Source: Thermoanaerobaculia bacterium (GTDB taxonomy: Bacteria > Acidobacteriota > Thermoanaerobaculia > Multivoradales > Multivoraceae). Taken from it: a stretch of 64,000 nt of DNA. Numbering within the stretch: position 1 is the first letter of the stretch; each line of letters opens with the position of its first letter. Made by a program: the position numbers and the translations under genes. Location of the stretch: contig OY761158.1 in the NCBI GenBank assembly GCA_963664405.1, forward strand, positions 1,088,001 through 1,152,000. The letters run 5' to 3'. The notes under the pieces were generated by a model. That model was not told the origin of the DNA, did no database searches, and saw nothing but the letters and a program-made list of their open reading frames with translations. Positions 1 to 64,000 of this stretch are shown here, piece by piece.

Positions 1-2391
1 ACCATATCGGCCTACAAGGAGCCGTCCGGGCCGGGAGTGAGAGTCGACGCCTGTGCCTACCTCGGCTACACTCCGCCGCCTCAGTTCGACCCCCTGCTCG
101 CCAAGGTAATCGGCTCGTCTTACTCGCGGATCGGCTCGGCGGACTCATCGTCATCTTTCACCTCGGCCATCGATCGGACCCTCCGCGCGCTTGGGGAGTT
201 TCATCTCGGGGGCCTGCCGACCAATCTGCCGCAACTACGAGCCATCCTCTCTCACCCCACCGTGCGCGCCGGCGACGCCAGGACCTCCTTGCTCGCGGAG
301 GATCCTGAGATGCTGGATGCCCCCTCGTCTTCCCCCGGCAACGGCTCCAACCCTGGAAGCGCCGCGTTGGACCTGCTCGAGCAGCAGGCACCCGCTCAGA
401 AAACGGGAGTAGGTGGGAGCCCCGCATCTAGTCCCCAGCCCTCGCTCCCACCCCTGAAGGCGGAGCCAGGCCAGCGTGCCGTGTGCTGCCCTCTGGAGGG
501 CTCGGTGGTGGAGCTTCGAGTGAGTCGAGGCGACGCCGTCGCCGCGGGCGACACCGTGCTCGTGGTCACTGCCATGAAGATGGAGACCGATGTAGCGGCG
601 CCCTGCTCCGGGGTCGTGGCCGCGGTCCAAGCTCTCATGCCAGGCGACTTCGTCGCAGCCGAACAAGTAGTCGCAGTGGTTACGCCGGCCGAGGATGCTG
701 AAGAGGTCTCACCAAAACAAGAGGACCAGACCTGGGCCCCGGTCTTGGAAGAAGTCCGTACCCTGCAAGAGATCGCGCACGCTCGCCTGGCCCCGGGCTC
801 GGAAGACCCCGGGGTCGTTCGGCAGCGGAGTCGAGGCAAGCTCACCTGTCGGGAGCGCATAGCGTTACTGCTCGACGAGGGTTCCTTCCGCGAGGTCGGA
901 AGCGCCGCCGGCTTCCCCTCCTATGACGAAGAAGGCCGCGTCATCGCCTTCACCGCCGCAAGTCATGTCGGCGGTTGGGGCAAGATCGACGGCCGCACCG
1001 CCGTACTATGCGCGGACGACTTCACCTCCCGTGGCGGCCACTCGGACGGAGCGATCGGCGCCAAGAGCTCCTATCTCGATCGTCTCTCGCTGGAGCTCCG
1101 CGCCCCCACTGTCCGCCTGCTCGACGGGTCGTCGGGTGGCGGCAGCGTGGCGAGCATGGTGCCGAAACAGGAGACCGAGGGCGAGAGCAGCGCAAAGGAG
1201 AGCTCGGGTGCGATCAAGGCAGGCCGACCACGGGTCGCCGGCGGCGGCGGATCGTTCCTGCCTCCTCACCTCGGCAGCACCTACTACGCCGAGCACCTCT
1301 CGACCGTGCCTGTCGTCAACATGTTACTCGGTAGCGTGGTCGGCATCGGCGCCGCCAAGGCGGTGCTCGGACACTTCTCGGTCATGGTGCGTGACATCGC
1401 ACAACTCTTCGTGGCGGGGCCGCCAGTGGTCACCCACGCCATGGGCTACGACATCACCAAAGAAGACCTCGGAGACTGGCGCATCCACTGCCGCAACGGC
1501 TCGGTCGACAATCTCGCCGAGACCGAAGTCGAGGCGACCGCGATGGCCAAGCGATTCCTTTCCTATCTGCCATCGAGCGTCTACGAGGCGCCCCCGGTTC
1601 TGCCTCCGACGGCGAGTGACCCGCCCGAGCGCCGCGAGGAAGAGCTCTTCACTCTGATCCCGCGCAAGCGCACCACGACCTTCGACATACGGAAGGCGAT
1701 CCGCTTGTTGGCGGATGCCGATTCCTTCTTCGAGATCGGCTCGCTGTGGGGAACCGACCAGGTAACCGGTCTGGTGAGATTCAACGGCCACCCTCTGGGA
1801 GTGGTCGCCTCCGACAGCCGCCACGCCAACGGCGGTGCGCTGACCGCGGACGGCTGCGGCAAGCTCATCCGCCTACTCGACATCTGCGACCTCTTCCACA
1901 TCCCGGTTCTCAATCTGGTCGACAGCCCCGGCTTCGCCGTCGGCTTGGAGCACGAGATCGCCGGCACCATTCGGCGCGGCGGCGAGTGGATGATCGCCTT
2001 CGCCCAGGTCGGAGTGCCGATCTTCACCGTACTGATGCGCCGAAGCTTCGGCGTCGCGGGAAACAACTTCGCGGCACCCCAGGCGCAGCCGTCGGTTCGG
2101 GTGACCTGGCCCGCCGCTGACGTTGGCGGCATTCCCCCCGAGGGTGGCATCGAAGCGGCGTACAAGCGTCAGCTGGCCGAATCGGACGACCCCGAGGCGC
2201 TGCGGGCGGAGCTGATGGAGCGTATCGAGAGCGCGCGCGGACCGGTTGGCCCGCTGTCGCGCTTTCAGATCGAAGAGATGATCGACCCCAGAGACACGCG
2301 ACGCTTTATCTGCGAGTGGGTGAGCACGGCCTACAAAGTGATCGCTCAACCGGCGCGCTTGGTTCCACGAGCGCTGAAGTTCAGGCCTTAG
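1..2391 (+). CDS. Biotin carboxylase C-terminal / biotinyl-carrier / carboxyltransferase fusion (acyl-CoA carboxylase-like), 5'-partial
   Basis: Frame is open from base 1. PGVRVD..FDPLLAK biotin carboxylase C-terminal motif, AMKM biotin attachment motif and a carboxyltransferase domain (GKLTCRERI, DFTSRGG, VDSPGF). Confidence 0.88.
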   Translation, partial: TISAYKEPSGPGVRVDACAYLGYTPPPQFDPLLAKVIGSSYSRIGSADSSSSFTSAIDRTLRALGEFHLGGLPTNLPQLRAILSHPTVRAGDARTSLLAEDPEMLDAPSSSPGNGSNPGSAALDLLEQQAPAQKTGVGGSPASSPQPSLPPLKAEPGQRAVCCPLEGSVVELRVSRGDAVAAGDTVLVVTAMKMETDVAAPCSGVVAAVQALMPGDFVAAEQVVAVVTPAEDAEEVSPKQEDQTWAPVLEEVRTLQEIAHARLAPGSEDPGVVRQRSRGKLTCRERIALLLDEGSFREVGSAAGFPSYDEEGRVIAFTAASHVGGWGKIDGRTAVLCADDFTSRGGHSDGAIGAKSSYLDRLSLELRAPTVRLLDGSSGGGSVASMVPKQETEGESSAKESSGAIKAGRPRVAGGGGSFLPPHLGSTYYAEHLSTVPVVNMLLGSVVGIGAAKAVLGHFSVMVRDIAQLFVAGPPVVTHAMGYDITKEDLGDWRIHCRNGSVDNLAETEVEATAMAKRFLSYLPSSVYEAPPVLPPTASDPPERREEELFTLIPRKRTTTFDIRKAIRLLADADSFFEIGSLWGTDQVTGLVRFNGHPLGVVASDSRHANGGALTADGCGKLIRLLDICDLFHIPVLNLVDSPGFAVGLEHEIAGTIRRGGEWMIAFAQVGVPIFTVLMRRSFGVAGNNFAAPQAQPSVRVTWPAADVGGIPPEGGIEAAYKRQLAESDDPEALRAELMERIESARGPVGPLSRFQIEEMIDPRDTRRFICEWVSTAYKVIAQPARLVPRALKFRP

Positions 2392-2554
2392 ACGCAGGCC
2401 GTCGTGGTCATCGAAGGTCGGAGAGCGCAATGTCAAGGCTTCACCTCGGGTCAACCTGGGCAAGCCACCTTCGTGGACACCGCTAGGGGCTGCACGCCGA
2501 CGGCGCGCGGCGTTGGGACATCTTCGAGCTACTCTGCGCTACACTTCGCGCCTT

Positions 2555-2947
2555 ATGATCATCCTTCGCGCCATCCGAGAGGTGCTCGGCCGTATCCTCA
2601 TCTTCTTCGACTGGATCACTCGCCCTGAGAAGGCTTCACGCTCAGCCACTGAGCTCGCGCAGCTGTCGAAGGAGACGAGCAACCTGTCGATCTACCAGTT
2701 CTACGCCTGCCCTTTCTGCTTGAAGACGCGACGTGCACTTCATCGCCTCAACCTTCCGATCGAGCTGCGTGACGCGCAGAAGGAAGGCGAGCACCGCACG
2801 GCTCTGCTCGAGGGCGGGGGTCGGGTGAAGGTGCCATGCCTTCGTATCGACGGTGCCGACGGTGAGGGCAGTCAGCAGTGGCTCTACCAATCGAAGGAGA
2901 TCATCTCGTATCTGGAACAGCGCTTCGGAGCACCTGCCCAGGTCTAG
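2555..2947 (+). CDS. Glutaredoxin-family protein
   Basis: CPFC motif and GGRVKVPCLRI. ATG at 2555 chosen as the start. Confidence 0.8.
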   Translation: MIILRAIREVLGRILIFFDWITRPEKASRSATELAQLSKETSNLSIYQFYACPFCLKTRRALHRLNLPIELRDAQKEGEHRTALLEGGGRVKVPCLRIDGADGEGSQQWLYQSKEIISYLEQRFGAPAQV

Positions 2948-3576
2948 TAGGACTCAATCGAGTTGACGAAATCGAAACCCTCTTTCGCCATGACCAGGCG
3001 ATGGCGTTCACCGGTAGCATCGGCATCGGACTGCTCATAACCGGCATCACCCGTCCACATACACACGCGCACGCCATCGTCGCGTACCCCGACGTGCGTA
3101 TGGTAGAACTTGGGCTTCCGCGACCGGAACTGCTCGAGCACGGCTGCGGTCGGGCTATAGCGTGAAAGGTGGTAGAGAGTCACCCATGTCGGTGGCGCGA
3201 GGTCGATCTCCCCCGCCCGGTGGCTATCGAGAGCCTTCGCCGGGGCTATCCACGAATGGTCGTCGATCTCGCCACCATCGATTTCGACCGCGTGCTCGCT
3301 TGCCTCTGCCGCGAAGAACCAGGTCGAAAACCGCTTGGGGGTCGATGTCGGTGGCTGCCAATGGGCGAACCAAACAAAGTCATCGGGGAGAGCTTGGATA
3401 CCGGCCTCCTCATGGGTCTCTCTGGCCGCAGCCGTTCGAGCCGCGGTCTCGAGGTCGCGGTCCTGGGGATAGTCTTCGCCGTCGATTCGCCCCCCGGGGA
3501 ACACCCACATACCGCCGAAATGGATTTTCGAAGTCTTGCGCAACATCAACACCTCAGGGCCCGAGACGGCGTCACG
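2944..3576 (-). pseudogene. NUDIX hydrolase, 3' part (interrupted by IS21-family element)
   Basis: WVFPGG..AARETHEEAGI Nudix box. Joins in frame to 6903-7012 once the IS and one TSD copy are removed. Confidence 0.9.
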
Positions 3577-3822
3577 TGTCAACGGCGCTTAAGAAGCGCG
3601 CGATCCCGGCTTTCTGACCGCGTTTCCTGCTGAGAGTCTCTTCAGCATCATCGTCGCGCGCGAGCGCGCGAGCAGCGTGGCAGGTGGGAGTATGGGGAGA
3701 CCGGCGGGGGCGACTCCAAGCAAGGTGACCGCCCACCGCCGGAAGGCCTGGGGTATGACGCCCCAGAAGAGGGAGTATTCCGCCTGCGGGTGGCGAAGTC
3801 CAGGCCGAAGGAGGCCTGGGCC

Positions 3823-4314
3823 GTGCGCCGCCGTCCCGATTGTCGCCGTTTCGTTTGCGATCGTTGCCGGCAAGCTGTCTACATTTGCTCTTGGTGCGAT
3901 CGCGGCCATCGTTATTGCACGCCGGAGTGCCGGGATGAGGCTCGGCGCCACAGCCTTCGCGGGGCCGGGCGTCGCTATCAGCAGACGCCGCGAGGGCGCC
4001 GCTTGCATGCTCGTCGTCAGCAGGCCTATCGAGATCGCAAGCAGCAAGGCTCAAAGAAAGTGACGCATCACAGTTGCCGCACCGGGGGCTGCCCTGCGAC
4101 GGTGGCGTCATGGCCCACCGCGCCGCTTCCGTTGTTTTTGCAAGGCTTGTCCGTTGGAGGTCGGAACGAGGAGCTTCTCTGCAGGCTGTGCCGCCATCCT
4201 TGCGAGCCGATTGTCCGCCACGACTTCTTGCGATCGCGCCGAGTACGCCCGGTGCGCAGGCGGGCGCGGGATGATCTCTCCCGAGCTCGCCGCCGAGATC
4301 CGCCGTCTCTATGA
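3823..4314 (+). CDS. IS21-associated Cys-rich, Arg-rich putative zinc-finger protein
   Basis: CDRC-x6-CSWCDRGHRYC-x3-C plus a C-terminal CRLC; AGGAGG before GTG 3823; clear homolog at 59866-60318. Confidence 0.75.
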   Translation: MRRRPDCRRFVCDRCRQAVYICSWCDRGHRYCTPECRDEARRHSLRGAGRRYQQTPRGRRLHARRQQAYRDRKQQGSKKVTHHSCRTGGCPATVASWPTAPLPLFLQGLSVGGRNEELLCRLCRHPCEPIVRHDFLRSRRVRPVRRRARDDLSRARRRDPPSL

Positions 4315-5770
4315 GTCGGAGGGCTGGCGGCGCAACACGATCGCCCGCCATCTGGGAATCCATCACTCGACGGTCACTCGAGTCCTTCGACGCGAAGGGC
4401 TGAGCCGGCCTCGATCGCCGCGACGAGCGTCCATGGTCGATCGCTTCGTCCCCTTCATCCAGGAAGTCTTTGAGCGCTACCCGGAGCTGCCGGCGAGCGT
4501 GCTCTACGAGATGGTCAAGAAGCGTGACTATCCCGGTGGGGAGGATCACTTCCGCCACTGCATTGCCGAGCTCGGCCTGCGCCCCCGCAAGGCGCCTGAG
4601 GCTTTCTTTGTGCTCCGTACGCTTGCCGGCGAACAGGCCCAGGTGGACTGGGCTCACTTCGGCACCCGAAAGGTCGATGGCGGAGAGCGCCGTCTCTACG
4701 CCTTCGTCATGGTGCTGAGCTACTCGCGAGCTCTCTTTCTGCACTTCTTCTACGACGCTCGTCTGCCGAGCTTCCTGACCGGGCATGTCCTCGCCTTCTC
4801 CTTCTTTGAGGGTCTGGCCAAGATCCACCTCTACGACAATCTGCGCAGCGCTGTGCTCGAGCGGCGCCGCAGCGCCATTCGCTTTCATCCACGGCTTCTC
4901 GAGCTCGCCGACTTCTACGGCTTTGATCCAAGACCCGTTGCTCCCAGACGAGGAAATGAAAAAGGTCGCGTCGAACGAGCCATTCGTTTTGTCAGAACTT
5001 CCTTCTTTCCGCTGCGTCGCACCTGGGACAGAGAAGCGCTGAACCGGGACGCTCTGGAGTGGTGTCGCGACCGAGCGATGAAGCGCCCGTGGCCCCAGGA
5101 CCGGCGTCGCACCGTCGAGCAGGCCTATCTCGAGGAGCGCTCTCATCTCGTGAGCCTTCCGGCGCAGCCTTTCCCCTGCCACGAATGGGTCGAGCGGATC
5201 ACGCGGCGCACTCCTTACCTGAGCTTCGATGCGAATCGCTACTCGATCCCGCATGATCGCATCGCCCGCTCGCTACAGATCGCCGCAGACCCGGAGCGTG
5301 TGCGCATCTTCGATCGCGAGCAGCTCATCGCCGAGCACACAAGGTCCTGGGACAAGGGCCAGATCATCGAAGACCCCCGTCACCTAGAAGAGCTGGAACG
5401 ACAGAAACGCGAGGCACGTACACAGCGCGGCCAGGACTACCTGCTGCGTACGGTGCCCCAGGCCGAAGAGCTCCTGCGGGAGCTGGCCCGACGGCAGAGA
5501 CGACTCTCGAGTGCCGTCGCCAGACTCCTCGAGCTCCTTGCCGAGAGTGGACCCAGGGAGCTTGCAGTGGCGATCGACGAGGCCCTCGAAAAAGGATCCC
5601 CGCATCCCGAAGCGGTGCGACTCATCCTCGATCGTCGGCGCCACGAGCGGGGACTCCTACCCGCGCTGCCTGTCCAGCTCCCCGACGATCCCAGGATCCG
5701 GGAGCTCACGGTCACTCCCCATGCACTGGCCGACTACGACAACCCCAACGACGAGGAGGACGACGAATGA
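4271..5770 (+). CDS. istA: IS21-family transposase
   Basis: N-terminal HTH, GEQAQVDW, MVLSYSR, YDN and EKGRVER DDE motifs, C-terminal NRYSIP. Confidence 0.95.
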   Translation: MISPELAAEIRRLYESEGWRRNTIARHLGIHHSTVTRVLRREGLSRPRSPRRASMVDRFVPFIQEVFERYPELPASVLYEMVKKRDYPGGEDHFRHCIAELGLRPRKAPEAFFVLRTLAGEQAQVDWAHFGTRKVDGGERRLYAFVMVLSYSRALFLHFFYDARLPSFLTGHVLAFSFFEGLAKIHLYDNLRSAVLERRRSAIRFHPRLLELADFYGFDPRPVAPRRGNEKGRVERAIRFVRTSFFPLRRTWDREALNRDALEWCRDRAMKRPWPQDRRRTVEQAYLEERSHLVSLPAQPFPCHEWVERITRRTPYLSFDANRYSIPHDRIARSLQIAADPERVRIFDREQLIAEHTRSWDKGQIIEDPRHLEELERQKREARTQRGQDYLLRTVPQAEELLRELARRQRRLSSAVARLLELLAESGPRELAVAIDEALEKGSPHPEAVRLILDRRRHERGLLPALPVQLPDDPRIRELTVTPHALADYDNPNDEEDDE

Positions 5771-6540
5771 ACAACACCGACCAAGAGCGTGCCACAGCCC
5801 TGAAACTCCATGGCCTCCTAGCCCACTGGGATGAGGTCGCCAACCAACCCTGGCTCCCCGACCTGCTCGACTGGGAAGAGCAGGAGCGAGCCCGTCGCGG
5901 ACTGGAGCGACGCCTGGGTCGGGCCCGGCTCGGCACCTTCAAGCCGCTGGCCGACTTCGACTGGAATTGGCCCAAGAAGATCGACCGCGAGCAGATCGAA
6001 GATCTCTTTCGGCTCGAGTGGCTCGCCCGAGGGCACAACGCTGTCTTGATAGGGCCAAACGGCATCGGCAAGACGCTCATTGCCAAGAATCTCGCCCATC
6101 AAGCCGTACTACGTGGAGCCACCGCCCGATTCCTCACCGCCTCGGAGCTGCTCAACACCCTCGCCGAACAAGACTCCTCGACCAGCCTTCAGCGCAAGCT
6201 CGCGCTCTTTGCGCGCCCATCCCTGCTCTGCATTGACGAGCTCGGATATCTGTCCTACGACACGCGCCACGCCGATCTACTTTTCGAGGTCGTTTCCCGC
6301 AGGTACGAAAATAAGTCCCTTCTCATCACCACAAACAAGTCCTTTGGAGAATGGGGAGAGGTCTTCCCCAACGCTACTACCGTCGTCACCATCGTCGATC
6401 GCCTCGTCCATCGCTGCGAGCTCGTCAACATCGAGGGCGATTCCTATCGGCTCAAGGAGTCCAAGGAGCACGCCAAGAAGCGCGCTTCGGCCCGCCGAAG
6501 CGGCACTCGCCCTCGACGGCGCAGTGCGAAGACCTCGTGA
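5767..6540 (+). CDS. istB: IS21-family helper AAA+ ATPase
   Basis: Walker A GPNGIGKT, Walker B LCIDELGY, ITTN and DRLVH; ATGA overlap with istA. Confidence 0.95.
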   Translation: MNNTDQERATALKLHGLLAHWDEVANQPWLPDLLDWEEQERARRGLERRLGRARLGTFKPLADFDWNWPKKIDREQIEDLFRLEWLARGHNAVLIGPNGIGKTLIAKNLAHQAVLRGATARFLTASELLNTLAEQDSSTSLQRKLALFARPSLLCIDELGYLSYDTRHADLLFEVVSRRYENKSLLITTNKSFGEWGEVFPNATTVVTIVDRLVHRCELVNIEGDSYRLKESKEHAKKRASARRSGTRPRRRSAKTS

Positions 6541-6890
6541 TCCGACAGGAGTATCGCGCCGAGCTCATCCGCCTCTACCTCGACGCTCCTAAAACCCCGC
6601 CTAGACCTCGGCGCCGAGACTGGGCCATCGCCGACAAGCTCTATCAAGCCAACGTCCCCCTCGAAGAGCTTGCCCATGCCATTCGACTCGCCACCTTGCG
6701 ACGGCGCCTCAGCACCGATCCGCTGCCGCAGATTCACTCACTTGCCTACTACCGCTCCGTACATCGAGCCCTGACCAACGACGAGCTCGACCCTCAATAC
6801 GTCCGCTACATCCTCCTTCGGCACCGGTCCCTTCTCGAGGAGGATGAAACCAAAAGCGCCACTACACAGCCGGAATCCCGCACTTTATGA
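6537..6890 (+). CDS. IS21-associated hypothetical protein (117 aa) downstream of istB
   Basis: GTG overlaps the istB stop (GTGA). Protein-like sequence IRQEYRAELIRLYLDAP..IHSLAYY; stop lies inside the right IR. Confidence 0.65.
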   Translation: MIRQEYRAELIRLYLDAPKTPPRPRRRDWAIADKLYQANVPLEELAHAIRLATLRRRLSTDPLPQIHSLAYYRSVHRALTNDELDPQYVRYILLRHRSLLEEDETKSATTQPESRTL

Positions 6891-6902
6891 CCGCCGATAA
6901 CA

Positions 6903-7012
6903 TCACGCAACAGCACCACGGTCGCGGCGGGTATCGGCGGCGCGGCCCCCTTTTCGGCGTTGAGATCGCCGTAGATATCGTTCCTATGTTGCTCAGTGCT
7001 CTTTTCACCCAT
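6903..7012 (-). pseudogene. NUDIX hydrolase, 5' part
   Basis: AAGGAGG RBS, ATG 7012, MGEKSTEQ..PIPAATVVLLRD continuing into AVSGPEVLMLRK across the IS. Confidence 0.9.
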
Positions 7013-7067
7013 GAACCAGCCTCCTTGGTCGGCGCCGTAGCTTGACACAAAGCCTGCCCGTGAGAGC

Positions 7068-8327
7068 ATGGCGCCGATCATGAGCAGCGACACCACCCAC
7101 TCCCCCTTCCACGGACTCAAAGTCATCGATGCCGCCTCCTTCATCGCCGCCCCGACAGCGGCAATGATCCTCGGCGACCTCGGGGCCGACGTCATCAAGA
7201 TCGAGCCACCCGACGGCGACCCCTACCGCGGCAGTATCAACAACCCGGTGCAGCCACAGAGCGGTGTCGGCCACCAGTGGATCATGGATTCCCGCTGCAA
7301 GCGCAGCCTGACGCTGAATCTCAAGACCGAAGCCGGACGCGACATCCTGCTCCGCTTGGTCGCCGACTCTGACGTCTACATCACCAACCAACCCTTCCCG
7401 GTGAGACGCCGTTTCCGCCTCGAATACGAGGATCTCGCGCCCCTGAACCCACGACTGATCTATGCCTCGCTGACCGCCTATGGCGAGCACGGTCCCGAGC
7501 GCGACCGCGCCGCCTTCGACGGCGTGGCCTACTGGGGCCGCTCCGGCCTCGAAGACCTGGTGCGCGCTCGCGGGGCGAGACCCGCGCCCTCGGTCGGCGG
7601 CCAGGGAGACCACCCCACCGGCGTCTCGCTCTATGCCGCCATCGTGACCGCGCTGTACCGCCGCCAGACCACTGGATCCGGAGGTCTGGTGCACACATCT
7701 CTGCTGGCCAACGGATATTGGGCAAACGGTTGTATGGGATCAGCGGCTCTCGCCGGCGCCGACTTCGAAGAGTGGCGCAACCGAAGCGCGGGCCATCCCG
7801 GACTTTTCACCCGGGCGCTCTATGAGACCTCAGACGAGCGCTATCTGCAGTTCATCATGGCGCGCTCGGACGAGGAGCAGGACCGCGCGTTTCGCGTCGC
7901 CGGTCTCGGCGACCTTCTCGACGATGAGAGATTCGCGACTCGTGAGGCCCGCTTGGAAAACGTGACACAGGTTGTCGAGCGACTCACTAAGGCGATTGCC
8001 AAGCGACCCGCAGCGGAGTGGCTCGAGCTTTTCCACGCCGAGGCGGTGCCGGTCAGCCTCGTTGCTCGCACCGAAGAGATGGTCGACGACGAGCAGGCGA
8101 AGATCAACGACATCCTGATCGAGCCGGAAGACCCCGCCGAGGTAGGGGTTCCATGGGTGATCAACCATCCTGTGCGTCTGGAGGGCGTCAAAGAGGTCGG
8201 GTCGGTTCGCCCCCCGGAGATCGGAGAGCACAGCGACGACATCCTCACCGAGCATGGCTTCGGGCCAGACGAGATCGAGGCACTGCGTCGCGACGGCGTG
8301 CTCGAATCTGCACAAGAAGTCGAGTGA
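7068..8327 (+). CDS. CaiB/BaiF family III CoA-transferase
   Basis: LGDLGADVIKIEPPDGD, KRSLTLNLK and NPRLIYAS motifs. Confidence 0.93.
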   Translation: MAPIMSSDTTHSPFHGLKVIDAASFIAAPTAAMILGDLGADVIKIEPPDGDPYRGSINNPVQPQSGVGHQWIMDSRCKRSLTLNLKTEAGRDILLRLVADSDVYITNQPFPVRRRFRLEYEDLAPLNPRLIYASLTAYGEHGPERDRAAFDGVAYWGRSGLEDLVRARGARPAPSVGGQGDHPTGVSLYAAIVTALYRRQTTGSGGLVHTSLLANGYWANGCMGSAALAGADFEEWRNRSAGHPGLFTRALYETSDERYLQFIMARSDEEQDRAFRVAGLGDLLDDERFATREARLENVTQVVERLTKAIAKRPAAEWLELFHAEAVPVSLVARTEEMVDDEQAKINDILIEPEDPAEVGVPWVINHPVRLEGVKEVGSVRPPEIGEHSDDILTEHGFGPDEIEALRRDGVLESAQEVE

Positions 8328-8343
8328 GAGGTGTGGCGATGCG

Positions 8344-9675
8344 TCAGGGAGCTGCGGGAAGAGCGTAGTAGCGGATCCCGTAGGCTTCCAAGAAGCGCGC
8401 GAGCTGCTCACTCGGATTCCGTCGCTGTTGATCGAGGAGTAGGGCGTGGCGGAAGCGACCGAGCTCGACGAACAGCGAGTAGCCCGGCAGGCTCGGTTGG
8501 TAAGCCACGGGAACTCCGTCGAGCGCGACGAGATCCTTGCTGAGATTCTGCTTGCCGGCCGAGATCGCGTCGAGGATCTGGCGTTGGCGCGGTGTGACGA
8601 GCTCGATCCGGCCCATCATCACCCGCTCGACTTCGGCATCGACCGAGATCTCGAGAGGTAGGACATGGTCGACCCAAGTACGGGGCGCAATGAAGAAATA
8701 GCGCAACCCGGGGCTGTCGAAGTACGACAGCTCCCAAGTACGAAGCATCGCCGTGGCCTCGTCCTTACAGAGTCCGGCAGCATGCAGGGCGTCATACATC
8801 TCGGCCTTCAGCGCCTCCTTGCGAGCAGCGCTGTACTCTTCCTCCGCGAAAGATGCCGCGGTCACAATCCCTCCCCCCTGCTCGCCTCCGACCCACGGCG
8901 GCAGGCTATGGAACGCAGCAGTACCGTCATCGCGTATGTCGACTAGCCATTGTGATTCGACGTTGATGAAACCCACTTCGTCGAGCGCCTCCGCCTGCGC
9001 GCTCAGGTGCAGGAGCTCGCCACTCGGCTCACGAACAATCCGAACAGGAGCCTCTCGATGCGCAACTCCCCTGTAGAAGAGGAAGCGCTCACCCTCGCCA
9101 CTCGTCGCCAGGATGTCCGCCGCGTCGACCTTTCGCGGTGCCAACCAAACCGGGGCCTCGGTCACCGGTGGCGTCACCTCGGCGCCAACCCGCAGCCCGT
9201 TCCAGGAGAGAGTGCTAATGGCATCGTTCAGCAGCGGTCCGAAGAGGGTGTCGGCGGTGCCACCTTCGACGCGCAAGCCCGGTGCCACCGCTTGGCCCTT
9301 GGGAAAGAACTCCGTCAGCCAGCCACCAACAAAAGCAACGCTGACATCAAGCTCCATCGGCTCGTCGCCGCCTTCCGGTAGATGGAAGTACAGCACCGGT
9401 GTTTCCAGACGCATCGTGACGTGGGGATGGGCACGGGGGGCTCCCTGCACCAGTGAGGGGACGACTCGAGGATCGAAGAGGAGCTGCCCAGCTATACGGT
9501 GGACGAAGAGCGGCACGGGCTCGTCGTCGACGTTGATGCCGCGAACTGCTCTGCCGCGCTCGTCCTGGAAGGAGGTGAAAGTTCCCCATTCGTGAGCTTG
9601 CAGACTTCCCTCCCGCGCCGCCAGAGCAACCGACACCAACAGAGCGGGGAGGGCGATAACAAACAGACTCTTCAT
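8344..9675 (-). CDS. Secreted hypothetical protein (HEWGTFTS motif)
   Basis: Signal peptide MKSLFVIALPALLVSVALA; conserved-looking HEWGTFTS, RLETPVLYF and FLFYRG blocks. Confidence 0.7.
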   Translation of the reverse strand: MKSLFVIALPALLVSVALAAREGSLQAHEWGTFTSFQDERGRAVRGINVDDEPVPLFVHRIAGQLLFDPRVVPSLVQGAPRAHPHVTMRLETPVLYFHLPEGGDEPMELDVSVAFVGGWLTEFFPKGQAVAPGLRVEGGTADTLFGPLLNDAISTLSWNGLRVGAEVTPPVTEAPVWLAPRKVDAADILATSGEGERFLFYRGVAHREAPVRIVREPSGELLHLSAQAEALDEVGFINVESQWLVDIRDDGTAAFHSLPPWVGGEQGGGIVTAASFAEEEYSAARKEALKAEMYDALHAAGLCKDEATAMLRTWELSYFDSPGLRYFFIAPRTWVDHVLPLEISVDAEVERVMMGRIELVTPRQRQILDAISAGKQNLSKDLVALDGVPVAYQPSLPGYSLFVELGRFRHALLLDQQRRNPSEQLARFLEAYGIRYYALPAAP

Positions 9676-10020
9676 GGCATAGCGCTTGTCAGCGGACCCA
9701 CCTCTCTTAGTTGGACTAGGGCCGACGCATCTGAGTTCCGAGATCAATCCATCCATCTGAGCTCCGCAGCAAGGCGTTGACCCTCTCCTTGGGCCGTTTC
9801 TGGCCCTTCTTCGAAGAGTACACCGCCTCGCGTGGCGGTCCTGACTTCGAGAAATCCTGTTCACCCGCTCTCCCTCGAGCTCGCTTCTGCCACTCAGTGA
9901 CGCGACTACTTTGCGCTATGGGACAGTCCCGGGGGGCCTCTCGGCCTTGCGCTTGGCAGCTGATGAACTGAAGCGGTAAGGTCAGCGCTCTCGCTCACAA
10001 CCGGCCAGACAAAGGATCGC

Positions 10021-11133
10021 ATGATCAAGACGGCAATCGTTGGTCTCGGCTTCGGCGCAGAGTTCATCCCCATCTACCAAAGTCATCCGGACGCAGATGT
10101 CCACGCCATTTGCCGACGAAACGAGGTCGAGCTGAATCGCGTCGGCGATCAATTCGGAATCGAGCGGAGATACACCAAGTACGAGGATGTGCTGGCAGAC
10201 CCGGATGTGGACTTCGTTCATATCAATAGTCCGATTCCGGACCATGCTTCGATGTCGATCGCCGCTCTCGATGCGGGAAAGCATGTGATGTGCACGGTTC
10301 CGATGGCGACGACGGTCGAGGAGTGCCGACGGCTCGTCGAAAAGGTGAAGGCAACGGGTCTCAAGTACATGATGGCTGAAACTGTCGTCTACAGCCGCGA
10401 GTTCCTCTTCATCAAGGAGCTCTACGAGAAGGGCGAGCTCGGCGAGATTCAGCATCTGGCAGCCTCCCATCCCCAAGACATGGACGGCTGGCCGGACTAC
10501 TGGGAGCAGATGATCCCTATGCACTACGCCACTCATGTGGTCAGTCCATGCCTGGGACTGATCGATGGACTGGCTGAATACGTCAGCTGTTTCGGCTCGG
10601 GCAGGGTGCGAGACGACATCGCACAGAAGTCAGGCAATCGCTTCGCCGTCGAGACCTGCCACATCAAAGTCAAAGACAGCGACCTGACCGCTCACATCTG
10701 GCGGTGCCTCTACGATGTGGCGCGGCAGTATCGCGAGAGCTTCGACGTTTACGGTACGAAGAAGAGCTTTGAATGGACGCTGGTCGAGAATGAGCCCCAT
10801 ATTCTCCACACCGCCAAGAAGCCCGAGCAGGAGATCCCAGAGGAGATCGGGGTCCCGGACTACGCTCACCTTCTGCCCGAGCCCATTCGCAAGTTCACGT
10901 TGCCGCAGGAGATTCATGACGCGGAGCACCTCTCCTTCCTCCAGGGAGGCGGCCATGGCGGCTCGCATCCGCACCTGGTCAACGAATTCGTCAGTGCCCT
11001 GCTCGAAGACCGCGATCCGAGGCCGAACGCAGTCACCGGCGCCAATTGGACATGCGTTGGGATCTGCGCCCACATCTCAGCGACAAAGGGCGGCGAGATC
11101 GTGCACTTGCCGGAGTTCACCTTGTCGTCATGA
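10021..11133 (+). CDS. Gfo/Idh/MocA-family oxidoreductase
   Basis: IVGLGFG Rossmann motif, AGKHV, GGHGGSH. Confidence 0.9.
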   Translation: MIKTAIVGLGFGAEFIPIYQSHPDADVHAICRRNEVELNRVGDQFGIERRYTKYEDVLADPDVDFVHINSPIPDHASMSIAALDAGKHVMCTVPMATTVEECRRLVEKVKATGLKYMMAETVVYSREFLFIKELYEKGELGEIQHLAASHPQDMDGWPDYWEQMIPMHYATHVVSPCLGLIDGLAEYVSCFGSGRVRDDIAQKSGNRFAVETCHIKVKDSDLTAHIWRCLYDVARQYRESFDVYGTKKSFEWTLVENEPHILHTAKKPEQEIPEEIGVPDYAHLLPEPIRKFTLPQEIHDAEHLSFLQGGGHGGSHPHLVNEFVSALLEDRDPRPNAVTGANWTCVGICAHISATKGGEIVHLPEFTLSS

Positions 11134-12023
11134 AGCGGTACTGCCCTCTAATCGGCACGACCGTACTTCTGCTCGCGCTAGCGCTCGGCGCCCCTTCATC
11201 CGCGCAAACCAAGATCGTCTTTGTTGCGGGTATACAAAGTCATGGATGGGGTGCCCACGAACACAAAGCGGGAAGCATGCTGCTGGCGGAGCGACTGAAT
11301 CGGAATGTGCCAGGCGTGAAGGCCGAGGTGGCAAGTGAGGGGTGGCCGGAGGACCCTGGCATCTTCGACGCTGCTGCTGCCGTCGTGATCTATAGCGATG
11401 GGCACTCTCGCCATGTCTTGAAACCACATCTCGAGCTCTTCGATCGGCTGGCCAAAAAGGGTGTGGGGCTGGTTACGCTCCACTGGGCTACGGAAGTAGA
11501 GCGAGGTGAGATGGCGGAAAAATTTCTCGAATGGCAAGGCGGCTATTGTGATGTCAATTGGTCCGTGAACCCCCATTGGGATGCCGACTATTCGACATTG
11601 CCCGGACACCCAATTACCCGCGGGGTGCGCCCATTCAGAGTGAACGACGAGTGGTATTACCACATGCGCTTCGTAGAAGAGATGAAGGGGGTCACACCGA
11701 TCCTAACCGCGCTACCGCCGATCGAGACCCTGGTGCGTCCCGACGGGCCGCGTAGCGGCAATCCGGACGTGCGCAGAGCCATCGCCAATGGGGAGGCGCA
11801 GCACACGGCCTGGGCTTTTGAACGCCCTGATGGTGGACGTGGCTTTGGATTCACAGGAGGGCATTTTCACGACAATTGGGGCCACGACGATTTTCGGAAG
11901 CTGGTGTTGAACGCCATTGTTTGGGCCGCCAAGATCGAGATTCCGGAGGGCGGAGTTCCTTCCGAGACACCGACGCGAGAAGAGCTTGACGCAAATCAAG
12001 ATGAGGCGAAACCGGGCGACTAG
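11130..12023 (+). CDS. ThuA-like (class I glutamine amidotransferase-like) secreted protein
   Basis: Signal peptide, HPITRGV, DEWYY and GFTGGH; ATGA coupling to the upstream gene. Confidence 0.85.
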   Translation: MKRYCPLIGTTVLLLALALGAPSSAQTKIVFVAGIQSHGWGAHEHKAGSMLLAERLNRNVPGVKAEVASEGWPEDPGIFDAAAAVVIYSDGHSRHVLKPHLELFDRLAKKGVGLVTLHWATEVERGEMAEKFLEWQGGYCDVNWSVNPHWDADYSTLPGHPITRGVRPFRVNDEWYYHMRFVEEMKGVTPILTALPPIETLVRPDGPRSGNPDVRRAIANGEAQHTAWAFERPDGGRGFGFTGGHFHDNWGHDDFRKLVLNAIVWAAKIEIPEGGVPSETPTREELDANQDEAKPGD

Positions 12024-12061
12024 ATCGCTGGGAGTTGGTCGCACCTGATTCAGAGAGGCTA

Positions 12062-13519
12062 ATGAACAACACAAAACTATTGGTGGCAAGTTTCCTGACC
12101 ATCCTCGTTGCGGGGCTCGGGTTCGCGGTTCGTGGCGGATTGCTACTCGAGTGGGGAAACGCCTTCGGTTTCACCCAAACGGAACTGGGTCAGATCACCG
12201 GCGGCGGCTTAGCCGGGTTCGGCATCGTCATCCTCATCGCCAGTCTCTTCCTGGATCGCTTCGGGTATCGGCCCTTTCTGCTGCTAGCAGGCGTGTTGCA
12301 CGTGGGTTCAGTGATCCTCACCGTTTCCGCGACCTATGTGTACGGCGCCGCTGTCGATGCCGACCCCGAGGCAGCCAAGTCGGCCGCCTACTTCGCTCTC
12401 TTCTGGGGCATCTTCATGTTTTCTGTAGCGAACGGCATCTGTGAAGCAGTGGTCAACCCGCTGATCGCGACGGTCTACTCGAAGCAGAAGACCCACTACC
12501 TCAACATCCTCCACGCGGGGTGGCCGGGCGGAATGATCATCGGAGCCCTTCTTGGTGTCGCGCTCATCGGCCGGGTGCGCTGGGAGATCGTCCTCTCGCT
12601 GTATCTCGTCCCAACGCTGGTGTATCTACTGATGATCGCCAAAGAGAAGTTCCCTGCGTCCGAGGCCACTGCGGCAGGAGTCTCTTTCGGCGAGATGCTC
12701 AAAGAATTCGCGGCGCCGATGTTGTTGCTCCTTCTCGTTCTCCACGCCTGCATCGGATACGTCGAGCTCGGCACCGACAGCTGGATCGTCAACATCATGG
12801 ACATCGCGCTAGGCGGAAAAGGCCTCTTCATCCTGCTCTACACGTCTATTCTGATGTTCACCCTGCGTTTTTTCGCCGGGCCCATCGTCCATCGCATCAA
12901 CCCCCTGGGGCTGCTCTTCGTCAGCGCGGTCCTGGCCGTTATCGGGCTTTACTCGCTGGGGTCCTTCTCGACCGGAGTCGCCATCATGGTCGCCGCCACG
13001 GTGTACGGTCTGGGGAAGACCTTCTTCTGGCCGACCATGCTTGGTGTCGTCTCCGAGCGCTTTCCCCGTGGCGGAGCGCTTACCCTTGGCGCTATCGGCG
13101 CAGTCGGAATGCTCTCGGCCGGTTTTCTCGGGGGGCCCGGCATCGGCTACACCCAAGACCGCTTTGCTTCGCAGCATCTTCGAGAGACCTCTGCCGACCT
13201 CTACCAACAGTATGCAGCCGAAGGCACGAACCGCTTTCTCTTCTTGGCCCCTGTGCAGGGGCTGGACGGTTCCAAGGCCGGAGCAGTCTTAGAAAAAGCC
13301 AGGGACTCTACCCAGATCTTGAACGAGGAAGAGCAGGCGGTGAAGGACGCCTCCTTTTACGGAGGTCAGATGGCACTCAAGGTCACCTCCATCGTTCCGG
13401 CAATCATGGCACTCGGTTTCTTGCTCCTGATCGTCTATTTCAGAATGAAGGGCGGATATACACAGATCGTTCTCTCTTCGGCAGGCGAGTCAGAGCCACC
13501 AGCTATGGAGGAGGTGTGA
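12062..13519 (+). CDS. MFS transporter
   Basis: About 12 hydrophobic segments, DRFGYR loop, EAVVNPL and FWPTMLG. Confidence 0.88.
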   Translation: MNNTKLLVASFLTILVAGLGFAVRGGLLLEWGNAFGFTQTELGQITGGGLAGFGIVILIASLFLDRFGYRPFLLLAGVLHVGSVILTVSATYVYGAAVDADPEAAKSAAYFALFWGIFMFSVANGICEAVVNPLIATVYSKQKTHYLNILHAGWPGGMIIGALLGVALIGRVRWEIVLSLYLVPTLVYLLMIAKEKFPASEATAAGVSFGEMLKEFAAPMLLLLLVLHACIGYVELGTDSWIVNIMDIALGGKGLFILLYTSILMFTLRFFAGPIVHRINPLGLLFVSAVLAVIGLYSLGSFSTGVAIMVAATVYGLGKTFFWPTMLGVVSERFPRGGALTLGAIGAVGMLSAGFLGGPGIGYTQDRFASQHLRETSADLYQQYAAEGTNRFLFLAPVQGLDGSKAGAVLEKARDSTQILNEEEQAVKDASFYGGQMALKVTSIVPAIMALGFLLLIVYFRMKGGYTQIVLSSAGESEPPAMEEV

Positions 13520-13538
13520 GGAAGCCAGGGGACTGGCT

Positions 13539-15017
13539 ATGAAGCGCACCCGCCGCGAGTTCTTGAGCTCTGCTGTGGCCACGATTGGCGCTGCCGCGGC
13601 AAGCGGTCGAGCGCAGACGGCGCGCGAGCGGCCGAATATTCTCTTCTGCATCTCCGACGACCAGTCGTGGCTGCACAACGGCGCCGGCGGCGACCCGGTC
13701 ATCAAGACCCCGGCCTTCGATCGAGTCGCGCGCGAGGGCGTTCGCTTCACCCGCGCCTTCTGCGACGCGCCCACCTGCGGACCCTCACGCAGCGCCCTTC
13801 TGACCGGGCAGTCGATCTGGCGGCTGGAGGAGGCCGGCAACATCCACAGCACTCTGCCGGCCAAGTTCGCCACCTACACCGAGATGCTCGAGTCGTCCGG
13901 CTACTCGATCGGTTACACCAGCAAGGGCTGGAGCCCAGGCAGGCTCGAGCCGGGGGGTCGGACCCGCAATCCCGCCGGCGACGAATTCGAGAGCTTCGAA
14001 GAATTTCATCAGCAGCAGAGAGCGGGGCAGCCCTTCTGCTTCTGGCTGGGAAGCTATGACCCGCACAGGCCTTACGAATTGGGCTCGGGGGAGGAATCCG
14101 GGAAGGACCCGGGAAAGGTCAACGTTCCGCCCCATCTACCCGACCACCCGATCGTCCGTAACGACATCCTCGATTACTACGTCGAAGTGGAGCGCTTCGA
14201 CCGCTCTGTCGAGGTGGCACTGGAAATACTCGAACGCGCCGGGGAGCTCGCCAACACCTTGGTTGTCGTCACCAGCGATCACGGTATGCCCTTTCCCCGC
14301 GCCAAGGCCAGTCTCTACGATTACGGTAGTCGGGTTCCATTGGCGATCCGTTGGGAGGAAGCGATCCCCGCCGGACGCGTCGTCGACGACTTCAGCAGCT
14401 TGAGCGATCTGGCCCCGACCTTCCTCGAGGCGGCGGGCCTGGAGCCGCATCCCGAAATGACCGCTCACAGTCTGCTGCCGCTGCTGACGTCTTCGGCAAG
14501 CGGTCGATTGGACCCGTCTCGTGACGCCGCCTACATCGCCATGGAACGCCACGACGGCTGCCGCCGCGGAGGCAAGGGGTATCCGTGCCGCGCCATCCGT
14601 ACCGACGATTACCTCTACATTCGCAACTTCGAGCCCACGCGCTGGCCGTCCGGATCGCCGAACCGGGAAGACTGTGCCCGTTACATCCCGTACGGAGAAA
14701 TCGACTCCTCGCCGACGAAAACATTGATGATGGACGGTCGCGGCGATGCCGAGGTGGACCGCTTGGCCGAGCTCGCCTTCGGGACCAGACCTGAAAACGA
14801 GCTCTACGATCTTCGCAGCGACCCCGGTCAACTCCACAACATCGCCGGCCAACCCGCAGCCGCCAGGCAGGTGAAAGCGATGCGCGACCGCCTCATGCAG
14901 CACCTCGCCGATACGGGTGATCCACGCGCCCTGGGGCAGCCTGCCAACTGGGACTATTACCCCTATTACGGTAGAAAGGTCAACGAGAACTGGGCGGTGG
15001 ATATGCGGGTCGAGTGA
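13539..15017 (+). CDS. Tat-exported sulfatase
   Basis: TRREFL Tat motif, PNILFCISDD and CGPSR (CxPxR) formylglycine motif. Confidence 0.93.
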   Translation: MKRTRREFLSSAVATIGAAAASGRAQTARERPNILFCISDDQSWLHNGAGGDPVIKTPAFDRVAREGVRFTRAFCDAPTCGPSRSALLTGQSIWRLEEAGNIHSTLPAKFATYTEMLESSGYSIGYTSKGWSPGRLEPGGRTRNPAGDEFESFEEFHQQQRAGQPFCFWLGSYDPHRPYELGSGEESGKDPGKVNVPPHLPDHPIVRNDILDYYVEVERFDRSVEVALEILERAGELANTLVVVTSDHGMPFPRAKASLYDYGSRVPLAIRWEEAIPAGRVVDDFSSLSDLAPTFLEAAGLEPHPEMTAHSLLPLLTSSASGRLDPSRDAAYIAMERHDGCRRGGKGYPCRAIRTDDYLYIRNFEPTRWPSGSPNREDCARYIPYGEIDSSPTKTLMMDGRGDAEVDRLAELAFGTRPENELYDLRSDPGQLHNIAGQPAAARQVKAMRDRLMQHLADTGDPRALGQPANWDYYPYYGRKVNENWAVDMRVE

Positions 15018-15036
15018 GCAGAGGGGGGGCTATAGA

Positions 15037-15792
15037 TTGGGTATTGAATTCGCGGAACGACACCACGCTTTCGAGGGTTGCTTCAACTTTCGAGACATCG
15101 GTGGTTACGAGGGTCTCGACGGCCGAACCGTGATGTGGGGGCGATACTTTCGCGCCGGGCGCCAGGACCGAATGACCGAGACCGATCTCGAGCGAGCCCG
15201 CGACCTCTCCGTCACGACCCAGATCGACCTGCGGCGGCCCGACGAGATTCACGAGCACGGCCGAGGCCCTTTCGAGCAGCTCGGTACCCGATACGTTGCG
15301 CACCCGGTCATCCCGCCGGGTGGCTCGCAGATCCTCGACGAGACCGCGGGGGCCGGCATATCCGGCGATCGTTACCTTGGCTACCTCGATTTCGACTCCA
15401 CGCCGATACGCGGCATCTTCGAGATCATCGCCGATGCCGCGCGCCTCCCCGTACTCGTCCACTGCACCTCCGGAAAAGATCGCACGGGTGTCATTACCGC
15501 GCTGACCCTCTCGATCCTCGGGGTCGACCGTAGTGTGATCGAAGAAGACTATGGGCTAACGAATCGCGACGTTCCCCGTCACCTCGGCTTCATGGAGCAA
15601 GGCCCTGGACTGCCTCCCGGCCTCACACGCGAGGCGATCACGCACTTGGCCGGTGTGCCGGAGGAGGCGATCGGTGTCTTCCTGGATGGACTCGGGCGCA
15701 AGCACGGTGGCCCGCTGGAATACCTGCGGAGCATCGGTGTGAACGACGAGACACAAGGGGCGGTTCGAGAGGCCCTCCTGGAGCCGGCCTAG
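15037..15792 (+). CDS. Tyrosine-protein phosphatase (PtpB/IphP-like)
   Basis: NFRDIGG, DLR and HCTSGKDRTG P-loop; TTG start after a G-rich RBS. Confidence 0.88.
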   Translation: MGIEFAERHHAFEGCFNFRDIGGYEGLDGRTVMWGRYFRAGRQDRMTETDLERARDLSVTTQIDLRRPDEIHEHGRGPFEQLGTRYVAHPVIPPGGSQILDETAGAGISGDRYLGYLDFDSTPIRGIFEIIADAARLPVLVHCTSGKDRTGVITALTLSILGVDRSVIEEDYGLTNRDVPRHLGFMEQGPGLPPGLTREAITHLAGVPEEAIGVFLDGLGRKHGGPLEYLRSIGVNDETQGAVREALLEPA

Positions 15793-15842
15793 CGTGGCCA
15801 TTTGATGGCGTTGAAGAAAGGCTTCCATCTTTCTCCTCGACG

Positions 15843-16793
15843 TCAGTCGGTCACCACCTTGTCAACGGCCCAGGCTTTGATGAGATGATGCGCGATCGCG
15901 ATTTTCCCCGGAAGCTTCAGTGTGGGGTGCTGCTGAAGGATCGCTTGGGCTACCTCGTCTCTTGGAAACCAACGCACGTCCGACATCTCGGTGCTGTCCA
16001 TATTGATCTCGCGGGAGAGGGCTTGGCCGTGACAGCCGATCATCAGCGATGAAGGAAAGGGCCAGGGCTGCGAGGAGTGGTAGTGGACAGCGCCGACGTC
16101 GATTCCAGATTCCTCTTTGACTTCTCTTCGAACCGCTTCTTCGATCGATTCACCCTGGTCGATGAAACCGGCCAACGCCGAGTACATACGAGCCTTGGCC
16201 AACCGACCGGCAGATTGACCCAGCAGGCAGTTCTCACCGTCGACGATCAGCATGATCGCAACGGGATCGGTGCGAGGAAAGTGCTCGGCGCCGCAGTCGC
16301 TGCAGGATCGAATATGACCGCCCCGCCGCTGCTCGGTTCGGTTGCCGCAAACGCTGCAGAACTGATGACGTCGATGCCAGTCGATCTGCGAACGCGATTG
16401 AGCAACGAGCCCCGTTTCCACGGCCGGCAATGCCATGGCCGCCATTCGGGCGTCTTCGAATCGCAGGTGGTCGGGCAAGCTCAGCTCATGCACCGGGTCG
16501 TGGAGCTCTGAGATGTCGATGGCAAAATGTGGCACACCACCACCGAAGCCCAGGAACACTTCGGGTTCATGGATTTCCAGGCCGGCGATATCTGAGTGCG
16601 TCAACCACGCCAGGCGTTTCCCATCGGCGCTGTTGGTGAGGACGTTCAGGTTCCACAGCGGCAGGTAACGGCTGTGCGGATCCTCAGCGTATCTGGCCAG
16701 AACCGCAGGATCACGTCGAGCCGCGTCGCCGCGATCGAGCGGGTTTCCGGCAAATGTGTGAATCAGCTCGCCGTGCCGGCTCTTCTCGTTCAG
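15843..16793 (-). CDS. nudC: NADH pyrophosphatase NudC
   Basis: FCSVCG/CSDC zinc ribbon, FPRTDP, AGFIDQGESIEEAVRREVKEESG, SQPWPFP. Frame stays open upstream of 16604 through TFAGNPLDR to a CTG at 16793 with a GAGGAG RBS. Confidence 0.85.
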   Translation of the reverse strand: MNEKSRHGELIHTFAGNPLDRGDAARRDPAVLARYAEDPHSRYLPLWNLNVLTNSADGKRLAWLTHSDIAGLEIHEPEVFLGFGGGVPHFAIDISELHDPVHELSLPDHLRFEDARMAAMALPAVETGLVAQSRSQIDWHRRHQFCSVCGNRTEQRRGGHIRSCSDCGAEHFPRTDPVAIMLIVDGENCLLGQSAGRLAKARMYSALAGFIDQGESIEEAVRREVKEESGIDVGAVHYHSSQPWPFPSSLMIGCHGQALSREINMDSTEMSDVRWFPRDEVAQAILQQHPTLKLPGKIAIAHHLIKAWAVDKVVTD

Positions 16794-16894
16794 GGGAGGC
16801 TCCTCAATCTGATGCGGTGCGTGACCGCTGCCTGGGAGGCACGGACGGTCGACTTTTTGACCGCAGGGAACCCGCCCCCCGGTCGACGCGCACT

Positions 16895-17533
16895 CTACCC
16901 GACGCCTTGCTCTTCGGCGGCCTTCTTCTGGGCTTCCTGGGCACGTTGAAAACCGGGCCGTGCTTTCATGCGCTCGAGATAGGCACTCGTCTGCGGTTTG
17001 TAGTGCTGTGCAACGTCGATACTCTCACCGAGAAACAATGCGTAGGCAACGGCAATATCCGCCACGGTGAACTTATCGGCAGCCAAGAACTCGTGATCCT
17101 GAACGCGAGCATTGACGAGCTTCAATCGCGACAAGTACCAGGTTTTGTAGTCTTCTGCGGCTTGCGGCACTCGTCGCTCTTCCGGTTCCAGTTGCGTGTA
17201 ACGCAGCACGATCGTCTGCGGGAATGTAAGCGTGGCGTCGCTGTGGAACAACCAATTGAGGTAAGTGGCGTATTCGGGATGATCGGGACGCAAACCGAAT
17301 TCGTACTTTTTGTATCTCTCAACCAGATACTGGCAGATGCCGGACGATTCGGTCATGTAGGCATCGCCATCGGTAAAGTAGGGCACGGTACCGATTGGGT
17401 TTAACTTGGTGTAGTCCTCGAACCGGAACCGGGGCGGGAACTGCATCATGACGAGTTCGTACTCGAGCTCCATCTCTTCGAGCGCCCAGAGCGCTCGGAG
17501 CGACCGTGCGTTATTGCAATGCCAGAGCTTCAT
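16895..17533 (-). CDS. Glutathione S-transferase family protein
   Basis: RSLRALWALEE, NPIGTVP, ESSGICQYL and FTVADI. Confidence 0.92.
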   Translation of the reverse strand: MKLWHCNNARSLRALWALEEMELEYELVMMQFPPRFRFEDYTKLNPIGTVPYFTDGDAYMTESSGICQYLVERYKKYEFGLRPDHPEYATYLNWLFHSDATLTFPQTIVLRYTQLEPEERRVPQAAEDYKTWYLSRLKLVNARVQDHEFLAADKFTVADIAVAYALFLGESIDVAQHYKPQTSAYLERMKARPGFQRAQEAQKKAAEEQGVG

Positions 17534-17683
17534 CGATCGGTTTCGTGAGGTGGTTTAGCCGGGCGACTATATAGCAGGCGTTCAGCGAGCCCCGTACTTT
17601 GCGAAGCTCCGCTTGAGTGTGTAGGAATAGAGAGTTCCAATCTGCTCGTAGCCGAGAACGGGGTCCACCTCTGCCGTCAAGCT

Positions 17684-18385
17684 TCAGGTTTGGCGAGTCG
17701 GGAACGCGATGGTGTTGGCCAACCCCACCTCTCGGTGTTGTTTGTTCGCCTGCTGCCACTCCTCGCTGCTCGTCATACTCCGCAGGGCCTCGATCGAGGG
17801 ATAGCGCACCAGGATGAAGTTCTGCCAGTCATCATCCGTGACCATCGCCTGCTCGGCATCCAGGTACAGCACCATTTTCCCACCGAGATCCTGGATCAGC
17901 TTTGAGGCTACCGCTCCGTATTCCATGTATTCGTCCCTACCGGACTGACCGTTGAATCGGAGTAGATTCACGACAAAGATCTCGTCGCTAGCTTTCTTGA
18001 CCACATCATCCAATGGCGTACCACGCGACCCCTCTTTGAAGGCAAACAGCAGTCGCTTGGACAGTCCGGCGGTTCGATCCGGTATCGCGTTTCTATAAGC
18101 CTCGCTGTTCTGCATGTCGAGATAAGCGGCACGGCGTGGATAGAAAACCAGCGCAACGTGATCCCAATCGCTGCCGGCGATCGACCGGCCGCCATAGATA
18201 ACCCGACCGCCGCGAGAGGCGATCTCCTTGCCGGCCACTGCCCCGTACTTCATGTAGCGTTCTCGACCTGCAGGTTCGCTGAACTTCAGCAAGTTGACCA
18301 TGATGATCGGACCGTCGTCGGGCAGCGCCGAGAGTTGAGCGATGCTCTCGTCGCTGGGGTTTACAGCAGAGGTTGGATTGGTCAT
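17684..18385 (-). CDS. Tandem DUF1330-like protein
   Basis: Two internal repeats of VNLL(K/R)F..Y..YG..GG..W....V.YP. Confidence 0.75.
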   Translation of the reverse strand: MTNPTSAVNPSDESIAQLSALPDDGPIIMVNLLKFSEPAGRERYMKYGAVAGKEIASRGGRVIYGGRSIAGSDWDHVALVFYPRRAAYLDMQNSEAYRNAIPDRTAGLSKRLLFAFKEGSRGTPLDDVVKKASDEIFVVNLLRFNGQSGRDEYMEYGAVASKLIQDLGGKMVLYLDAEQAMVTDDDWQNFILVRYPSIEALRSMTSSEEWQQANKQHREVGLANTIAFPTRQT

Positions 18386-18392
18386 CGTCTTG

Positions 18393-18805
18393 TCAATCGA
18401 TGATCGCCTGTCGAATCGCGTTCTCGAAGTCGACCTGCGTTCCGTTGTGGAACTGCTGAAGCATGATAACCGCCGTGAGCTCCTCGGCGGGGTCGGTCCA
18501 CGACATCGTTCCGTATGCGCCGAGCCATCCGAAGGCGCCCTTACTTCGGCTACTCTTGGCAGCCGCGGGTTCGCGCATGACCGCTATCGTATACCCGAAG
18601 CCCAGGCCGCCTTGCCGCGCCGGGCCACGACCGTGACCGCCCCCTGAATCTCCCCCGCTTCGATGCGCCGCTGCATTGCAGTACCGATGTGAAGCAGGCC
18701 CTCGCTGGACATGCCCACTTCTTCGGGTTTGGCGCTTGGAATCTCTCCCGCCCCCGCCATGGCGGAGACAGCTATCGCAACGGCGACAAACACGAAGCTC
18801 CTCAT
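18393..18805 (-). pseudogene. Beta-lactamase-family serine hydrolase with large internal deletion
   Basis: Signal peptide plus PEEVGMS..GAVTVVARRGK, joined out of frame near 18605 to C-terminal GLGFGY..FGWLGAYGT..DPAEEL. The SxxK core is absent. Confidence 0.8.
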
Positions 18806-18886
18806 GCCGCTGTGGAGTGTCAACATCCCAATTCCCCTCCTCTGGCGCGCTGCGAGTCTACGCGTCTCACACAATAGCTTTCCGCG

Positions 18887-20854
18887 TCAGCCCGCCTTCT
18901 TCCGTCTCCGGCCCGGGCGCCGTTCGCTCAGTTTACGATCGGCGTAGGCCGCCACTTCTACCAGCTGCTCGAGCGGTCCTTCGAATCGCGGATCCTGGCT
19001 ACTGCGCAGCACGATCTCCTTGGCAAACAGCAGGGCCAAGTAGCGTAGCTTGAGCGACGGGCGATCGGCGATCTCGCGATACTCGGGATGGCCGCTGTTG
19101 ACCTGCCAGCGCTCCTCGACGATGCGCGATCGCCAGGAGGCCGAGGGCTGATCGACGAGCTCGGGCTCGGGGATGCCCTCCGAGGAGCCGGCCGCCGGAA
19201 GCTGCTCCATTACCTCGACGGCTGCGGTCCCCCTGGCGGAATGATCGCCGAGGGCGGCCACCACCTCGAGCTCGCCCTCACCGGGTCGATCACCCGCCAC
19301 GAGTCGGCAGCGGCCGGCCTCTTGCTCGTCGCTCTCGACCCGACCCACCGGGCCGGAGAGCTGCCACTGGAAGCTCACGTCTTCCGTGATCTTGTGACGC
19401 GACGCGTCGTAGGCCCGTGCCCACACCTGCCGCTCGCCGCCGCACTCCACCCGGATCGAGCCCGGTGAGATGCGAAGCTCGGCCAGCGGACCGGGAGGGA
19501 AGAGGTCAGAGGCGTCAGCCAGGGGCTCCGACGGCGCCAGCGCGTCGGAATCAGCCTCGCCTCCCGCCGCCCCTTCGCCCGCGTCGGCGGCGCTTCCCGT
19601 CAGCCCGGTGCCCACCGGCCCTGGCCCCACGCCCGCACTCCGCTCGACCGGCAGCAGGGTATAGCGGGGGCGTTGCCGGTAAAAATCCTTGAAGGCGCGC
19701 TGCAAATCCTTGACCAGGGCCTGGTCGAGCTCCTCGGCGCGTCGCCGATCGAACTCGGCCAGAGCGGCGGTCACTTCGGGCTCGATCTCTTGGATGGCTC
19801 GAGCGAAGGCCGCCGAGCCCGAGTCGAGCAGCACACCTCGCCGGCTGCCCGGCGCGACGGCCAGCGCCGGAAAGTCGACCAGGCCGGTGAGTCGCGGGTC
19901 GGTCCAGGGAGCACGATCGAGGTTCATAGGCGCGAGGTCCTCGAAGCTTTCGCACACCCGGGTACCCGCTGCATAGACGGCGACGCCTCGCGCCTCGGCT
20001 ACGGGGTCTTGCCCGACCAGGTAGAGCTCGATTTGAAGCGGCGGTTGATCGCCCATGTCCCACCTTTCGGGTAGCTGAAGGCGCTCTCCCAGAAAACGCT
20101 TGGGGCGCACGTGGACAAGCTTGAGCGAGCGGCCGCGCGAGATGCGGTCACGCACCACGAGGTCTACTTCCCGGGCCAGAAGCTGGCCGCGCAGCTCGGA
20201 GGCCAGGTACTCAGAGGCCCTGCGAGCGCCGAGGGCGGGGAGCGCCTCGCGGTGAAGCCCGGCCACCACGACTTCGGTCCAGCGCTCGTCGAACGGGAGC
20301 CGGCCGCGTAGGGGCTCGACGACGTAGTCGGGGCGGTCACGAGTGAAGATCAGCCGATAAGCCTTCTGGCCCGGTAGGCAGCTGCGCAGCTCGAGGGTCT
20401 CGCCCAGGCTCCAGAAGCCAAGCAGACCAATGCCGTACTGGCCCTGGGTCATGAGCTCGAGGCGCTCCTGGGGTGTGAGCGACCGCTTGCGGCTGTGGCC
20501 GATGTGAGTGGCGATGTATTTGAGGGCCTCGGGCCGATCGAGCTCGGGGATCACGCCCTCTCCGTCGTCCCAGATACGTAGGCACGGCGTACCCTTGAGG
20601 CGGACGCGGGTGACCTCGACCCGGGTGGCACCTGCGTCGAGGCTGTTCTGGACCAGCTCGGCCATGGCCTTGCGCGAATCGGCCTGGCTCAGCGCGAGCC
20701 AGCGGATGAGCTCGAATGGGTCGTGGACCTTGAGGCGGCCCCTCTGCAGGAGGGGGGTCGACCCGCGTGGCTTAGCCTTCGATCGGCGGCCGGTTCCTGA
20801 CCTCATGGCGGCTCGTGAGTGGGCATCGGACGAGGCGACTCTAGCAGTCGACAC
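18887..20854 (-). CDS. GHKL (Hsp90/MutL/MORC-like) ATPase with putative Ig-like insertion
   Basis: ELVQNSLDA, DDGEG and GQYGIG motifs; C-terminal VNSGHPEY. Start codon uncertain. Confidence 0.78.
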   Translation of the reverse strand: MSTARVASSDAHSRAAMRSGTGRRSKAKPRGSTPLLQRGRLKVHDPFELIRWLALSQADSRKAMAELVQNSLDAGATRVEVTRVRLKGTPCLRIWDDGEGVIPELDRPEALKYIATHIGHSRKRSLTPQERLELMTQGQYGIGLLGFWSLGETLELRSCLPGQKAYRLIFTRDRPDYVVEPLRGRLPFDERWTEVVVAGLHREALPALGARRASEYLASELRGQLLAREVDLVVRDRISRGRSLKLVHVRPKRFLGERLQLPERWDMGDQPPLQIELYLVGQDPVAEARGVAVYAAGTRVCESFEDLAPMNLDRAPWTDPRLTGLVDFPALAVAPGSRRGVLLDSGSAAFARAIQEIEPEVTAALAEFDRRRAEELDQALVKDLQRAFKDFYRQRPRYTLLPVERSAGVGPGPVGTGLTGSAADAGEGAAGGEADSDALAPSEPLADASDLFPPGPLAELRISPGSIRVECGGERQVWARAYDASRHKITEDVSFQWQLSGPVGRVESDEQEAGRCRLVAGDRPGEGELEVVAALGDHSARGTAAVEVMEQLPAAGSSEGIPEPELVDQPSASWRSRIVEERWQVNSGHPEYREIADRPSLKLRYLALLFAKEIVLRSSQDPRFEGPLEQLVEVAAYADRKLSERRPGRRRKKAG

Positions 20855-20908
20855 TCGGTCTGTAGAGCCTCTCCGTGGTCTGCCCTAGGTGCAGCGCTTC
20901 AGTTGGGC

Positions 20909-21322
20909 TCAGCGGAGGATCTCGAAGGCAACACGGCCGCCGCTCCCGAAGCGAACCACGCTGAAGTCGGCGTCGAAGCTAGCCGCTCGCCGAATCCCCA
21001 GTCTCCGCATTACGGCGAAGCTGGTTCGATCGACGAGCGAGAAGTCCTGGTCGCGGAAGGCCTCGCCGATCGCCCACGCCGATTCCAGGTCCGCCGCACC
21101 CACAGGCTCGATCACTGCGACGCCCCGACGGAGTCCGTCCCAAAACCTCTCAGCCGCATGACGATGGATACGATGGCGGAGCAGGAGCCAAGTCTCGACG
21201 AGTATGTGATCAGAAGTGACGAGATCTTCGCCGGCACCGAGAATCTCAGTCGCCCTATGATGGCTGCGATCCCCGCGATCAGCAGCCGCATACCACGCGG
21301 AGCTGTCAACGAAGACGCTCAA
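20909..21322 (-). CDS. vapC: PIN-domain toxin (VapC family)
   Basis: VFVDSS, ILVET, SLVD and FDADF acidic PIN motifs. Confidence 0.9.
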   Translation of the reverse strand: MSVFVDSSAWYAAADRGDRSHHRATEILGAGEDLVTSDHILVETWLLLRHRIHRHAAERFWDGLRRGVAVIEPVGAADLESAWAIGEAFRDQDFSLVDRTSFAVMRRLGIRRAASFDADFSVVRFGSGGRVAFEILR

Positions 21323-21567
21323 CCGCTCGAGCTCTCCGCGACCTGAGCCGCGGTGATCATTTCGTCCTTCTCGCGAGCAATGTCAGAGCCGCCGGAATCC
21401 CCGAGATCGAAAACCAGCGAAACGTCCGCGTCAGGCCCCTTACCGCCCAGATCACGGGCAACCAGCCGGCGGATGTACTCAGCCAAGGACAGGCCAAGCT
21501 CGCCGGCCCTACGCCGAGCCAGCTTCTGTTGTTCAGAATCCAGCGACACCTGCATTCGTACCATCAT
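21319..21567 (-). CDS. Ribbon-helix-helix antitoxin (VapB-like)
   Basis: RMQVSLD..SLAEYIRRLV; overlaps the PIN gene start. Confidence 0.8.
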   Translation of the reverse strand: MMVRMQVSLDSEQQKLARRRAGELGLSLAEYIRRLVARDLGGKGPDADVSLVFDLGDSGGSDIAREKDEMITAAQVAESSSG

Positions 21568-21651
21568 GATGGCAACATCATACCATCGGTCTGATGAATC
21601 AGCTCTTTCTCGAAGCGAGCTCCTGCCGGGCGTTCTGGGAGATTGCCCGGC

Positions 21652-23343
21652 CTAGGAGCCAAGACCTTCAGCCTGCAGCGCCGCCACCGCGTCCGCCCTG
21701 ATCTTGCGCTTGAAGATCTTGCCGGAAGCGATGCGAGGGAGCGGAGCGGTCGTGATGTCGAGGTAGCGAGGAATCTCGAACCTAGCCAGACGGTCGAGAA
21801 GAAAAGTGCGCAGCTCTTCCTCGCCGACGTTGGAGTTGGTGTAGACAGTGGCACCAACCTCTTCGCCCAGCCGCTCGTCGGGCACGGCATAGACCGACGC
21901 CTCCAAGACGTCGGGGTGCTCGACCAAGGCAGCCTCGACCTGCCCGCAGCCGATGTTCTCGCCGCCGCGAATTACCAGGTCCTTGATGCGGTCGACGATG
22001 AACACGAACTCCTCGTCGTCGATGTAGGCCACATCCCCAGTGCGCAACCACCCATCTTCCGCAAAAGCCTCTGCGTCGGCGTCGGGACGGTTCCAATAGC
22101 CACGGATCACGGTCGTGCCGCGTATCTGCAGCTCGCCGCGCTCCCCCACCGGAACTTCGCTGCCATGCTCGTCAACGACGCGAATCTCCAGAATCGGAGC
22201 ACAGCGCCCGGAGCTGGCGGGCCGCTCGAGGTAGTCCGGGCCGCCGATGCCGGTGCCGATGGCGTTGGTCTCGGTCATGCCCCAGCCGGTTCCGGGCATC
22301 GCATTGGCGAACGACTTCTCGATCTCTCTGACCTGCTCCGGTGCGCGCGGGGCGCCACCGCCACCGACTCCCAAGAGCGAGCTCAGATCGCGCTTGGTCA
22401 CCTTCGCGGTCTGCACCAGATCGCCGGTCATCGCCGCCGGTGCGACGAACGAAGAGATCTGCTCGCGCTCGATGAGCTCTGCGCCGAGCTCCGGGTCCCA
22501 TTTGTACATACATACGATCTTGCGCTGACTTCGGTACGAGGCCAGGTAGACGGCATGGGACCCGGTGGCGTGAAAGAGGGGGACCGCGAGGAGGGTGGCA
22601 GCTTGATGCTCGAGCTCCGGAGGTTCCTGTTCAGTGACGAGGAGACCCACCTGCAAGCCCAGCTCCCAGCCCAAGAGTGCGCTGATGACGTTGCGGTGAC
22701 AACTCACCGCCCCCTTGGGATGGCCGGTCGAGCCCGAGGTGTAGACGATCATCGCATCGTCGACCGGCCCGAAATCGACCACCGGCATCGGCTGCGGTTC
22801 CCGATCGCCGAGCAGCGCAGCCAGATCAGGAATCCCAGGAGGCAGTGCCTCCAACGGACGTACCGCAATCACTTTCACGGACAGGGCGTCGGAGCACCCA
22901 GTGAGGCGATCCAAGCGCTCCTGGTCGGCAAAGAGCACCTTTGCGCCGCTGTCGATGAGCCCGTACTCCATCTCCTCGGACTGCCACAGAGCGTTCATCG
23001 CCACCGCGATGCCGCCGATCGAGGTCACCGCCATGAAGGCGAAGATCCACTCCGGAAAGTTGCGCATCGAGATCGCGACGCGGTCCCCTTTGACGATGCC
23101 GTAGTCGTTTACCAACAACCCACCAATACTGGAGGCGATCTGATACGTCTCCTCGAAGGTGTAGCGCTCGTTGTCATAGACCAGGAAGGTCTCATGGCTA
23201 CGATTCTCCTCGAAGAACTCGCGGAAGGTGGGAGGAGCGTTCTTGAAGGTGCGACACGGACGGCCGTAGAGCTCTTGCAATTCGAGCTCGAAGGGCTCGC
23301 CAGGAGCCGTCAACTGGGCGATCGCTTCAGATCTAGTCGGCAT
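21652..23343 (-). CDS. Long-chain acyl-CoA synthetase (class I adenylate-forming enzyme)
   Basis: YTSGSTGHPKG, WGMTE, WLRTGD, RGGENI and SGKI motifs. Confidence 0.93.
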   Translation of the reverse strand: MPTRSEAIAQLTAPGEPFELELQELYGRPCRTFKNAPPTFREFFEENRSHETFLVYDNERYTFEETYQIASSIGGLLVNDYGIVKGDRVAISMRNFPEWIFAFMAVTSIGGIAVAMNALWQSEEMEYGLIDSGAKVLFADQERLDRLTGCSDALSVKVIAVRPLEALPPGIPDLAALLGDREPQPMPVVDFGPVDDAMIVYTSGSTGHPKGAVSCHRNVISALLGWELGLQVGLLVTEQEPPELEHQAATLLAVPLFHATGSHAVYLASYRSQRKIVCMYKWDPELGAELIEREQISSFVAPAAMTGDLVQTAKVTKRDLSSLLGVGGGGAPRAPEQVREIEKSFANAMPGTGWGMTETNAIGTGIGGPDYLERPASSGRCAPILEIRVVDEHGSEVPVGERGELQIRGTTVIRGYWNRPDADAEAFAEDGWLRTGDVAYIDDEEFVFIVDRIKDLVIRGGENIGCGQVEAALVEHPDVLEASVYAVPDERLGEEVGATVYTNSNVGEEELRTFLLDRLARFEIPRYLDITTAPLPRIASGKIFKRKIRADAVAALQAEGLGS

Positions 23344-23445
23344 GGCTCCTCATCTCGGTTCGGCGAAACTTACCAGATCGCTAACGAGCACCGCCACGAG
23401 TAAGATGCCGACTGCTGCGAGACTGCCGGCGAGCGTAACCCTCGA

Positions 23446-24663
23446 ATGAACACCTTCCCCCCCATCGAAGAGCAGATGGCTCTACTGCGGCGAGGCTCGG
23501 TCGACCTGGTCGACGAAGATCAGCTGCGTGCGAAACTGGTGCGTGCCGAAGAAACCGGCAAGCCACTGGTGGTGAAAACCGGTTTCGACCCCACCTCGCC
23601 GGACCTGCACCTCGGCCACACCGTTCTGCTGCGCAAGATGAGGCACTTTCAGGAGCTCGGACACCGGGTCATCTTCCTCATCGGCGACTTCACCGCCATG
23701 ATCGGTGACCCTTCGGGAAAGAAGGCGACTCGCCCTCAGCTCTCCGCCGAACAGATCGAAGCAAACTCGGAGACCTACAAGCGGCAGGCCTTTCACCTCC
23801 TCGACCCCGAGACCACCGAGGTCCTCTACAACGGCAGCTGGATGAAAGAGCTCGGCGCCGAAGGCATGATCCGCCTGGCGGGGCGCTACACCCTGGCGCG
23901 GATGCTGGAGAGAGACGACTTTCGTACCCGCCTGGAGAACAATCAGCCGATCGGCATTCACGAGCTGCTCTACCCCCTGACCCAGGGCTACGACTCGGTG
24001 GCACTCGAGGCCGATGTCGAGCTCGGCGGGCACGACCAGATCTTCAACCTGTTGGTCGGGCGTCAGCTGATGAAAGAGCACGGGCTCGAGCCGCAGGTGG
24101 TCTTGACCATTCCCCTCCTGGTGGGTACCGACGGTGTCGACAAGATGTCCAAGAGCCTCGGCAACGCCATCGCGGTCGAGGATCCACCGAAGGAGATCTA
24201 TGGCAAGACCATGTCGATCGCCGATGAGCTGATGTGGGACTGGTACGCGCATCTCTCCGAACTGCCCGAGGCCGAGATCGAGGCAAAGCAACGGGCCGTC
24301 GCCGCGGGCGATCTGCACCCGAAGCGGGTCAAGATGGATCTCGCCCGCCACCTGGTAACCGAGTTCCACGACTCGAGCAAGGCCCGCGCCGCAGAGGAAG
24401 AGTTCGAGACCGTCTTCCACTCCGGGGGCCAACCCGACGAGATCGATATTCACCAGGCGGAGGACGGCTCGGAGCTCGTAGATCTTCTGGTCGAGGCTGG
24501 CCTGACCGCAAGCAAGAACGAGGCGAGGCGCCTGGTGCAGCAGGGAGCGGTGTCGCTCGACGGCGACAGGATCGAGGACCCTTTCTTCCAGCCACCCAAG
24601 CAAGACGAGCCGCACCTGGTAAAGGTGGGCAAGAGGCGCTTCCTCAAAGTGAGGATTCAGTAG
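23446..24663 (+). CDS. tyrS: Tyrosine--tRNA ligase
   Basis: GFDPT, HLGH, KMSKS and C-terminal S4 domain (VGKRRF). Confidence 0.97.
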   Translation: MNTFPPIEEQMALLRRGSVDLVDEDQLRAKLVRAEETGKPLVVKTGFDPTSPDLHLGHTVLLRKMRHFQELGHRVIFLIGDFTAMIGDPSGKKATRPQLSAEQIEANSETYKRQAFHLLDPETTEVLYNGSWMKELGAEGMIRLAGRYTLARMLERDDFRTRLENNQPIGIHELLYPLTQGYDSVALEADVELGGHDQIFNLLVGRQLMKEHGLEPQVVLTIPLLVGTDGVDKMSKSLGNAIAVEDPPKEIYGKTMSIADELMWDWYAHLSELPEAEIEAKQRAVAAGDLHPKRVKMDLARHLVTEFHDSSKARAAEEEFETVFHSGGQPDEIDIHQAEDGSELVDLLVEAGLTASKNEARRLVQQGAVSLDGDRIEDPFFQPPKQDEPHLVKVGKRRFLKVRIQ

Positions 24664-24681
24664 CGTAAGCCTCACCTCAGC

Positions 24682-24710
24682 TTGCACCGGTGCTGAGCCG
24701 GAAGTAGGAT
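24682..24710 (+). promoter_or_regulatory. Putative sigma70 promoter for the VOC gene
   Basis: TTGCAC-17 bp-TAGGAT upstream of a GGAGGG RBS and ATG 24745. Confidence 0.5.
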
Positions 24711-24744
24711 CGGCCGACTTTCAATTCAGCTCTGGGAGGGTTCA

Positions 24745-25515
24745 ATGAACCTCGGCCGTTTTTGTCTTCTCGCCCTTGTCTGCGTCGCGTTTCTCTGTGC
24801 ACCGGTGGCCGCGGAGGCGCCCTACCACCATCTACATCTGACCGCCACCGACGCAGCCGAGGCCGCCGCCTGGTATGCCGAGCACATGGGGGGCGAGCTC
24901 GTGCGAGCCGGCCAGGGCGTCGACTACGACGGTGTGGCGGTGATCTTCTTCGTCAAGGAGGACTTCCCTGGCAGCGACGGCAGCTCGGTCGCCCACATCG
25001 GTTTTTCCTTCCAGGATCTGGCGGCGAAGATGAGCAGCTACGAGACCGCTGGGGTCAAGATCCTGAGCGAGGTCCGCGACGTGCAGGGGAAATTCAAGTT
25101 CGCCTTCGTCGAGGATCCGTGGGGTACGAAGATCGAGGTCATGGAGGATCCCAACCAGGTCGGCTTTCACCACATCCACCTCAAGAGCTCCGACCCTGAC
25201 GCGACTTTCGACTGGTACGAAGCGGCCTTCGGCGGGACTCGCGAGCGCTTCGCGGGAATGCTACCGGCGCTGCGCTACGGCAGTGTCTGGCTGCTGGTCC
25301 AGAACAGCCGCGGAGCCAAAGTGGCGGGTACCAAGGGTCGGGCCATCGACCACCTGGGTTGGAGCTTCCCCGACCTCGACGCCGCGGCCGTCGACCTCAA
25401 AGCGAAAGGTGTCAAGTTCACGATGGAGCCACGCCCCTTCCGCAACCTCAGGATCGCCTTCATCGAGGGCCCCGACGGCGTAAGCATCGAGCTCGTCCAG
25501 CCCGCTACCGAATAG
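24745..25515 (+). CDS. Secreted tandem VOC/glyoxalase-family protein
   Basis: Signal peptide; two repeats of HH.HL..H.G.S..DL..F.E.P.G..IE. Confidence 0.85.
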   Translation: MNLGRFCLLALVCVAFLCAPVAAEAPYHHLHLTATDAAEAAAWYAEHMGGELVRAGQGVDYDGVAVIFFVKEDFPGSDGSSVAHIGFSFQDLAAKMSSYETAGVKILSEVRDVQGKFKFAFVEDPWGTKIEVMEDPNQVGFHHIHLKSSDPDATFDWYEAAFGGTRERFAGMLPALRYGSVWLLVQNSRGAKVAGTKGRAIDHLGWSFPDLDAAAVDLKAKGVKFTMEPRPFRNLRIAFIEGPDGVSIELVQPATE

Positions 25516-25579
25516 TGCACGCGGCCACAAATACGGCCACGTTTGGAACGCCGCTGCATCCTCTCCAGCGGCGTTGCGC

Positions 25580-27744
25580 TCCCTGCGACGCTCGGGCAGA
25601 CCACCGTCGACCCTTTGGGGTCTGGCATCTTTTCGAGATCGAAGGTTTTCGCTCCGGTCTCCGGATTGAGCGCAATCGTGCAATTGGTGTAGAGCGCGTC
25701 GTTGGTGATGCCCTCTTCGTCGCTCGCTTCGAGCAGAGGACCGGTGTCGTAGGTGGGCGCTACGCCGTAGTAGACGAGGTTGAGCTCGGAGTCGTAGGTC
25801 CCCTGGTGCCACACCGAGCCGCCGCTACGCTTGTCGTAAGGCACTCCGTTCCAGCTGTTGCCGCCCGGCTCGCCCGGCTTGGCGATGGTGTCGAAGCGCC
25901 AGGCCTCCTTGCCGGTCTCGAGATCGAGGGCGACGAGAAAACCGCCGCGTGAGGCAAAGCTCGCCGTTACGCCCTGAATGACTTTGCCGCCCGCAATCAG
26001 TGGCGCACTCCGCAGCACATGACCACCCCGTCCTCCTTCCGGAACAACGATATCGATCGCCTGATCCCAAACCAGCTTGCCGGTCTTCGCTTCGAGCGCC
26101 ACGACATGGAGGTCGGAGGTGGGCACAAAGACCTTGTCGCCGAACAGTGCGATGCCCATCTTCTGACTCGAGCGTCCGCCCATCTCGCGCTGATAGCGCC
26201 AGAGCACATCACCGTTCTGGGCGTCGAGAGCGATCGTGGTGTCGGGATAGGCGTGCAGGAACATGATGCCTCCATGCACCAGCGGCATCGACATGCTCGA
26301 GCCCGGCCGTAGCGCGGTCCGCCACGCCGGAGCAAGCTGGGCCACGTTTTCGGTGTTGATCTCTTCGAGCGGGCTGTAGCTCAGACCATCGGAGCCGCGC
26401 CCCCAGGAAAGCCAATCGTGCGCTTGAGGATTGGCCAGCATTTCGGCGCTAACCGGAGTGAGATTGTCGAGCCTGGACGCCTGCACTCGCGACGCTTCGA
26501 CGGGCGCGTCAGGATCGAAGGTGGCGCCTTCGAGGAGCGGAATCTCGAGCTTTTCGAGCGCTTCGAGATCGGAGGATAAAGCCCCTCCGGCCGCAAACGC
26601 GTTCGCCTGCAGGAGGAATGCGATCAGGTTGGTGTGGGTCTCGTCGTCGAGAGTCACCGCCTCGTCGGGCGGCATGCGACGAATGTGGAACGACAGAACA
26701 TCCACCGTCTTGCCGCGCCAGTTCTGATCGAAGCGGTCACCCACCAGGCTCGGTGAGATGTGCGTCCCTCGCAGCTTGACGCCGTGACACTCTGCGCAGT
26801 GCTCGGTGTAGGCGACCTGACCCGCCGAGGCCTGCGACTCCGAGTAGGTGATCTCCGAGCCGGTCTCCTGAGCGTTCCCCTTCTCCGCCGGTTTCTCGAA
26901 CTGGGACCCGTCGAGATCACCGTTGAAGAGTGTTGTCGCGTCGTACTCGTAGCTCACAGTGAGGCCGGCGATCGGGATTGAAGTGACCGTTGTGTGAGGA
27001 AGGTTTATCCCCTCGACGACTTTGTAGTCTGCGAAAGCGATCTCGAGGATGTTGGGAAGCGCCATCCCCTGGAGGAGATGAGTCTCCTTGTCGAGGAAGT
27101 AATCCAAGGGGCTGCCGGTGATCTTCAACAGATCACACGCCACACCGCCGAAGTTGCCGTCGCCGGCTTCCTGGAACACGGCAGCGCCGTACTGTCGGTA
27201 GACCGAGGCAAGGATGCTCGGGGTGGCCGTGACCTTGGCGATACCTAGTGTCGTGTCCCGGAAATGCCTGCCTAATAGATCGAGGTCATTTCGTTCGCTG
27301 CCAAGGCGCGGCGAGGCAGGCATATTGGGAAATCTGTCGGCGAGGCGTAACGAAGGCAGCGAGCGAAAGGGGCCGAGCTATTGGGTAGGCATTTCTGGGA
27401 CACGACACTAGCTCGCCCGCATCCATGTCGCTGAGCCCCTCGAGTGAGCTGTCCTTCCAGCCTCTTTCGCCAATCCAGCCGGTCCGCTGCGAGAGCTCAG
27501 CCGTCGTCAGGGCGACAAAGCCTCTGTCGTTCTCGAGGTCGTAGGCCTCCTGGAACAGTCCACTCCAACGGCCTGCCGCGCTGTCGATGTCGACTCTTCC
27601 AGATCGCTGCATCGATTTCAGAGCAGCCAACATCTCCACTCCACCCACTGCAGTCATGTGCTGCTCGACCCGTTGTTGAGCCTCGGCTGATGGCAGAAAG
27701 AGACTCGCAGATAGGGCGACAGTCCCAAGAACGCTTCGAAACAT
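25580..27744 (-). pseudogene. Secreted cytochrome c / PQQ-dependent dehydrogenase fusion, disrupted
   Basis: Signal peptide from ATG 27744, CAECH heme motif and PQQ propeller repeats. Split by a MITE at 27249-27407; the C-terminus degenerates after VVCPSVAG. Confidence 0.82.
27249..27407. mobile_element. 159-bp MITE with CTAG target duplication
   Basis: 30-bp terminal IRs TGTCGTGTCCC(G/A)GAAATGCCT(G/A)CC(T/C)AATAG (27/30); CTAG at 27245-27248 and 27408-27411; removal restores the host frame (AGEL-GIAKV). Confidence 0.93.
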
Positions 27745-28005
27745 TGCGCAGACTCCTGACTCTTCGGATGATTCGAGCGCGAGTCGATGAACCCTCGCGA
27801 ACAAAACCGCGCTCAGATACGACGGTTCACTCTAACCACTATGAGTAGGCAGAACCATCACGACTAAGAAACCTACCTCCCAACTACCCTACGCTTTGCC
27901 GTCCGAATTGTTCGAAACACTCCATCGATCCCGTCCCACCGCCGCTAGGAGAAGTCGTTCGTGGAATAATGCTCTCGATCCCTGAACATCGAGAGGAGGC
28001 TCCAC

Positions 28006-28173
28006 ATGCGCCGCGCCACACTTCTTCTGATAGTCGCGCTCGTCGCCGCTCTGCCCGCGCTGGCTGCCGACCCTGGCGCCGAGGTTTTAGACGCCAGATC
28101 AGCGCTGGAGGCTCTAAAGGCACTCGAAGGCGACTGTGACCCAATCCAGATAATTTCGAGATTCAAGAGGTAA
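28006..28173 (+). pseudogene. Short signal-peptide ORF (55 aa), probable truncated gene
   Basis: GAGGAGG RBS, MRRATLLLIVALVAALPALA, then LKALEGD followed by an atypical tail; stop 2 nt before the sulfatase start. Confidence 0.55.
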
Positions 28174-28175
28174 GT

Positions 28176-29576
28176 ATGACGAAACGAAGCGTCCCCAAGC
28201 TCCTGCTGGCCTTGGTCGTGACCGCAACACCGATGTCAGCACAGTCGGCGAAGAAGCCGAACATCATCGTTCTCCTCGCCGACGATCTCGGTTATGCAGA
28301 TCTGGGAGTGCAGGGCAATACCGACATCCCGACGCCACACATCGACTCGATCGCTCAGGCGGGAGTGCGCTTCACCGACGGATACGCGAACCACCCCTAC
28401 TGCAGCCCCTCCCGCGCGGGGCTGCTGACCGGCATGTACCAGCACCGCTTCGGATTCGAGCAAAACTCGGGGCCGGAAGAGTACTCGTCGAAGGAGTTTG
28501 GGATACCGCGGGATGTTCCGATCCTTTCGGAGAGCCTGAAAGCGGCGGGCTATCGAACCGCCTGGCTGGGGAAATGGCACGTCGGCTTCGAAAAAGGGCT
28601 GCGGCCTCACGAGCGGGGTTTCGACTATACCTACGGCTTCCACGCGGGGGCGATGAACTACAACCCCTCGCCTCGCAGCGACGGAAAGATCTTCCGCAAC
28701 GGCAAGAAAGTGAAGCACGAGGGCTACCTCACCGACGTCTTCGGCGAGGAGGCGGCCGCCTTCATCAAAGGCACGCCGCGCACGACTCCCTTCTTCGTCT
28801 ACCTCGCCTTCAACGCAGTGCACCTACCGCTCGAGGCTACACCTCCCCACGAAGCCGCCTTCGAGGCGATCGCGGACAGCGACCGCCGGACCTACGCGGG
28901 AATGCTCAAAGCCATGGACGACGCCGTCGGCAGAGTGCTCCAGACCCTGCGCGAAGAGGGGATCGAAGAAGACACGCTGGTCTTCTTCTACAGTGACAAC
29001 GGCGGTCCCACCGATCGCACCACGTCGCGCAACGATCCTCTCCGCGGCGTCAAGGGTCAGACGCTCGAGGGCGGCATCCGCATCCCGTTCATGATCCAGT
29101 GGAAGGACCGACTGCCACGGGGCGAAGTGCGCCACGACATGGTGATGGGCTTCGATGTCCACGCCACTGCGCTTGCCGCCGCGGGAATCGATTTCTCGAA
29201 CCGCTCCAAGCCGCTAGACGGAGTGAATCTGCTGCCTTATATGCTGGGCGAGAGCGACGAAGCCCCGCATACAGAGCTGTTCTGGCGTGACCCTTCGAAC
29301 TATGCCGCACGGGTCGGCAAGTACAAGCTCGTCCGTTCCAGGGCCGCCGGCGCAGACCAGCAATCCTCCAGCACCTTCAGCAGCGCCGCCGATCAGCTCT
29401 ACGACCTCGACGCCGACATCGGAGAAACGAAGGATCTGGCCGCTTCGCACCCCGAGGTGCTGAAGCGCCTTCAAGCAGCCTACGCCCGCTGGAGCAGCCA
29501 GATGATGGCTCCGCGTTGGGTCCGTCAGGACCGCCGCAACGCCGAGATCGGTGGACGACTGAGGAAGAGCAACTGA
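28176..29576 (+). CDS. Arylsulfatase-family sulfatase
   Basis: PNIIVLLADDLG, CSPSR, GKWH and SDNGG. Confidence 0.95.
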   Translation: MTKRSVPKLLLALVVTATPMSAQSAKKPNIIVLLADDLGYADLGVQGNTDIPTPHIDSIAQAGVRFTDGYANHPYCSPSRAGLLTGMYQHRFGFEQNSGPEEYSSKEFGIPRDVPILSESLKAAGYRTAWLGKWHVGFEKGLRPHERGFDYTYGFHAGAMNYNPSPRSDGKIFRNGKKVKHEGYLTDVFGEEAAAFIKGTPRTTPFFVYLAFNAVHLPLEATPPHEAAFEAIADSDRRTYAGMLKAMDDAVGRVLQTLREEGIEEDTLVFFYSDNGGPTDRTTSRNDPLRGVKGQTLEGGIRIPFMIQWKDRLPRGEVRHDMVMGFDVHATALAAAGIDFSNRSKPLDGVNLLPYMLGESDEAPHTELFWRDPSNYAARVGKYKLVRSRAAGADQQSSSTFSSAADQLYDLDADIGETKDLAASHPEVLKRLQAAYARWSSQMMAPRWVRQDRRNAEIGGRLRKSN

Positions 29577-29589
29577 GAAGGAAGACAAG

Positions 29590-31458
29590 ATGAAGAGAGC
29601 GCACACAGTAATCTGTCTCGCCCTGGCGCTCCTGCCGTTGCCGCTGGTGGCCGAGGACGACTACTACTCCCCTCCCGCCGACCGCACTCACCCGATCAAC
29701 GTCTACTGGGGCGACACCCATCTCCACACCTACATGTCGGTCGACGCCAATGGCATGGGGAACCGCTCGCTCTCACCCGACGTGGCCTACCGCTTTGCCA
29801 AGGGCGAGGCCGTCCGGGCCCACAACGGACAGCTGGTGCGCCTACGTCGTCCGCTCGACTTCCTGGTGGTCGCCGACCACGCCGTCAATCTGGGGGTGAT
29901 GCCGCGCGTCCAGGCTCTCGACCCGCTGATCCTCAAGACCGAGGTCGGTAAGCGATGGCTCCAGATCCTGAGGGAAAACCCCATCCACACCGGTGAGCTC
30001 TTGAACGCGGATTCGCCGGAGCCGCGCAGAGCGGCTATCGCCGCCACCAGCACCAGCAGCGACCAGCCGGAGCGATTCTTCTGGCGCGCGTGGTCTACGG
30101 ACGGTGTCACCGACCCGGCCTTCAGGCGCTCGGTCTGGGAAGAAGTCTGCGCCAATGCCGAGCGCCACAACGATCCCGGAAACTTCACTGCCTTCATCGG
30201 CTACGAGTGGACACCGTCGACCCAGGACCCCAAATCCCCCAACCTCCATCGCAACATGATCTTCGAAGGCGGCGCCGAAGAGGCGTGCCAGGTTCTGCCT
30301 TTCTCCATTCACGACAGCAAGAACGTTGAAGACCTCTGGGCCTACCTCGAGGATTACGAAGAGCGTATCGGCGGCAAGGTCCTGGCCATCCCGCATAACG
30401 GGAACTTGTCGAGCGGGGCGATGTTCGCGCTCACCGACTATGACGGTAACCCGATCGACGCCGACTACGCACGCACCCGCGCGCGCTGGGAGCCTCTCTA
30501 CGAGGTCACCCAATACAAGGGCGACGGCGAGACCCACCCGCTGCTCTCCCCCACCGACGAGTTCGCCGACTATGAGACCTGGCGTCCCGACACTCCGGTG
30601 GAACAGAAGAGGACCGAGTACGCCCGCAGCGCCCTCAAGCTGGGACTGGCGAAGAAGGTCGAGCTCGGGATCAATCCCTTCAAGTTCGGCATGATCGGCA
30701 GCACTGACGCGCACACATCGCTTTCGACCGCGGAAGAGAACAACTTCTGGGGGAAGACCTCGCTGATGGAGCCCAGCCCCTACAGGACCAGCAGCTGGAT
30801 ATACAGCGCCTCGGGAATGGCGGCAGTGTGGGCGACAGACAACACCAGAAACGCTCTCTTCACCGCGATGAGGCGCAAGGAGACCTACGCCACCACCGGG
30901 ACGCGGATGATCGTGCGTCTCTTCGGCGGTTGGGACTTCGAGGCCACGGAGGCCCAGCGACACGACCTGGCCGAGATCGGCTACGCCAAAGGTGTACCGA
31001 TGGGTGGAGATCTGACCCAGGCTCCCCGAGGAGGGGCGCCCACTCTTCTGATGCGTGCCGCAAAGAGCCCTGACGGGGCGAATCTCGACCGGATGCAGGT
31101 GATCAAGGGCTGGCGGGACAAGCAGGGCGAGCTCCACGAGAAGATCTACGACGTAGCCCTCTCCGACGGGCGCACTCCGGACCGAAGCGGCGCCGTTGCT
31201 CCAGTCGGCAACACCGTCGACGTCGAGAACGCCACCTACACCAACAGCATCGGTGATCCCGAGCTGGCCAGGGTGTGGAAGGACCCGGACTTCGACCGTG
31301 ACGAGCTGGCCTTCTACTACGTCCGTGTGATCGAGATCCCGACCCCGCGCTGGACCGCCTACGACGCCAAATACTACGGCCTGGACCTCCCCGACGAGAT
31401 TCCGGTGATCACCCAGGAGCGCGCCTACACCTCGCCCATCTGGTACGTCCCCGAGTAG
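29590..31458 (+). CDS. DUF3604 domain protein (PHP-like metallohydrolase)
   Basis: YWGDTHLHT, IGYEWT, IPHNGN, GSTDAH and QERAYTSPIWY. Confidence 0.9.
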   Translation: MKRAHTVICLALALLPLPLVAEDDYYSPPADRTHPINVYWGDTHLHTYMSVDANGMGNRSLSPDVAYRFAKGEAVRAHNGQLVRLRRPLDFLVVADHAVNLGVMPRVQALDPLILKTEVGKRWLQILRENPIHTGELLNADSPEPRRAAIAATSTSSDQPERFFWRAWSTDGVTDPAFRRSVWEEVCANAERHNDPGNFTAFIGYEWTPSTQDPKSPNLHRNMIFEGGAEEACQVLPFSIHDSKNVEDLWAYLEDYEERIGGKVLAIPHNGNLSSGAMFALTDYDGNPIDADYARTRARWEPLYEVTQYKGDGETHPLLSPTDEFADYETWRPDTPVEQKRTEYARSALKLGLAKKVELGINPFKFGMIGSTDAHTSLSTAEENNFWGKTSLMEPSPYRTSSWIYSASGMAAVWATDNTRNALFTAMRRKETYATTGTRMIVRLFGGWDFEATEAQRHDLAEIGYAKGVPMGGDLTQAPRGGAPTLLMRAAKSPDGANLDRMQVIKGWRDKQGELHEKIYDVALSDGRTPDRSGAVAPVGNTVDVENATYTNSIGDPELARVWKDPDFDRDELAFYYVRVIEIPTPRWTAYDAKYYGLDLPDEIPVITQERAYTSPIWYVPE

Positions 31459-31496
31459 CCTGTGTGGCGCGAGAAGCCTGGCAGCAAGAGGTCTGA

Positions 31497-31620
31497 ATGC
31501 GCCGTCCTCGGCGCCATGTTCCGCAGCCGGAGGAAGTGATACCGATCACTTCCGTAGGATGCACCGTCCTCGGCGCCATGTTGTATAGCCGTAAAAAATG
31601 ATAGCCATCATTTCCGAAGG
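31497..31620. repeat. Two tandem degenerate 62-bp repeats, each with a TGAT-N4-ATCA palindrome
   Basis: Units 31497-31558 and 31559-31620 share ATGC(G/A)CCGTCCTCGGCGCCATGTT and the palindrome. Confidence 0.85.
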
Positions 31621-31649
31621 TTGACGGCAAGCCCCGACGCTGCTACCTT
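31621..31649 (+). promoter_or_regulatory. Putative sigma70 promoter of the thiolase operon
   Basis: TTGACG-17 bp-TACCTT with extended TG; AAGGAG RBS before ATG 31689. Confidence 0.55.
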
Positions 31650-31688
31650 CCCTAGCGCTCGACACAAGGTAAAAAAGGAGTTTCCCCA

Positions 31689-32876
31689 ATGAGAGAAGCA
31701 GTTGTAGTTGCCAGCTCACGCACCCCCCTAGCCAAATCTTTCCGCGGATCTTTCAATATGACCCGTCCCGACGATCTTCTGGCCCACGTGCTCAAAGATG
31801 TGCTCGCCAAGACCCCAGAGCTCGACCCCTCCGAGGTCGAGGACGTGATCGCCGGCTGCGCCAATCCGGAGCGTGCCTCGGGCTCGAATGTGGCTCGCAT
31901 CGCCGCAGTGATGGCCGGTATGCCGGTCACTACTCCCGGTACCACCGTCAACCGCTTCTGCTCCTCGGGACTGCAGTCGATCGCGATGGCGGCAAACCAG
32001 GTCCTGGTCAACGGCGCTGACGCGGCCATCGGCTCCGGAGTCGAGAGTATTACTTTCAACGCCGGCGGGCAGGCTAGCCCCAACCCCTGGGTCCAGGAGC
32101 ACAAGCCCGCGCTCTACATGGCGATGGGCGACACCGCCGAGGTGGTGGCGAAGCGTTACGGCGTGACCCGAGAGGCCCAGGACGAGTACTCGCTGCAGAG
32201 CCAGCAGCGCACGGCGGCCGGGCAACAGGACGGCAAGTTCGACGAAGAGCTTGCGCCGATGCACGTCACCTGGGGGATCGTCGACAAAGAGACCAAGAAG
32301 ATCGCTCGTACCGAAGAAACGACGGTCGAGAAGGACGAATGCAACCGCCCGACCACGACCTTGGAAGGCCTGGCCAATCTGCGCCCCTACTTCGATCCGG
32401 ATTCGGGCCAGGGTAGCGTCACCGCAGGAAATGCGTCGCAGCTCTCCGACGGGGCTTCCGCAACCCTGGTGATGAATCGTGAGCGCGCGGAGCAGCTTGG
32501 CATCGAGCCGAAGCTGGTCTTTCGCGGCTTCGCGGTCGCTGGCTGCGAGCCCGACGAGATGGGGATCGGCCCGGTCTTCGCCATTCCCAAGCTCCTCGAG
32601 CGTAACGGCCTCAGTGTCGACGACATCGATCTCTGGGAGCTCAATGAGGCCTTCGCTTCGCAGGTCGTCTACTGCCGCGACCGCCTGGGCATCGACCAGG
32701 AGAAGCTCAATGTCAACGGCGGTTCGATCTCGATCGGCCATCCCTTCGGCATGACCGGCTCACGGATGGTGGGCCACCTCGCCAACGAGATGAAGCGTCG
32801 CGGCTCGCGCTACGGCGTCGTCACCATGTGTATCGGTGGCGGCCAGGGCGCGGCGGGTCTCTTCGAAGCCTGTTGA
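31689..32876 (+). CDS. Acetyl-CoA C-acyltransferase (thiolase)
   Basis: [18 protein letters not shown] and CIGGGQG. Confidence 0.96.
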
Positions 32877-34849
32877 CGCTAGCCACCCGAAGACTGCTCG
32901 GCTTCTGCGCCCTTGCAGTGCTGCCGACCACGAACCCCGCCTTCACTCAACACGGGGCGCAGGGCGGGGAGTGGCGCCACCACGGCGGCGATCAGGGCTC
33001 GTCGAAGTATTCGGCGCTGAGCCAGATCGACGCCACCAACTTCCAGAAGCTGGAAGTGGCATGGCGTTGGGAGTCCGCCGACGAGCGGCTCCCTGACGAC
33101 ATTCCCTACCAGACCGGCCACTTCCGGGCCGTGCCTCTAATGGTCGATGGCACCATGTACGCGGCCACCTCGCACGGCCAGGTCGCGGCGCTGCGTCCGG
33201 ACACCGGTGAGGAGCTGTGGGTCTACGACCCGCAGAGTTATCTGCGCGCGAAGCCGACCGCCCAACCGCTGTTGACCCGCGGAATCGAGCACTGGACCGA
33301 TGGCGAGAAGGAGCGGATCTTCATCGCCACCCTGAGCAAGCAGCTCATCTCCATCGACACCAAGACCGGACGGCCCGACCGCGCGTTCGGCGAAGACGGC
33401 ATCGTCGACCTGTCACAGAACCTGACCTCGCGCGACTACGTGCAGCGCGACATCACCAACGGCGCGCCGCCGATCGTTGTCGGCGACACTGTCATCGTAG
33501 GCTCCAAGATCTTTGATTACGGGCTGCGCAACAACAGCCCGCCAGGCCATGTCCGAGGCTACGATGTGCACACCGGCGAGATGAAATGGCGCTTCCACAC
33601 CGTTCCCCAGGAAGGTGATGAGTTCACCGAGACCTGGGAGAACGACTCCTGGAAGAAGGCGGGAAACGCCAATGTATGGGGAGCGATCGCTGCCGACCAG
33701 GAGCTCGGCTACGTTTACCTACCCACCAGCACGCCGACCAACGACTACTACGGGGCTCAGCGTCTCGGTGACAATCTCTTTGCCGAGAGTCTGGTCTGCC
33801 TCGACGCCGACACCGGTGAGCGCGTCTGGCACTTTCAGACCGTCCATCACGGCATCTGGGACTACGACATCGCGTCGGCACCCAATCTGATCGACGTCGT
33901 GGTCGAAGGCCGGTTGGTCAAAGCGGTAGCGCAGGTCTCGAAAACCGGATTCACCTATGTTTTCGACCGCAGGACCGGGGAACCGCTGTGGCCGATCGAG
34001 GAGAGGCCGGTCGCCGCCTCCACCGTAGAGGGAGAAGGGCTGTCAGAGACCCAGCCCTTCCCCACCAAACCGCCGCCTTTCGAGCGCATCGGGATCAGCG
34101 AGGACGACCTCATCGACTTCACCCCCGAGCTCGAGAAGGAAGGCCTCGAGATCGCGAAGAATTATGTTCTAGGACCGATCTTCTCGCCGATCATCGTCAA
34201 AGGCGAAGGCGGCAAGCTCGGCACGATTGTCATGCCCGGGGCCGGAGGGGGTGCCAACTGGCCTGGCGCTTCGATCGATCCCGACACCGGCTTTCTCTAC
34301 GTCCCATCGAGAACGGCGCCGACGGGGATGGCTCTGGTCGAGCCCGACCCGGCACGATCCGACTGGAAGTACGTAATCGACTACGCGAGATTCGAAGGGC
34401 CGCGAGGCCTGCCTCTCTACAAGCCGCCCTATCGGCGCATCACCGCAATCGACCTCAAGATCGGCGACATCGCCTGGCAGATCCCGCACGGTCAGGGCCC
34501 GACCGAACATCCCGCGATCAAACACCTCGACCTCGGCCCCCTCGGTACCAGGGGCGGCCCGGTGGTGACCGAAGGCGGCCTGTTGGTGACCAAGACCCTC
34601 CTCATCACCTTTCTGGCAAACGTCACCGAGGTCGGCGAGCGCACCGTAAACGGCTCCACCCTTCAGGCCTTCGACAAGGCGACCGGCACTCTCCTCGCCG
34701 AGATCCCGGTCGAGCGCTATCTGCACGGCCCACCGACGACCTACGAGTACGACGGCCGCCAATACATCGCGATCGCCGGCGGTGGGCGTGAGACGGAGGT
34801 GGCCGAGCTGGTCGCCTTCGCCTTGCCGATGGCAGCCCTATCGAACTGA
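32873..34849 (+). CDS. PQQ-dependent glucose/quinate-type dehydrogenase
   Basis: PQQ propeller motifs, WHFQTVHHGIWDYD and GGANW; TTG start overlapping the thiolase stop is inferred. Confidence 0.9.
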   Translation: MTLATRRLLGFCALAVLPTTNPAFTQHGAQGGEWRHHGGDQGSSKYSALSQIDATNFQKLEVAWRWESADERLPDDIPYQTGHFRAVPLMVDGTMYAATSHGQVAALRPDTGEELWVYDPQSYLRAKPTAQPLLTRGIEHWTDGEKERIFIATLSKQLISIDTKTGRPDRAFGEDGIVDLSQNLTSRDYVQRDITNGAPPIVVGDTVIVGSKIFDYGLRNNSPPGHVRGYDVHTGEMKWRFHTVPQEGDEFTETWENDSWKKAGNANVWGAIAADQELGYVYLPTSTPTNDYYGAQRLGDNLFAESLVCLDADTGERVWHFQTVHHGIWDYDIASAPNLIDVVVEGRLVKAVAQVSKTGFTYVFDRRTGEPLWPIEERPVAASTVEGEGLSETQPFPTKPPPFERIGISEDDLIDFTPELEKEGLEIAKNYVLGPIFSPIIVKGEGGKLGTIVMPGAGGGANWPGASIDPDTGFLYVPSRTAPTGMALVEPDPARSDWKYVIDYARFEGPRGLPLYKPPYRRITAIDLKIGDIAWQIPHGQGPTEHPAIKHLDLGPLGTRGGPVVTEGGLLVTKTLLITFLANVTEVGERTVNGSTLQAFDKATGTLLAEIPVERYLHGPPTTYEYDGRQYIAIAGGGRETEVAELVAFALPMAALSN

Positions 34850-34869
34850 CCTGCGAGGTTCTAATCCCG

Positions 34870-35414
34870 ATGACCGCGATATCTGCAGCTGACGGCCCAG
34901 TCGTCGTAACCGGCGCAAGTGGCTATATCGGATCCTGGATCGTTCGCGACTTCATGGAGCAGGGCTACGAGGTACGAGCTTGTGTTCGTGATGCCACCAA
35001 TCCCGAGAAGGTCGACCATCTCCTGGCGATGAACGAAACCGATCTCCGCGGTCATCTGGAGCTTTACGAAGCCGACCTCCTCGAGCCGGGAAGCTACGAT
35101 GCGGCAGCGGATGGGAGCTGCGCCGTCATTCACGCCGGTGCCGCCGTCGGGTACAACAAAGAGACGCCCCAGGAGGTCTACGACGGTTGCTTCACCGAAG
35201 TCCGGCACGTGATCGATTCGGCGATCAAGGCCGGATCTGTGAAGCGCTTTGTGCTGACCAGCTCCTTTGCCGCGGTCGACCGAGGCTCGAGACCAGAGAC
35301 TCCCCTCGCGCCTACTGCCTGCTGGCCAAACAAGAGCTGGGTCTCGCGCCCTACCCGATCGACGAGACATTGCGTGCCACCGTCGATTCGTATTTCGCGC
35401 TCGGCCTCCTCTAG
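34870..35414 (+). pseudogene. NAD-dependent epimerase/dehydratase (dihydroflavonol-reductase-like) with internal deletion
   Basis: TGASGYIG..RFVLTSSFAAV, then a short C-terminal segment (AKQELGL..DETLRATVDS) in another frame. The YxxxK region is missing. Confidence 0.78.
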
Positions 35415-35445
35415 ACCTCTGCGCCACAGGAACTGAGCCGCAGCG

Positions 35446-36156
35446 ATGTCAAATCTCGACCTCTTTCAACTGCTGCAGCACCCCTTGGATGCCTTGGGCG
35501 TCCTGCTGTACGTACTCATCTTCCCGGTCTACCACACGCTCTACCCGCTGATACTGCGGATCTTCCCGACCCAGGCCGCCCGCACTCGCTTCGATCGCTT
35601 GCGGAGCTCTTGGATCGAGGGCATCGTCCTCAGACGCGACTACCTCCTCGCCGCGCAGCAGACTCGTAATCTTACGATGGTGAACACCTTGTTGGCGTCA
35701 TCTTCACTCATCCTGATGGGCTTTACGGCGAACATGCTCATTGAGCTGAGTCGAACACCCGCCGAAGCCTCAGTTGTCGGGTCGTGGGGAGCCGAGCCGG
35801 GCGCCGATGCGGTGAAGCTCCTCTTCCTTGTGTTGGTCTTCGGGGTGTCATTCGCGTATTCCATGACGGCCCTGCGTCATCTCGGACACTTCAACCTCGT
35901 TGTCGGCGCGGACCCGGACCTCATCGAAGAGTATGAAGTGTCTGCGACCGAATACCTTTCGAGCCTGATCAATCGCGCCTCGAATCGGCATACCCTCGCG
36001 GTACGCTGCCTCTACTCGGCAACTCCGCTCTTTCTTTGGCTTTTCGACGTTCGGTTGTTTATCGCGCTCACCCTCATCTGGGGCCTGAAATTCCTAGTCT
36101 TTCAAGATTTCGCTTTTCGCTCGTCCCCTCGAAGGAAGTCTCGCTCAGCCAGCTAG
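35446..36156 (+). CDS. DUF599-like membrane protein
   Basis: QQTRN..LASSS and hydrophobic helices typical of DUF599. Confidence 0.7.
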   Translation: MSNLDLFQLLQHPLDALGVLLYVLIFPVYHTLYPLILRIFPTQAARTRFDRLRSSWIEGIVLRRDYLLAAQQTRNLTMVNTLLASSSLILMGFTANMLIELSRTPAEASVVGSWGAEPGADAVKLLFLVLVFGVSFAYSMTALRHLGHFNLVVGADPDLIEEYEVSATEYLSSLINRASNRHTLAVRCLYSATPLFLWLFDVRLFIALTLIWGLKFLVFQDFAFRSSPRRKSRSAS

Positions 36157-36240
36157 CCGGCTAGCACCGAGGGCACAGGGAAAGAGGAGCGGCTGTTGAC
36201 CGACTTCACTTCGTGAGGACGAAAGAAACCCGTCGTTAGG

Positions 36241-37245
36241 TCACGAGGGGCGCCCGAGTCCTACCAGGGCGTCGAAGTCGCGATCGCGGCGGTATTCCGG
36301 ATCGCGCTCCGGTGGCGGTCCTTTAAAGAGAACCTCATGAGTCTGGTCGCCGCGGATGTGGGTGACACTGCCGGGGGGCAGGTCCTGGCGGCGGTAGGGT
36401 ACGCGCATCACTTTGCGCACGTCTTTGGAGCCTACCGGGCAGACGTAGAGACATTCGAAGCAGGCGGCGAAGGCGCCGCGCTTGGAGTTGGTGGCGATGT
36501 AGAAATCGTGCCAGTAGCTTTGGGCAAGCACTTCGGCGGGGTCCAGCTCTCGCTCTGAGTGCACCAACTTTTGCAGCACCACGTAGAGGGAACGGATCGA
36601 GAGGCGCGTCGCAGCCTGGGAGCACCCTCTCTGGTCGAGGTCGCGATAGTCGTTGACCGAGGCGCCACGGGGGGCCTCTAGAGGAATCGCTTTCGGTGGA
36701 CAGAGGACGGCGCAGCGCCCACACTCCAGACCCGGACACAAGGGATCCTCCAGCGCTGGATCGGGCTCTAGAACCGCATCCGTGAGCAGCGCTCCCAAGA
36801 GCACCCGCGAGCCGTACTCGGGCGATAGAAAGTTGAGATTCAAGCCGACGTGCCCCAGCCCCGCGTGCTCCGCCGTCCACTTGAGATCGAGCAGACCGGC
36901 GCCGCTGTACTTGAGATCCATGTCTGCGTATTCGCAGGAGATCGGCAGCGCCGCGTAGCCCTGATCCTCCAGCCACTCGGCAAGCCCGTAGAGCACTTCC
37001 TCGAGTTGGTCCAGAGCGAGGTGAGAGCCCAACGATTGACTGGCGACGTCTTCCATCGCCATGGTTCCGGTCAGCAGATGCTTGGTGAGGACGACGATGC
37101 TCTGCATACCCGCTACCAAAAATTCGGGCTTCTGCTCGTTGGGAACCGTCGCCGAGTACTCCACGACATTTGCCACGCCGAGCGAGTCGGCGCCAAGCTC
37201 AGCGGCATAGGACGCTAGCGCGCTCTTGAGCTCAGTGTCTGGCAA
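36241..37245 (-). CDS. QueG/reductive-dehalogenase-like cobalamin Fe-S protein
   Basis: AEHAGLGHVG..PEYGSRV..LTDA; CPGLECGRCAVLCP and CFECLYVCP clusters. TTG start inferred. Confidence 0.75.
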   Translation of the reverse strand: MPDTELKSALASYAAELGADSLGVANVVEYSATVPNEQKPEFLVAGMQSIVVLTKHLLTGTMAMEDVASQSLGSHLALDQLEEVLYGLAEWLEDQGYAALPISCEYADMDLKYSGAGLLDLKWTAEHAGLGHVGLNLNFLSPEYGSRVLLGALLTDAVLEPDPALEDPLCPGLECGRCAVLCPPKAIPLEAPRGASVNDYRDLDQRGCSQAATRLSIRSLYVVLQKLVHSERELDPAEVLAQSYWHDFYIATNSKRGAFAACFECLYVCPVGSKDVRKVMRVPYRRQDLPPGSVTHIRGDQTHEVLFKGPPPERDPEYRRDRDFDALVGLGRPS

Positions 37246-38509
37246 CCTTCGAGCCCCTCTTTCCCGCACCCTTCCACCACCACTCCGGAGACTTGCGCCG
37301 GCCAAATCCCAGACGCACGTCGAGCCACAAGGCGAAGCGGCGCAGCGGTGACATCGCCAGCTTCAGCCATAGCCGGTAGTAAAGGCGCTGGCCCCGCTCA
37401 CGGGTGTCCCTGTTATAGGGGCATGCACGAATGCAGATTCCACACTCGGTGCCCTGGCGGGTCCAGAAGTCGAAACACTTCTCGGCATCGACTGTCCACT
37501 TACGCAGCCCGACGAAGTTCGAACGATTGAGGACCTCCGACTGCGGCTCACCAAAAGGAATGGCCCGCGGTGGGCATTCCTCAGCGCAGCGGCGGCAGAC
37601 ATCGCAGAACTCCTTGACGCCGAATCGGATCGGCGTGTCGTGGGAAAGAGGAAGGTCGGTGAAGAGCTGGCCGATGCGCACCCGCGGCCCGTAATCCTCG
37701 GTGATCAAGAGCGTGGCACGGCTGTACTCGCCGAGCCCGGCCTGGATCGCGTAGGGGATTTTCTGGGCGGTGTCGTTGAGCGAAGCCACCGCCTGATAGC
37801 CCAGCGCATGAATGAAGGTGGCGACAGACTGCAGAATACTCGCATCGATCGAATAGCCCAGCCCCACCGCGGCGCTCGCCGTCGCCGAAGGATAGGTACT
37901 GACGATGTCGGGGTCCATCGCGGTGGCGATAACGATGGTGTTATCGAGACCCTCCGGCAGGTCGTTGGGCTTCTCCGCCATCTCCTGCGGCCAGAAGCGG
38001 TGGCTGTAGTGCCAGCGCAGATCGGTCGAGGTGATGCCCACCAGATCCGCGCCGTAGTATCGGCACACCTGCTTGATCTCCGCCGCCATCTCCCCCGGAG
38101 AGTCGACCTCGACACGCTCGCCGGCAGGCTCGCTGAAGGGGACGATGTCGTCGAGGTAGCCGTCGGTTCTGCCGGCGCGGGTCGAGCGCTCGATCATCAG
38201 ATTCGAGCCGGTCCACCCTCCGAGCTTGAGAGCGAAGTCCTTGCGCGAGTAACCGCGAGCCTCCCGCGCTCCGACACCGGCTCGAAACATCGATCGAAAC
38301 CACTCGAAGGCCCGCTCAGAGCGAATCTTCGGATCCCAGCGAGCGCGAGAATAGATGTCGTTCGACTGGTTGAAGCGCTCGAAGTCGTCGAGTACCTCGA
38401 AGCCGCAAGCAGCGTCACGAGAGTCCCGGCGAGGTCCGGTATAAGAATCCTCCCGTGTTGGCGGAACCTCGGGGGAGAGATTCTTGTGCGGAGTTTCGAC
38501 CACGGCCAT
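37232..38509 (-). CDS. Reductive dehalogenase (RdhA)-like protein without Tat signal
   Basis: GADLVGI, AGLGEYSR..YGPRVR..TDLPL, FCDVCRRCAEECP and KCFDFW..CGICIRACP. Confidence 0.85.
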   Translation of the reverse strand: MAVVETPHKNLSPEVPPTREDSYTGPRRDSRDAACGFEVLDDFERFNQSNDIYSRARWDPKIRSERAFEWFRSMFRAGVGAREARGYSRKDFALKLGGWTGSNLMIERSTRAGRTDGYLDDIVPFSEPAGERVEVDSPGEMAAEIKQVCRYYGADLVGITSTDLRWHYSHRFWPQEMAEKPNDLPEGLDNTIVIATAMDPDIVSTYPSATASAAVGLGYSIDASILQSVATFIHALGYQAVASLNDTAQKIPYAIQAGLGEYSRATLLITEDYGPRVRIGQLFTDLPLSHDTPIRFGVKEFCDVCRRCAEECPPRAIPFGEPQSEVLNRSNFVGLRKWTVDAEKCFDFWTRQGTECGICIRACPYNRDTRERGQRLYYRLWLKLAMSPLRRFALWLDVRLGFGRRKSPEWWWKGAGKRGSKVARH

Positions 38510-38648
38510 GGCAACCTGAGTAGGAGAGAACTATACCAGTCGGTCTACGACCCGGCGATTGATCAGGCCGAAGCTCTCCGATCAGGACTCCGACCGCCGC
38601 GTACGGAAGGCAGGTCGCGGCGAGGTGGGGTGCCCTGGACGGCCGGTC

Positions 38649-39965
38649 CTAGAGCGACAACGGACCGGTCGCGTGGCCCAGAGACTCGGCCCGGACCCCC
38701 ATCCTGTCGAGCAGAGTCAGGTGGAGGTTGGCGAAGGGAGTATCCGGCGAGTAGCGAGTGTGATGCCCGCCCTTGCCCGCTGCCCCACCGGCGAGGAGGA
38801 TCGGTAGGTCCTCGGAGGCGTGGGCGTTGCTGTCGGCCATCCCCGCCCCGTAGATGATCATCGAGTGATCGAGCAGCGTTCCGTCACCATCGGGCGTCGA
38901 GCGTAGTCGCTCGAGAAACTGGCTGAATAGCTGAGCGTGATAGAGGTTGATCTTTCTCAGTTTCTCGAGCTTGACCGGGTCCTGCTGGTGATGCGAGATC
39001 GGATGATGCGCGTCGGGCACACCGATCTCGGCGTAAGTACGGCCGGTGATCTCGCGCCCCATCATGAAGGTGGTGACGCGAGTGAGATCGGTCTCCCAGG
39101 CCAAGGCGAAGAGGTCGAACATCAGCTTCGCATGCTCGCCGAAAGTGCTCGGGATTCCCGCCGGCTGGTCGACGAGCGGAAGCTCCCGGTCGCTCTGCGC
39201 CTCCGCGATCTGGATCCGCCTCTCGATGTCGCGCACGGCGGCGAGATACTGGCTCAGCTTCGTTCGATCGCTCGATCCGAGCTCGCGCGACAGGTCGCCC
39301 GCCCGCTCAGTGACCGAATCGAGGAGGCTCGCGTCCTTTCGCAGCCGCGCCTTGCGCACCTCTGGGTCGGTGGTACCACTGTCCCCGAAGAGCCGCTCGA
39401 ACACCGCGCGCGGGTTGTTCTCCATCGGTAGCGGCGTCGTCTCGTTCGCCCAGGCGATCGTGTTGGTGTAGGCACAGCTGAAGCCGCCGTCGCAGGAGCC
39501 GGCAAAGTCACGCCCATCGAGCGCCAACTCGAGAGTGGCGAGCTGCGTCTCGTGGCCCAGGGCGCGGCCGGCGATTTGATCCATCGACATGCCGGCACGA
39601 AGATAAGAGCCGTGATCCGGCTGCGCCGCCACCCCGGTCAGGAAGCGGGTCGAGGATCTGGCGTGAACCCCCTGGCCGTCCACTCCGTGCATCCCCGAAA
39701 GCACCTGGATGGTGTCGCGGAACGGCTCGATAGGCTTGAGGATGTTCGAAAACTCGAAACCGGTGCCCTCGGTCTTCGGCGTCCAGTGATCCATCATCAT
39801 CCCGTTGGGCACATAGACCACGCCGAGTCGACGCGACGGCCTTGCCGCGCTGTTCTCCAGGGCCGCGAACGCCGGCACCATCGCATCGAGCAGAGGCAGT
39901 GCCAGTGACGCGCCGAGTCCCCTCAGTAAAGTGCGACGAGGAATTGCCTTCTGGGTGAGGATCAT
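38649..39965 (-). CDS. DUF1552 domain protein (Tat)
   Basis: RRTLLRG..LPLLDAM, YVPNG, SMDQ, NPRAVFERLFG and HHPISHH. Confidence 0.9.
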   Translation of the reverse strand: MILTQKAIPRRTLLRGLGASLALPLLDAMVPAFAALENSAARPSRRLGVVYVPNGMMMDHWTPKTEGTGFEFSNILKPIEPFRDTIQVLSGMHGVDGQGVHARSSTRFLTGVAAQPDHGSYLRAGMSMDQIAGRALGHETQLATLELALDGRDFAGSCDGGFSCAYTNTIAWANETTPLPMENNPRAVFERLFGDSGTTDPEVRKARLRKDASLLDSVTERAGDLSRELGSSDRTKLSQYLAAVRDIERRIQIAEAQSDRELPLVDQPAGIPSTFGEHAKLMFDLFALAWETDLTRVTTFMMGREITGRTYAEIGVPDAHHPISHHQQDPVKLEKLRKINLYHAQLFSQFLERLRSTPDGDGTLLDHSMIIYGAGMADSNAHASEDLPILLAGGAAGKGGHHTRYSPDTPFANLHLTLLDRMGVRAESLGHATGPLSL

Positions 39966-42430
39966 GTCTCTGACCTCCGCATACGAAAGGGCGGGCTACG
40001 AACGATACCGACAATGATAGACGACCAGCTGTAATTATCCGATTCCGCGGCGCGGGTGACGGCCCTGACCGTGGGGCGGTCGTAGTAGGCGGGCGCTCGC
40101 CCAACCGCGTAGGCGAGAAGCTTTTCGACGGTGGTAGTGACGAATTGTTCTCTTTGCTCGAGGAGGAGCGTCCGTAGACCGGTGGGTCCCTCGAACCGGG
40201 TGCCGTCGGGCATATTGCCGGACGCGTCGATCGGCAGGCCCGCCTCTCCCGCGGTCCTCCAGGCACCGGTCGCATCGTAGTTTTCCAGCGCGAGGCCGAG
40301 CGGATCCATCGGCGCGTGGCAAGCCGCACAGGCGGGGCTCTCCCGATGTCGCTTCAGCCGATCGCGCACTGTCGCCGCCCGGCCGTCTTCGCCGCGCGCG
40401 GGAAGATCCGGCACGTCGGCGGGCGGAGGAGCCGGCGGAGCTCCGAGGATGTTGGTCAGTACCCACTTTCCTCTGAGTACCGGCGAGGTGCGGTTCGGAT
40501 AAGAGGTTGCGGTGAGCACGCTGCCGTGCCCGAAAATGCCGCCTCTACGCTCGCGCAGCTCCGCGTCGAGCGGCACGCGACGGAAGTGGCTACCCTGGAC
40601 GTTGGAGATGCCGTAGTGCCGGGCAAGTCGCTCGTTGACGAAGGTGTAGTCAGCATCGAGGAGGTCGAGCACACTGCCGCCGTCGCGCACGAGGCTGTCG
40701 ATGAAGAGCTCAGTCTCTTCCAGGAAGGCGTCACGGAGATTCTCGTCCCACTCCGGAAAGATGACCGAGTCCGGCACCACACCGGCAAGGTTGCGCAGAT
40801 TGAGCCATTGGCCGGCGAAGTTGCGCCCCAGCGCTTTGGAGCGGGGATCCGCAAGCATCCGGCGAGTCTGTTGCTCGAGCACCGCCGGATCGTCGAGCTT
40901 GCCGCGCTCCGCCAGATCGAGCAGCTCGTCGTCGGGGATACTGCTCCACACGAAGAAGGAGAGCCGCGAAGCGATCTCGAGATCGCTGAGCGGATACGCG
41001 ATTGCCGGCGCAACTCCCGGTGGATCGCGCTCGATCCGAAACAGGAAGTCGGGCGAGATCAGCACACGCTCGAGCGCCAGCTGGACACCGCTGTCAAAAC
41101 CGCCGGCATCTCGCCCGGCGCGAAAAAAACTCATCAGTGTGGCGAGGTCTGCCTGGTCGATCGGGCGCCGATACGCACGCCGCGCCAGCGACGAAAGTAC
41201 CTCGCTGGCGCAAGCTTCCTGGTGAGCTGCCGCACCACTCTCCGGCCGGCAAGTGAACACCCGACGGCGGCTGGGCGTCGTGCCAGGCCCCTGGCTCGCA
41301 TAGGGTCCACGAATCGCCACTCTTTCGACGTCCCCATTCCCGTCGCGATTCTCGTTCACTGCGGCCGCGAACGCGCTCTGTCGTGGCTGAAGTACACCCT
41401 CGGGCTCGGTGAAGCGGCGCACGAAGGAGACACCAACCTGGTGGGGTCCCGCCGTCGCCGGAAAGCGGACGCGCATATTGGCATCGGCGAAGAGCATGTA
41501 CTCCTCCCACTCCGGATCACCGAACTGGTTGCCCCCGTAGCTCGCCGGCGCCTGCAGAACATCAGGCTCCTCGCCGCCGAAGGCGAAGGCCTGGACCCGC
41601 TCGCCGTCGAGTCGGACCTCCAGCTGGTGACGGGACCCCATGCCGCGCACGTAGTTCACGTAGCTCCGATGGAGACGGATCTCGAGGTCATATTCGCCGT
41701 CAACCTGGAAGTAATGGCGAATCGCGATGCCGCCTCGCGAACCGAAAGGTAGCTCCTCGCTCATGCGGTCGTCCTGCTGCAACAAGATCGGCACGTCGTA
41801 GGTCTCGGTGACCGGACCCACCGGGACCTCGCCCACCACAAGCCGTCCGATCTTTCGTGCCGCCGAGAGGTAGCGCTCCATCAAGACCGGGGAGACCGTC
41901 AGCACTTCGGCCATATTGTCGAAGCCGTGCTCGTCGATGTCATCGCCTGGCAAAAGCGCGGCGACGTCGACCTCGAGCGCCAAGAGGTCGCGAATCGCAT
42001 TGGCGTACTCGGTGCGGTTGAGCCGATGGAAGGTCTCGGTACGTCCCGGATCGAGATCCCCGGCTGCACTCCGATCGATCTCGGACTCGAGCCAAGCGGC
42101 GACCTGGTCGTAGGTCTCGGCGGGCGGACGAGGCCGTCCGATCGGTGGCATCCCCCGCGTGCGCAGCTTGGCCGCCACTTTCTCCCAGACCTCCGCCTGC
42201 TCCCCCACCCGAGACAGCTCTCGGTCCTCGAGGATGAGGTCGGCCTGGTGGAGACGAGTGCCGTGACAGCTGGTGCAGTAGCGAGAAAGCGTCGACTGAA
42301 GGAGCTCGACCTCGGGCGGTGGTTGCCCGACGACTGACGAGGCGTTGAAGAACGAAAGAAGCGCCGCCGCCAGCATCAACGGCCGCCGGACAAAAATCGA
42401 CCGCCGGCCAAGGCCAAGCAACACGGTCAT
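39962..42430 (-). CDS. DUF1592/DUF1588 domain cytochrome-c-like protein
   Basis: CTSCH, RLNRTEYANAIRDLL, SRLSFF.WSS.PD, TSPVLRGKW and CAACH. Start uncertain (42430-42460). Confidence 0.9.
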   Translation of the reverse strand: MTVLLGLGRRSIFVRRPLMLAAALLSFFNASSVVGQPPPEVELLQSTLSRYCTSCHGTRLHQADLILEDRELSRVGEQAEVWEKVAAKLRTRGMPPIGRPRPPAETYDQVAAWLESEIDRSAAGDLDPGRTETFHRLNRTEYANAIRDLLALEVDVAALLPGDDIDEHGFDNMAEVLTVSPVLMERYLSAARKIGRLVVGEVPVGPVTETYDVPILLQQDDRMSEELPFGSRGGIAIRHYFQVDGEYDLEIRLHRSYVNYVRGMGSRHQLEVRLDGERVQAFAFGGEEPDVLQAPASYGGNQFGDPEWEEYMLFADANMRVRFPATAGPHQVGVSFVRRFTEPEGVLQPRQSAFAAAVNENRDGNGDVERVAIRGPYASQGPGTTPSRRRVFTCRPESGAAAHQEACASEVLSSLARRAYRRPIDQADLATLMSFFRAGRDAGGFDSGVQLALERVLISPDFLFRIERDPPGVAPAIAYPLSDLEIASRLSFFVWSSIPDDELLDLAERGKLDDPAVLEQQTRRMLADPRSKALGRNFAGQWLNLRNLAGVVPDSVIFPEWDENLRDAFLEETELFIDSLVRDGGSVLDLLDADYTFVNERLARHYGISNVQGSHFRRVPLDAELRERRGGIFGHGSVLTATSYPNRTSPVLRGKWVLTNILGAPPAPPPADVPDLPARGEDGRAATVRDRLKRHRESPACAACHAPMDPLGLALENYDATGAWRTAGEAGLPIDASGNMPDGTRFEGPTGLRTLLLEQREQFVTTTVEKLLAYAVGRAPAYYDRPTVRAVTRAAESDNYSWSSIIVGIVRSPPFRMRRSET

Positions 42431-42520
42431 GAGCGTCTTCTTCTCACCGGGGGAACCCAAGTCTACAGGTCATACCCCTTCCCGAGTCAAAAAGGTGCCA
42501 TGTTCCAGATCCTCGTAGGC

Positions 42521-43274
42521 CCGTCGCAGCTCGGCCTGCGTGTTCATGACGACGCGCAGCCTCTCTCTCACCGACCCTGGAACGACCCTCTACGAGAGAG
42601 TCGCCACCACCTTGAGCGACCTGCGCGACGCCGAGGCGGCCGCGTCTCACCAGCAGCGAACGCCGCAGGGCCGGCTCAAGATCAGCCTACCGGTGTCCTT
42701 CGGTAGTCGCGTGGCGGCCAAGCCTCTCCTCGAATTGGCGCAGGAGTACCCCGATCTCGATCTCGATCTCGTCTTCAGCGATCGATTCGTCGACTTGGTG
42801 GGCGAGGGCTTCGATCTCGCCGTCCGCATCGGCTCCTTGGCAGATTCGAGCATGATCGCGCGGCGACTGTGTACTACTCGCAGGATCGTGTGCGCTGCTC
42901 CCGTCTACCTCGAGGGACGCAAAGCCCCCCGCGAGCCCTCCGATCTGCTCGAGCACGAATGCCTGATCTACTCCCAACAGGTCGACGGCTCCGCTTGGCG
43001 ATTTGCCGTTGGGGTCACGGTCAACGCGCGAGGAAGGGTCCGCGCCAATTCCGGCGATGCTCTCCTCGCGTCGGCAGTGGCGGCGATGGGCGTGGCGTGG
43101 CTCCCCGACTTCTACGTCCACGACGCTCTTGCCGACGGCCGCCTCGTGCCTCTTCTCGAAGACTATGAGGCCGATCCTCTCGGGATCTGGGTCCTCTACC
43201 CCGATCGCCGCCACCCGAGCCTCAAGCTGCGCCTGGCGATCGAGGCTCTCACAGAGGCTATGGCACAAGGGTAG
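42521..43274 (+). pseudogene. LysR-type regulator lacking the N-terminal HTH
   Basis: TTRSLSLT..GRLKIS..VDLVGEGFDLAVRIG substrate-binding domain; only an out-of-frame QLGLRV remnant lies upstream. Confidence 0.75.
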
Positions 43275-43397
43275 ATCCCAGCGCTCAGCACGAAGCGTTC
43301 ATTGCAATGCTCGAAGGACCAAAGAGCTAAGCTCCGCCCGGTCGTAACGCAGTAGCCGCCTCGCTGCTCGGGTACGGGGTAATATCGGTCGCGACCC

Positions 43398-44903
43398 ATG
43401 GAACGCCCGATCCCTCTTACCGCCATACGGCGCACCTCGGCTTTCGCGATCTGGGGCATAGCGCTCGCGAGGCTCTTCCTCATCGAACCGGCCGCGGCGG
43501 ACTCGAAGGCTATGCCGGCGGTGATCGAGTCGGTGAGAACCTCCGATCGCGAGAGTCTCAGCGCCCTGATCGCCAAAGGAGTCGATGTCGACGAGGCCCA
43601 GGGCGACGGCGCCACCGCTCTTCAGTGGGCAGCTCACCGCAACGATCTCGCGGCTGCAACCCTCCTCGCCGAAGCCGGCGCCGCGGTCAACAAAGCCAAC
43701 GATCTCGGTGCGACGCCGCTATGGCTGGCGGCCGTCAACGGTAGCGCGCCAATGATCGAGCTGCTGCTCACGGCGGGCGCCGATCCCAACGTGTCACTCG
43801 AGATGGGAGAGACGCCGCTGATGGCGGCGGCTCGGTCGGGCAATGTAGACGCGGTTCGACTACTTGGCGATGGCGGCGCCGATCTCGATACCACCGAGCT
43901 CGAGCGCGGACAGACCGCCTTGATGTGGGCGGCCGCCCGGAAGAACGCCGCCGTGGTGAGGCACTTGATCGAGGTCGGCGCAGCACTCGGGCTTCACTCC
44001 AAGGTCTGGTACCAACTCGAGAACACGGCGGGCAATACCAACCCCTCGGCCAACTTCAAAATGGCGCACGGCGGTTCGACCGCGCTTCTCTTCGTCGCCC
44101 GCAATGGTGACGTCGACACTGCGCGAGCACTTCTCGACGCCGGCGCCGACATTGACGACACCGCGGCCTCCGGAACCAGCGCGTTGGTTGTGGCCGCACA
44201 CAGCGGCCACGTGCCCCTGGCGACCTATCTGCTCGAGCGCGGCGCCGATCCAAACGCCGCCGGTGCCGGCTACACTGCCCTTCACGCCGCGGTCCTTCGC
44301 GGCAAGGCCGATCTCGTAACCGAGCTCCTCGAGCACGGCGCCGATCCGAACGCGCCAGTTCGACACGGGACGCCTGGGCGGCGTTTCAGTGCCGACTACA
44401 GCATCCGTTCCCAGACGATCGGCGCCAACGCCTTCTGGCTGGCCGCGCAGTACGGCGAGCTCGAGATTCTTCGCTTGCTCGCCAAGGGCGGCGCCGACCC
44501 CTTCGTCACCAACGCAACCGGTGCGTCGGCACTGAAGGCGGCAATGGGCGGCAGCAGCGGAGCCGACAACCGACGCAACCGCGACGGCATCGTGAAAGAA
44601 GACGCCGGCATCGAGGAGGCGAGAACGCTCGAGATGGCCCGTTTCATCCTCGACCTCGGCATCGACGTCAACAAGGCCGACGCCGACAACAACACTCCAC
44701 TACACGACGCTGTGCGCCGACGCTTCGCTAAAGTCGTCGAGCTGCTGGCCGCCAACGGCGCCGACCTCGAAACCGCCAACGCGGCCGGTCAGACACCACT
44801 CTTCCTCGCCGAGACCCCTCAGTTGGTCCCCGGCACCAACTCGTTGAGCGCCACTCGCCCAAGGATCGCAGCAGCACTTCGGCGCCTCGGCGCCAAGACC
44901 TGA
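43398..44903 (+). CDS. Ankyrin-repeat protein
   Basis: Many G.T(P/A)L..AA..G..LL..GAD.N repeats. Confidence 0.93.
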   Translation: MERPIPLTAIRRTSAFAIWGIALARLFLIEPAAADSKAMPAVIESVRTSDRESLSALIAKGVDVDEAQGDGATALQWAAHRNDLAAATLLAEAGAAVNKANDLGATPLWLAAVNGSAPMIELLLTAGADPNVSLEMGETPLMAAARSGNVDAVRLLGDGGADLDTTELERGQTALMWAAARKNAAVVRHLIEVGAALGLHSKVWYQLENTAGNTNPSANFKMAHGGSTALLFVARNGDVDTARALLDAGADIDDTAASGTSALVVAAHSGHVPLATYLLERGADPNAAGAGYTALHAAVLRGKADLVTELLEHGADPNAPVRHGTPGRRFSADYSIRSQTIGANAFWLAAQYGELEILRLLAKGGADPFVTNATGASALKAAMGGSSGADNRRNRDGIVKEDAGIEEARTLEMARFILDLGIDVNKADADNNTPLHDAVRRRFAKVVELLAANGADLETANAAGQTPLFLAETPQLVPGTNSLSATRPRIAAALRRLGAKT

Positions 44904-44938
44904 GGCAGCCTTCGAGTGGCGTCGCGCAGGAGAGCTCG

Positions 44939-47212
44939 GTGAAGCACTGCCCACTGTGCGAGGCCTCCTACGAGGAAGGCGATCGCTGCCCGGTCGACGG
45001 AGCAACGCTACTTCGCGAAGCTCAGGGAGCCGACTCTCTGGTCGGCCGGATCCTCAACGACACCTACAAGATCGAGGAGGAGATCGGCGCCGGCGGCATG
45101 GGAACGGTCTATCGAGCCCTGCAAATCTCTCTCGACCGCCAGGTCGCGATCAAGGTTCTACAGTCGCAACTCTACGGGTCCTCGGAAGCGGTCAAGAGGT
45201 TCTTCCAGGAGGCGCGCACGCTCAGCGCGCTCAACCACCCCAACGTCGTCAGCGTCATTGACTTCGGCAACACCGAAGATGGGCTGATGTTCATCGTCAT
45301 GGAGCTGGTGCGCGGACGCCCGCTCGACGACTTCATTGTCGACTCCGGCAAGCTCGATGTCGGCGATGCTCTCGACCTGATGAGACAGGTCTGCGCCGGG
45401 GTCGGAGCGGCCCACCGCTCCGGTCTCGTCCATCGAGATCTCAAGCCCTCGAACCTTCTGGTCGCCGAAGCGGACGAAGGGGGCATCGGAACCGTCAAGG
45501 TCGTCGACTTCGGCATCGCCAAGGTGGTGGATGACGATCAGACCCAGCTCACTGGGACCGGCATGCTGATGGGCAGCCCGGGGTTCATCTCACCCGAGCA
45601 GATCGCGGGCGATAGCGAGGCCGACGCTCGATCCGACGTTTACGCTCTCGGCGCCATCCTCTACTTCATGCTGACCGGCTACCGCCCCTACGCCGGCACC
45701 ACCCCACCGGCGATCCTGGCCAAGCAACTGTCCACGCCGCCGGATCCGGACCGTGAGCCTCTGCGCAAATGGCCGGCGCTCGCCGACGTCGTACTGAAAT
45801 CGATGAACCGACAGCCCGGAGAGCGATATCAGAGCCCCGCGGAGCTTCTCGAGAGCCTGGAGGACGTCGTTGCGTCATCCAAGCACGAAACGCGTCCTAG
45901 AGTCCCGACTCTGCCACTCCCCACCGAAGTGCCAAGCTCGTCAGGCAGCCGAAGGTGGATCGGCACGCTGGCCGTTGTCAGCGTCCTCATCGTCATAATC
46001 GTTGCCTTCGGTTGGATCCAGATGCGGTCGCCCCAGGCAGCCCAGGAAGAGACCGCCGCAGAGCAAGACGGAGCGGCGAATGCCGGCTCCACCGCCCGCG
46101 GCGTGGCCACCGACCGCATTACGATAGGCATGAGCGCGGCCTTCTCGGGACCGTCCCGAGAACTGGGCCGCGCGATGCAGATCGGCATCCAGACTCGGAT
46201 CAAGGAGAGTAACGACAGCGGCGGTATCCACGGCAGAGAGGTCGAGCTCGTAGCTCTCGACGACGGCTACGAACCGAGCCGAGCGGTCGAGAATACGCTG
46301 GAGCTGCTCAACGAGCGGCAGGTTTTCGCGGTCGTCGGCAATGTGGGCACGCCCACCGCTGAGGTCACGGCGCCGCTGGTGGTCAACGACGGGACCCTCT
46401 TCTTCGGCGCCTTCACCGGTGCGGCGCTACTGCGGCAAGACCCTCCCAACAAATCGATCTTCAACTACCGGGCCAGTTACGCCGAGGAGGCCCGCGCCAT
46501 CGTCGCGTATTTTACCCAGATCAGGGGAGTCGAACCGAGCCGGATCGCGGTCTTTGCCCAGCAGGACGCCTTCGGCGACGCCGGCTACGATGGTGTCGTA
46601 AAGAGTCTTCACGCGGCAGGCCATGAGGGTTCTGTCCTTCGGGTCGGGTACCGGAGAAATTCACTCGAGCTCGCAGGAGCGGCAGAAGAGCTCCTGGCCG
46701 CCTCACCTGTGGTCGAAGCCGTGGTCCTGGTCGCTACCTATCGCGCCGCAGCGCGATTCATTGCTCTGGTGCGCGACGCTAGGCCGCAGATCCGACTCGC
46801 GAATCTGTCTTTCGTCGGCGGAGATGCCCTTGCCGAGGAGCTCAGAGAGCTGTGGCCCGGCTACCTCGAGGGTGTCATCGTGGCTCAGGTCGTGCCACCT
46901 CCCTGGTCAGACGAGCCGGGTGTCGTCCACTACCGCGAAAGCCTCGAGAAGTATTACCCCGCGGAGCGACCGAGCTTCGTATCCCTCGAGGGATACATCG
47001 TGGCAGCGATCTTCGAGCAGGGGCTGCGCCGGGCGGGTCCTCGGCTGACGACAAATACGCTCACCTCGGCGCTGGAGTCCATCGACAGCCTCGACCTCGG
47101 CTTCGGCGCCCCAATCTCCTTCGGCCCCGGTCGTCATCAGGCCGTGGATCGGGTGTGGGGAACAGTTCTGGACGCGGCGGGCAACTACAGCGGTCTCGAT
47201 CTGACGCCTTAG
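44939..47212 (+). CDS. Ser/Thr kinase-TM-periplasmic binding protein (LivJ-like) receptor
   Basis: N-terminal CPLC..CP, GAGGMG, VAIK, HRDLKPSN, DFG, a TM helix, then LDDGYEP/GNVGTP type-I binding-protein domain. Confidence 0.92.
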   Translation: MKHCPLCEASYEEGDRCPVDGATLLREAQGADSLVGRILNDTYKIEEEIGAGGMGTVYRALQISLDRQVAIKVLQSQLYGSSEAVKRFFQEARTLSALNHPNVVSVIDFGNTEDGLMFIVMELVRGRPLDDFIVDSGKLDVGDALDLMRQVCAGVGAAHRSGLVHRDLKPSNLLVAEADEGGIGTVKVVDFGIAKVVDDDQTQLTGTGMLMGSPGFISPEQIAGDSEADARSDVYALGAILYFMLTGYRPYAGTTPPAILAKQLSTPPDPDREPLRKWPALADVVLKSMNRQPGERYQSPAELLESLEDVVASSKHETRPRVPTLPLPTEVPSSSGSRRWIGTLAVVSVLIVIIVAFGWIQMRSPQAAQEETAAEQDGAANAGSTARGVATDRITIGMSAAFSGPSRELGRAMQIGIQTRIKESNDSGGIHGREVELVALDDGYEPSRAVENTLELLNERQVFAVVGNVGTPTAEVTAPLVVNDGTLFFGAFTGAALLRQDPPNKSIFNYRASYAEEARAIVAYFTQIRGVEPSRIAVFAQQDAFGDAGYDGVVKSLHAAGHEGSVLRVGYRRNSLELAGAAEELLAASPVVEAVVLVATYRAAARFIALVRDARPQIRLANLSFVGGDALAEELRELWPGYLEGVIVAQVVPPPWSDEPGVVHYRESLEKYYPAERPSFVSLEGYIVAAIFEQGLRRAGPRLTTNTLTSALESIDSLDLGFGAPISFGPGRHQAVDRVWGTVLDAAGNYSGLDLTP

Positions 47213-47225
47213 AAGCTCGCGATCG

Positions 47226-49141
47226 CTACCGCCTAACGCCGTCAGCCCTGACAAACTCGCCACTGCCCGCCAGAGGTGCAGATCCATAGCGCGATGGCTG
47301 CCAGTGCAGGGGAGTCAGATTGAAGCGGGCGAGAGAATGGCTGCCATCGGCCTGGCCCTCGTCGTGGTCATTGACGGAGAGTTGCAGCCGGAAAGCTGTC
47401 CATGGCTTGCCCTGGCGCTCGTCGAGCACGTCACCCGGTATTGCGATCTCCATGGAGTAGCCGCGCTCGGTGCGCACCGATGCGTCGAAATTGCGACTGC
47501 GGGTCTTCTCGAGAAAAGCGAGATTCTTGGTCGGCAATGCGGGTACCAGGGTCACCATTGCAATCGCACTCTTCACCATCCGACCGCTCTTGACGGCCTG
47601 AGAGGTCGTCTCGTTGAGACCGCGCTCCTCCTGCGTACCGGCATCGACTTCGACGGCGACGAAATCCTGCTGCTGCGTACCACGCTCGGACGATGAAAAG
47701 ACCGAGTCATCCCTTACGTCCACCGCAATATAGAGAAACTCTTCATCGTAGCTGAGCCCGAATCGATACGAGAGGTCTTCCGGCTCCAAGACGGGCCACG
47801 TCGGGTCACCCTGTGCGTTGACGGAGTAGGGCAGCTCCCCCCATTCGCCCAGGGCGCCATCCAATTGGACAGCGGTTGTCGCCCGCGAAACCTGGAATCT
47901 CTTTTGCGGAACAACAGGGACAGCGATGTCCTTGGCAACCGGATTCCCATTGACGGTCGTCGCCAGCGTCCACCTCGACATCCCGGCAGCAATCGAGGAG
48001 TTGAAGGAAAGGGGCGAGTCGGCCTCGAGAGCGATTTCCAAGCGCACACTCTTGCCCGGGTCGACGCTCATGGAATCCGTCGCTCCGCGCACCTCGAATC
48101 TCGGTGCATCGTCAAAGGACGGAGTCGCTACGAGCACTGCGTCGCCTGGATTGGCAATCTCCAGGGTCACGCGACCCCGGGTGAAGCTGTCGCCTCGCTC
48201 ATAGCTGGCAACCACAGTCACAGCGCTGTCGAGCTGAGCCACCGTGGCGAGACTCTCGGGAGTCGCGACCTCCTCACTGAGGATGCCACTGAGCAGCAGG
48301 TTGGCGATGCGAGGGCCTTCGTCGGTCATGCTCACCCAGGCGACGTGGTCGAACTCGCCATAGGCCGGTCCGCGGAGCGCGCTGCCGCCACCGGTGGTCG
48401 CCAGTGTGATGTAGCGCCGATCACGGCGAATGTGACGGGTGTAGCGGTGGAAGTGCCCGGCGAACACAGTGTAGTCGCGCGCTCCGAGCAACTCCTCCAC
48501 TCGCAGCCAGTCCTCGTCGATCGTAGGCAGATCCCAAAGAGGCTGATGGACCAGAACGATCGTCCAGCGCGGATCGGAGTTTTTCGCCAGCACCTTTTCG
48601 ACGAAAGCCATCTGCTCGGCCTGCGTCCACGGTCCCGGTACCGGCGTATCCTCCCTACCGACCATGCCGAAGAGCTCCGAGTTGAGCACCAGAAAGAGCA
48701 CGTCCTTGTAGAGGAAGTAGTAGTACGACGGGCCAAAGCGGTCCTGCCAGGTCCGGGCCATGACTGCGTTGTTCATGTCGTGGTTTCCGACCGCGTAGAA
48801 GAATGGCGTCTCCAACTCGGAGACGAAGCCCTCGATCTCGTCCCACTCTTTGTCGAGTTGCGCCTGATCTTCGGTATAGCCCTCGATGAGGTCGCCGACG
48901 CTGGTCACGAACGCGGGCTCGAGCAGGTTCACCCGCGGCATCGCGGAGGGAAAAACGCCTTCACGATGCCCCCCGGTGCGATCGGTCACGACCACGAAGT
49001 GGAAATCTTCAGGAGCATCGTTGACCGCGAGCGAGGTCCACGGCGTTGCGGCTCCCGCGTGCCAACGATGATGGGCTCCTCGCGCAGCTCGGAGCATCCG
49101 GCCAACAAGGCCGCCACCACGCAGGGGATAGTCGACCTCAT
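47226..49141 (-). pseudogene. Lipoprotein metallophosphoesterase with C-terminal CBM9-like domain, frameshifted
   Basis: D, GD, GNHD and GHFH calcineurin-like motifs. The signal/lipobox MRSTIPCVVAALLAGC (ATG 49141) is in a different frame from the catalytic ORF; shift near 49060. Confidence 0.72.
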
Positions 49142-51525
49142 CAAGTCGCAAGCACCACCAGCAGAACAATCAGCAGCAAGAGAAGGAGAACGGCGGCGAA
49201 CCCGACCAGCACCGGCTTCGGTCCCTTCGCACCCGGCGCGCGCAATTCGTCGATCTCCACACCGAGCTGGCGCAGACGCGCCTGGTCGCCGTATCTCGAA
49301 AGCGCTAGCGACAGCTTCTTCTCCGCCCACCACAGCCACAATCCGCCGCGCTGGGCCAGGCCCTCGATGGTGACAGAAACCGCTTCCACCGCTTTGGCCT
49401 CTTTCTCTCGAAGTCGCCTTTGCTCGAGCTCGGTGGCCAACGCTGCGACCCTGTCGGCCAGTTCGGTGATCTCTGGGAAATCACCGAAATCTCCTCTCAG
49501 AACGGCAACGAGCTCTGAGGCACCCTCGACATCTTCCTCGAGCAGGCGATCCTCGAGCCGCGGCCGAACCTCTTCCACAGCTTTCTGCCGCTTCCTCGAA
49601 TCGAGCTCGGCTTGAAGCTCGCCGAGCAGGGCCCGAAGATGGCGGTCTTCCGGATCCAGCTCTACCGCCTCCTCGAGGCGGGCGACGGAGGCTTCGAGAT
49701 TCGAGGGATCGGGAAGCGCTTGGATGTTCGACACCGTGTTCCTACCACCCTTGAGCGCCAGATGTTGTGCATCCGTCACCATATGGACGATCCGCTTCCG
49801 CCTTAGTTCCTCCTCGAGAAGACGCTGCAGTTCCTCGATTCTTGACTCGAGATCCTCGAAGGCGGCGGCAGTGCCCAGCTCGTCGCGAGCGGCTCCAAGG
49901 GCTACTCGCGCATCGTCGGGCCGTCTCTCCGCGATCAGGGCGTCGACCTCTACCGCCGCGGCTTCGATCGCGCGCTCCCGCTCCAACTCCTCTCTCAGGG
50001 CGCGCTCTGCCAACAATTCTCTCAGGCTGGCGATCTCGGCGTCGAGGGCGTCGAATCTGGCATCGTCTCCGAGCATCTCCCTGGCGGCGAGCAAGCTCGG
50101 TTCTGCTTCGTCGAGCCGCTCTAGCTGGACCGCCTGTCGTACCTCTGTGAGGGCTTCGGCGATTGCTACCTCGCGTCTTTCGACCTCGATCTCTCTCCTC
50201 AGGTCGAGGAGCTTGGCCTCGAGCTCGACGAACCGGGCAGCATCTCCCAGATCGACTCGCGCTCCGTCGAGTCTGGCTGAAGCCTCCTCGAGATTTCCGC
50301 GGCTGAGATCCTCCTCAACCGATATCGCCCGTTGGGCAATCTCTTCCTCGCGCTGCTTCTCCTTCTCGTCTTCTTCGCTCGGCATCGCCGCCACGCTGTC
50401 ACCGATGTCTCCAGAGGCCGGCTCTCCATTGATCGCTTCGGACCCCGGCACCGATAAGCCTGGGGCGGATCTCCTGCCGGCCGGGAAAACTTCCCCAAGG
50501 GCAGCGCCGGCCGTAGAGCCCCTGCCTGAGCTGATGTCGTCCAGTCGAACCCCGGTGAGCGTCTGGCCCATAGTCTGTTCAAGGGCTGGGGCGAGCGTCT
50601 GACTACGGGGCTCCGGTAGCAGACTCAGAAACTCCTCTGCCGAGCTCATTCGATCCTCAGCGTTCTTCTCGAGGGCGCGCATCACACAGGCGCGAACATC
50701 GTCAGGAACCCGATGGTCGGGATCGGATGTGTCAAAAGGGATCGGTGGCTGGTTGATATGCGCTTTGGCGATCGCGACGAAAGTGTTGCCCGTCAGCGGG
50801 AACTGGCCAGTCAGCAGCTCGTAAAGCAGCACTCCGAAAGAATAGAGGTCGCTGCGTCGATCTATCCCATGAGGGTTCTGGAACATCTCAGGCGACGCGT
50901 AGCGCACTTTGCCGATGAAGTCGTTGCCAATGGCGAAGGTCTCGCCCCCCAGTTCCTTGACGATCCCCAGGTCGATCAGCTTTACCAGGGGCTCCTTCGT
51001 GTGATCCTGGGTGAGCATCAAGTTGTCCGCCGAGATGTCTCGATGCACGTACTGGTGCTCATGCAGATACTGAGCGGCGCGTAGACCCTGACGGGCGATC
51101 TCCAACACCAGGTCGACGCTGGGCACACCTTCGGCTTCGAGCATTTGCCGCAGGTTGAGGCCGTCGATGAACTCCTGGATGATAAAGCTGTTGCCGGTGC
51201 TTTCGTCGACCTCGAAGTCGTAGAGCTGGGCGATGTTCGGGTGGCGAAGGCGGACCGCTGCCCTGGCTTCGCGCCGAAACCTGCGCTGGAGAGTGCTCTT
51301 ATCTTCGAATTTCGGGAGGATGACCTTGACCACGCGAAGCTCGTCGAGGAAGCGATGGCGGACCTTGTAGATGGCCCCCATTCCGCCCTCGTGAATCTTC
51401 GCGAGGACTTCGTATTTTCCCTCGATTACGGAGAGAGGAAGAGCCACATTTCCTCCCCGAGAAGAGAGCGAACGCACAACATCTTCAGCACGAGAATGTC
51501 GCCTCGAGATCTTCGGAAAGTTCAA
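49141..51525 (-). CDS. Ser/Thr kinase with helical/coiled-coil region and C-terminal membrane anchor
   Basis: EGGMG, VVKV, HRDISADN, DLG and YASPE; hydrophobic C-terminus. True start may be GTG near 51447. Confidence 0.88.
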   Translation of the reverse strand: MNFPKISRRHSRAEDVVRSLSSRGGNVALPLSVIEGKYEVLAKIHEGGMGAIYKVRHRFLDELRVVKVILPKFEDKSTLQRRFRREARAAVRLRHPNIAQLYDFEVDESTGNSFIIQEFIDGLNLRQMLEAEGVPSVDLVLEIARQGLRAAQYLHEHQYVHRDISADNLMLTQDHTKEPLVKLIDLGIVKELGGETFAIGNDFIGKVRYASPEMFQNPHGIDRRSDLYSFGVLLYELLTGQFPLTGNTFVAIAKAHINQPPIPFDTSDPDHRVPDDVRACVMRALEKNAEDRMSSAEEFLSLLPEPRSQTLAPALEQTMGQTLTGVRLDDISSGRGSTAGAALGEVFPAGRRSAPGLSVPGSEAINGEPASGDIGDSVAAMPSEEDEKEKQREEEIAQRAISVEEDLSRGNLEEASARLDGARVDLGDAARFVELEAKLLDLRREIEVERREVAIAEALTEVRQAVQLERLDEAEPSLLAAREMLGDDARFDALDAEIASLRELLAERALREELERERAIEAAAVEVDALIAERRPDDARVALGAARDELGTAAAFEDLESRIEELQRLLEEELRRKRIVHMVTDAQHLALKGGRNTVSNIQALPDPSNLEASVARLEEAVELDPEDRHLRALLGELQAELDSRKRQKAVEEVRPRLEDRLLEEDVEGASELVAVLRGDFGDFPEITELADRVAALATELEQRRLREKEAKAVEAVSVTIEGLAQRGGLWLWWAEKKLSLALSRYGDQARLRQLGVEIDELRAPGAKGPKPVLVGFAAVLLLLLLIVLLVVLAT

Positions 51526-51576
51526 GCGGCGAGCCTCTGAACATAGCGCACCCTAGCACCCCTACCAGCCGAGGTC

Positions 51577-53058
51577 TCACCGCCACCACCCCGCATCCTT
51601 GAAGTAATCGAGCGCTCTCGGTTCGGAAAAACGAGTCTGACAACTCCCGATGCCACCCGCGGCAACCTCCGCCCGGCACTGCTGCGGCTCGTCGAATCTC
51701 GGGTTGACCACCTCGACCAAGTAAACCCCGGCGAGCACCGTCGCGGTGTAAGGCGTAGTCGCCGGAGAGTCCAGGTCCACTTCCGTTCCGCTGGCACTGG
51801 TGATACGAGTCACCTCACCCCAAGGCAAGGAATCGATCAGGATCGTTCCGGGGATCGCTGCCACCGCGGCAGCCGCCTCCACCTTCGGCTCCACTTCGGC
51901 GGTCACCACCTCGACCTCCGAAGCGCCTTGGTCCCGCGCCAGCCACCATGCCGTCACCATCACAATGGCGAGCCCAAGGCCTCCGATCACAGCCCACCTC
52001 AGGCCGGCGAAGCCCGGCCGTTTCGCAACCGCCTCGACAGGCTTCGGCTCCTCGATTGCCGGCGGCTCTTCGACCGCCACCGGCTCTGGACTGTTCACCT
52101 CGCCGGCCGCAGAGGCCGCCGCCGCTAGCTTAAAATCTCTCAGAATCTCGGAAGACGCCATCACCAAGGTGTCGTCGGGATCCTTCTCTTCCTCAGCCTT
52201 CTGCGGATCGTCGCCGCTGGCTGTGCCCTGAGACACCCTCGACGACTCCCCCTCTACCACCAGGCTAAGCCGGTCGACGATATCCGCCACGGTCTGGCAG
52301 CGAGCTTCGCGATCCTTTTCCAGACATTCGACGACCAGCTCTTCGATCTGTTGCGGGCAGTCACTCCAAGAATCCGAGATCGGTGGCGGCGTCATCGTGA
52401 GGAGGTTGTGGAGATACTCGGCGAGGTTCCCGCCGGGAAAAGGACGTTTACCGGTCAGCACCTCGTAGGCCAAGGCCCCGAAAGCGAAGACATCGGCTCG
52501 AGGGTCCGCCCCGCGAGCCAGTATCTGCTCCGGAGCGAAGGCATCGGCCGTTTCGAGAGTCCGCCCGGTCTCGGCCAGGGGTGTCGTTTCCCGCGCCAGT
52601 TTCGCGATTCCGAAGTTGAGCACCTTGACCTGACCGTCAGCCAGAACACTGACGTTGCCGAACTTGATGTCGAGGTGGAGGACTCCCCTGGAATGAGCGT
52701 AGGCCAAGGCCGCTGCAACGCGGAGCAGGCAACGTAGTCGCTCCTCATGGGGCATCGGCGGCTGCGCTGTGATCTTCCGCTGCAGATCCTCTCCATCCAG
52801 AAGCTCCTCTACGAGGTAGGCCCCTCCCTCGCAACGGCCGAAGTCGGTGACTCGTGCGATGTTCGGATGGTCCAGCTCGCCCACGATCTCGGCTTCCTGC
52901 AGAAAACGGCGCAGGATGTCGTCGTCGTCGTTACGACAGAGCCTTATAGCGACATTGCCCCTTGTCAGCGGATCGGCCGCCAGCAAGAGGCTGGTAAAGC
53001 CGTCGTAGCCCACCTGCCGCAGGACTTCGTACTTCCCGATCTGCTTGGGGACAGGCAC
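51577..53058 (-). CDS. Ser/Thr pseudokinase with TM helix and PEGA-like C-terminus
   Basis: Kinase fold, but with GYDGFT, VAIR, HLDIKFGN and NFG in place of GxGxxG, VAIK, HRDLKPxN and DFG. Confidence 0.8.
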   Translation of the reverse strand: MPVPKQIGKYEVLRQVGYDGFTSLLLAADPLTRGNVAIRLCRNDDDDILRRFLQEAEIVGELDHPNIARVTDFGRCEGGAYLVEELLDGEDLQRKITAQPPMPHEERLRCLLRVAAALAYAHSRGVLHLDIKFGNVSVLADGQVKVLNFGIAKLARETTPLAETGRTLETADAFAPEQILARGADPRADVFAFGALAYEVLTGKRPFPGGNLAEYLHNLLTMTPPPISDSWSDCPQQIEELVVECLEKDREARCQTVADIVDRLSLVVEGESSRVSQGTASGDDPQKAEEEKDPDDTLVMASSEILRDFKLAAAASAAGEVNSPEPVAVEEPPAIEEPKPVEAVAKRPGFAGLRWAVIGGLGLAIVMVTAWWLARDQGASEVEVVTAEVEPKVEAAAAVAAIPGTILIDSLPWGEVTRITSASGTEVDLDSPATTPYTATVLAGVYLVEVVNPRFDEPQQCRAEVAAGGIGSCQTRFSEPRALDYFKDAGWWR

Positions 53059-53189
53059 TCGAGCAAAATGCTATCACTCGAGATTCTCACCAGCGGCCGC
53101 CCAAAACGCCGTTGAGACGCCGGTTTTTCAGGCTCCGAAGCGCTAGCGATGTTGAGATGACCCCCGCAGCCAACTATCATCGCAACTCG

Positions 53190-54776
53190 ATGACGCGACA
53201 TGAGCTGCTGAGCCTCAGCGGATTGACCTCCATCCGACCTTCCGAGGATGACTGTGAATCCGTCGGCCGATCCCCGAGCTCGGACTTCCCCGTTCTTCAC
53301 GACTCCGTCTCGCGTCACCACGCGGAGATCCGATCGGCCGAGGGCGGAGTTCTGGTGCGCGATCTCGGATCCACCAACGGCACCCTGTTGAACGGCGCCA
53401 AGATCCAGGAGGCCACAGCTACTCCAAGCGACATCGTCTCCTTCGGAGAGGTCCGCTATCGAGTTCGCGAGGTGAAGCCTACGGCAGAAGAGCGAGCCTC
53501 CGCTGACGCAATCGAAGACAACGACATATCGATCGCAGCAGGCACTGTGTGGCGAGAGCTACCCCTCGACATCGGGAAGGGAGACGAAGCCGATACCGCC
53601 ACCTTCGACAGAGAGCGCGCAGAGCGCACGGGGAAGAACCTCGAGCTCTTGCTGCAGATCTCGAAGGAGCTGTCGGGAGAGGGCGGTGTGGATCCGGTGC
53701 TCGAAGGCATCGTCGACATCCTCTCGGAGGTGATGGACGTCCACCGCGTCTCCGTCCTGCTTTTGGATGACGAGTCCAAAGAGCTGGTCCCCAGGGTTTC
53801 GAGCCGTCTCGGGAAGCGCACGAGAAGGCACGACCACGTACCCAAATCGATCCTCGCCAGAGTGGTCGACGATCGGGTCACAATTGTCACCGAGGACGCC
53901 ATGGCCGACGCCCGTTTCGACGGCAAGTCGGTGATGCTGCAACAGGTGTGCGCCGCCATGGCCACGCCATTGGTGTCGAGCAAGGGAGAGGTGCTTGGTG
54001 CGATCTACGCCGACCGCCTGTCAGGGATCGACAACAGTTTCAGCGACGAGGATCTCGACTTCCTGTCCGGTTTCGCCGGCATTGCGGGCGCCGCGATTCA
54101 CAATAGCCGGCTATCCGAGACGCTGCGTAGACAGGCCGTCACGGTTTCGAACTTTCAGCGCTACTTCGCCCCTGAGCTCGCCGCCGAGATCGCCGCCGAA
54201 GAGAGTGTCGTCCAGCTCGGTGGCCTGAAGAAACCACTCTCGGTCCTCTTCACTGACATCCGCGGCTTTACCTCCCTGTCGGAGGGATTGGAGCCGGAAG
54301 AGGTGATTACCCTTCTCAACGATTTCTTTGGTGAGATGGTGGACATCATTTTCGAGTACGGAGGCACTCTCGACAAGTTCATCGGCGACGCCATCATGGC
54401 GAACTGGGGCGCGCCGGTGGCTCGCCCCGACGATGCGGAGCGCGCCCTTGCGGCAGCGATCGATATGCAGAACGAGCTGGTTTCGATGAATCGGCGCAAG
54501 CAGCCTGGAGAGCCGCAGGTCAAGATTGGCATCGGAATCAACTACGGTGAGGCCTTCGTAGGGAACATCGGTAGTCACCGTCGTCTCGAGTACACGGCCA
54601 TCGGCGATACCGTCAACACAGCCTCTCATCTCTGCTCAATGGCCGGTCCGGGAGAGATCCTGGTCAGCGGCGATTTCCTCGCCTGTCTCGGCGACCGGCC
54701 CGAGGTGGACGATCTCGGCCTCGCGAAGCTCAAGACCAGAAGAGAGCCAACCGCCGTCTATCGCATCAGGATGTGA
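53190..54776 (+). CDS. FHA-GAF-class III adenylate/guanylate cyclase
   Basis: VGRS..VSRHHA..STNGT FHA domain, a GAF region, LFTDIRGFT, DKFIGDA and IGDTVNTAS. Start uncertain. Confidence 0.92.
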   Translation: MTRHELLSLSGLTSIRPSEDDCESVGRSPSSDFPVLHDSVSRHHAEIRSAEGGVLVRDLGSTNGTLLNGAKIQEATATPSDIVSFGEVRYRVREVKPTAEERASADAIEDNDISIAAGTVWRELPLDIGKGDEADTATFDRERAERTGKNLELLLQISKELSGEGGVDPVLEGIVDILSEVMDVHRVSVLLLDDESKELVPRVSSRLGKRTRRHDHVPKSILARVVDDRVTIVTEDAMADARFDGKSVMLQQVCAAMATPLVSSKGEVLGAIYADRLSGIDNSFSDEDLDFLSGFAGIAGAAIHNSRLSETLRRQAVTVSNFQRYFAPELAAEIAAEESVVQLGGLKKPLSVLFTDIRGFTSLSEGLEPEEVITLLNDFFGEMVDIIFEYGGTLDKFIGDAIMANWGAPVARPDDAERALAAAIDMQNELVSMNRRKQPGEPQVKIGIGINYGEAFVGNIGSHRRLEYTAIGDTVNTASHLCSMAGPGEILVSGDFLACLGDRPEVDDLGLAKLKTRREPTAVYRIRM

Positions 54777-54816
54777 GCTTTGAAGGGTCTAGCCCTTCTC
54801 CGCCTGCGCGACCTAA

Positions 54817-56821
54817 GGGTCGGCGCGGAAATAAGTTTCCAGTATCTGGGGTGACCATACCACTGCCCCCTTCTTCAGCCACCGCATAATCCTCCGGTAC
54901 GCGCCTTGTTTGCAAGGTTTAGAGCTAGCATAGCCCTGCCCGCATTTGGTATAGTTTTCCCTGTCACCTCTTTTGGAAGGGGAACTATACCAAATGGTAC
55001 GAGCCGAAGATCGTGATGCAACAGTGCGCGAGCTCTTGATGAGCGAACAGATGGCCACCATGGATGAGCTCAAGGACGCCATGGGAACCCGAGCCACCAT
55101 GACGGTCTACCGTTCGCTGTCTCGATTGGGCTATTTGGCCAGCTACTCGGATCGAGGGCGGTTCTATACCTTGAACGAGATTCCCGATTTCGACGATCTG
55201 GGTTTGTGGTCGTGCGGTTCGGCGAGGTTCAGTCGGCATGGCAGCCTCCTCGAAACTGCGGTGGCTGCCGTGGACCGGTCCGCTGCCGGCTATACGGCTT
55301 CTGAACTCGAGCTCCTGCTGCAGGTCGAGGTCAAGCACGCGATGTTGCACCTCGTTCGTCGCAAGAGAATCGTACGATCCAGAGTTGGGAAGAGGTTCGT
55401 ATACTTGTGCTCGGAAACAGGGCGCCGTCGTCAGCAGAAGCTGATGCGCAACGAACGGCAGGCTCTCCAGGATGTAGCTGCCAGCCTCGTTCCAGAAGTG
55501 CTCCCCGAGGAGCTCAGGGCTGCCATCGTTTTATTCTTCAGCCTGCTAGACGAACGCCAGCGGCGGCTCTTCGCTGGCCTGGAAGCGACCAAGCTCGGGC
55601 ATGGCGGCGACCGGAAGATCGCCGATCTTCTGGACCTGGACCCTCATACAGTCGCAAAAGGACGTCGCGAGCTCTTCGGCGGCTCCGTGGAGCGCGGAAG
55701 AGTTCGAAGAGCAGGCGGTGGCAACCAACGAGTGGAAAAAAAACGCCCGAGATAGTCGATGGAATCCATTCCATACTCGAGGCCGATATAGCTGGTGATC
55801 CCATGTCATCAAAAAGATGGACGCACGAGACCGCTGCAAAGGTGGCCCAATGCCTTGCCGAACGCCTTGACATCATCGTATCGGCTACGGTGGTGCGTCG
55901 ATTGCTCGCAGACCTGAACTATTCCCTCAAGAGCAATAGGAAATGTCTGTCTTCGGGGAACTCCCCAGATCGTGATGCACAGTTCAAGGCCATCAAGCGA
56001 CTGCGCGAGGATTTCACAAGCGCTGGCGACCCGATCATCAGCGTCGATACGAAGAAGAAGGAGCTGATCGGTCGGTTCAAGAACCAGGGACAGACATGGT
56101 GCCGCGAGGCCAAGCGGGTCAAGGATCACGACTTCCGGTCCGAAGCTCTCGCCATCGCCTCCCCCTATGGGATCTACGATCTTCAGAGGAACTTCGGCGT
56201 TCTCGTCCTCGGACAGTCGTCGGACACGCCGGAGTTCGCTGTCAACAGCATCGCGACCTGGTGGCTCAAATACGGTCGATCTCACTATCCGGCGTCTCAG
56301 CGTCTCCTCATTCTTGCCGACAGCGGCGCAAGCAACGGCGCACGGCTTCGAGCCTGGAAGAAGTACCTCCAGGAGAAGCTCGTAGACAAGTGCGGCCTCA
56401 TCATCACCGTCGCCCACTATCCAACTGGCACCAGTAAATGGAATCCCATCGAGCACAGGATGTTCAGCGAGATCAGCAAGAACTGGGCCGGAGTTCCTCT
56501 CGAGAGTTTCGAGATCCTCGTCAACCTCGTCCGCAACACGACGACATCCACCGGACTGCGCGTCGAGCCGTGCCGTGATCAACGCCAATACCAGAAAGGA
56601 GTCAGGGTATCGGACAAGGAAATGCTGCAGCTCGCGGTGGCCAGGAGCGACTTCCTAGGAAAGTGGAACTACACCCTCTCGCCGAGACCGCGAACCGAGC
56701 AGGAAGAGCTTGCCCCACAGCCTGGGCTCAGCTCACCACCACCTCCAATGCAGCGACCGCCCTGTGGCGCCTCGGCCTCACACGCTCCGGCGATAATGTG
56801 AAGTTATTTCCGCGCCGACCC
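54817..56821 (+). mobile_element. ISAzo13-family insertion sequence, 2005 bp
   Basis: Perfect 18-bp IRs GGGTCGGCGCGGAAATAA; TAA duplicated at 54814-54816 and 56822-56824. Confidence 0.93.
54994..56801 (+). CDS. ISAzo13 transposase split by a -1 frameshift at an A8 run, with N-terminal extra domain
   Basis: ORF1 ends LDERQRRL..RVRRAGGG..VEKKRPR*; the -1 frame continues GDPMS..ISVDTKKKELIG..TSKWNPIEHRMFS; A8 at 55736-55743. Confidence 0.88.
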
Positions 56822-56935
56822 TAAGCTTGACGCCTTCGGGGGAGGACCACTCAAGAATATTCATCGACATCATCCGGGCGCGCCACCCGCGCGCCATCCC
56901 ATGATGTTTCCGCCGAATAATGCGACACGCCTCAG

Positions 56936-57088
56936 TCAGTCAGTAGGAACCAGGCGCTTCAGCTCTTCGAACCAATGCTCGGCGATACGCAGCACAGATC
57001 TCTGCCCCTGATCGGTCGTCTTGATGAACACGAACCTCTCACCGTCCGGCGAAATGTCGTAGACCCGCCCGAGGCTGCGTCGGTGCTT
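56936..57088 (-). pseudogene. Orphan C-terminal fragment of a kinase/TolB-like beta-propeller protein
   Basis: Startless frame VYDISPDGERFVFIK..HWFEELKRLVPTD*, which I recognise as the typical tail of acidobacterial kinase-PD40 proteins. Confidence 0.65.
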
Positions 57089-57094
57089 AGCGGC

Positions 57095-57655
57095 CTAGCA
57101 GAGGTTACGAGCACCGTCCGGTACGAGGAAGTCGAACACTCCCTCAACCTCTATCGACTCGCCCATCGAGTCGGTCTTGACCTCGAAGCTGCCGCGGAGG
57201 CGCTCACCTGGCTGCGTGCCGAGCTCATCGAACGTCAACGAGCCTTCCGCGCTGGTGCTCATGTGGAACCCCTGTAGCGGTAGCGAGACGTCGGTCGAGT
57301 ATGCCTTTCCCACCTGTTGCGCTGCCTGGACCTCGGCCGTCGTCGTAAGGCTATGAGTCCCTACCGTCGCGTCGAGAGGGAACTGAAAGGCGATCGTGCC
57401 CGTCTTTTCCCCGTTGTCGAGTAGGAAGTAGCCGGGCCCTGAGTCCCCCATGTCGATGCAACGCAGGTCGCCGGGCCCGTCGATTTCGGCCTCGACGCTC
57501 CCCGTGACCTCGAACGTAAACACGTTCTCCTCTTCGGGCTCGGGTTCCAGTGCTGCGGCTTCGGAGACTTCGGAGGGGCCGGCCGCTGAGTCGGCGCCGC
57601 AACCGAGGCCGGGTAAGGTCAATCCCATAATCAAAACAGTGACCGCTAGGCGCAT
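57095..57655 (-). CDS. Hypothetical lipoprotein
   Basis: GAGGAGG RBS, hydrophobic leader with GLGC lipobox. Confidence 0.7.
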   Translation of the reverse strand: MRLAVTVLIMGLTLPGLGCGADSAAGPSEVSEAAALEPEPEEENVFTFEVTGSVEAEIDGPGDLRCIDMGDSGPGYFLLDNGEKTGTIAFQFPLDATVGTHSLTTTAEVQAAQQVGKAYSTDVSLPLQGFHMSTSAEGSLTFDELGTQPGERLRGSFEVKTDSMGESIEVEGVFDFLVPDGARNLC

Positions 57656-57685
57656 AGTCTTCCTCCTCGAATCCGTTGCCCCGGT

Positions 57686-58678
57686 CTAGCCTGACTGCTT
57701 GACGAGCACGACGCGCCGGTTCTTGGCGCGCCCGTCAGGTGTGTCGTTGGTCGCGACGGGGGCCAGGAATCCTACCCCGGCGGCTCTGAGACGACCTGCC
57801 TGAATACCCATGCCCTGAAGCGCAGTCACGACCGCTTCCGCCCGTCTCTGGGACAGATCCATGTTGTGGTCGTAGCCGCCCTGGTTGTCAGTATGGCCGA
57901 CGACCAGCACCCCCAACGAGGCGCGCGATGTCATCAGGGTTTTGATCTCTTCGAGGGTCGTAGCGGAATCGGGCTTGATCTGTGCGCTGTTGGTGTCGAA
58001 GTAGATACCGTAGAGATCTATGTGTCCCGTCGCGTCGATCCCGTCCGCCATCGCCTCGGCGTCCACCGTGACCATCCCCGTGTCCATCGGCTCGGACTCG
58101 ATGATCTCCACGAGACTCATCGGTTTTTTTGAGAAGATGACATCGATCCCGATCATCAGAGAGACGTGTGTAATGCCGTCGGGTGCCGCTCTCCTCATGG
58201 CAAGGTAGCGAAAATCCCTGGCGTTCTGGAAGGTGCCGCTCTTCGAGGTCTTGAAGGCCTTGTCGCCGTGGAAGCGCAGCCACCAGAACAGGCGGCCGCA
58301 TCCCTCGTCCCCGGCGCAGGAAAAGAGCTCCTGGAAGCCGGCATCCTCTAGCGCGCTGCTGTAGTTGCGGAATATCTCGAGGGTCGAACGATCCTGGGGA
58401 CCACGATAGATGATTCGCGTGATCTTTCCTTCCAGCGATTCTTGCTTGCTGGCAACGCGGTTTCCTTCATCATCGCGCACCGCCGGGCCCAGAGGAAGAT
58501 CGAAGTCCGAAAACTCCGAGACCTGGTAACCATCGATCACCGACCCGGCGTAGCGAGAGACCATCGGGTGGTCCGCACTACCGGGAATGTCCGCAGTCTG
58601 CCCGAGTAGGGCTACTGGCATCAGTAGCGCGCCGAACACCAAGCACAACAGGGAATAGAACAGTCTCGAGTTCTTCAT
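57686..58678 (-). CDS. OmpA C-terminal domain protein with DUF4892-like N-terminus
   Basis: DHPMVSRYAGS; GIYFDT, VGHTD, LSQRRA and NRRV. Confidence 0.9.
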   Translation of the reverse strand: MKNSRLFYSLLCLVFGALLMPVALLGQTADIPGSADHPMVSRYAGSVIDGYQVSEFSDFDLPLGPAVRDDEGNRVASKQESLEGKITRIIYRGPQDRSTLEIFRNYSSALEDAGFQELFSCAGDEGCGRLFWWLRFHGDKAFKTSKSGTFQNARDFRYLAMRRAAPDGITHVSLMIGIDVIFSKKPMSLVEIIESEPMDTGMVTVDAEAMADGIDATGHIDLYGIYFDTNSAQIKPDSATTLEEIKTLMTSRASLGVLVVGHTDNQGGYDHNMDLSQRRAEAVVTALQGMGIQAGRLRAAGVGFLAPVATNDTPDGRAKNRRVVLVKQSG

Positions 58679-58779
58679 GTCGTCAGACTAGCAGAGGGGC
58701 GGCCACGAGCCCCACCGACTCACTTTCCGGAACCAGGCCTCGCTTGACCGGCCGGAGTCTAGCGTTAGCGAGGAGGTTT

Positions 58780-59628
58780 TCAGCGGCCCTTGCCGCCCGC
58801 CTCCGGGACAATGTCCTGCCTCTTGTAGCCCGCCGGCGGGCGGAAGTCATCTTCCGAGAAAACGGCCTCACTTGCCTCGAGGAAGCGGGCCGTATGTGCG
58901 ACCTTGCCGCGCTTGAAGGTCTCCGAGACCAGCGGAAACCCGTCGGCGATCGCCATGTCGTTCATCGGTGTCTGGATGATGGAGCCTATGACGTTGCTGA
59001 ATCCGGAGGCCGATGAGAGGGCATCGATCAGTGACGAGATGAAGTCCCTCATGTCATTACTCACTGCGAGGAGGTCTTCTCCTCCGGGCAGATCCTTCCA
59101 GTCGGCGAAGCAGCCCCTCATCCCCGTCTGACCGCCACGCGAGATTTCTTTCCATTCGCAGGAAATCTCGGCCACCGTCTCTGTGCGTCCGAGATCGTTA
59201 ACCTCAGGCTCTCCGCGAGTCTGCGAACCGCCGATCGATCCCAGACGCTGCTTCATCATCTTCTCGACCATTTCCCGTTGGCCCGCGGGAACGTTGGCCA
59301 GTGCCTCTTCCATCTGCTTCATGGCCTCGCTCATCTGGGCAGCGATGCCCTCGATCATCTCCTCGTCGAAGACGAAGTAGTTCTTCTTCTTGTGATCGAC
59401 CACGTACATCTGGTCGGTGTCGCCGTCGAAGATCATGGTCGTCTGTGCCTTCCCCTCTGTCTGGTCCATTCGAAGCTTTAGGCCTTCGATCTTCATCTCG
59501 GAGACATTGTCCGGCGCCTTGGACTTCTTCGATCCCGACGACTGCATCTTGTAAATGAAACCGGCCTGCAACGGCGCGGCGAAACACAGCACACTGACGA
59601 TGCCAGCAAGGACTGCTGCCAGCTTCAT
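58780..59628 (-). CDS. Secreted DUF4412-like protein
   Basis: GGAGGAG RBS, signal peptide, LRMD..MIFD and C-terminal F.PPAGY. Confidence 0.7.
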   Translation of the reverse strand: MKLAAVLAGIVSVLCFAAPLQAGFIYKMQSSGSKKSKAPDNVSEMKIEGLKLRMDQTEGKAQTTMIFDGDTDQMYVVDHKKKNYFVFDEEMIEGIAAQMSEAMKQMEEALANVPAGQREMVEKMMKQRLGSIGGSQTRGEPEVNDLGRTETVAEISCEWKEISRGGQTGMRGCFADWKDLPGGEDLLAVSNDMRDFISSLIDALSSASGFSNVIGSIIQTPMNDMAIADGFPLVSETFKRGKVAHTARFLEASEAVFSEDDFRPPAGYKRQDIVPEAGGKGR

Positions 59629-59704
59629 AGCCACTCCTCCCTCAGGTTGATAGGTGTGCGAGTGTACCTCCCGTGTTGTCGGCTGACAAGAAACGCGGCA
59701 TCTA

Positions 59705-59734
59705 GGTAGTGGCTCCTCAAACTGAGCCACTACC
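59705..59734. repeat. 30-bp hairpin insertion within the mini-element left IR
   Basis: GGTAGTGGCTC-8 nt-GAGCCACTACC flanked by GGCATCTA and GGCATCTC. Confidence 0.85.
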
Positions 59735-59865
59735 GGCATCTCGGCTTTCTGATCGCGGTTTAGGGTCTCAATCCGGCCAGCATCATCGTCGCGCGCGAGA
59801 GCGCGGGAGGGAGGTCCTGAGAGGCATCACTACGCTCAGAGTAAGGGAGCAGTAAGCTCTCAGAG

Positions 59866-60318
59866 ATGGCTGATGTCGAGAGCCACCGCATGTTTCTCTG
59901 CGATCGCTGTCAGACGCGCGTCTCGATCTGCAGGAGCTGCGACCGGGGCCAGAGGTATTGCGGCCACGCGTGCGCCCGTCAGGCCCGCCGTGCGGCTCAT
60001 CGGCAGGCGAATCGTCGCTACCAGAGGACCGCACGCGGTCGAGAGTTTCATCGTACTCGCCAGGCCCGGTATCGAGCTGGCCGACCATCGGACAGCGGCC
60101 GCGTGACGGATCACAGTAGCTCCAGAGCACCTTCCGCTGCTCCAGTGTCGTCCGTACCAGAATCCGTCCACTTCTGTTGCGGTTGTGGCGCCGGTCCGGT
60201 GAAGTTCCTGAGACTCCAACCGCTTACGCGTCGCCGATCGCGCCGGAGACGAGTCTACCGACGTCCGGCAACGCCCCGAGAAACCGCGGCCTCGCAGCCA
60301 GAATCCCGCACTTTCTGA
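59866..60318 (+). CDS. Cys-rich, Arg-rich putative zinc-finger protein, homolog of 3823-4314
   Basis: CDRC-x6-CRSCDRGQRYC-x3-C, RRYQ.T.RGR..H, VT.H and a C-terminal CxxC; stop inside the right IR. Confidence 0.8.
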   Translation: MADVESHRMFLCDRCQTRVSICRSCDRGQRYCGHACARQARRAAHRQANRRYQRTARGREFHRTRQARYRAGRPSDSGRVTDHSSSRAPSAAPVSSVPESVHFCCGCGAGPVKFLRLQPLTRRRSRRRRVYRRPATPRETAASQPESRTF

Positions 60319-60330
60319 CCGCCGACAACA

Positions 60331-60582
60331 CGGGAACTTGAGCTGGGCGAAGTACTGTCTCAGCGTCTCGACAGCTCCTGATTCGCGCGCCTCGCGCTCG
60401 TAGGCCAGCCAGGCCTCGACATGAGGTTCGTCCGGAAGGGGCAGTTCGACCGGCGACGTGTCTTCGACCGACGGCGCCTCGCCATAGGCCAGTAGGACCT
60501 CCAGAAAACCGGGCGTCGCCCCCGACTCCTTCAGGACTTCCACCCGGAAGGCGCGCCGCTCGTTAGCGGGGTCCGACATCAC
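60331..60582 (-). pseudogene. Hypothetical protein truncated at the mini-element right end
   Basis: LPLPDEPHVEAW..QLKFP reads directly into the element's terminal TGT; no long continuation on the other side. Confidence 0.7.
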
Positions 60583-60601
60583 GCCATCGGAGCCGCGCAG
60601 C

Positions 60602-62653
60602 TCAGCGAAGCTCGCCGCGTTCCTCGCGATACATCGCCCAGCCTCCCTCGATCGCGGCGACGAGCTCCGGTCCTACGGCACGCAACGCCTCATCCGCCTT
60701 CTCCGACACGTTCAGACCGGTGTACTCGACACGCTCGCTCCAACCGGGTCCGAGGGCTTGCTGGCCGCCGGTGAGAAAGCCGTGAACACGAAGCTCCGAG
60801 GTGAGGGCAAAACTCCGCCGCCCCAAGTAGTAGAGCTCCCGCTCGCCTAGGAACTCTGCTTCCGCCAGTACTACGGAGTGGACATCGTTGATGGCGAGAT
60901 AGGGAGCGATGAGAGCCAGGTCCACGTCACCCGAGCCGACCAGGCCGCGAATCTCCGGCATGGCGTGCTCGTCGACGATCTCGAAACCACGCAGTGCGAG
61001 CTCGTTTTCCAGAACCTCCTCGGCCGCGGCAGCGAGGGTGGCTTCGCCTATTCCGAGGACCACCAGCCGAGGAACGGCCGGTAGCGGCTGGCGCCTCTGC
61101 GCGACCTCAGTGGTCCCGACATTGGCCGCCGGCTCTCGGGGGAGATGGCGGGCGGCGAGCTCGCCGTCAGCTCTGCTTTCGATGCCGTTAGGCACTGCAA
61201 TTGGCTCTTGCACCGGCGTCGCTTCCTCACCGACATGGTTGGCGAGCTCTAGCGCAGAATGTGGCGCGCCATCAGCCGCGGCGCCCGGCCCCTGCACCGT
61301 TCTCTCGGCGACCTGGCGCTCTGCACGGGTCGCGATCTCGATCGCACCCTCGACAGTTTGCTCGCTAACCTGAAGCTCTTCTTTCTCGGTGGCCGGAAGT
61401 GCTTCGCCCGCGCTGACCTCGGCCGCGACCTGGTCTGAACCACGGCTTCCCACCCACGCCGACAGCACTCGCTTGCCGAGGAAAAGACCCGTACCGGCGA
61501 CCCCTACCGCGAGCAGTAAAAGGAGGACGGCGACGAGAGCGACTCGGCGGGCTGGTGCGCCATAAGCTCCGGATTGGGGCACTCCCTCAGGCTGGGGATT
61601 CGCGTCCTCACCCGGCTGGATCGTGGTTGCCGCCGAAGATGCTGCTTGAGCTGCGTCCGCAGGTGCGGCGGGAGGCGCGGGCGGCTGATCAGGCGTCGTT
61701 TCACGGATCTCTTCAACCCGGATCGTGGCCGAGAGCGGAGGGGAGTCCGGGACGGCCGCGGGCGGCGGCGGTACAAAGAGCGGCGGCGGCATCACCGCCG
61801 TCGAGGTGCCGCTAGCTCCAATTGACTGGCTGAGGCCTTCGAGATAGCTGTCGAGGTCGCTGATCACCTCATGGCAGCTCTGGTAGCGCTGCGCCGGGTC
61901 TTTGGCGAGCATCTTCGTAACGATTCCGTTCAGCTCCGCGCTGACGCCGGAATCGAGCTCATCGAGCGGCGGTGGCTCCTCGTAAAGAATCTGGCGAATG
62001 ATCGCGAGGGGGCTGTTGCCCTCGAATGGGGTAGTTCCCGCGAGCATCTCGTACAGGGTCATTCCAAGTGAGTAGATGTCGCTGCGCGCGTCGGCCGCCG
62101 TGCCCTCGCACTGCTCGGGAGCGAGATACCCCGGGGTTCCCATCAACATACCGGTAGCAGTCAACCTCGTCCCAGCGTCGTCGGGCTGAAGAGCGAGGCC
62201 GAAGTCGGCGATCTTCACCAAGTCGCCCTTCGTCAGCATCAGGTTCGCGGGCTTGATGTCACGGTGCACCAAACCCTGGTCGTGGGCGTCGGCGAGCCCA
62301 GACGCGGCTTGGCGCCCCAGCCTGGCAGCCCGCGCCGGCTCGAGGGCCCCCTCTTTCTTCAGGACGTCCCTGATCGAGGGTCCCTCGACGAACTCCATGA
62401 CGAAGTAGGGAACCCCCTTCTCGTCACCGATATAGTAAATCTGGGTGACGTTGGGGTGCGAGAGGCTCGCGGCACTCTGAGCCTCGCGCCTGAAACGGGT
62501 GACGAAATCCTGGTCCTCGGTGAGGTGCTCCGCCAGGACTTTGATCGCCACGTAGCGATTCAGGGACTCCTCGTAAGCCCTGTAGACGACGCCCATGCCG
62601 CCACGGCCAAGCTCGTTGACGACGCGATAGTGACCAAAGAGTTTCTCTTCCAC
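60602..62653 (-). CDS. Membrane-anchored Ser/Thr protein kinase
   Basis: GRGGMG, VAIK, HRDIKPAN, DFG, GTPGYLAPE, Pro-rich linker and TM helix. Confidence 0.93.
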   Translation of the reverse strand: MEEKLFGHYRVVNELGRGGMGVVYRAYEESLNRYVAIKVLAEHLTEDQDFVTRFRREAQSAASLSHPNVTQIYYIGDEKGVPYFVMEFVEGPSIRDVLKKEGALEPARAARLGRQAASGLADAHDQGLVHRDIKPANLMLTKGDLVKIADFGLALQPDDAGTRLTATGMLMGTPGYLAPEQCEGTAADARSDIYSLGMTLYEMLAGTTPFEGNSPLAIIRQILYEEPPPLDELDSGVSAELNGIVTKMLAKDPAQRYQSCHEVISDLDSYLEGLSQSIGASGTSTAVMPPPLFVPPPPAAVPDSPPLSATIRVEEIRETTPDQPPAPPAAPADAAQAASSAATTIQPGEDANPQPEGVPQSGAYGAPARRVALVAVLLLLLAVGVAGTGLFLGKRVLSAWVGSRGSDQVAAEVSAGEALPATEKEELQVSEQTVEGAIEIATRAERQVAERTVQGPGAAADGAPHSALELANHVGEEATPVQEPIAVPNGIESRADGELAARHLPREPAANVGTTEVAQRRQPLPAVPRLVVLGIGEATLAAAAEEVLENELALRGFEIVDEHAMPEIRGLVGSGDVDLALIAPYLAINDVHSVVLAEAEFLGERELYYLGRRSFALTSELRVHGFLTGGQQALGPGWSERVEYTGLNVSEKADEALRAVGPELVAAIEGGWAMYREERGELR

Positions 62654-62832
62654 TTCCCACAGGCTAGCAGAGCTGAGCCGACAAAAGGCCGAGACCAGGC
62701 CGAATTGCTCGTGGCCGCCCTGTGCTTGAAAGTAAGCGCAGGCCGGTTTATTGTCCGGTCATAAGAGCCTAGAGACGGCGGAGCGCTGCGCTAGTGGCGC
62801 TCCAACCCACCGGCGAGGAGGACAACGGCCCG

Positions 62833-64000
62833 ATGAAGAGCACAGCGACTACCAAGGCTACCCTCCGCTTTCTAGCAGCGCTGATCTTCGCAACAGTGGC
62901 CGGGGCAGCCGAGCGAAACAACATCGTCCTCCTATTCGCCGACGACCTCGGTTATGGCAGTGTGTCTTCGTACGGAGGTGAAGTTCCGACGCCGCATATC
63001 GACTCGATCGGGCGCAACGGCGTTCGCTTCACTTCGGGCTATATGACCGCGCCGGTCTGCAATCCCTCCCGCCACGGCTTGTTGACCGGGCGCTATCAGC
63101 AACGCTGGGGCAAAGAACAGAACTCCCAGACCGAGCCTCCGCAAGGGCAGCGGGGCCGGGGAGACCTACCGCTCGAGCAGAAGACGATCGCCGATGCCTT
63201 GAAGAAAGTCGGCTACACCAACGGAGCCCTCGGCAAGTGGCAGCTGTCGATGGCGGACGGCTACCACCCGCTCGACCGAAGTTTCGACTACTTCGTCGGC
63301 ATGGCCTCCGGAATGCCCCATCTCGATCCGAGCTGGCCCGATGCACACGTCGCTCCCGAGCCCCCGCCCGACCCCATCATCTATACCTCGGCCGCCGAAC
63401 AGGCGGCACGAGAAGCTCCTTTGGCACCCAGGCACCTCTTCCGCGGCCGCCAGCAGATCGAGCGCGATGAGTACCTGACCGATCTCCTGGCGAAGGAAGG
63501 CGTCGCGTTCATCGATAGGAACAAGGATCGTCCCTTCTTTCTCTACCTTCCTTTCTACGCGGTGCACGGCCCCATCCAGGTGACCGACAAGTATTACCAG
63601 CGCTTCCCGCAATACAAGACCGAGCATCGACGCATCTACGCGGCGATGATCAGTGCGCTCGACGATGGGGTCGGCACCATCCTCGCCAAGCTTCGAGAAG
63701 AAGGTCTCGAAGAGAAGACCCTGGTGATATTCACCAGCGACAACGGCGCCCAAGGGACCTACGACATCGATCGGGTATACAACGTGCCACTGACGGGCCA
63801 CAAGCGCAATCTCTACGGCGGCGGCATTCGCCTTCCCTATCTGATGCAGTGGAAGGGACGGATCCCGGCCGGGCAGGTAAACACCCACCCCGTGAGCTCA
63901 CTCGACATCTTCCCGACTGCGTTGGCGGCTGCCGGCGAGGAAGATGTCGATACGTACCGACTCGACGGCGTCAACCTGCTCCCCTACCTCGAGGGAGACA
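62833..64000 (+). CDS. Sulfatase, 3'-partial
   Basis: Translated by hand from ATG 62833: signal peptide, NIVLLFADDLG, CNPSR, GKWQ and SDNG. Runs off the window, so it is absent from the ORF track. Confidence 0.92.
   Translation, partial: MKSTATTKATLRFLAALIFATVAGAAERNNIVLLFADDLGYGSVSSYGGEVPTPHIDSIGRNGVRFTSGYMTAPVCNPSRHGLLTGRYQQRWGKEQNSQTEPPQGQRGRGDLPLEQKTIADALKKVGYTNGALGKWQLSMADGYHPLDRSFDYFVGMASGMPHLDPSWPDAHVAPEPPPDPIIYTSAAEQAAREAPLAPRHLFRGRQQIERDEYLTDLLAKEGVAFIDRNKDRPFFLYLPFYAVHGPIQVTDKYYQRFPQYKTEHRRIYAAMISALDDGVGTILAKLREEGLEEKTLVIFTSDNGAQGTYDIDRVYNVPLTGHKRNLYGGGIRLPYLMQWKGRIPAGQVNTHPVSSLDIFPTALAAAGEEDVDTYRLDGVNLLPYLEGD

Follow-up and report, generated by a model that had tools for sequence, protein, structure and literature searches.

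An active four-gene IS21-family element whose two small accessory genes probably help or control transposition

Within the window, the 64,000-nucleotide stretch of Thermoanaerobaculia bacterium DNA analysed here, positions 3577-6902 are an IS21-family element of 3,326 bp that interrupts a host NUDIX hydrolase gene and carries, tightly packed between its repeats, four genes in the order orf1-istA-istB-orf4. The features of the locus are as follows:

2944-3576, minus strand: 3' portion of the host gene for a NUDIX hydrolase, split by the element (PF00293, 5.8e-13; frame restored on removal of the element)
3572-3576, no strand: left copy of the target-site duplication (TSD), TCACG
3577-3614, plus strand: left terminal inverted repeat, imperfect, ~38 nt, starting with TGT (end-to-end alignment)
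3823-4314, plus strand: orf1, GTG start, 163 aa, pI 11.4, 12 Cys, a basic zinc-finger-type protein (relatives, dN/dS)
4271-5770, plus strand: istA, IS21-family DDE transposase, 499 aa, N-terminal HTH (NF033546, E 3.9e-69, score 233 bits, cut-off 160; Mu-transpos_C_2, 1.5e-23)
5767-6540, plus strand: istB, AAA+ helper ATPase, 257 aa (PF01695, 3.6e-60; NF038214, E 1.1e-64, score 218 bits, cut-off 200)
6537-6890, plus strand: orf4, 117 aa, a predicted five-helix protein (relatives, predicted structure, dN/dS)
6865-6902, minus strand: right terminal inverted repeat, ending ACA (alignment of element ends)
6903-6907, no strand: right copy of the TSD, TCACG
6908-7012, minus strand: 5' portion of the split NUDIX gene, with one candidate ATG, at 7012

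The termini are exact (TGT at 3577, ACA at 6902, TCACG on both flanks), and the imperfect repeats of ~38 nt, which an automated repeat search of the window did not report, are visible when the two ends are aligned directly. In-silico excision of the element together with one TCACG leaves a single uninterrupted 315-codon reading frame on the minus strand, with the NUDIX domain in its 3' part. In the same genome the element is present as six 3,326-bp copies with 0-2 base differences among them, an additional diverged copy (95% identity, 3,314 bp) whose ends are much more divergent than its core, and a further copy interrupted by another IS. The left terminal inverted repeat is identical across all seven copies, and each of the seven uninterrupted copies is flanked by its own 5-bp TSD (TCACG, GGAGG, ACCTT, CTACC, AGCGT, CGTGT and TCCGG). 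The boundaries that a sequence-only reading of this DNA had drawn from the inverted repeats, the TCACG duplication and the restored NUDIX frame are thus confirmed, and the seven copies with individual duplications mark the element as an active insertion sequence.

Like IS21 and IS5376, the element encodes an IstA-type DDE transposase with an HTH and, downstream and overlapping (istB ATG on the istA stop, ATGA at 5767-5770), an AAA+ IstB; it also shares their TG...CA ends, imperfect repeats and short target duplication, here 5 bp within a family range of 4-8 bp. It differs from them in its size of 3.3 kb, in the extra coupled genes before istA and after istB, and in a right repeat that is partly coding. 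Two earlier accounts (PMC4608216, PMC12486865) give the canonical elements two genes. The four conserved genes found within the repeats, in place of istA and istB only, represent a variant organisation and do not exclude the element from the IS21 family.

The GTG start of orf1 at 3823 is preceded by AGGAGG 9 nt upstream, and its reading frame ends 44 nt inside istA. The protein contains 42 Arg+Lys among its 163 residues and is laid out as a Cys-rich N-terminal domain of zinc-finger type, an Arg-rich helical hairpin and a second knuckle, CxxCxxxC. Across 22 family sequences C12, C15, C22, C25, C32, C36, C120, C123 and C127 are invariant and C7 nearly so, giving the conserved ligand sets and knuckle spacing by which zinc fingers are generically recognised. 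The fold search returned only small zinc fingers, the nearest being YacG and FCS, at low scores that, like those of all orf4 matches, fall below the search tools' own noise marks. The label 'zinc-finger' given to this ORF by the sequence-only reading therefore fits, given its ten (near-)invariant cysteines and weak fold matches restricted to that class. Nucleic-acid binding by orf1 is plausible in view of its pI, its Arg+Lys content, the invariant cysteines and these fold matches.

At the other end, the GTG start of orf4 (6537) lies within the istB stop (GTGA), and its coding sequence ends 12 nt from the element end, with its last codons inside the right inverted repeat. The mutual overlap of accessory and core genes that had been read from the sequence is therefore borne out at both junctions. 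The orf4 product is predicted to be a small, basic helical bundle (pLDDT 87). Neither protein has a family match in Pfam, NCBIfam, PHROG or PADLOC, and for orf4 Pfam yields none even at E<=1; family searches likewise matched neither to known DNA-binding families.

Might the two extra ORFs be no more than chance open frames in 63% G+C DNA, with their apparent conservation owed to IstA-binding sites at the element ends? The region is indeed rich in overlapping spurious ORFs, the protein tails are constrained otherwise (that of orf1 by the istA start, that of orf4 by the right repeat), and annotation pipelines pass over most plasmid copies of orf1. Nevertheless, both frames stay open in the 95% copy despite its strongly diverged ends; conserved relatives (48 in the databases for orf1, 98 for orf4) reach down to ~42% identity, and the invariant cysteines are retained in relatives at 42-60% amino-acid identity. 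In eight independent pairs dN/dS is well below 1 (0.31-0.38 in four pairs for orf1 and 0.17-0.67 in four for orf4, compared with 0.10-0.19 for istA/istB). Structure prediction is confident for orf4 and for residues 11-70 of orf1 (pLDDT >85), and 789 representative proteins match the orf4 profile at E<=1e-3, 301 of them at E<=1e-10. By the conserved residues, the dN/dS ratios and the 789-protein profile the non-gene explanation is effectively refuted; orf1 and orf4 are real genes, beyond chance ORFs.

The gene-neighbourhood survey showed that both accessory ORFs are also retained beside related istAB genes in further genomes. In the IstA tree a single clade of 17 elements (SH-aLRT 100) carries orf1 immediately ahead of istA in 16 of its 17 rows, the orf1 stop lying 3-5 nt before istA or overlapping it, with an overlap whose length and frame vary between loci. 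The clade includes Burkholderia and Mesorhizobium plasmids, where orf1 is mostly unannotated, being either not listed in the PLSDB gene table or entered there as 'hypothetical protein'. In the same clade orf4 is present in 11 of 17 elements and missing from five (L064, L065, L067, L068 and L070); at L069 a contig ends at the site, so that its presence there is not assessable. When 20 loci were chosen solely as orf4 matches, istB lay just upstream on the same strand in 19, the sole exception being a 1,871-bp contig end, and the 4-nt overlap of orf4 start with istB stop recurs at six among the loci listed. The same gene follows istB in very distant IS21 clades, down to an IstA identity of ~24%. 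Both genes are absent from nine elements whose IstA is 30-36% identical, which implies that orf1 and orf4 are not needed for IS21-type transposition in general. The two genes are distributed differently, orf1 tracking one IstA clade and orf4 being patchy yet spanning very distant ones; given these differing distributions, the 'four-gene element' is one combination and not a fixed unit.

A second, diverged four-gene element in the same genome (3,390 bp, 22 copies, IstA 50% identical) likewise has orf4 coding sequence extending into its right repeat. The two accessory genes are therefore found in two independently multi-copy elements. Moreover, two natural orf1+orf4 fusion proteins, P0235 and P0277, are found among the 150 representatives listed (hhalign probability 98.8 and 98.9 for the halves); they are 52% identical to each other end to end and might be deletion derivatives. 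Conservation beside istAB elsewhere, conserved stop/start coupling, purifying selection, the two multi-copy elements and the fusions together show that orf1 and orf4 are element genes maintained by selection, not passengers, in support of the earlier suggestion that their tight coupling makes them integral components.

What could such a pair contribute? Cutting, joining and target capture by IstA and IstB are established for IS21, and by family membership the DDE transposase and its AAA+ helper would perform them here as well. We favour, as a reading with better than even chances, an active IS21 element of four coupled genes in which orf1 and orf4 form a nucleic-acid-binding accessory or regulatory pair that does not act in sequence-directed targeting. 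The four translationally coupled genes would constitute one transposition operon, and the two unnamed families that travel with related IS21 elements would probably help or control transposition: acting jointly, they may bind their own element ends, their own transcript or the IstA/IstB-DNA complex, and so adjust expression or the assembly of the transpososome, a role much like that of the small upstream proteins of IS1 and IS3-type elements. InsA of IS1, which carries a zinc finger, and OrfA of the IS3 family are small basic first-frame proteins whose coding sequence lies just ahead of the transposase gene and overlaps it, and it is on this comparison that the regulatory reading of orf1 is based. 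Unlike them, orf1 matches no Pfam IS1 zinc-finger or HTH family at E<=1, shows no evident frameshift fusion with the transposase, since the length and frame of its overlap with istA are not conserved, and has a second partner gene, orf4, at the opposite element end.

The sequence-only reading had instead drawn an analogy with TnsB/TnsC/TniQ. In Tn7-like elements TniQ recruits TnsC; here the zinc-binding orf1, alone or with orf4, would recruit IstB to particular targets. As in Tn7-like and Tn5053-like elements with TniQ/TnsD, a small protein, predicted here to bind zinc and rich in Cys, is encoded in tight coupling with a DDE transposase and an AAA+ regulator; TnsC itself (7mbw) is among the weak orf4 fold matches (Z 4.8, via AAA+ lid-like helices); and the niche appears open, since reports of a target selector for IS21 are lacking according to a 2023 survey (PMC10293859). 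The analogy finds no support, however. The 29 insertion sites compiled from both four-gene elements, 25 of them with clean 5-bp duplications, are scattered, with no position conserved and no target consensus; orf1, orf4 and 22 orf1 relatives give no TniQ/TnsD family match at E<=1; neither protein resembles TniQ in sequence or fold; the gene order differs; and orf1 also adjoins ardC in places where istAB is absent. We consider such a selector very unlikely and infer from the 29 sites that neither orf1 nor orf4 guides insertion to a particular sequence. The ardC neighbourhood, seen in three of eight extra loci (L093, L094 and L095, with orf1 relatives upstream of ArdC-type anti-restriction genes; ArdcN 1.9e-32 and 8.6e-35), means that orf1 is not restricted to IS21 and may serve a broader role. 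It also lends some weight to a view of both genes as cargo that merely lies within the repeats and serves element or host otherwise, for example in counter-defence or establishment, as does the fact that other IS21 clades dispense with them. In proteobacterial relatives on Mesorhizobium and Burkholderia plasmids (IstA ~50% identical), moreover, istA is likewise preceded immediately by a member of the orf1 family, and the istB stop shares 4 nt with a small gene, as it does with orf4 in the window; yet this gene (72-74 aa) shows no relationship to orf4 (hhalign probability 0.3), so that the post-istB slot may hold an unrelated coupled 72-aa gene. Cargo is nonetheless unlikely: the association with IstA is vertical and clade-wide, the translational coupling to istA and istB is conserved, elements of a mere 3.3 kb with 7-22 copies retain the two accessory genes, orf4 coding sequence enters the right repeat in each of this genome's two elements, and PADLOC defence and anti-defence models give no match.

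It is also conceivable, if rather improbable, that orf4 is a DnaD-like or AAA+-lid-like adaptor that docks on IstB, its neighbour and a DnaC/DnaI-like ATPase related to helicase loaders, and alters IstB assembly on target DNA, with orf1 as a DNA tether. The position of orf4 behind istB, often with the 4-nt overlap even at an IstA identity of ~24%, would suit this, and so would the best fold matches of its residues 1-88, namely AAA+ lid domains (3thg; Z 5.3, rmsd 3.4, 75 aligned) and whole DnaD-like domains (2zc2_B, Z 5.0, rmsd 3.1, 72/75; 2i5u, Z 4.2; the phage helicase-loader protein G39P, 1no1, Z 4.2); yet the leading lid and DnaD-like matches (Z 5.0-5.3, rmsd 3.1-4.4, 72-82 residues) lie below the tool's mark for helical bundles, which reach Z 6-13 by chance. 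Viral fold matches to DnaD-like and replisome-organiser proteins are similarly weak (Foldseek E >0.4). A longer relative, P0279, joins a replication-initiator N-terminus (phrog_1408, 5.6e-5) to an orf4-like C-terminus with a weak match to a 'DnaD-like helicase loader' PHROG (0.032), and 27 of 138 orf4 relatives match RepB_primase_C (PF22448) over ~27 residues, none reaching the 26-bit cut-off (best E 5e-4), the window's own orf4 protein giving no match. Resemblance to the DnaD-like, replisome-organiser and RepB' primase C-terminal domains, small helical bundles as well, thus stays sub-threshold throughout, and the DnaD profile PF07261 (DnaB_2), run on the whole genome with its ~30 orf4 copies, gave no match there at E<=0.01, although it matched control genomes. 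A bolder form, in which the two proteins are unrecognised third and fourth transposition subunits (orf4 the IstB-docking adaptor, orf1 a zinc-finger arm for DNA or RNA), we regard as a tentative possibility; if true, the pair, which some lineages encode as a fusion, would supply a further level of control or of target sensing, for instance of DNA structure and not sequence, beyond the two-protein IS21 model, and the wider orf1 family, including the ardC-adjacent copies, would mark a general mobile-element module.

Returning to the accessory or regulatory pair that we prefer, its interest lies in the standing of IS21 as a structural model for transposases with a dedicated AAA+ ATPase, treated as a two-protein system. 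We found no published description of orf1 or orf4 with IS21. A sub-lineage with one or two extra coupled genes is widespread, in the phylum of the window and on plasmids of Burkholderia, Paraburkholderia, Rhizobium, Mesorhizobium and Cupriavidus, and its extra genes are mostly missed by annotation; IS annotation tools and ISfinder-type entries should list orf1 and orf4. Two small unnamed protein families thereby gain a testable context, in which orf1 and orf4 could regulate or extend the IstA/IstB mechanism.

The 3,326-bp element at window positions 3577-6902 is an active member of the IS21 family, and its terminal repeats enclose, besides istA and istB, two extra conserved protein genes, which we call orf1 (163 aa, basic and Cys-rich) and orf4 (117 aa). 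The layout is as follows.

3577-6902: the element, opening with TGT at 3577, closing with ACA at 6902 and flanked on both sides by TCACG
3823-4314: orf1, with a GTG start and AGGAGG 9 nt upstream
4271-5770: istA, matching the NCBIfam IS21 transposase model above its cut-off (3.9e-69), with an N-terminal HTH
5767-6540: istB, matching IstB_IS21 (3.6e-60) and the IS21 helper ATPase model (1.1e-64); its start overlaps the istA stop (ATGA)
6537-6890: orf4, with its GTG inside the istB stop and its own stop 12 nt from the element end

The sequence-only reading had fixed these boundaries by the TCACG duplication and by restoration of a host NUDIX gene, and both arguments hold: taking out the element together with one copy of the duplication restores a single 315-codon frame on the minus strand, the 3' part of which encodes a NUDIX domain (5.8e-13). 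Direct alignment of the ends reveals imperfect terminal repeats of ~38 nt, which the automated repeat search of the window did not list. A search of the element's own 6.78-Mb genome (G000) returned six full 3,326-bp copies that are 0-2 bases apart, a seventh that is 3,314 bp long and 95% identical, and an eighth that another IS has split. Since all seven uninterrupted copies carry a different 5-bp duplication each, the boundaries are firmly set and the element must have been active recently. A scan for sigma-70 promoters inside the element found none, such a scan being uninformative for this organism.

The same genome harbors a diverged 3,390-bp relative with the same four genes in the same order (IstA 50% and IstB 60% identical to those of the window's element), present in 22 copies (e.g. 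G000:C1 593337-596726) with 5-bp duplications; its orf4 ends ~9 nt from the right end. A further genome of this phylum (G164, locus L052) encodes an IstA identical to that of this second element, and orf4-bearing elements are found in 6-11 copies in other genomes. At G000:C1:2641757-2650333, the second element interrupts a copy of the window's element, having inserted into the leader upstream of orf1 with the duplication CCAGG.

Several lines of evidence establish orf1 and orf4 as genuine genes. The 95%-identical copy (G000:C1:2512933-2516246) turned out to be a mosaic when compared with window 3577-6902, its istA/istB core differing by ~0-5 bases per 100 bp and both ends, with orf1 and orf4, by up to 22-23 per 100 bp, which suggests either that variants of the element have recombined or that the accessory genes evolve faster. 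Despite these far more diverged ends, the frames of both orf1 and orf4 are open in this copy and free of indels. Nei-Gojobori dN/dS ratios, computed on independent, more distant pairs, amounted to 0.31-0.38 for orf1 (four pairs), 0.17-0.67 for orf4 (four pairs) and 0.10-0.19 for istA and istB (three and two pairs, respectively). Database searches yielded 48 orf1 and 98 orf4 relatives, the most distant at ~42% identity. The orf1 alignment displays nine invariant cysteines (C12, C15, C22, C25, C32, C36, C120, C123 and C127), a near-invariant C7 and a conserved Arg-rich stretch, and the conserved core of orf4 lies near R26, D28, H47, R50, L54-R56 and S68-Y71. Among 1.84 billion proteins, the orf4 profile matched 789 representatives at E<=1e-3 (301 at E<=1e-10), mostly 100-150 aa in length; a genome-contig scan with the orf4 alignment relied on one peptide pattern and for that reason gave only three loci. 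Neither of the window's two proteins has a family in Pfam, NCBIfam, PHROGs or PADLOC, and the ESM Atlas places them in unnamed 'hypothetical protein' clusters only. The coding sequence of orf4 finishes inside the right inverted repeat (window 6865-6890, ...PESRTL), and a tail of PESR plus two residues recurs among its relatives; part of this protein conservation probably reflects the DNA site and not the protein.

In related elements, both genes keep their place next to istA and istB and their translational coupling to them, as revealed by a neighborhood survey that scanned 43 loci with HMMs of the two families; the conservation beside related istAB that the earlier inference of integral components implies was thereby confirmed. 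Among 20 loci chosen solely for an orf4 hit, istB lies directly upstream on the same strand in 19, the exception being a short contig end, and istA is also present in 18; the istB-orf4 association extends to elements whose IstA shares just ~24% identity with that of the window's element. The start of orf4 overlaps the istB stop by 4 nt at six loci (L011, L066, L052, L051, L055 and L081) and elsewhere lies within 8-16 nt of it, and orf1 either stops 3-5 nt short of istA or runs into it. A programmed orf1-istA frameshift is unlikely, given that the spacing varies from a 4-nt gap to a 98-nt overlap and the relative frame is not conserved. The tallies of genomes, 31/401 in the orf4 scan and 24/401 in the scan for orf1-like or fused proteins, include G000 and one unpublished genome (G049), on which no other claim rests.

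Do the four-gene elements share a common descent? The IstA phylogeny answers this in part. Of the 33 loci in which 330 or more IstA positions could be aligned, all but L053 (the L052 element in a truncated copy) entered the quick maximum-likelihood tree, giving 32 rows; partial loci (L044, L045, L048, L060, L061, L063, L074, L081, L012 and L013) were excluded. In this tree, the elements with orf1 fall into a single clade (17 rows, SH-aLRT 100); orf1 is present in 16 of these rows and missing solely from a degraded copy (L054), so that a single grouping stands as far as orf1 is concerned. It does not stand for orf4, which occurs in 11 of these 17 rows (five are without it and one contig ends too early) and also in two far-removed IS21 clades. 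In at least two elements of those distant clades (L046 and L049), a different Cys-rich basic ORF precedes istA; that of L046 matches the orf1 profile weakly (2.6e-6) and that of L049 was recognized by eye only. L046 (1243-2890; genome G279, IstA ~24% identical) carries its Cys-rich orf1-like ORF of 167 aa, then a 368-aa ORF with no Pfam match, and then istA, istB and orf4, and may represent a five-gene element.

Members of the orf1 clade also reside on Mesorhizobium and Burkholderia plasmids (IstA ~50% identical), where orf1 lies upstream of istA and is missing from the PLSDB gene table; tblastn with the Burkholderia orf1 hit 36 plasmid records, mostly unannotated or labeled 'hypothetical protein'. 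The corresponding tblastn of orf4 against PLSDB plasmids gave no match. On these plasmids, a gene of 72-74 aa overlaps the istB stop by 4 nt (L064 4757-4978; L065 4751-4966), the two versions being 43% identical to each other and unrelated to orf4, and the post-istB position apparently serves as a site for small coupled genes.

Could orf1 and orf4 then belong to the core transposition machinery? What speaks against it is that both are dispensable in other IS21 clades, that orf4 can be lost or replaced and that orf1 also lives outside IS21. Among 16 loci chosen solely by IstA similarity (E<=1e-40), orf1 was present in six, orf4 in two and neither in nine, the IstA of these nine being ~30-36% identical. 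Of eight more orf1-like hits that were checked in the sample of 401 genomes, two adjoin istA (L097, L098), one lies amid IstB fragments (L099), one has as its neighbor an IS256-type transposase, which has apparently cut an element (L096), and one has no context assigned (L100). The other three (L093 4006-5840, L094 and L095 2551-4303; two genomes) are found 240-320 nt upstream of anti-restriction genes of the ArdC type (ArdcN plus zincin peptidase, E 1e-32 to 1e-39), and no istAB occurs near them. The window itself contains a 657-bp miniature element (59674-60330) with IS-like ends and 33-nt inverted arms (59669-59701 and 60303-60335), whose sole ORF (59866-60318, + strand, 150 aa) is an orf1 homologue (hhalign probability 99.6 against the orf1 family) with a frame that continues into the right repeat; the genome has just one copy of this miniature element, and a clean 5-bp duplication was not seen.

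Natural fusion proteins connect the two families. P0235 (275 aa) and P0277 (249 aa), both among the longer orf4 relatives, resemble orf1 in their N-terminal part and orf4 in their C-terminal part. By hhalign, residues 16-106 match the orf1 alignment with a probability of 98.8 and residues 162-265 match that of orf4 with 98.9. Because the two fusions are 52% identical from end to end, the fused form must have persisted through considerable divergence. The fusion cluster could be traced to short contigs only (1,127 and 3,424 bp); a metagenome scan for its genomic context gave no relative, the 401-genome sample contains no fused form, and a search for extended versions of orf1 came back empty, which is weak evidence. 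Some orf4-like domains also occur at the C-terminus of larger proteins, namely P0190 (878 aa, with three copies of the domain), P0279 (300 aa, similar at its N-terminus to phage replication initiators; phrog_1408, 5.6e-5) and P0293 (259 aa).

Predicted structures offer hints of varying weight. Orf1 (pI 11.4, 26% Arg+Lys, 12 Cys) is modeled (pLDDT 74) with Cys knuckles on two beta hairpins and a confident helical hairpin (residues 34-74), from which a disordered linker leads to another small knuckle; its weak fold matches are confined to small zinc fingers (YacG, FCS, MYND), with a best E of 2.6 in Foldseek and a best Z of 3.2 in VIA wide. The confident orf4 model (pLDDT 87) consists of five helices. 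Its best fold matches, AAA+ lid and DnaD-like domains at Z ~5 (best 5.3, VIA wide), and the scattered sub-threshold hints of its relatives to RepB-primase C-terminal, RecX and DnaD-like helicase-loader profiles are all below noise marks and serve as leads only. Foldseek against the PDB and a comparison with viral models returned nothing for orf4 at E<=0.001, PF07261 did not detect it in the window's genome, and the profiles of both proteins found nothing below E 0.06 among solved-structure sequences. DnaC/IstB-type ATPases are not known to have a lid domain, a point given no weight here. The predicted complex of IstB with orf4 scored 0.00 against a mark of 0.32, which counts neither for nor against their interaction.

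What, then, might the two proteins do? The earlier analogy to the TnsB/TnsC/TniQ target selection of Tn7-like elements has not fared well. The 29 insertion sites that could be reconstructed (7 from the element in the window, 22 from its diverged relative; clean 5-bp duplications at 25) are scattered round the chromosome and show no consensus at any position of a 45-bp window, and neither orf1 nor orf4 matches a TniQ/TnsD family. These findings argue against a sequence-specific target selector and are compatible with sensing of DNA structure, and we regard a TniQ-like role as very unlikely. According to a 2023 survey (PMC10293859), no target selector has been reported for IS21. That orf1 and orf4 are merely cargo unrelated to transposition would accord with the life of orf1 beside ArdC-type genes; considering also the coupling of both genes to istA and istB, we deem it unlikely. 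We rather infer, with reasonable though guarded confidence, that orf1 and orf4 work as a pair that binds nucleic acids and assists or regulates the IstA/IstB machinery; that orf4 acts within this pair as a specific IstB adaptor is a rather unlikely proposition.

A full-text search, as far as the texts it covers extend, found no description of extra conserved IS21 genes, and ISfinder or TnPedia may list such ORFs. With orf1 and orf4, the known gene content of a model transposon family grows, and through IS21 two unnamed, widespread protein families gain a clear, testable context.
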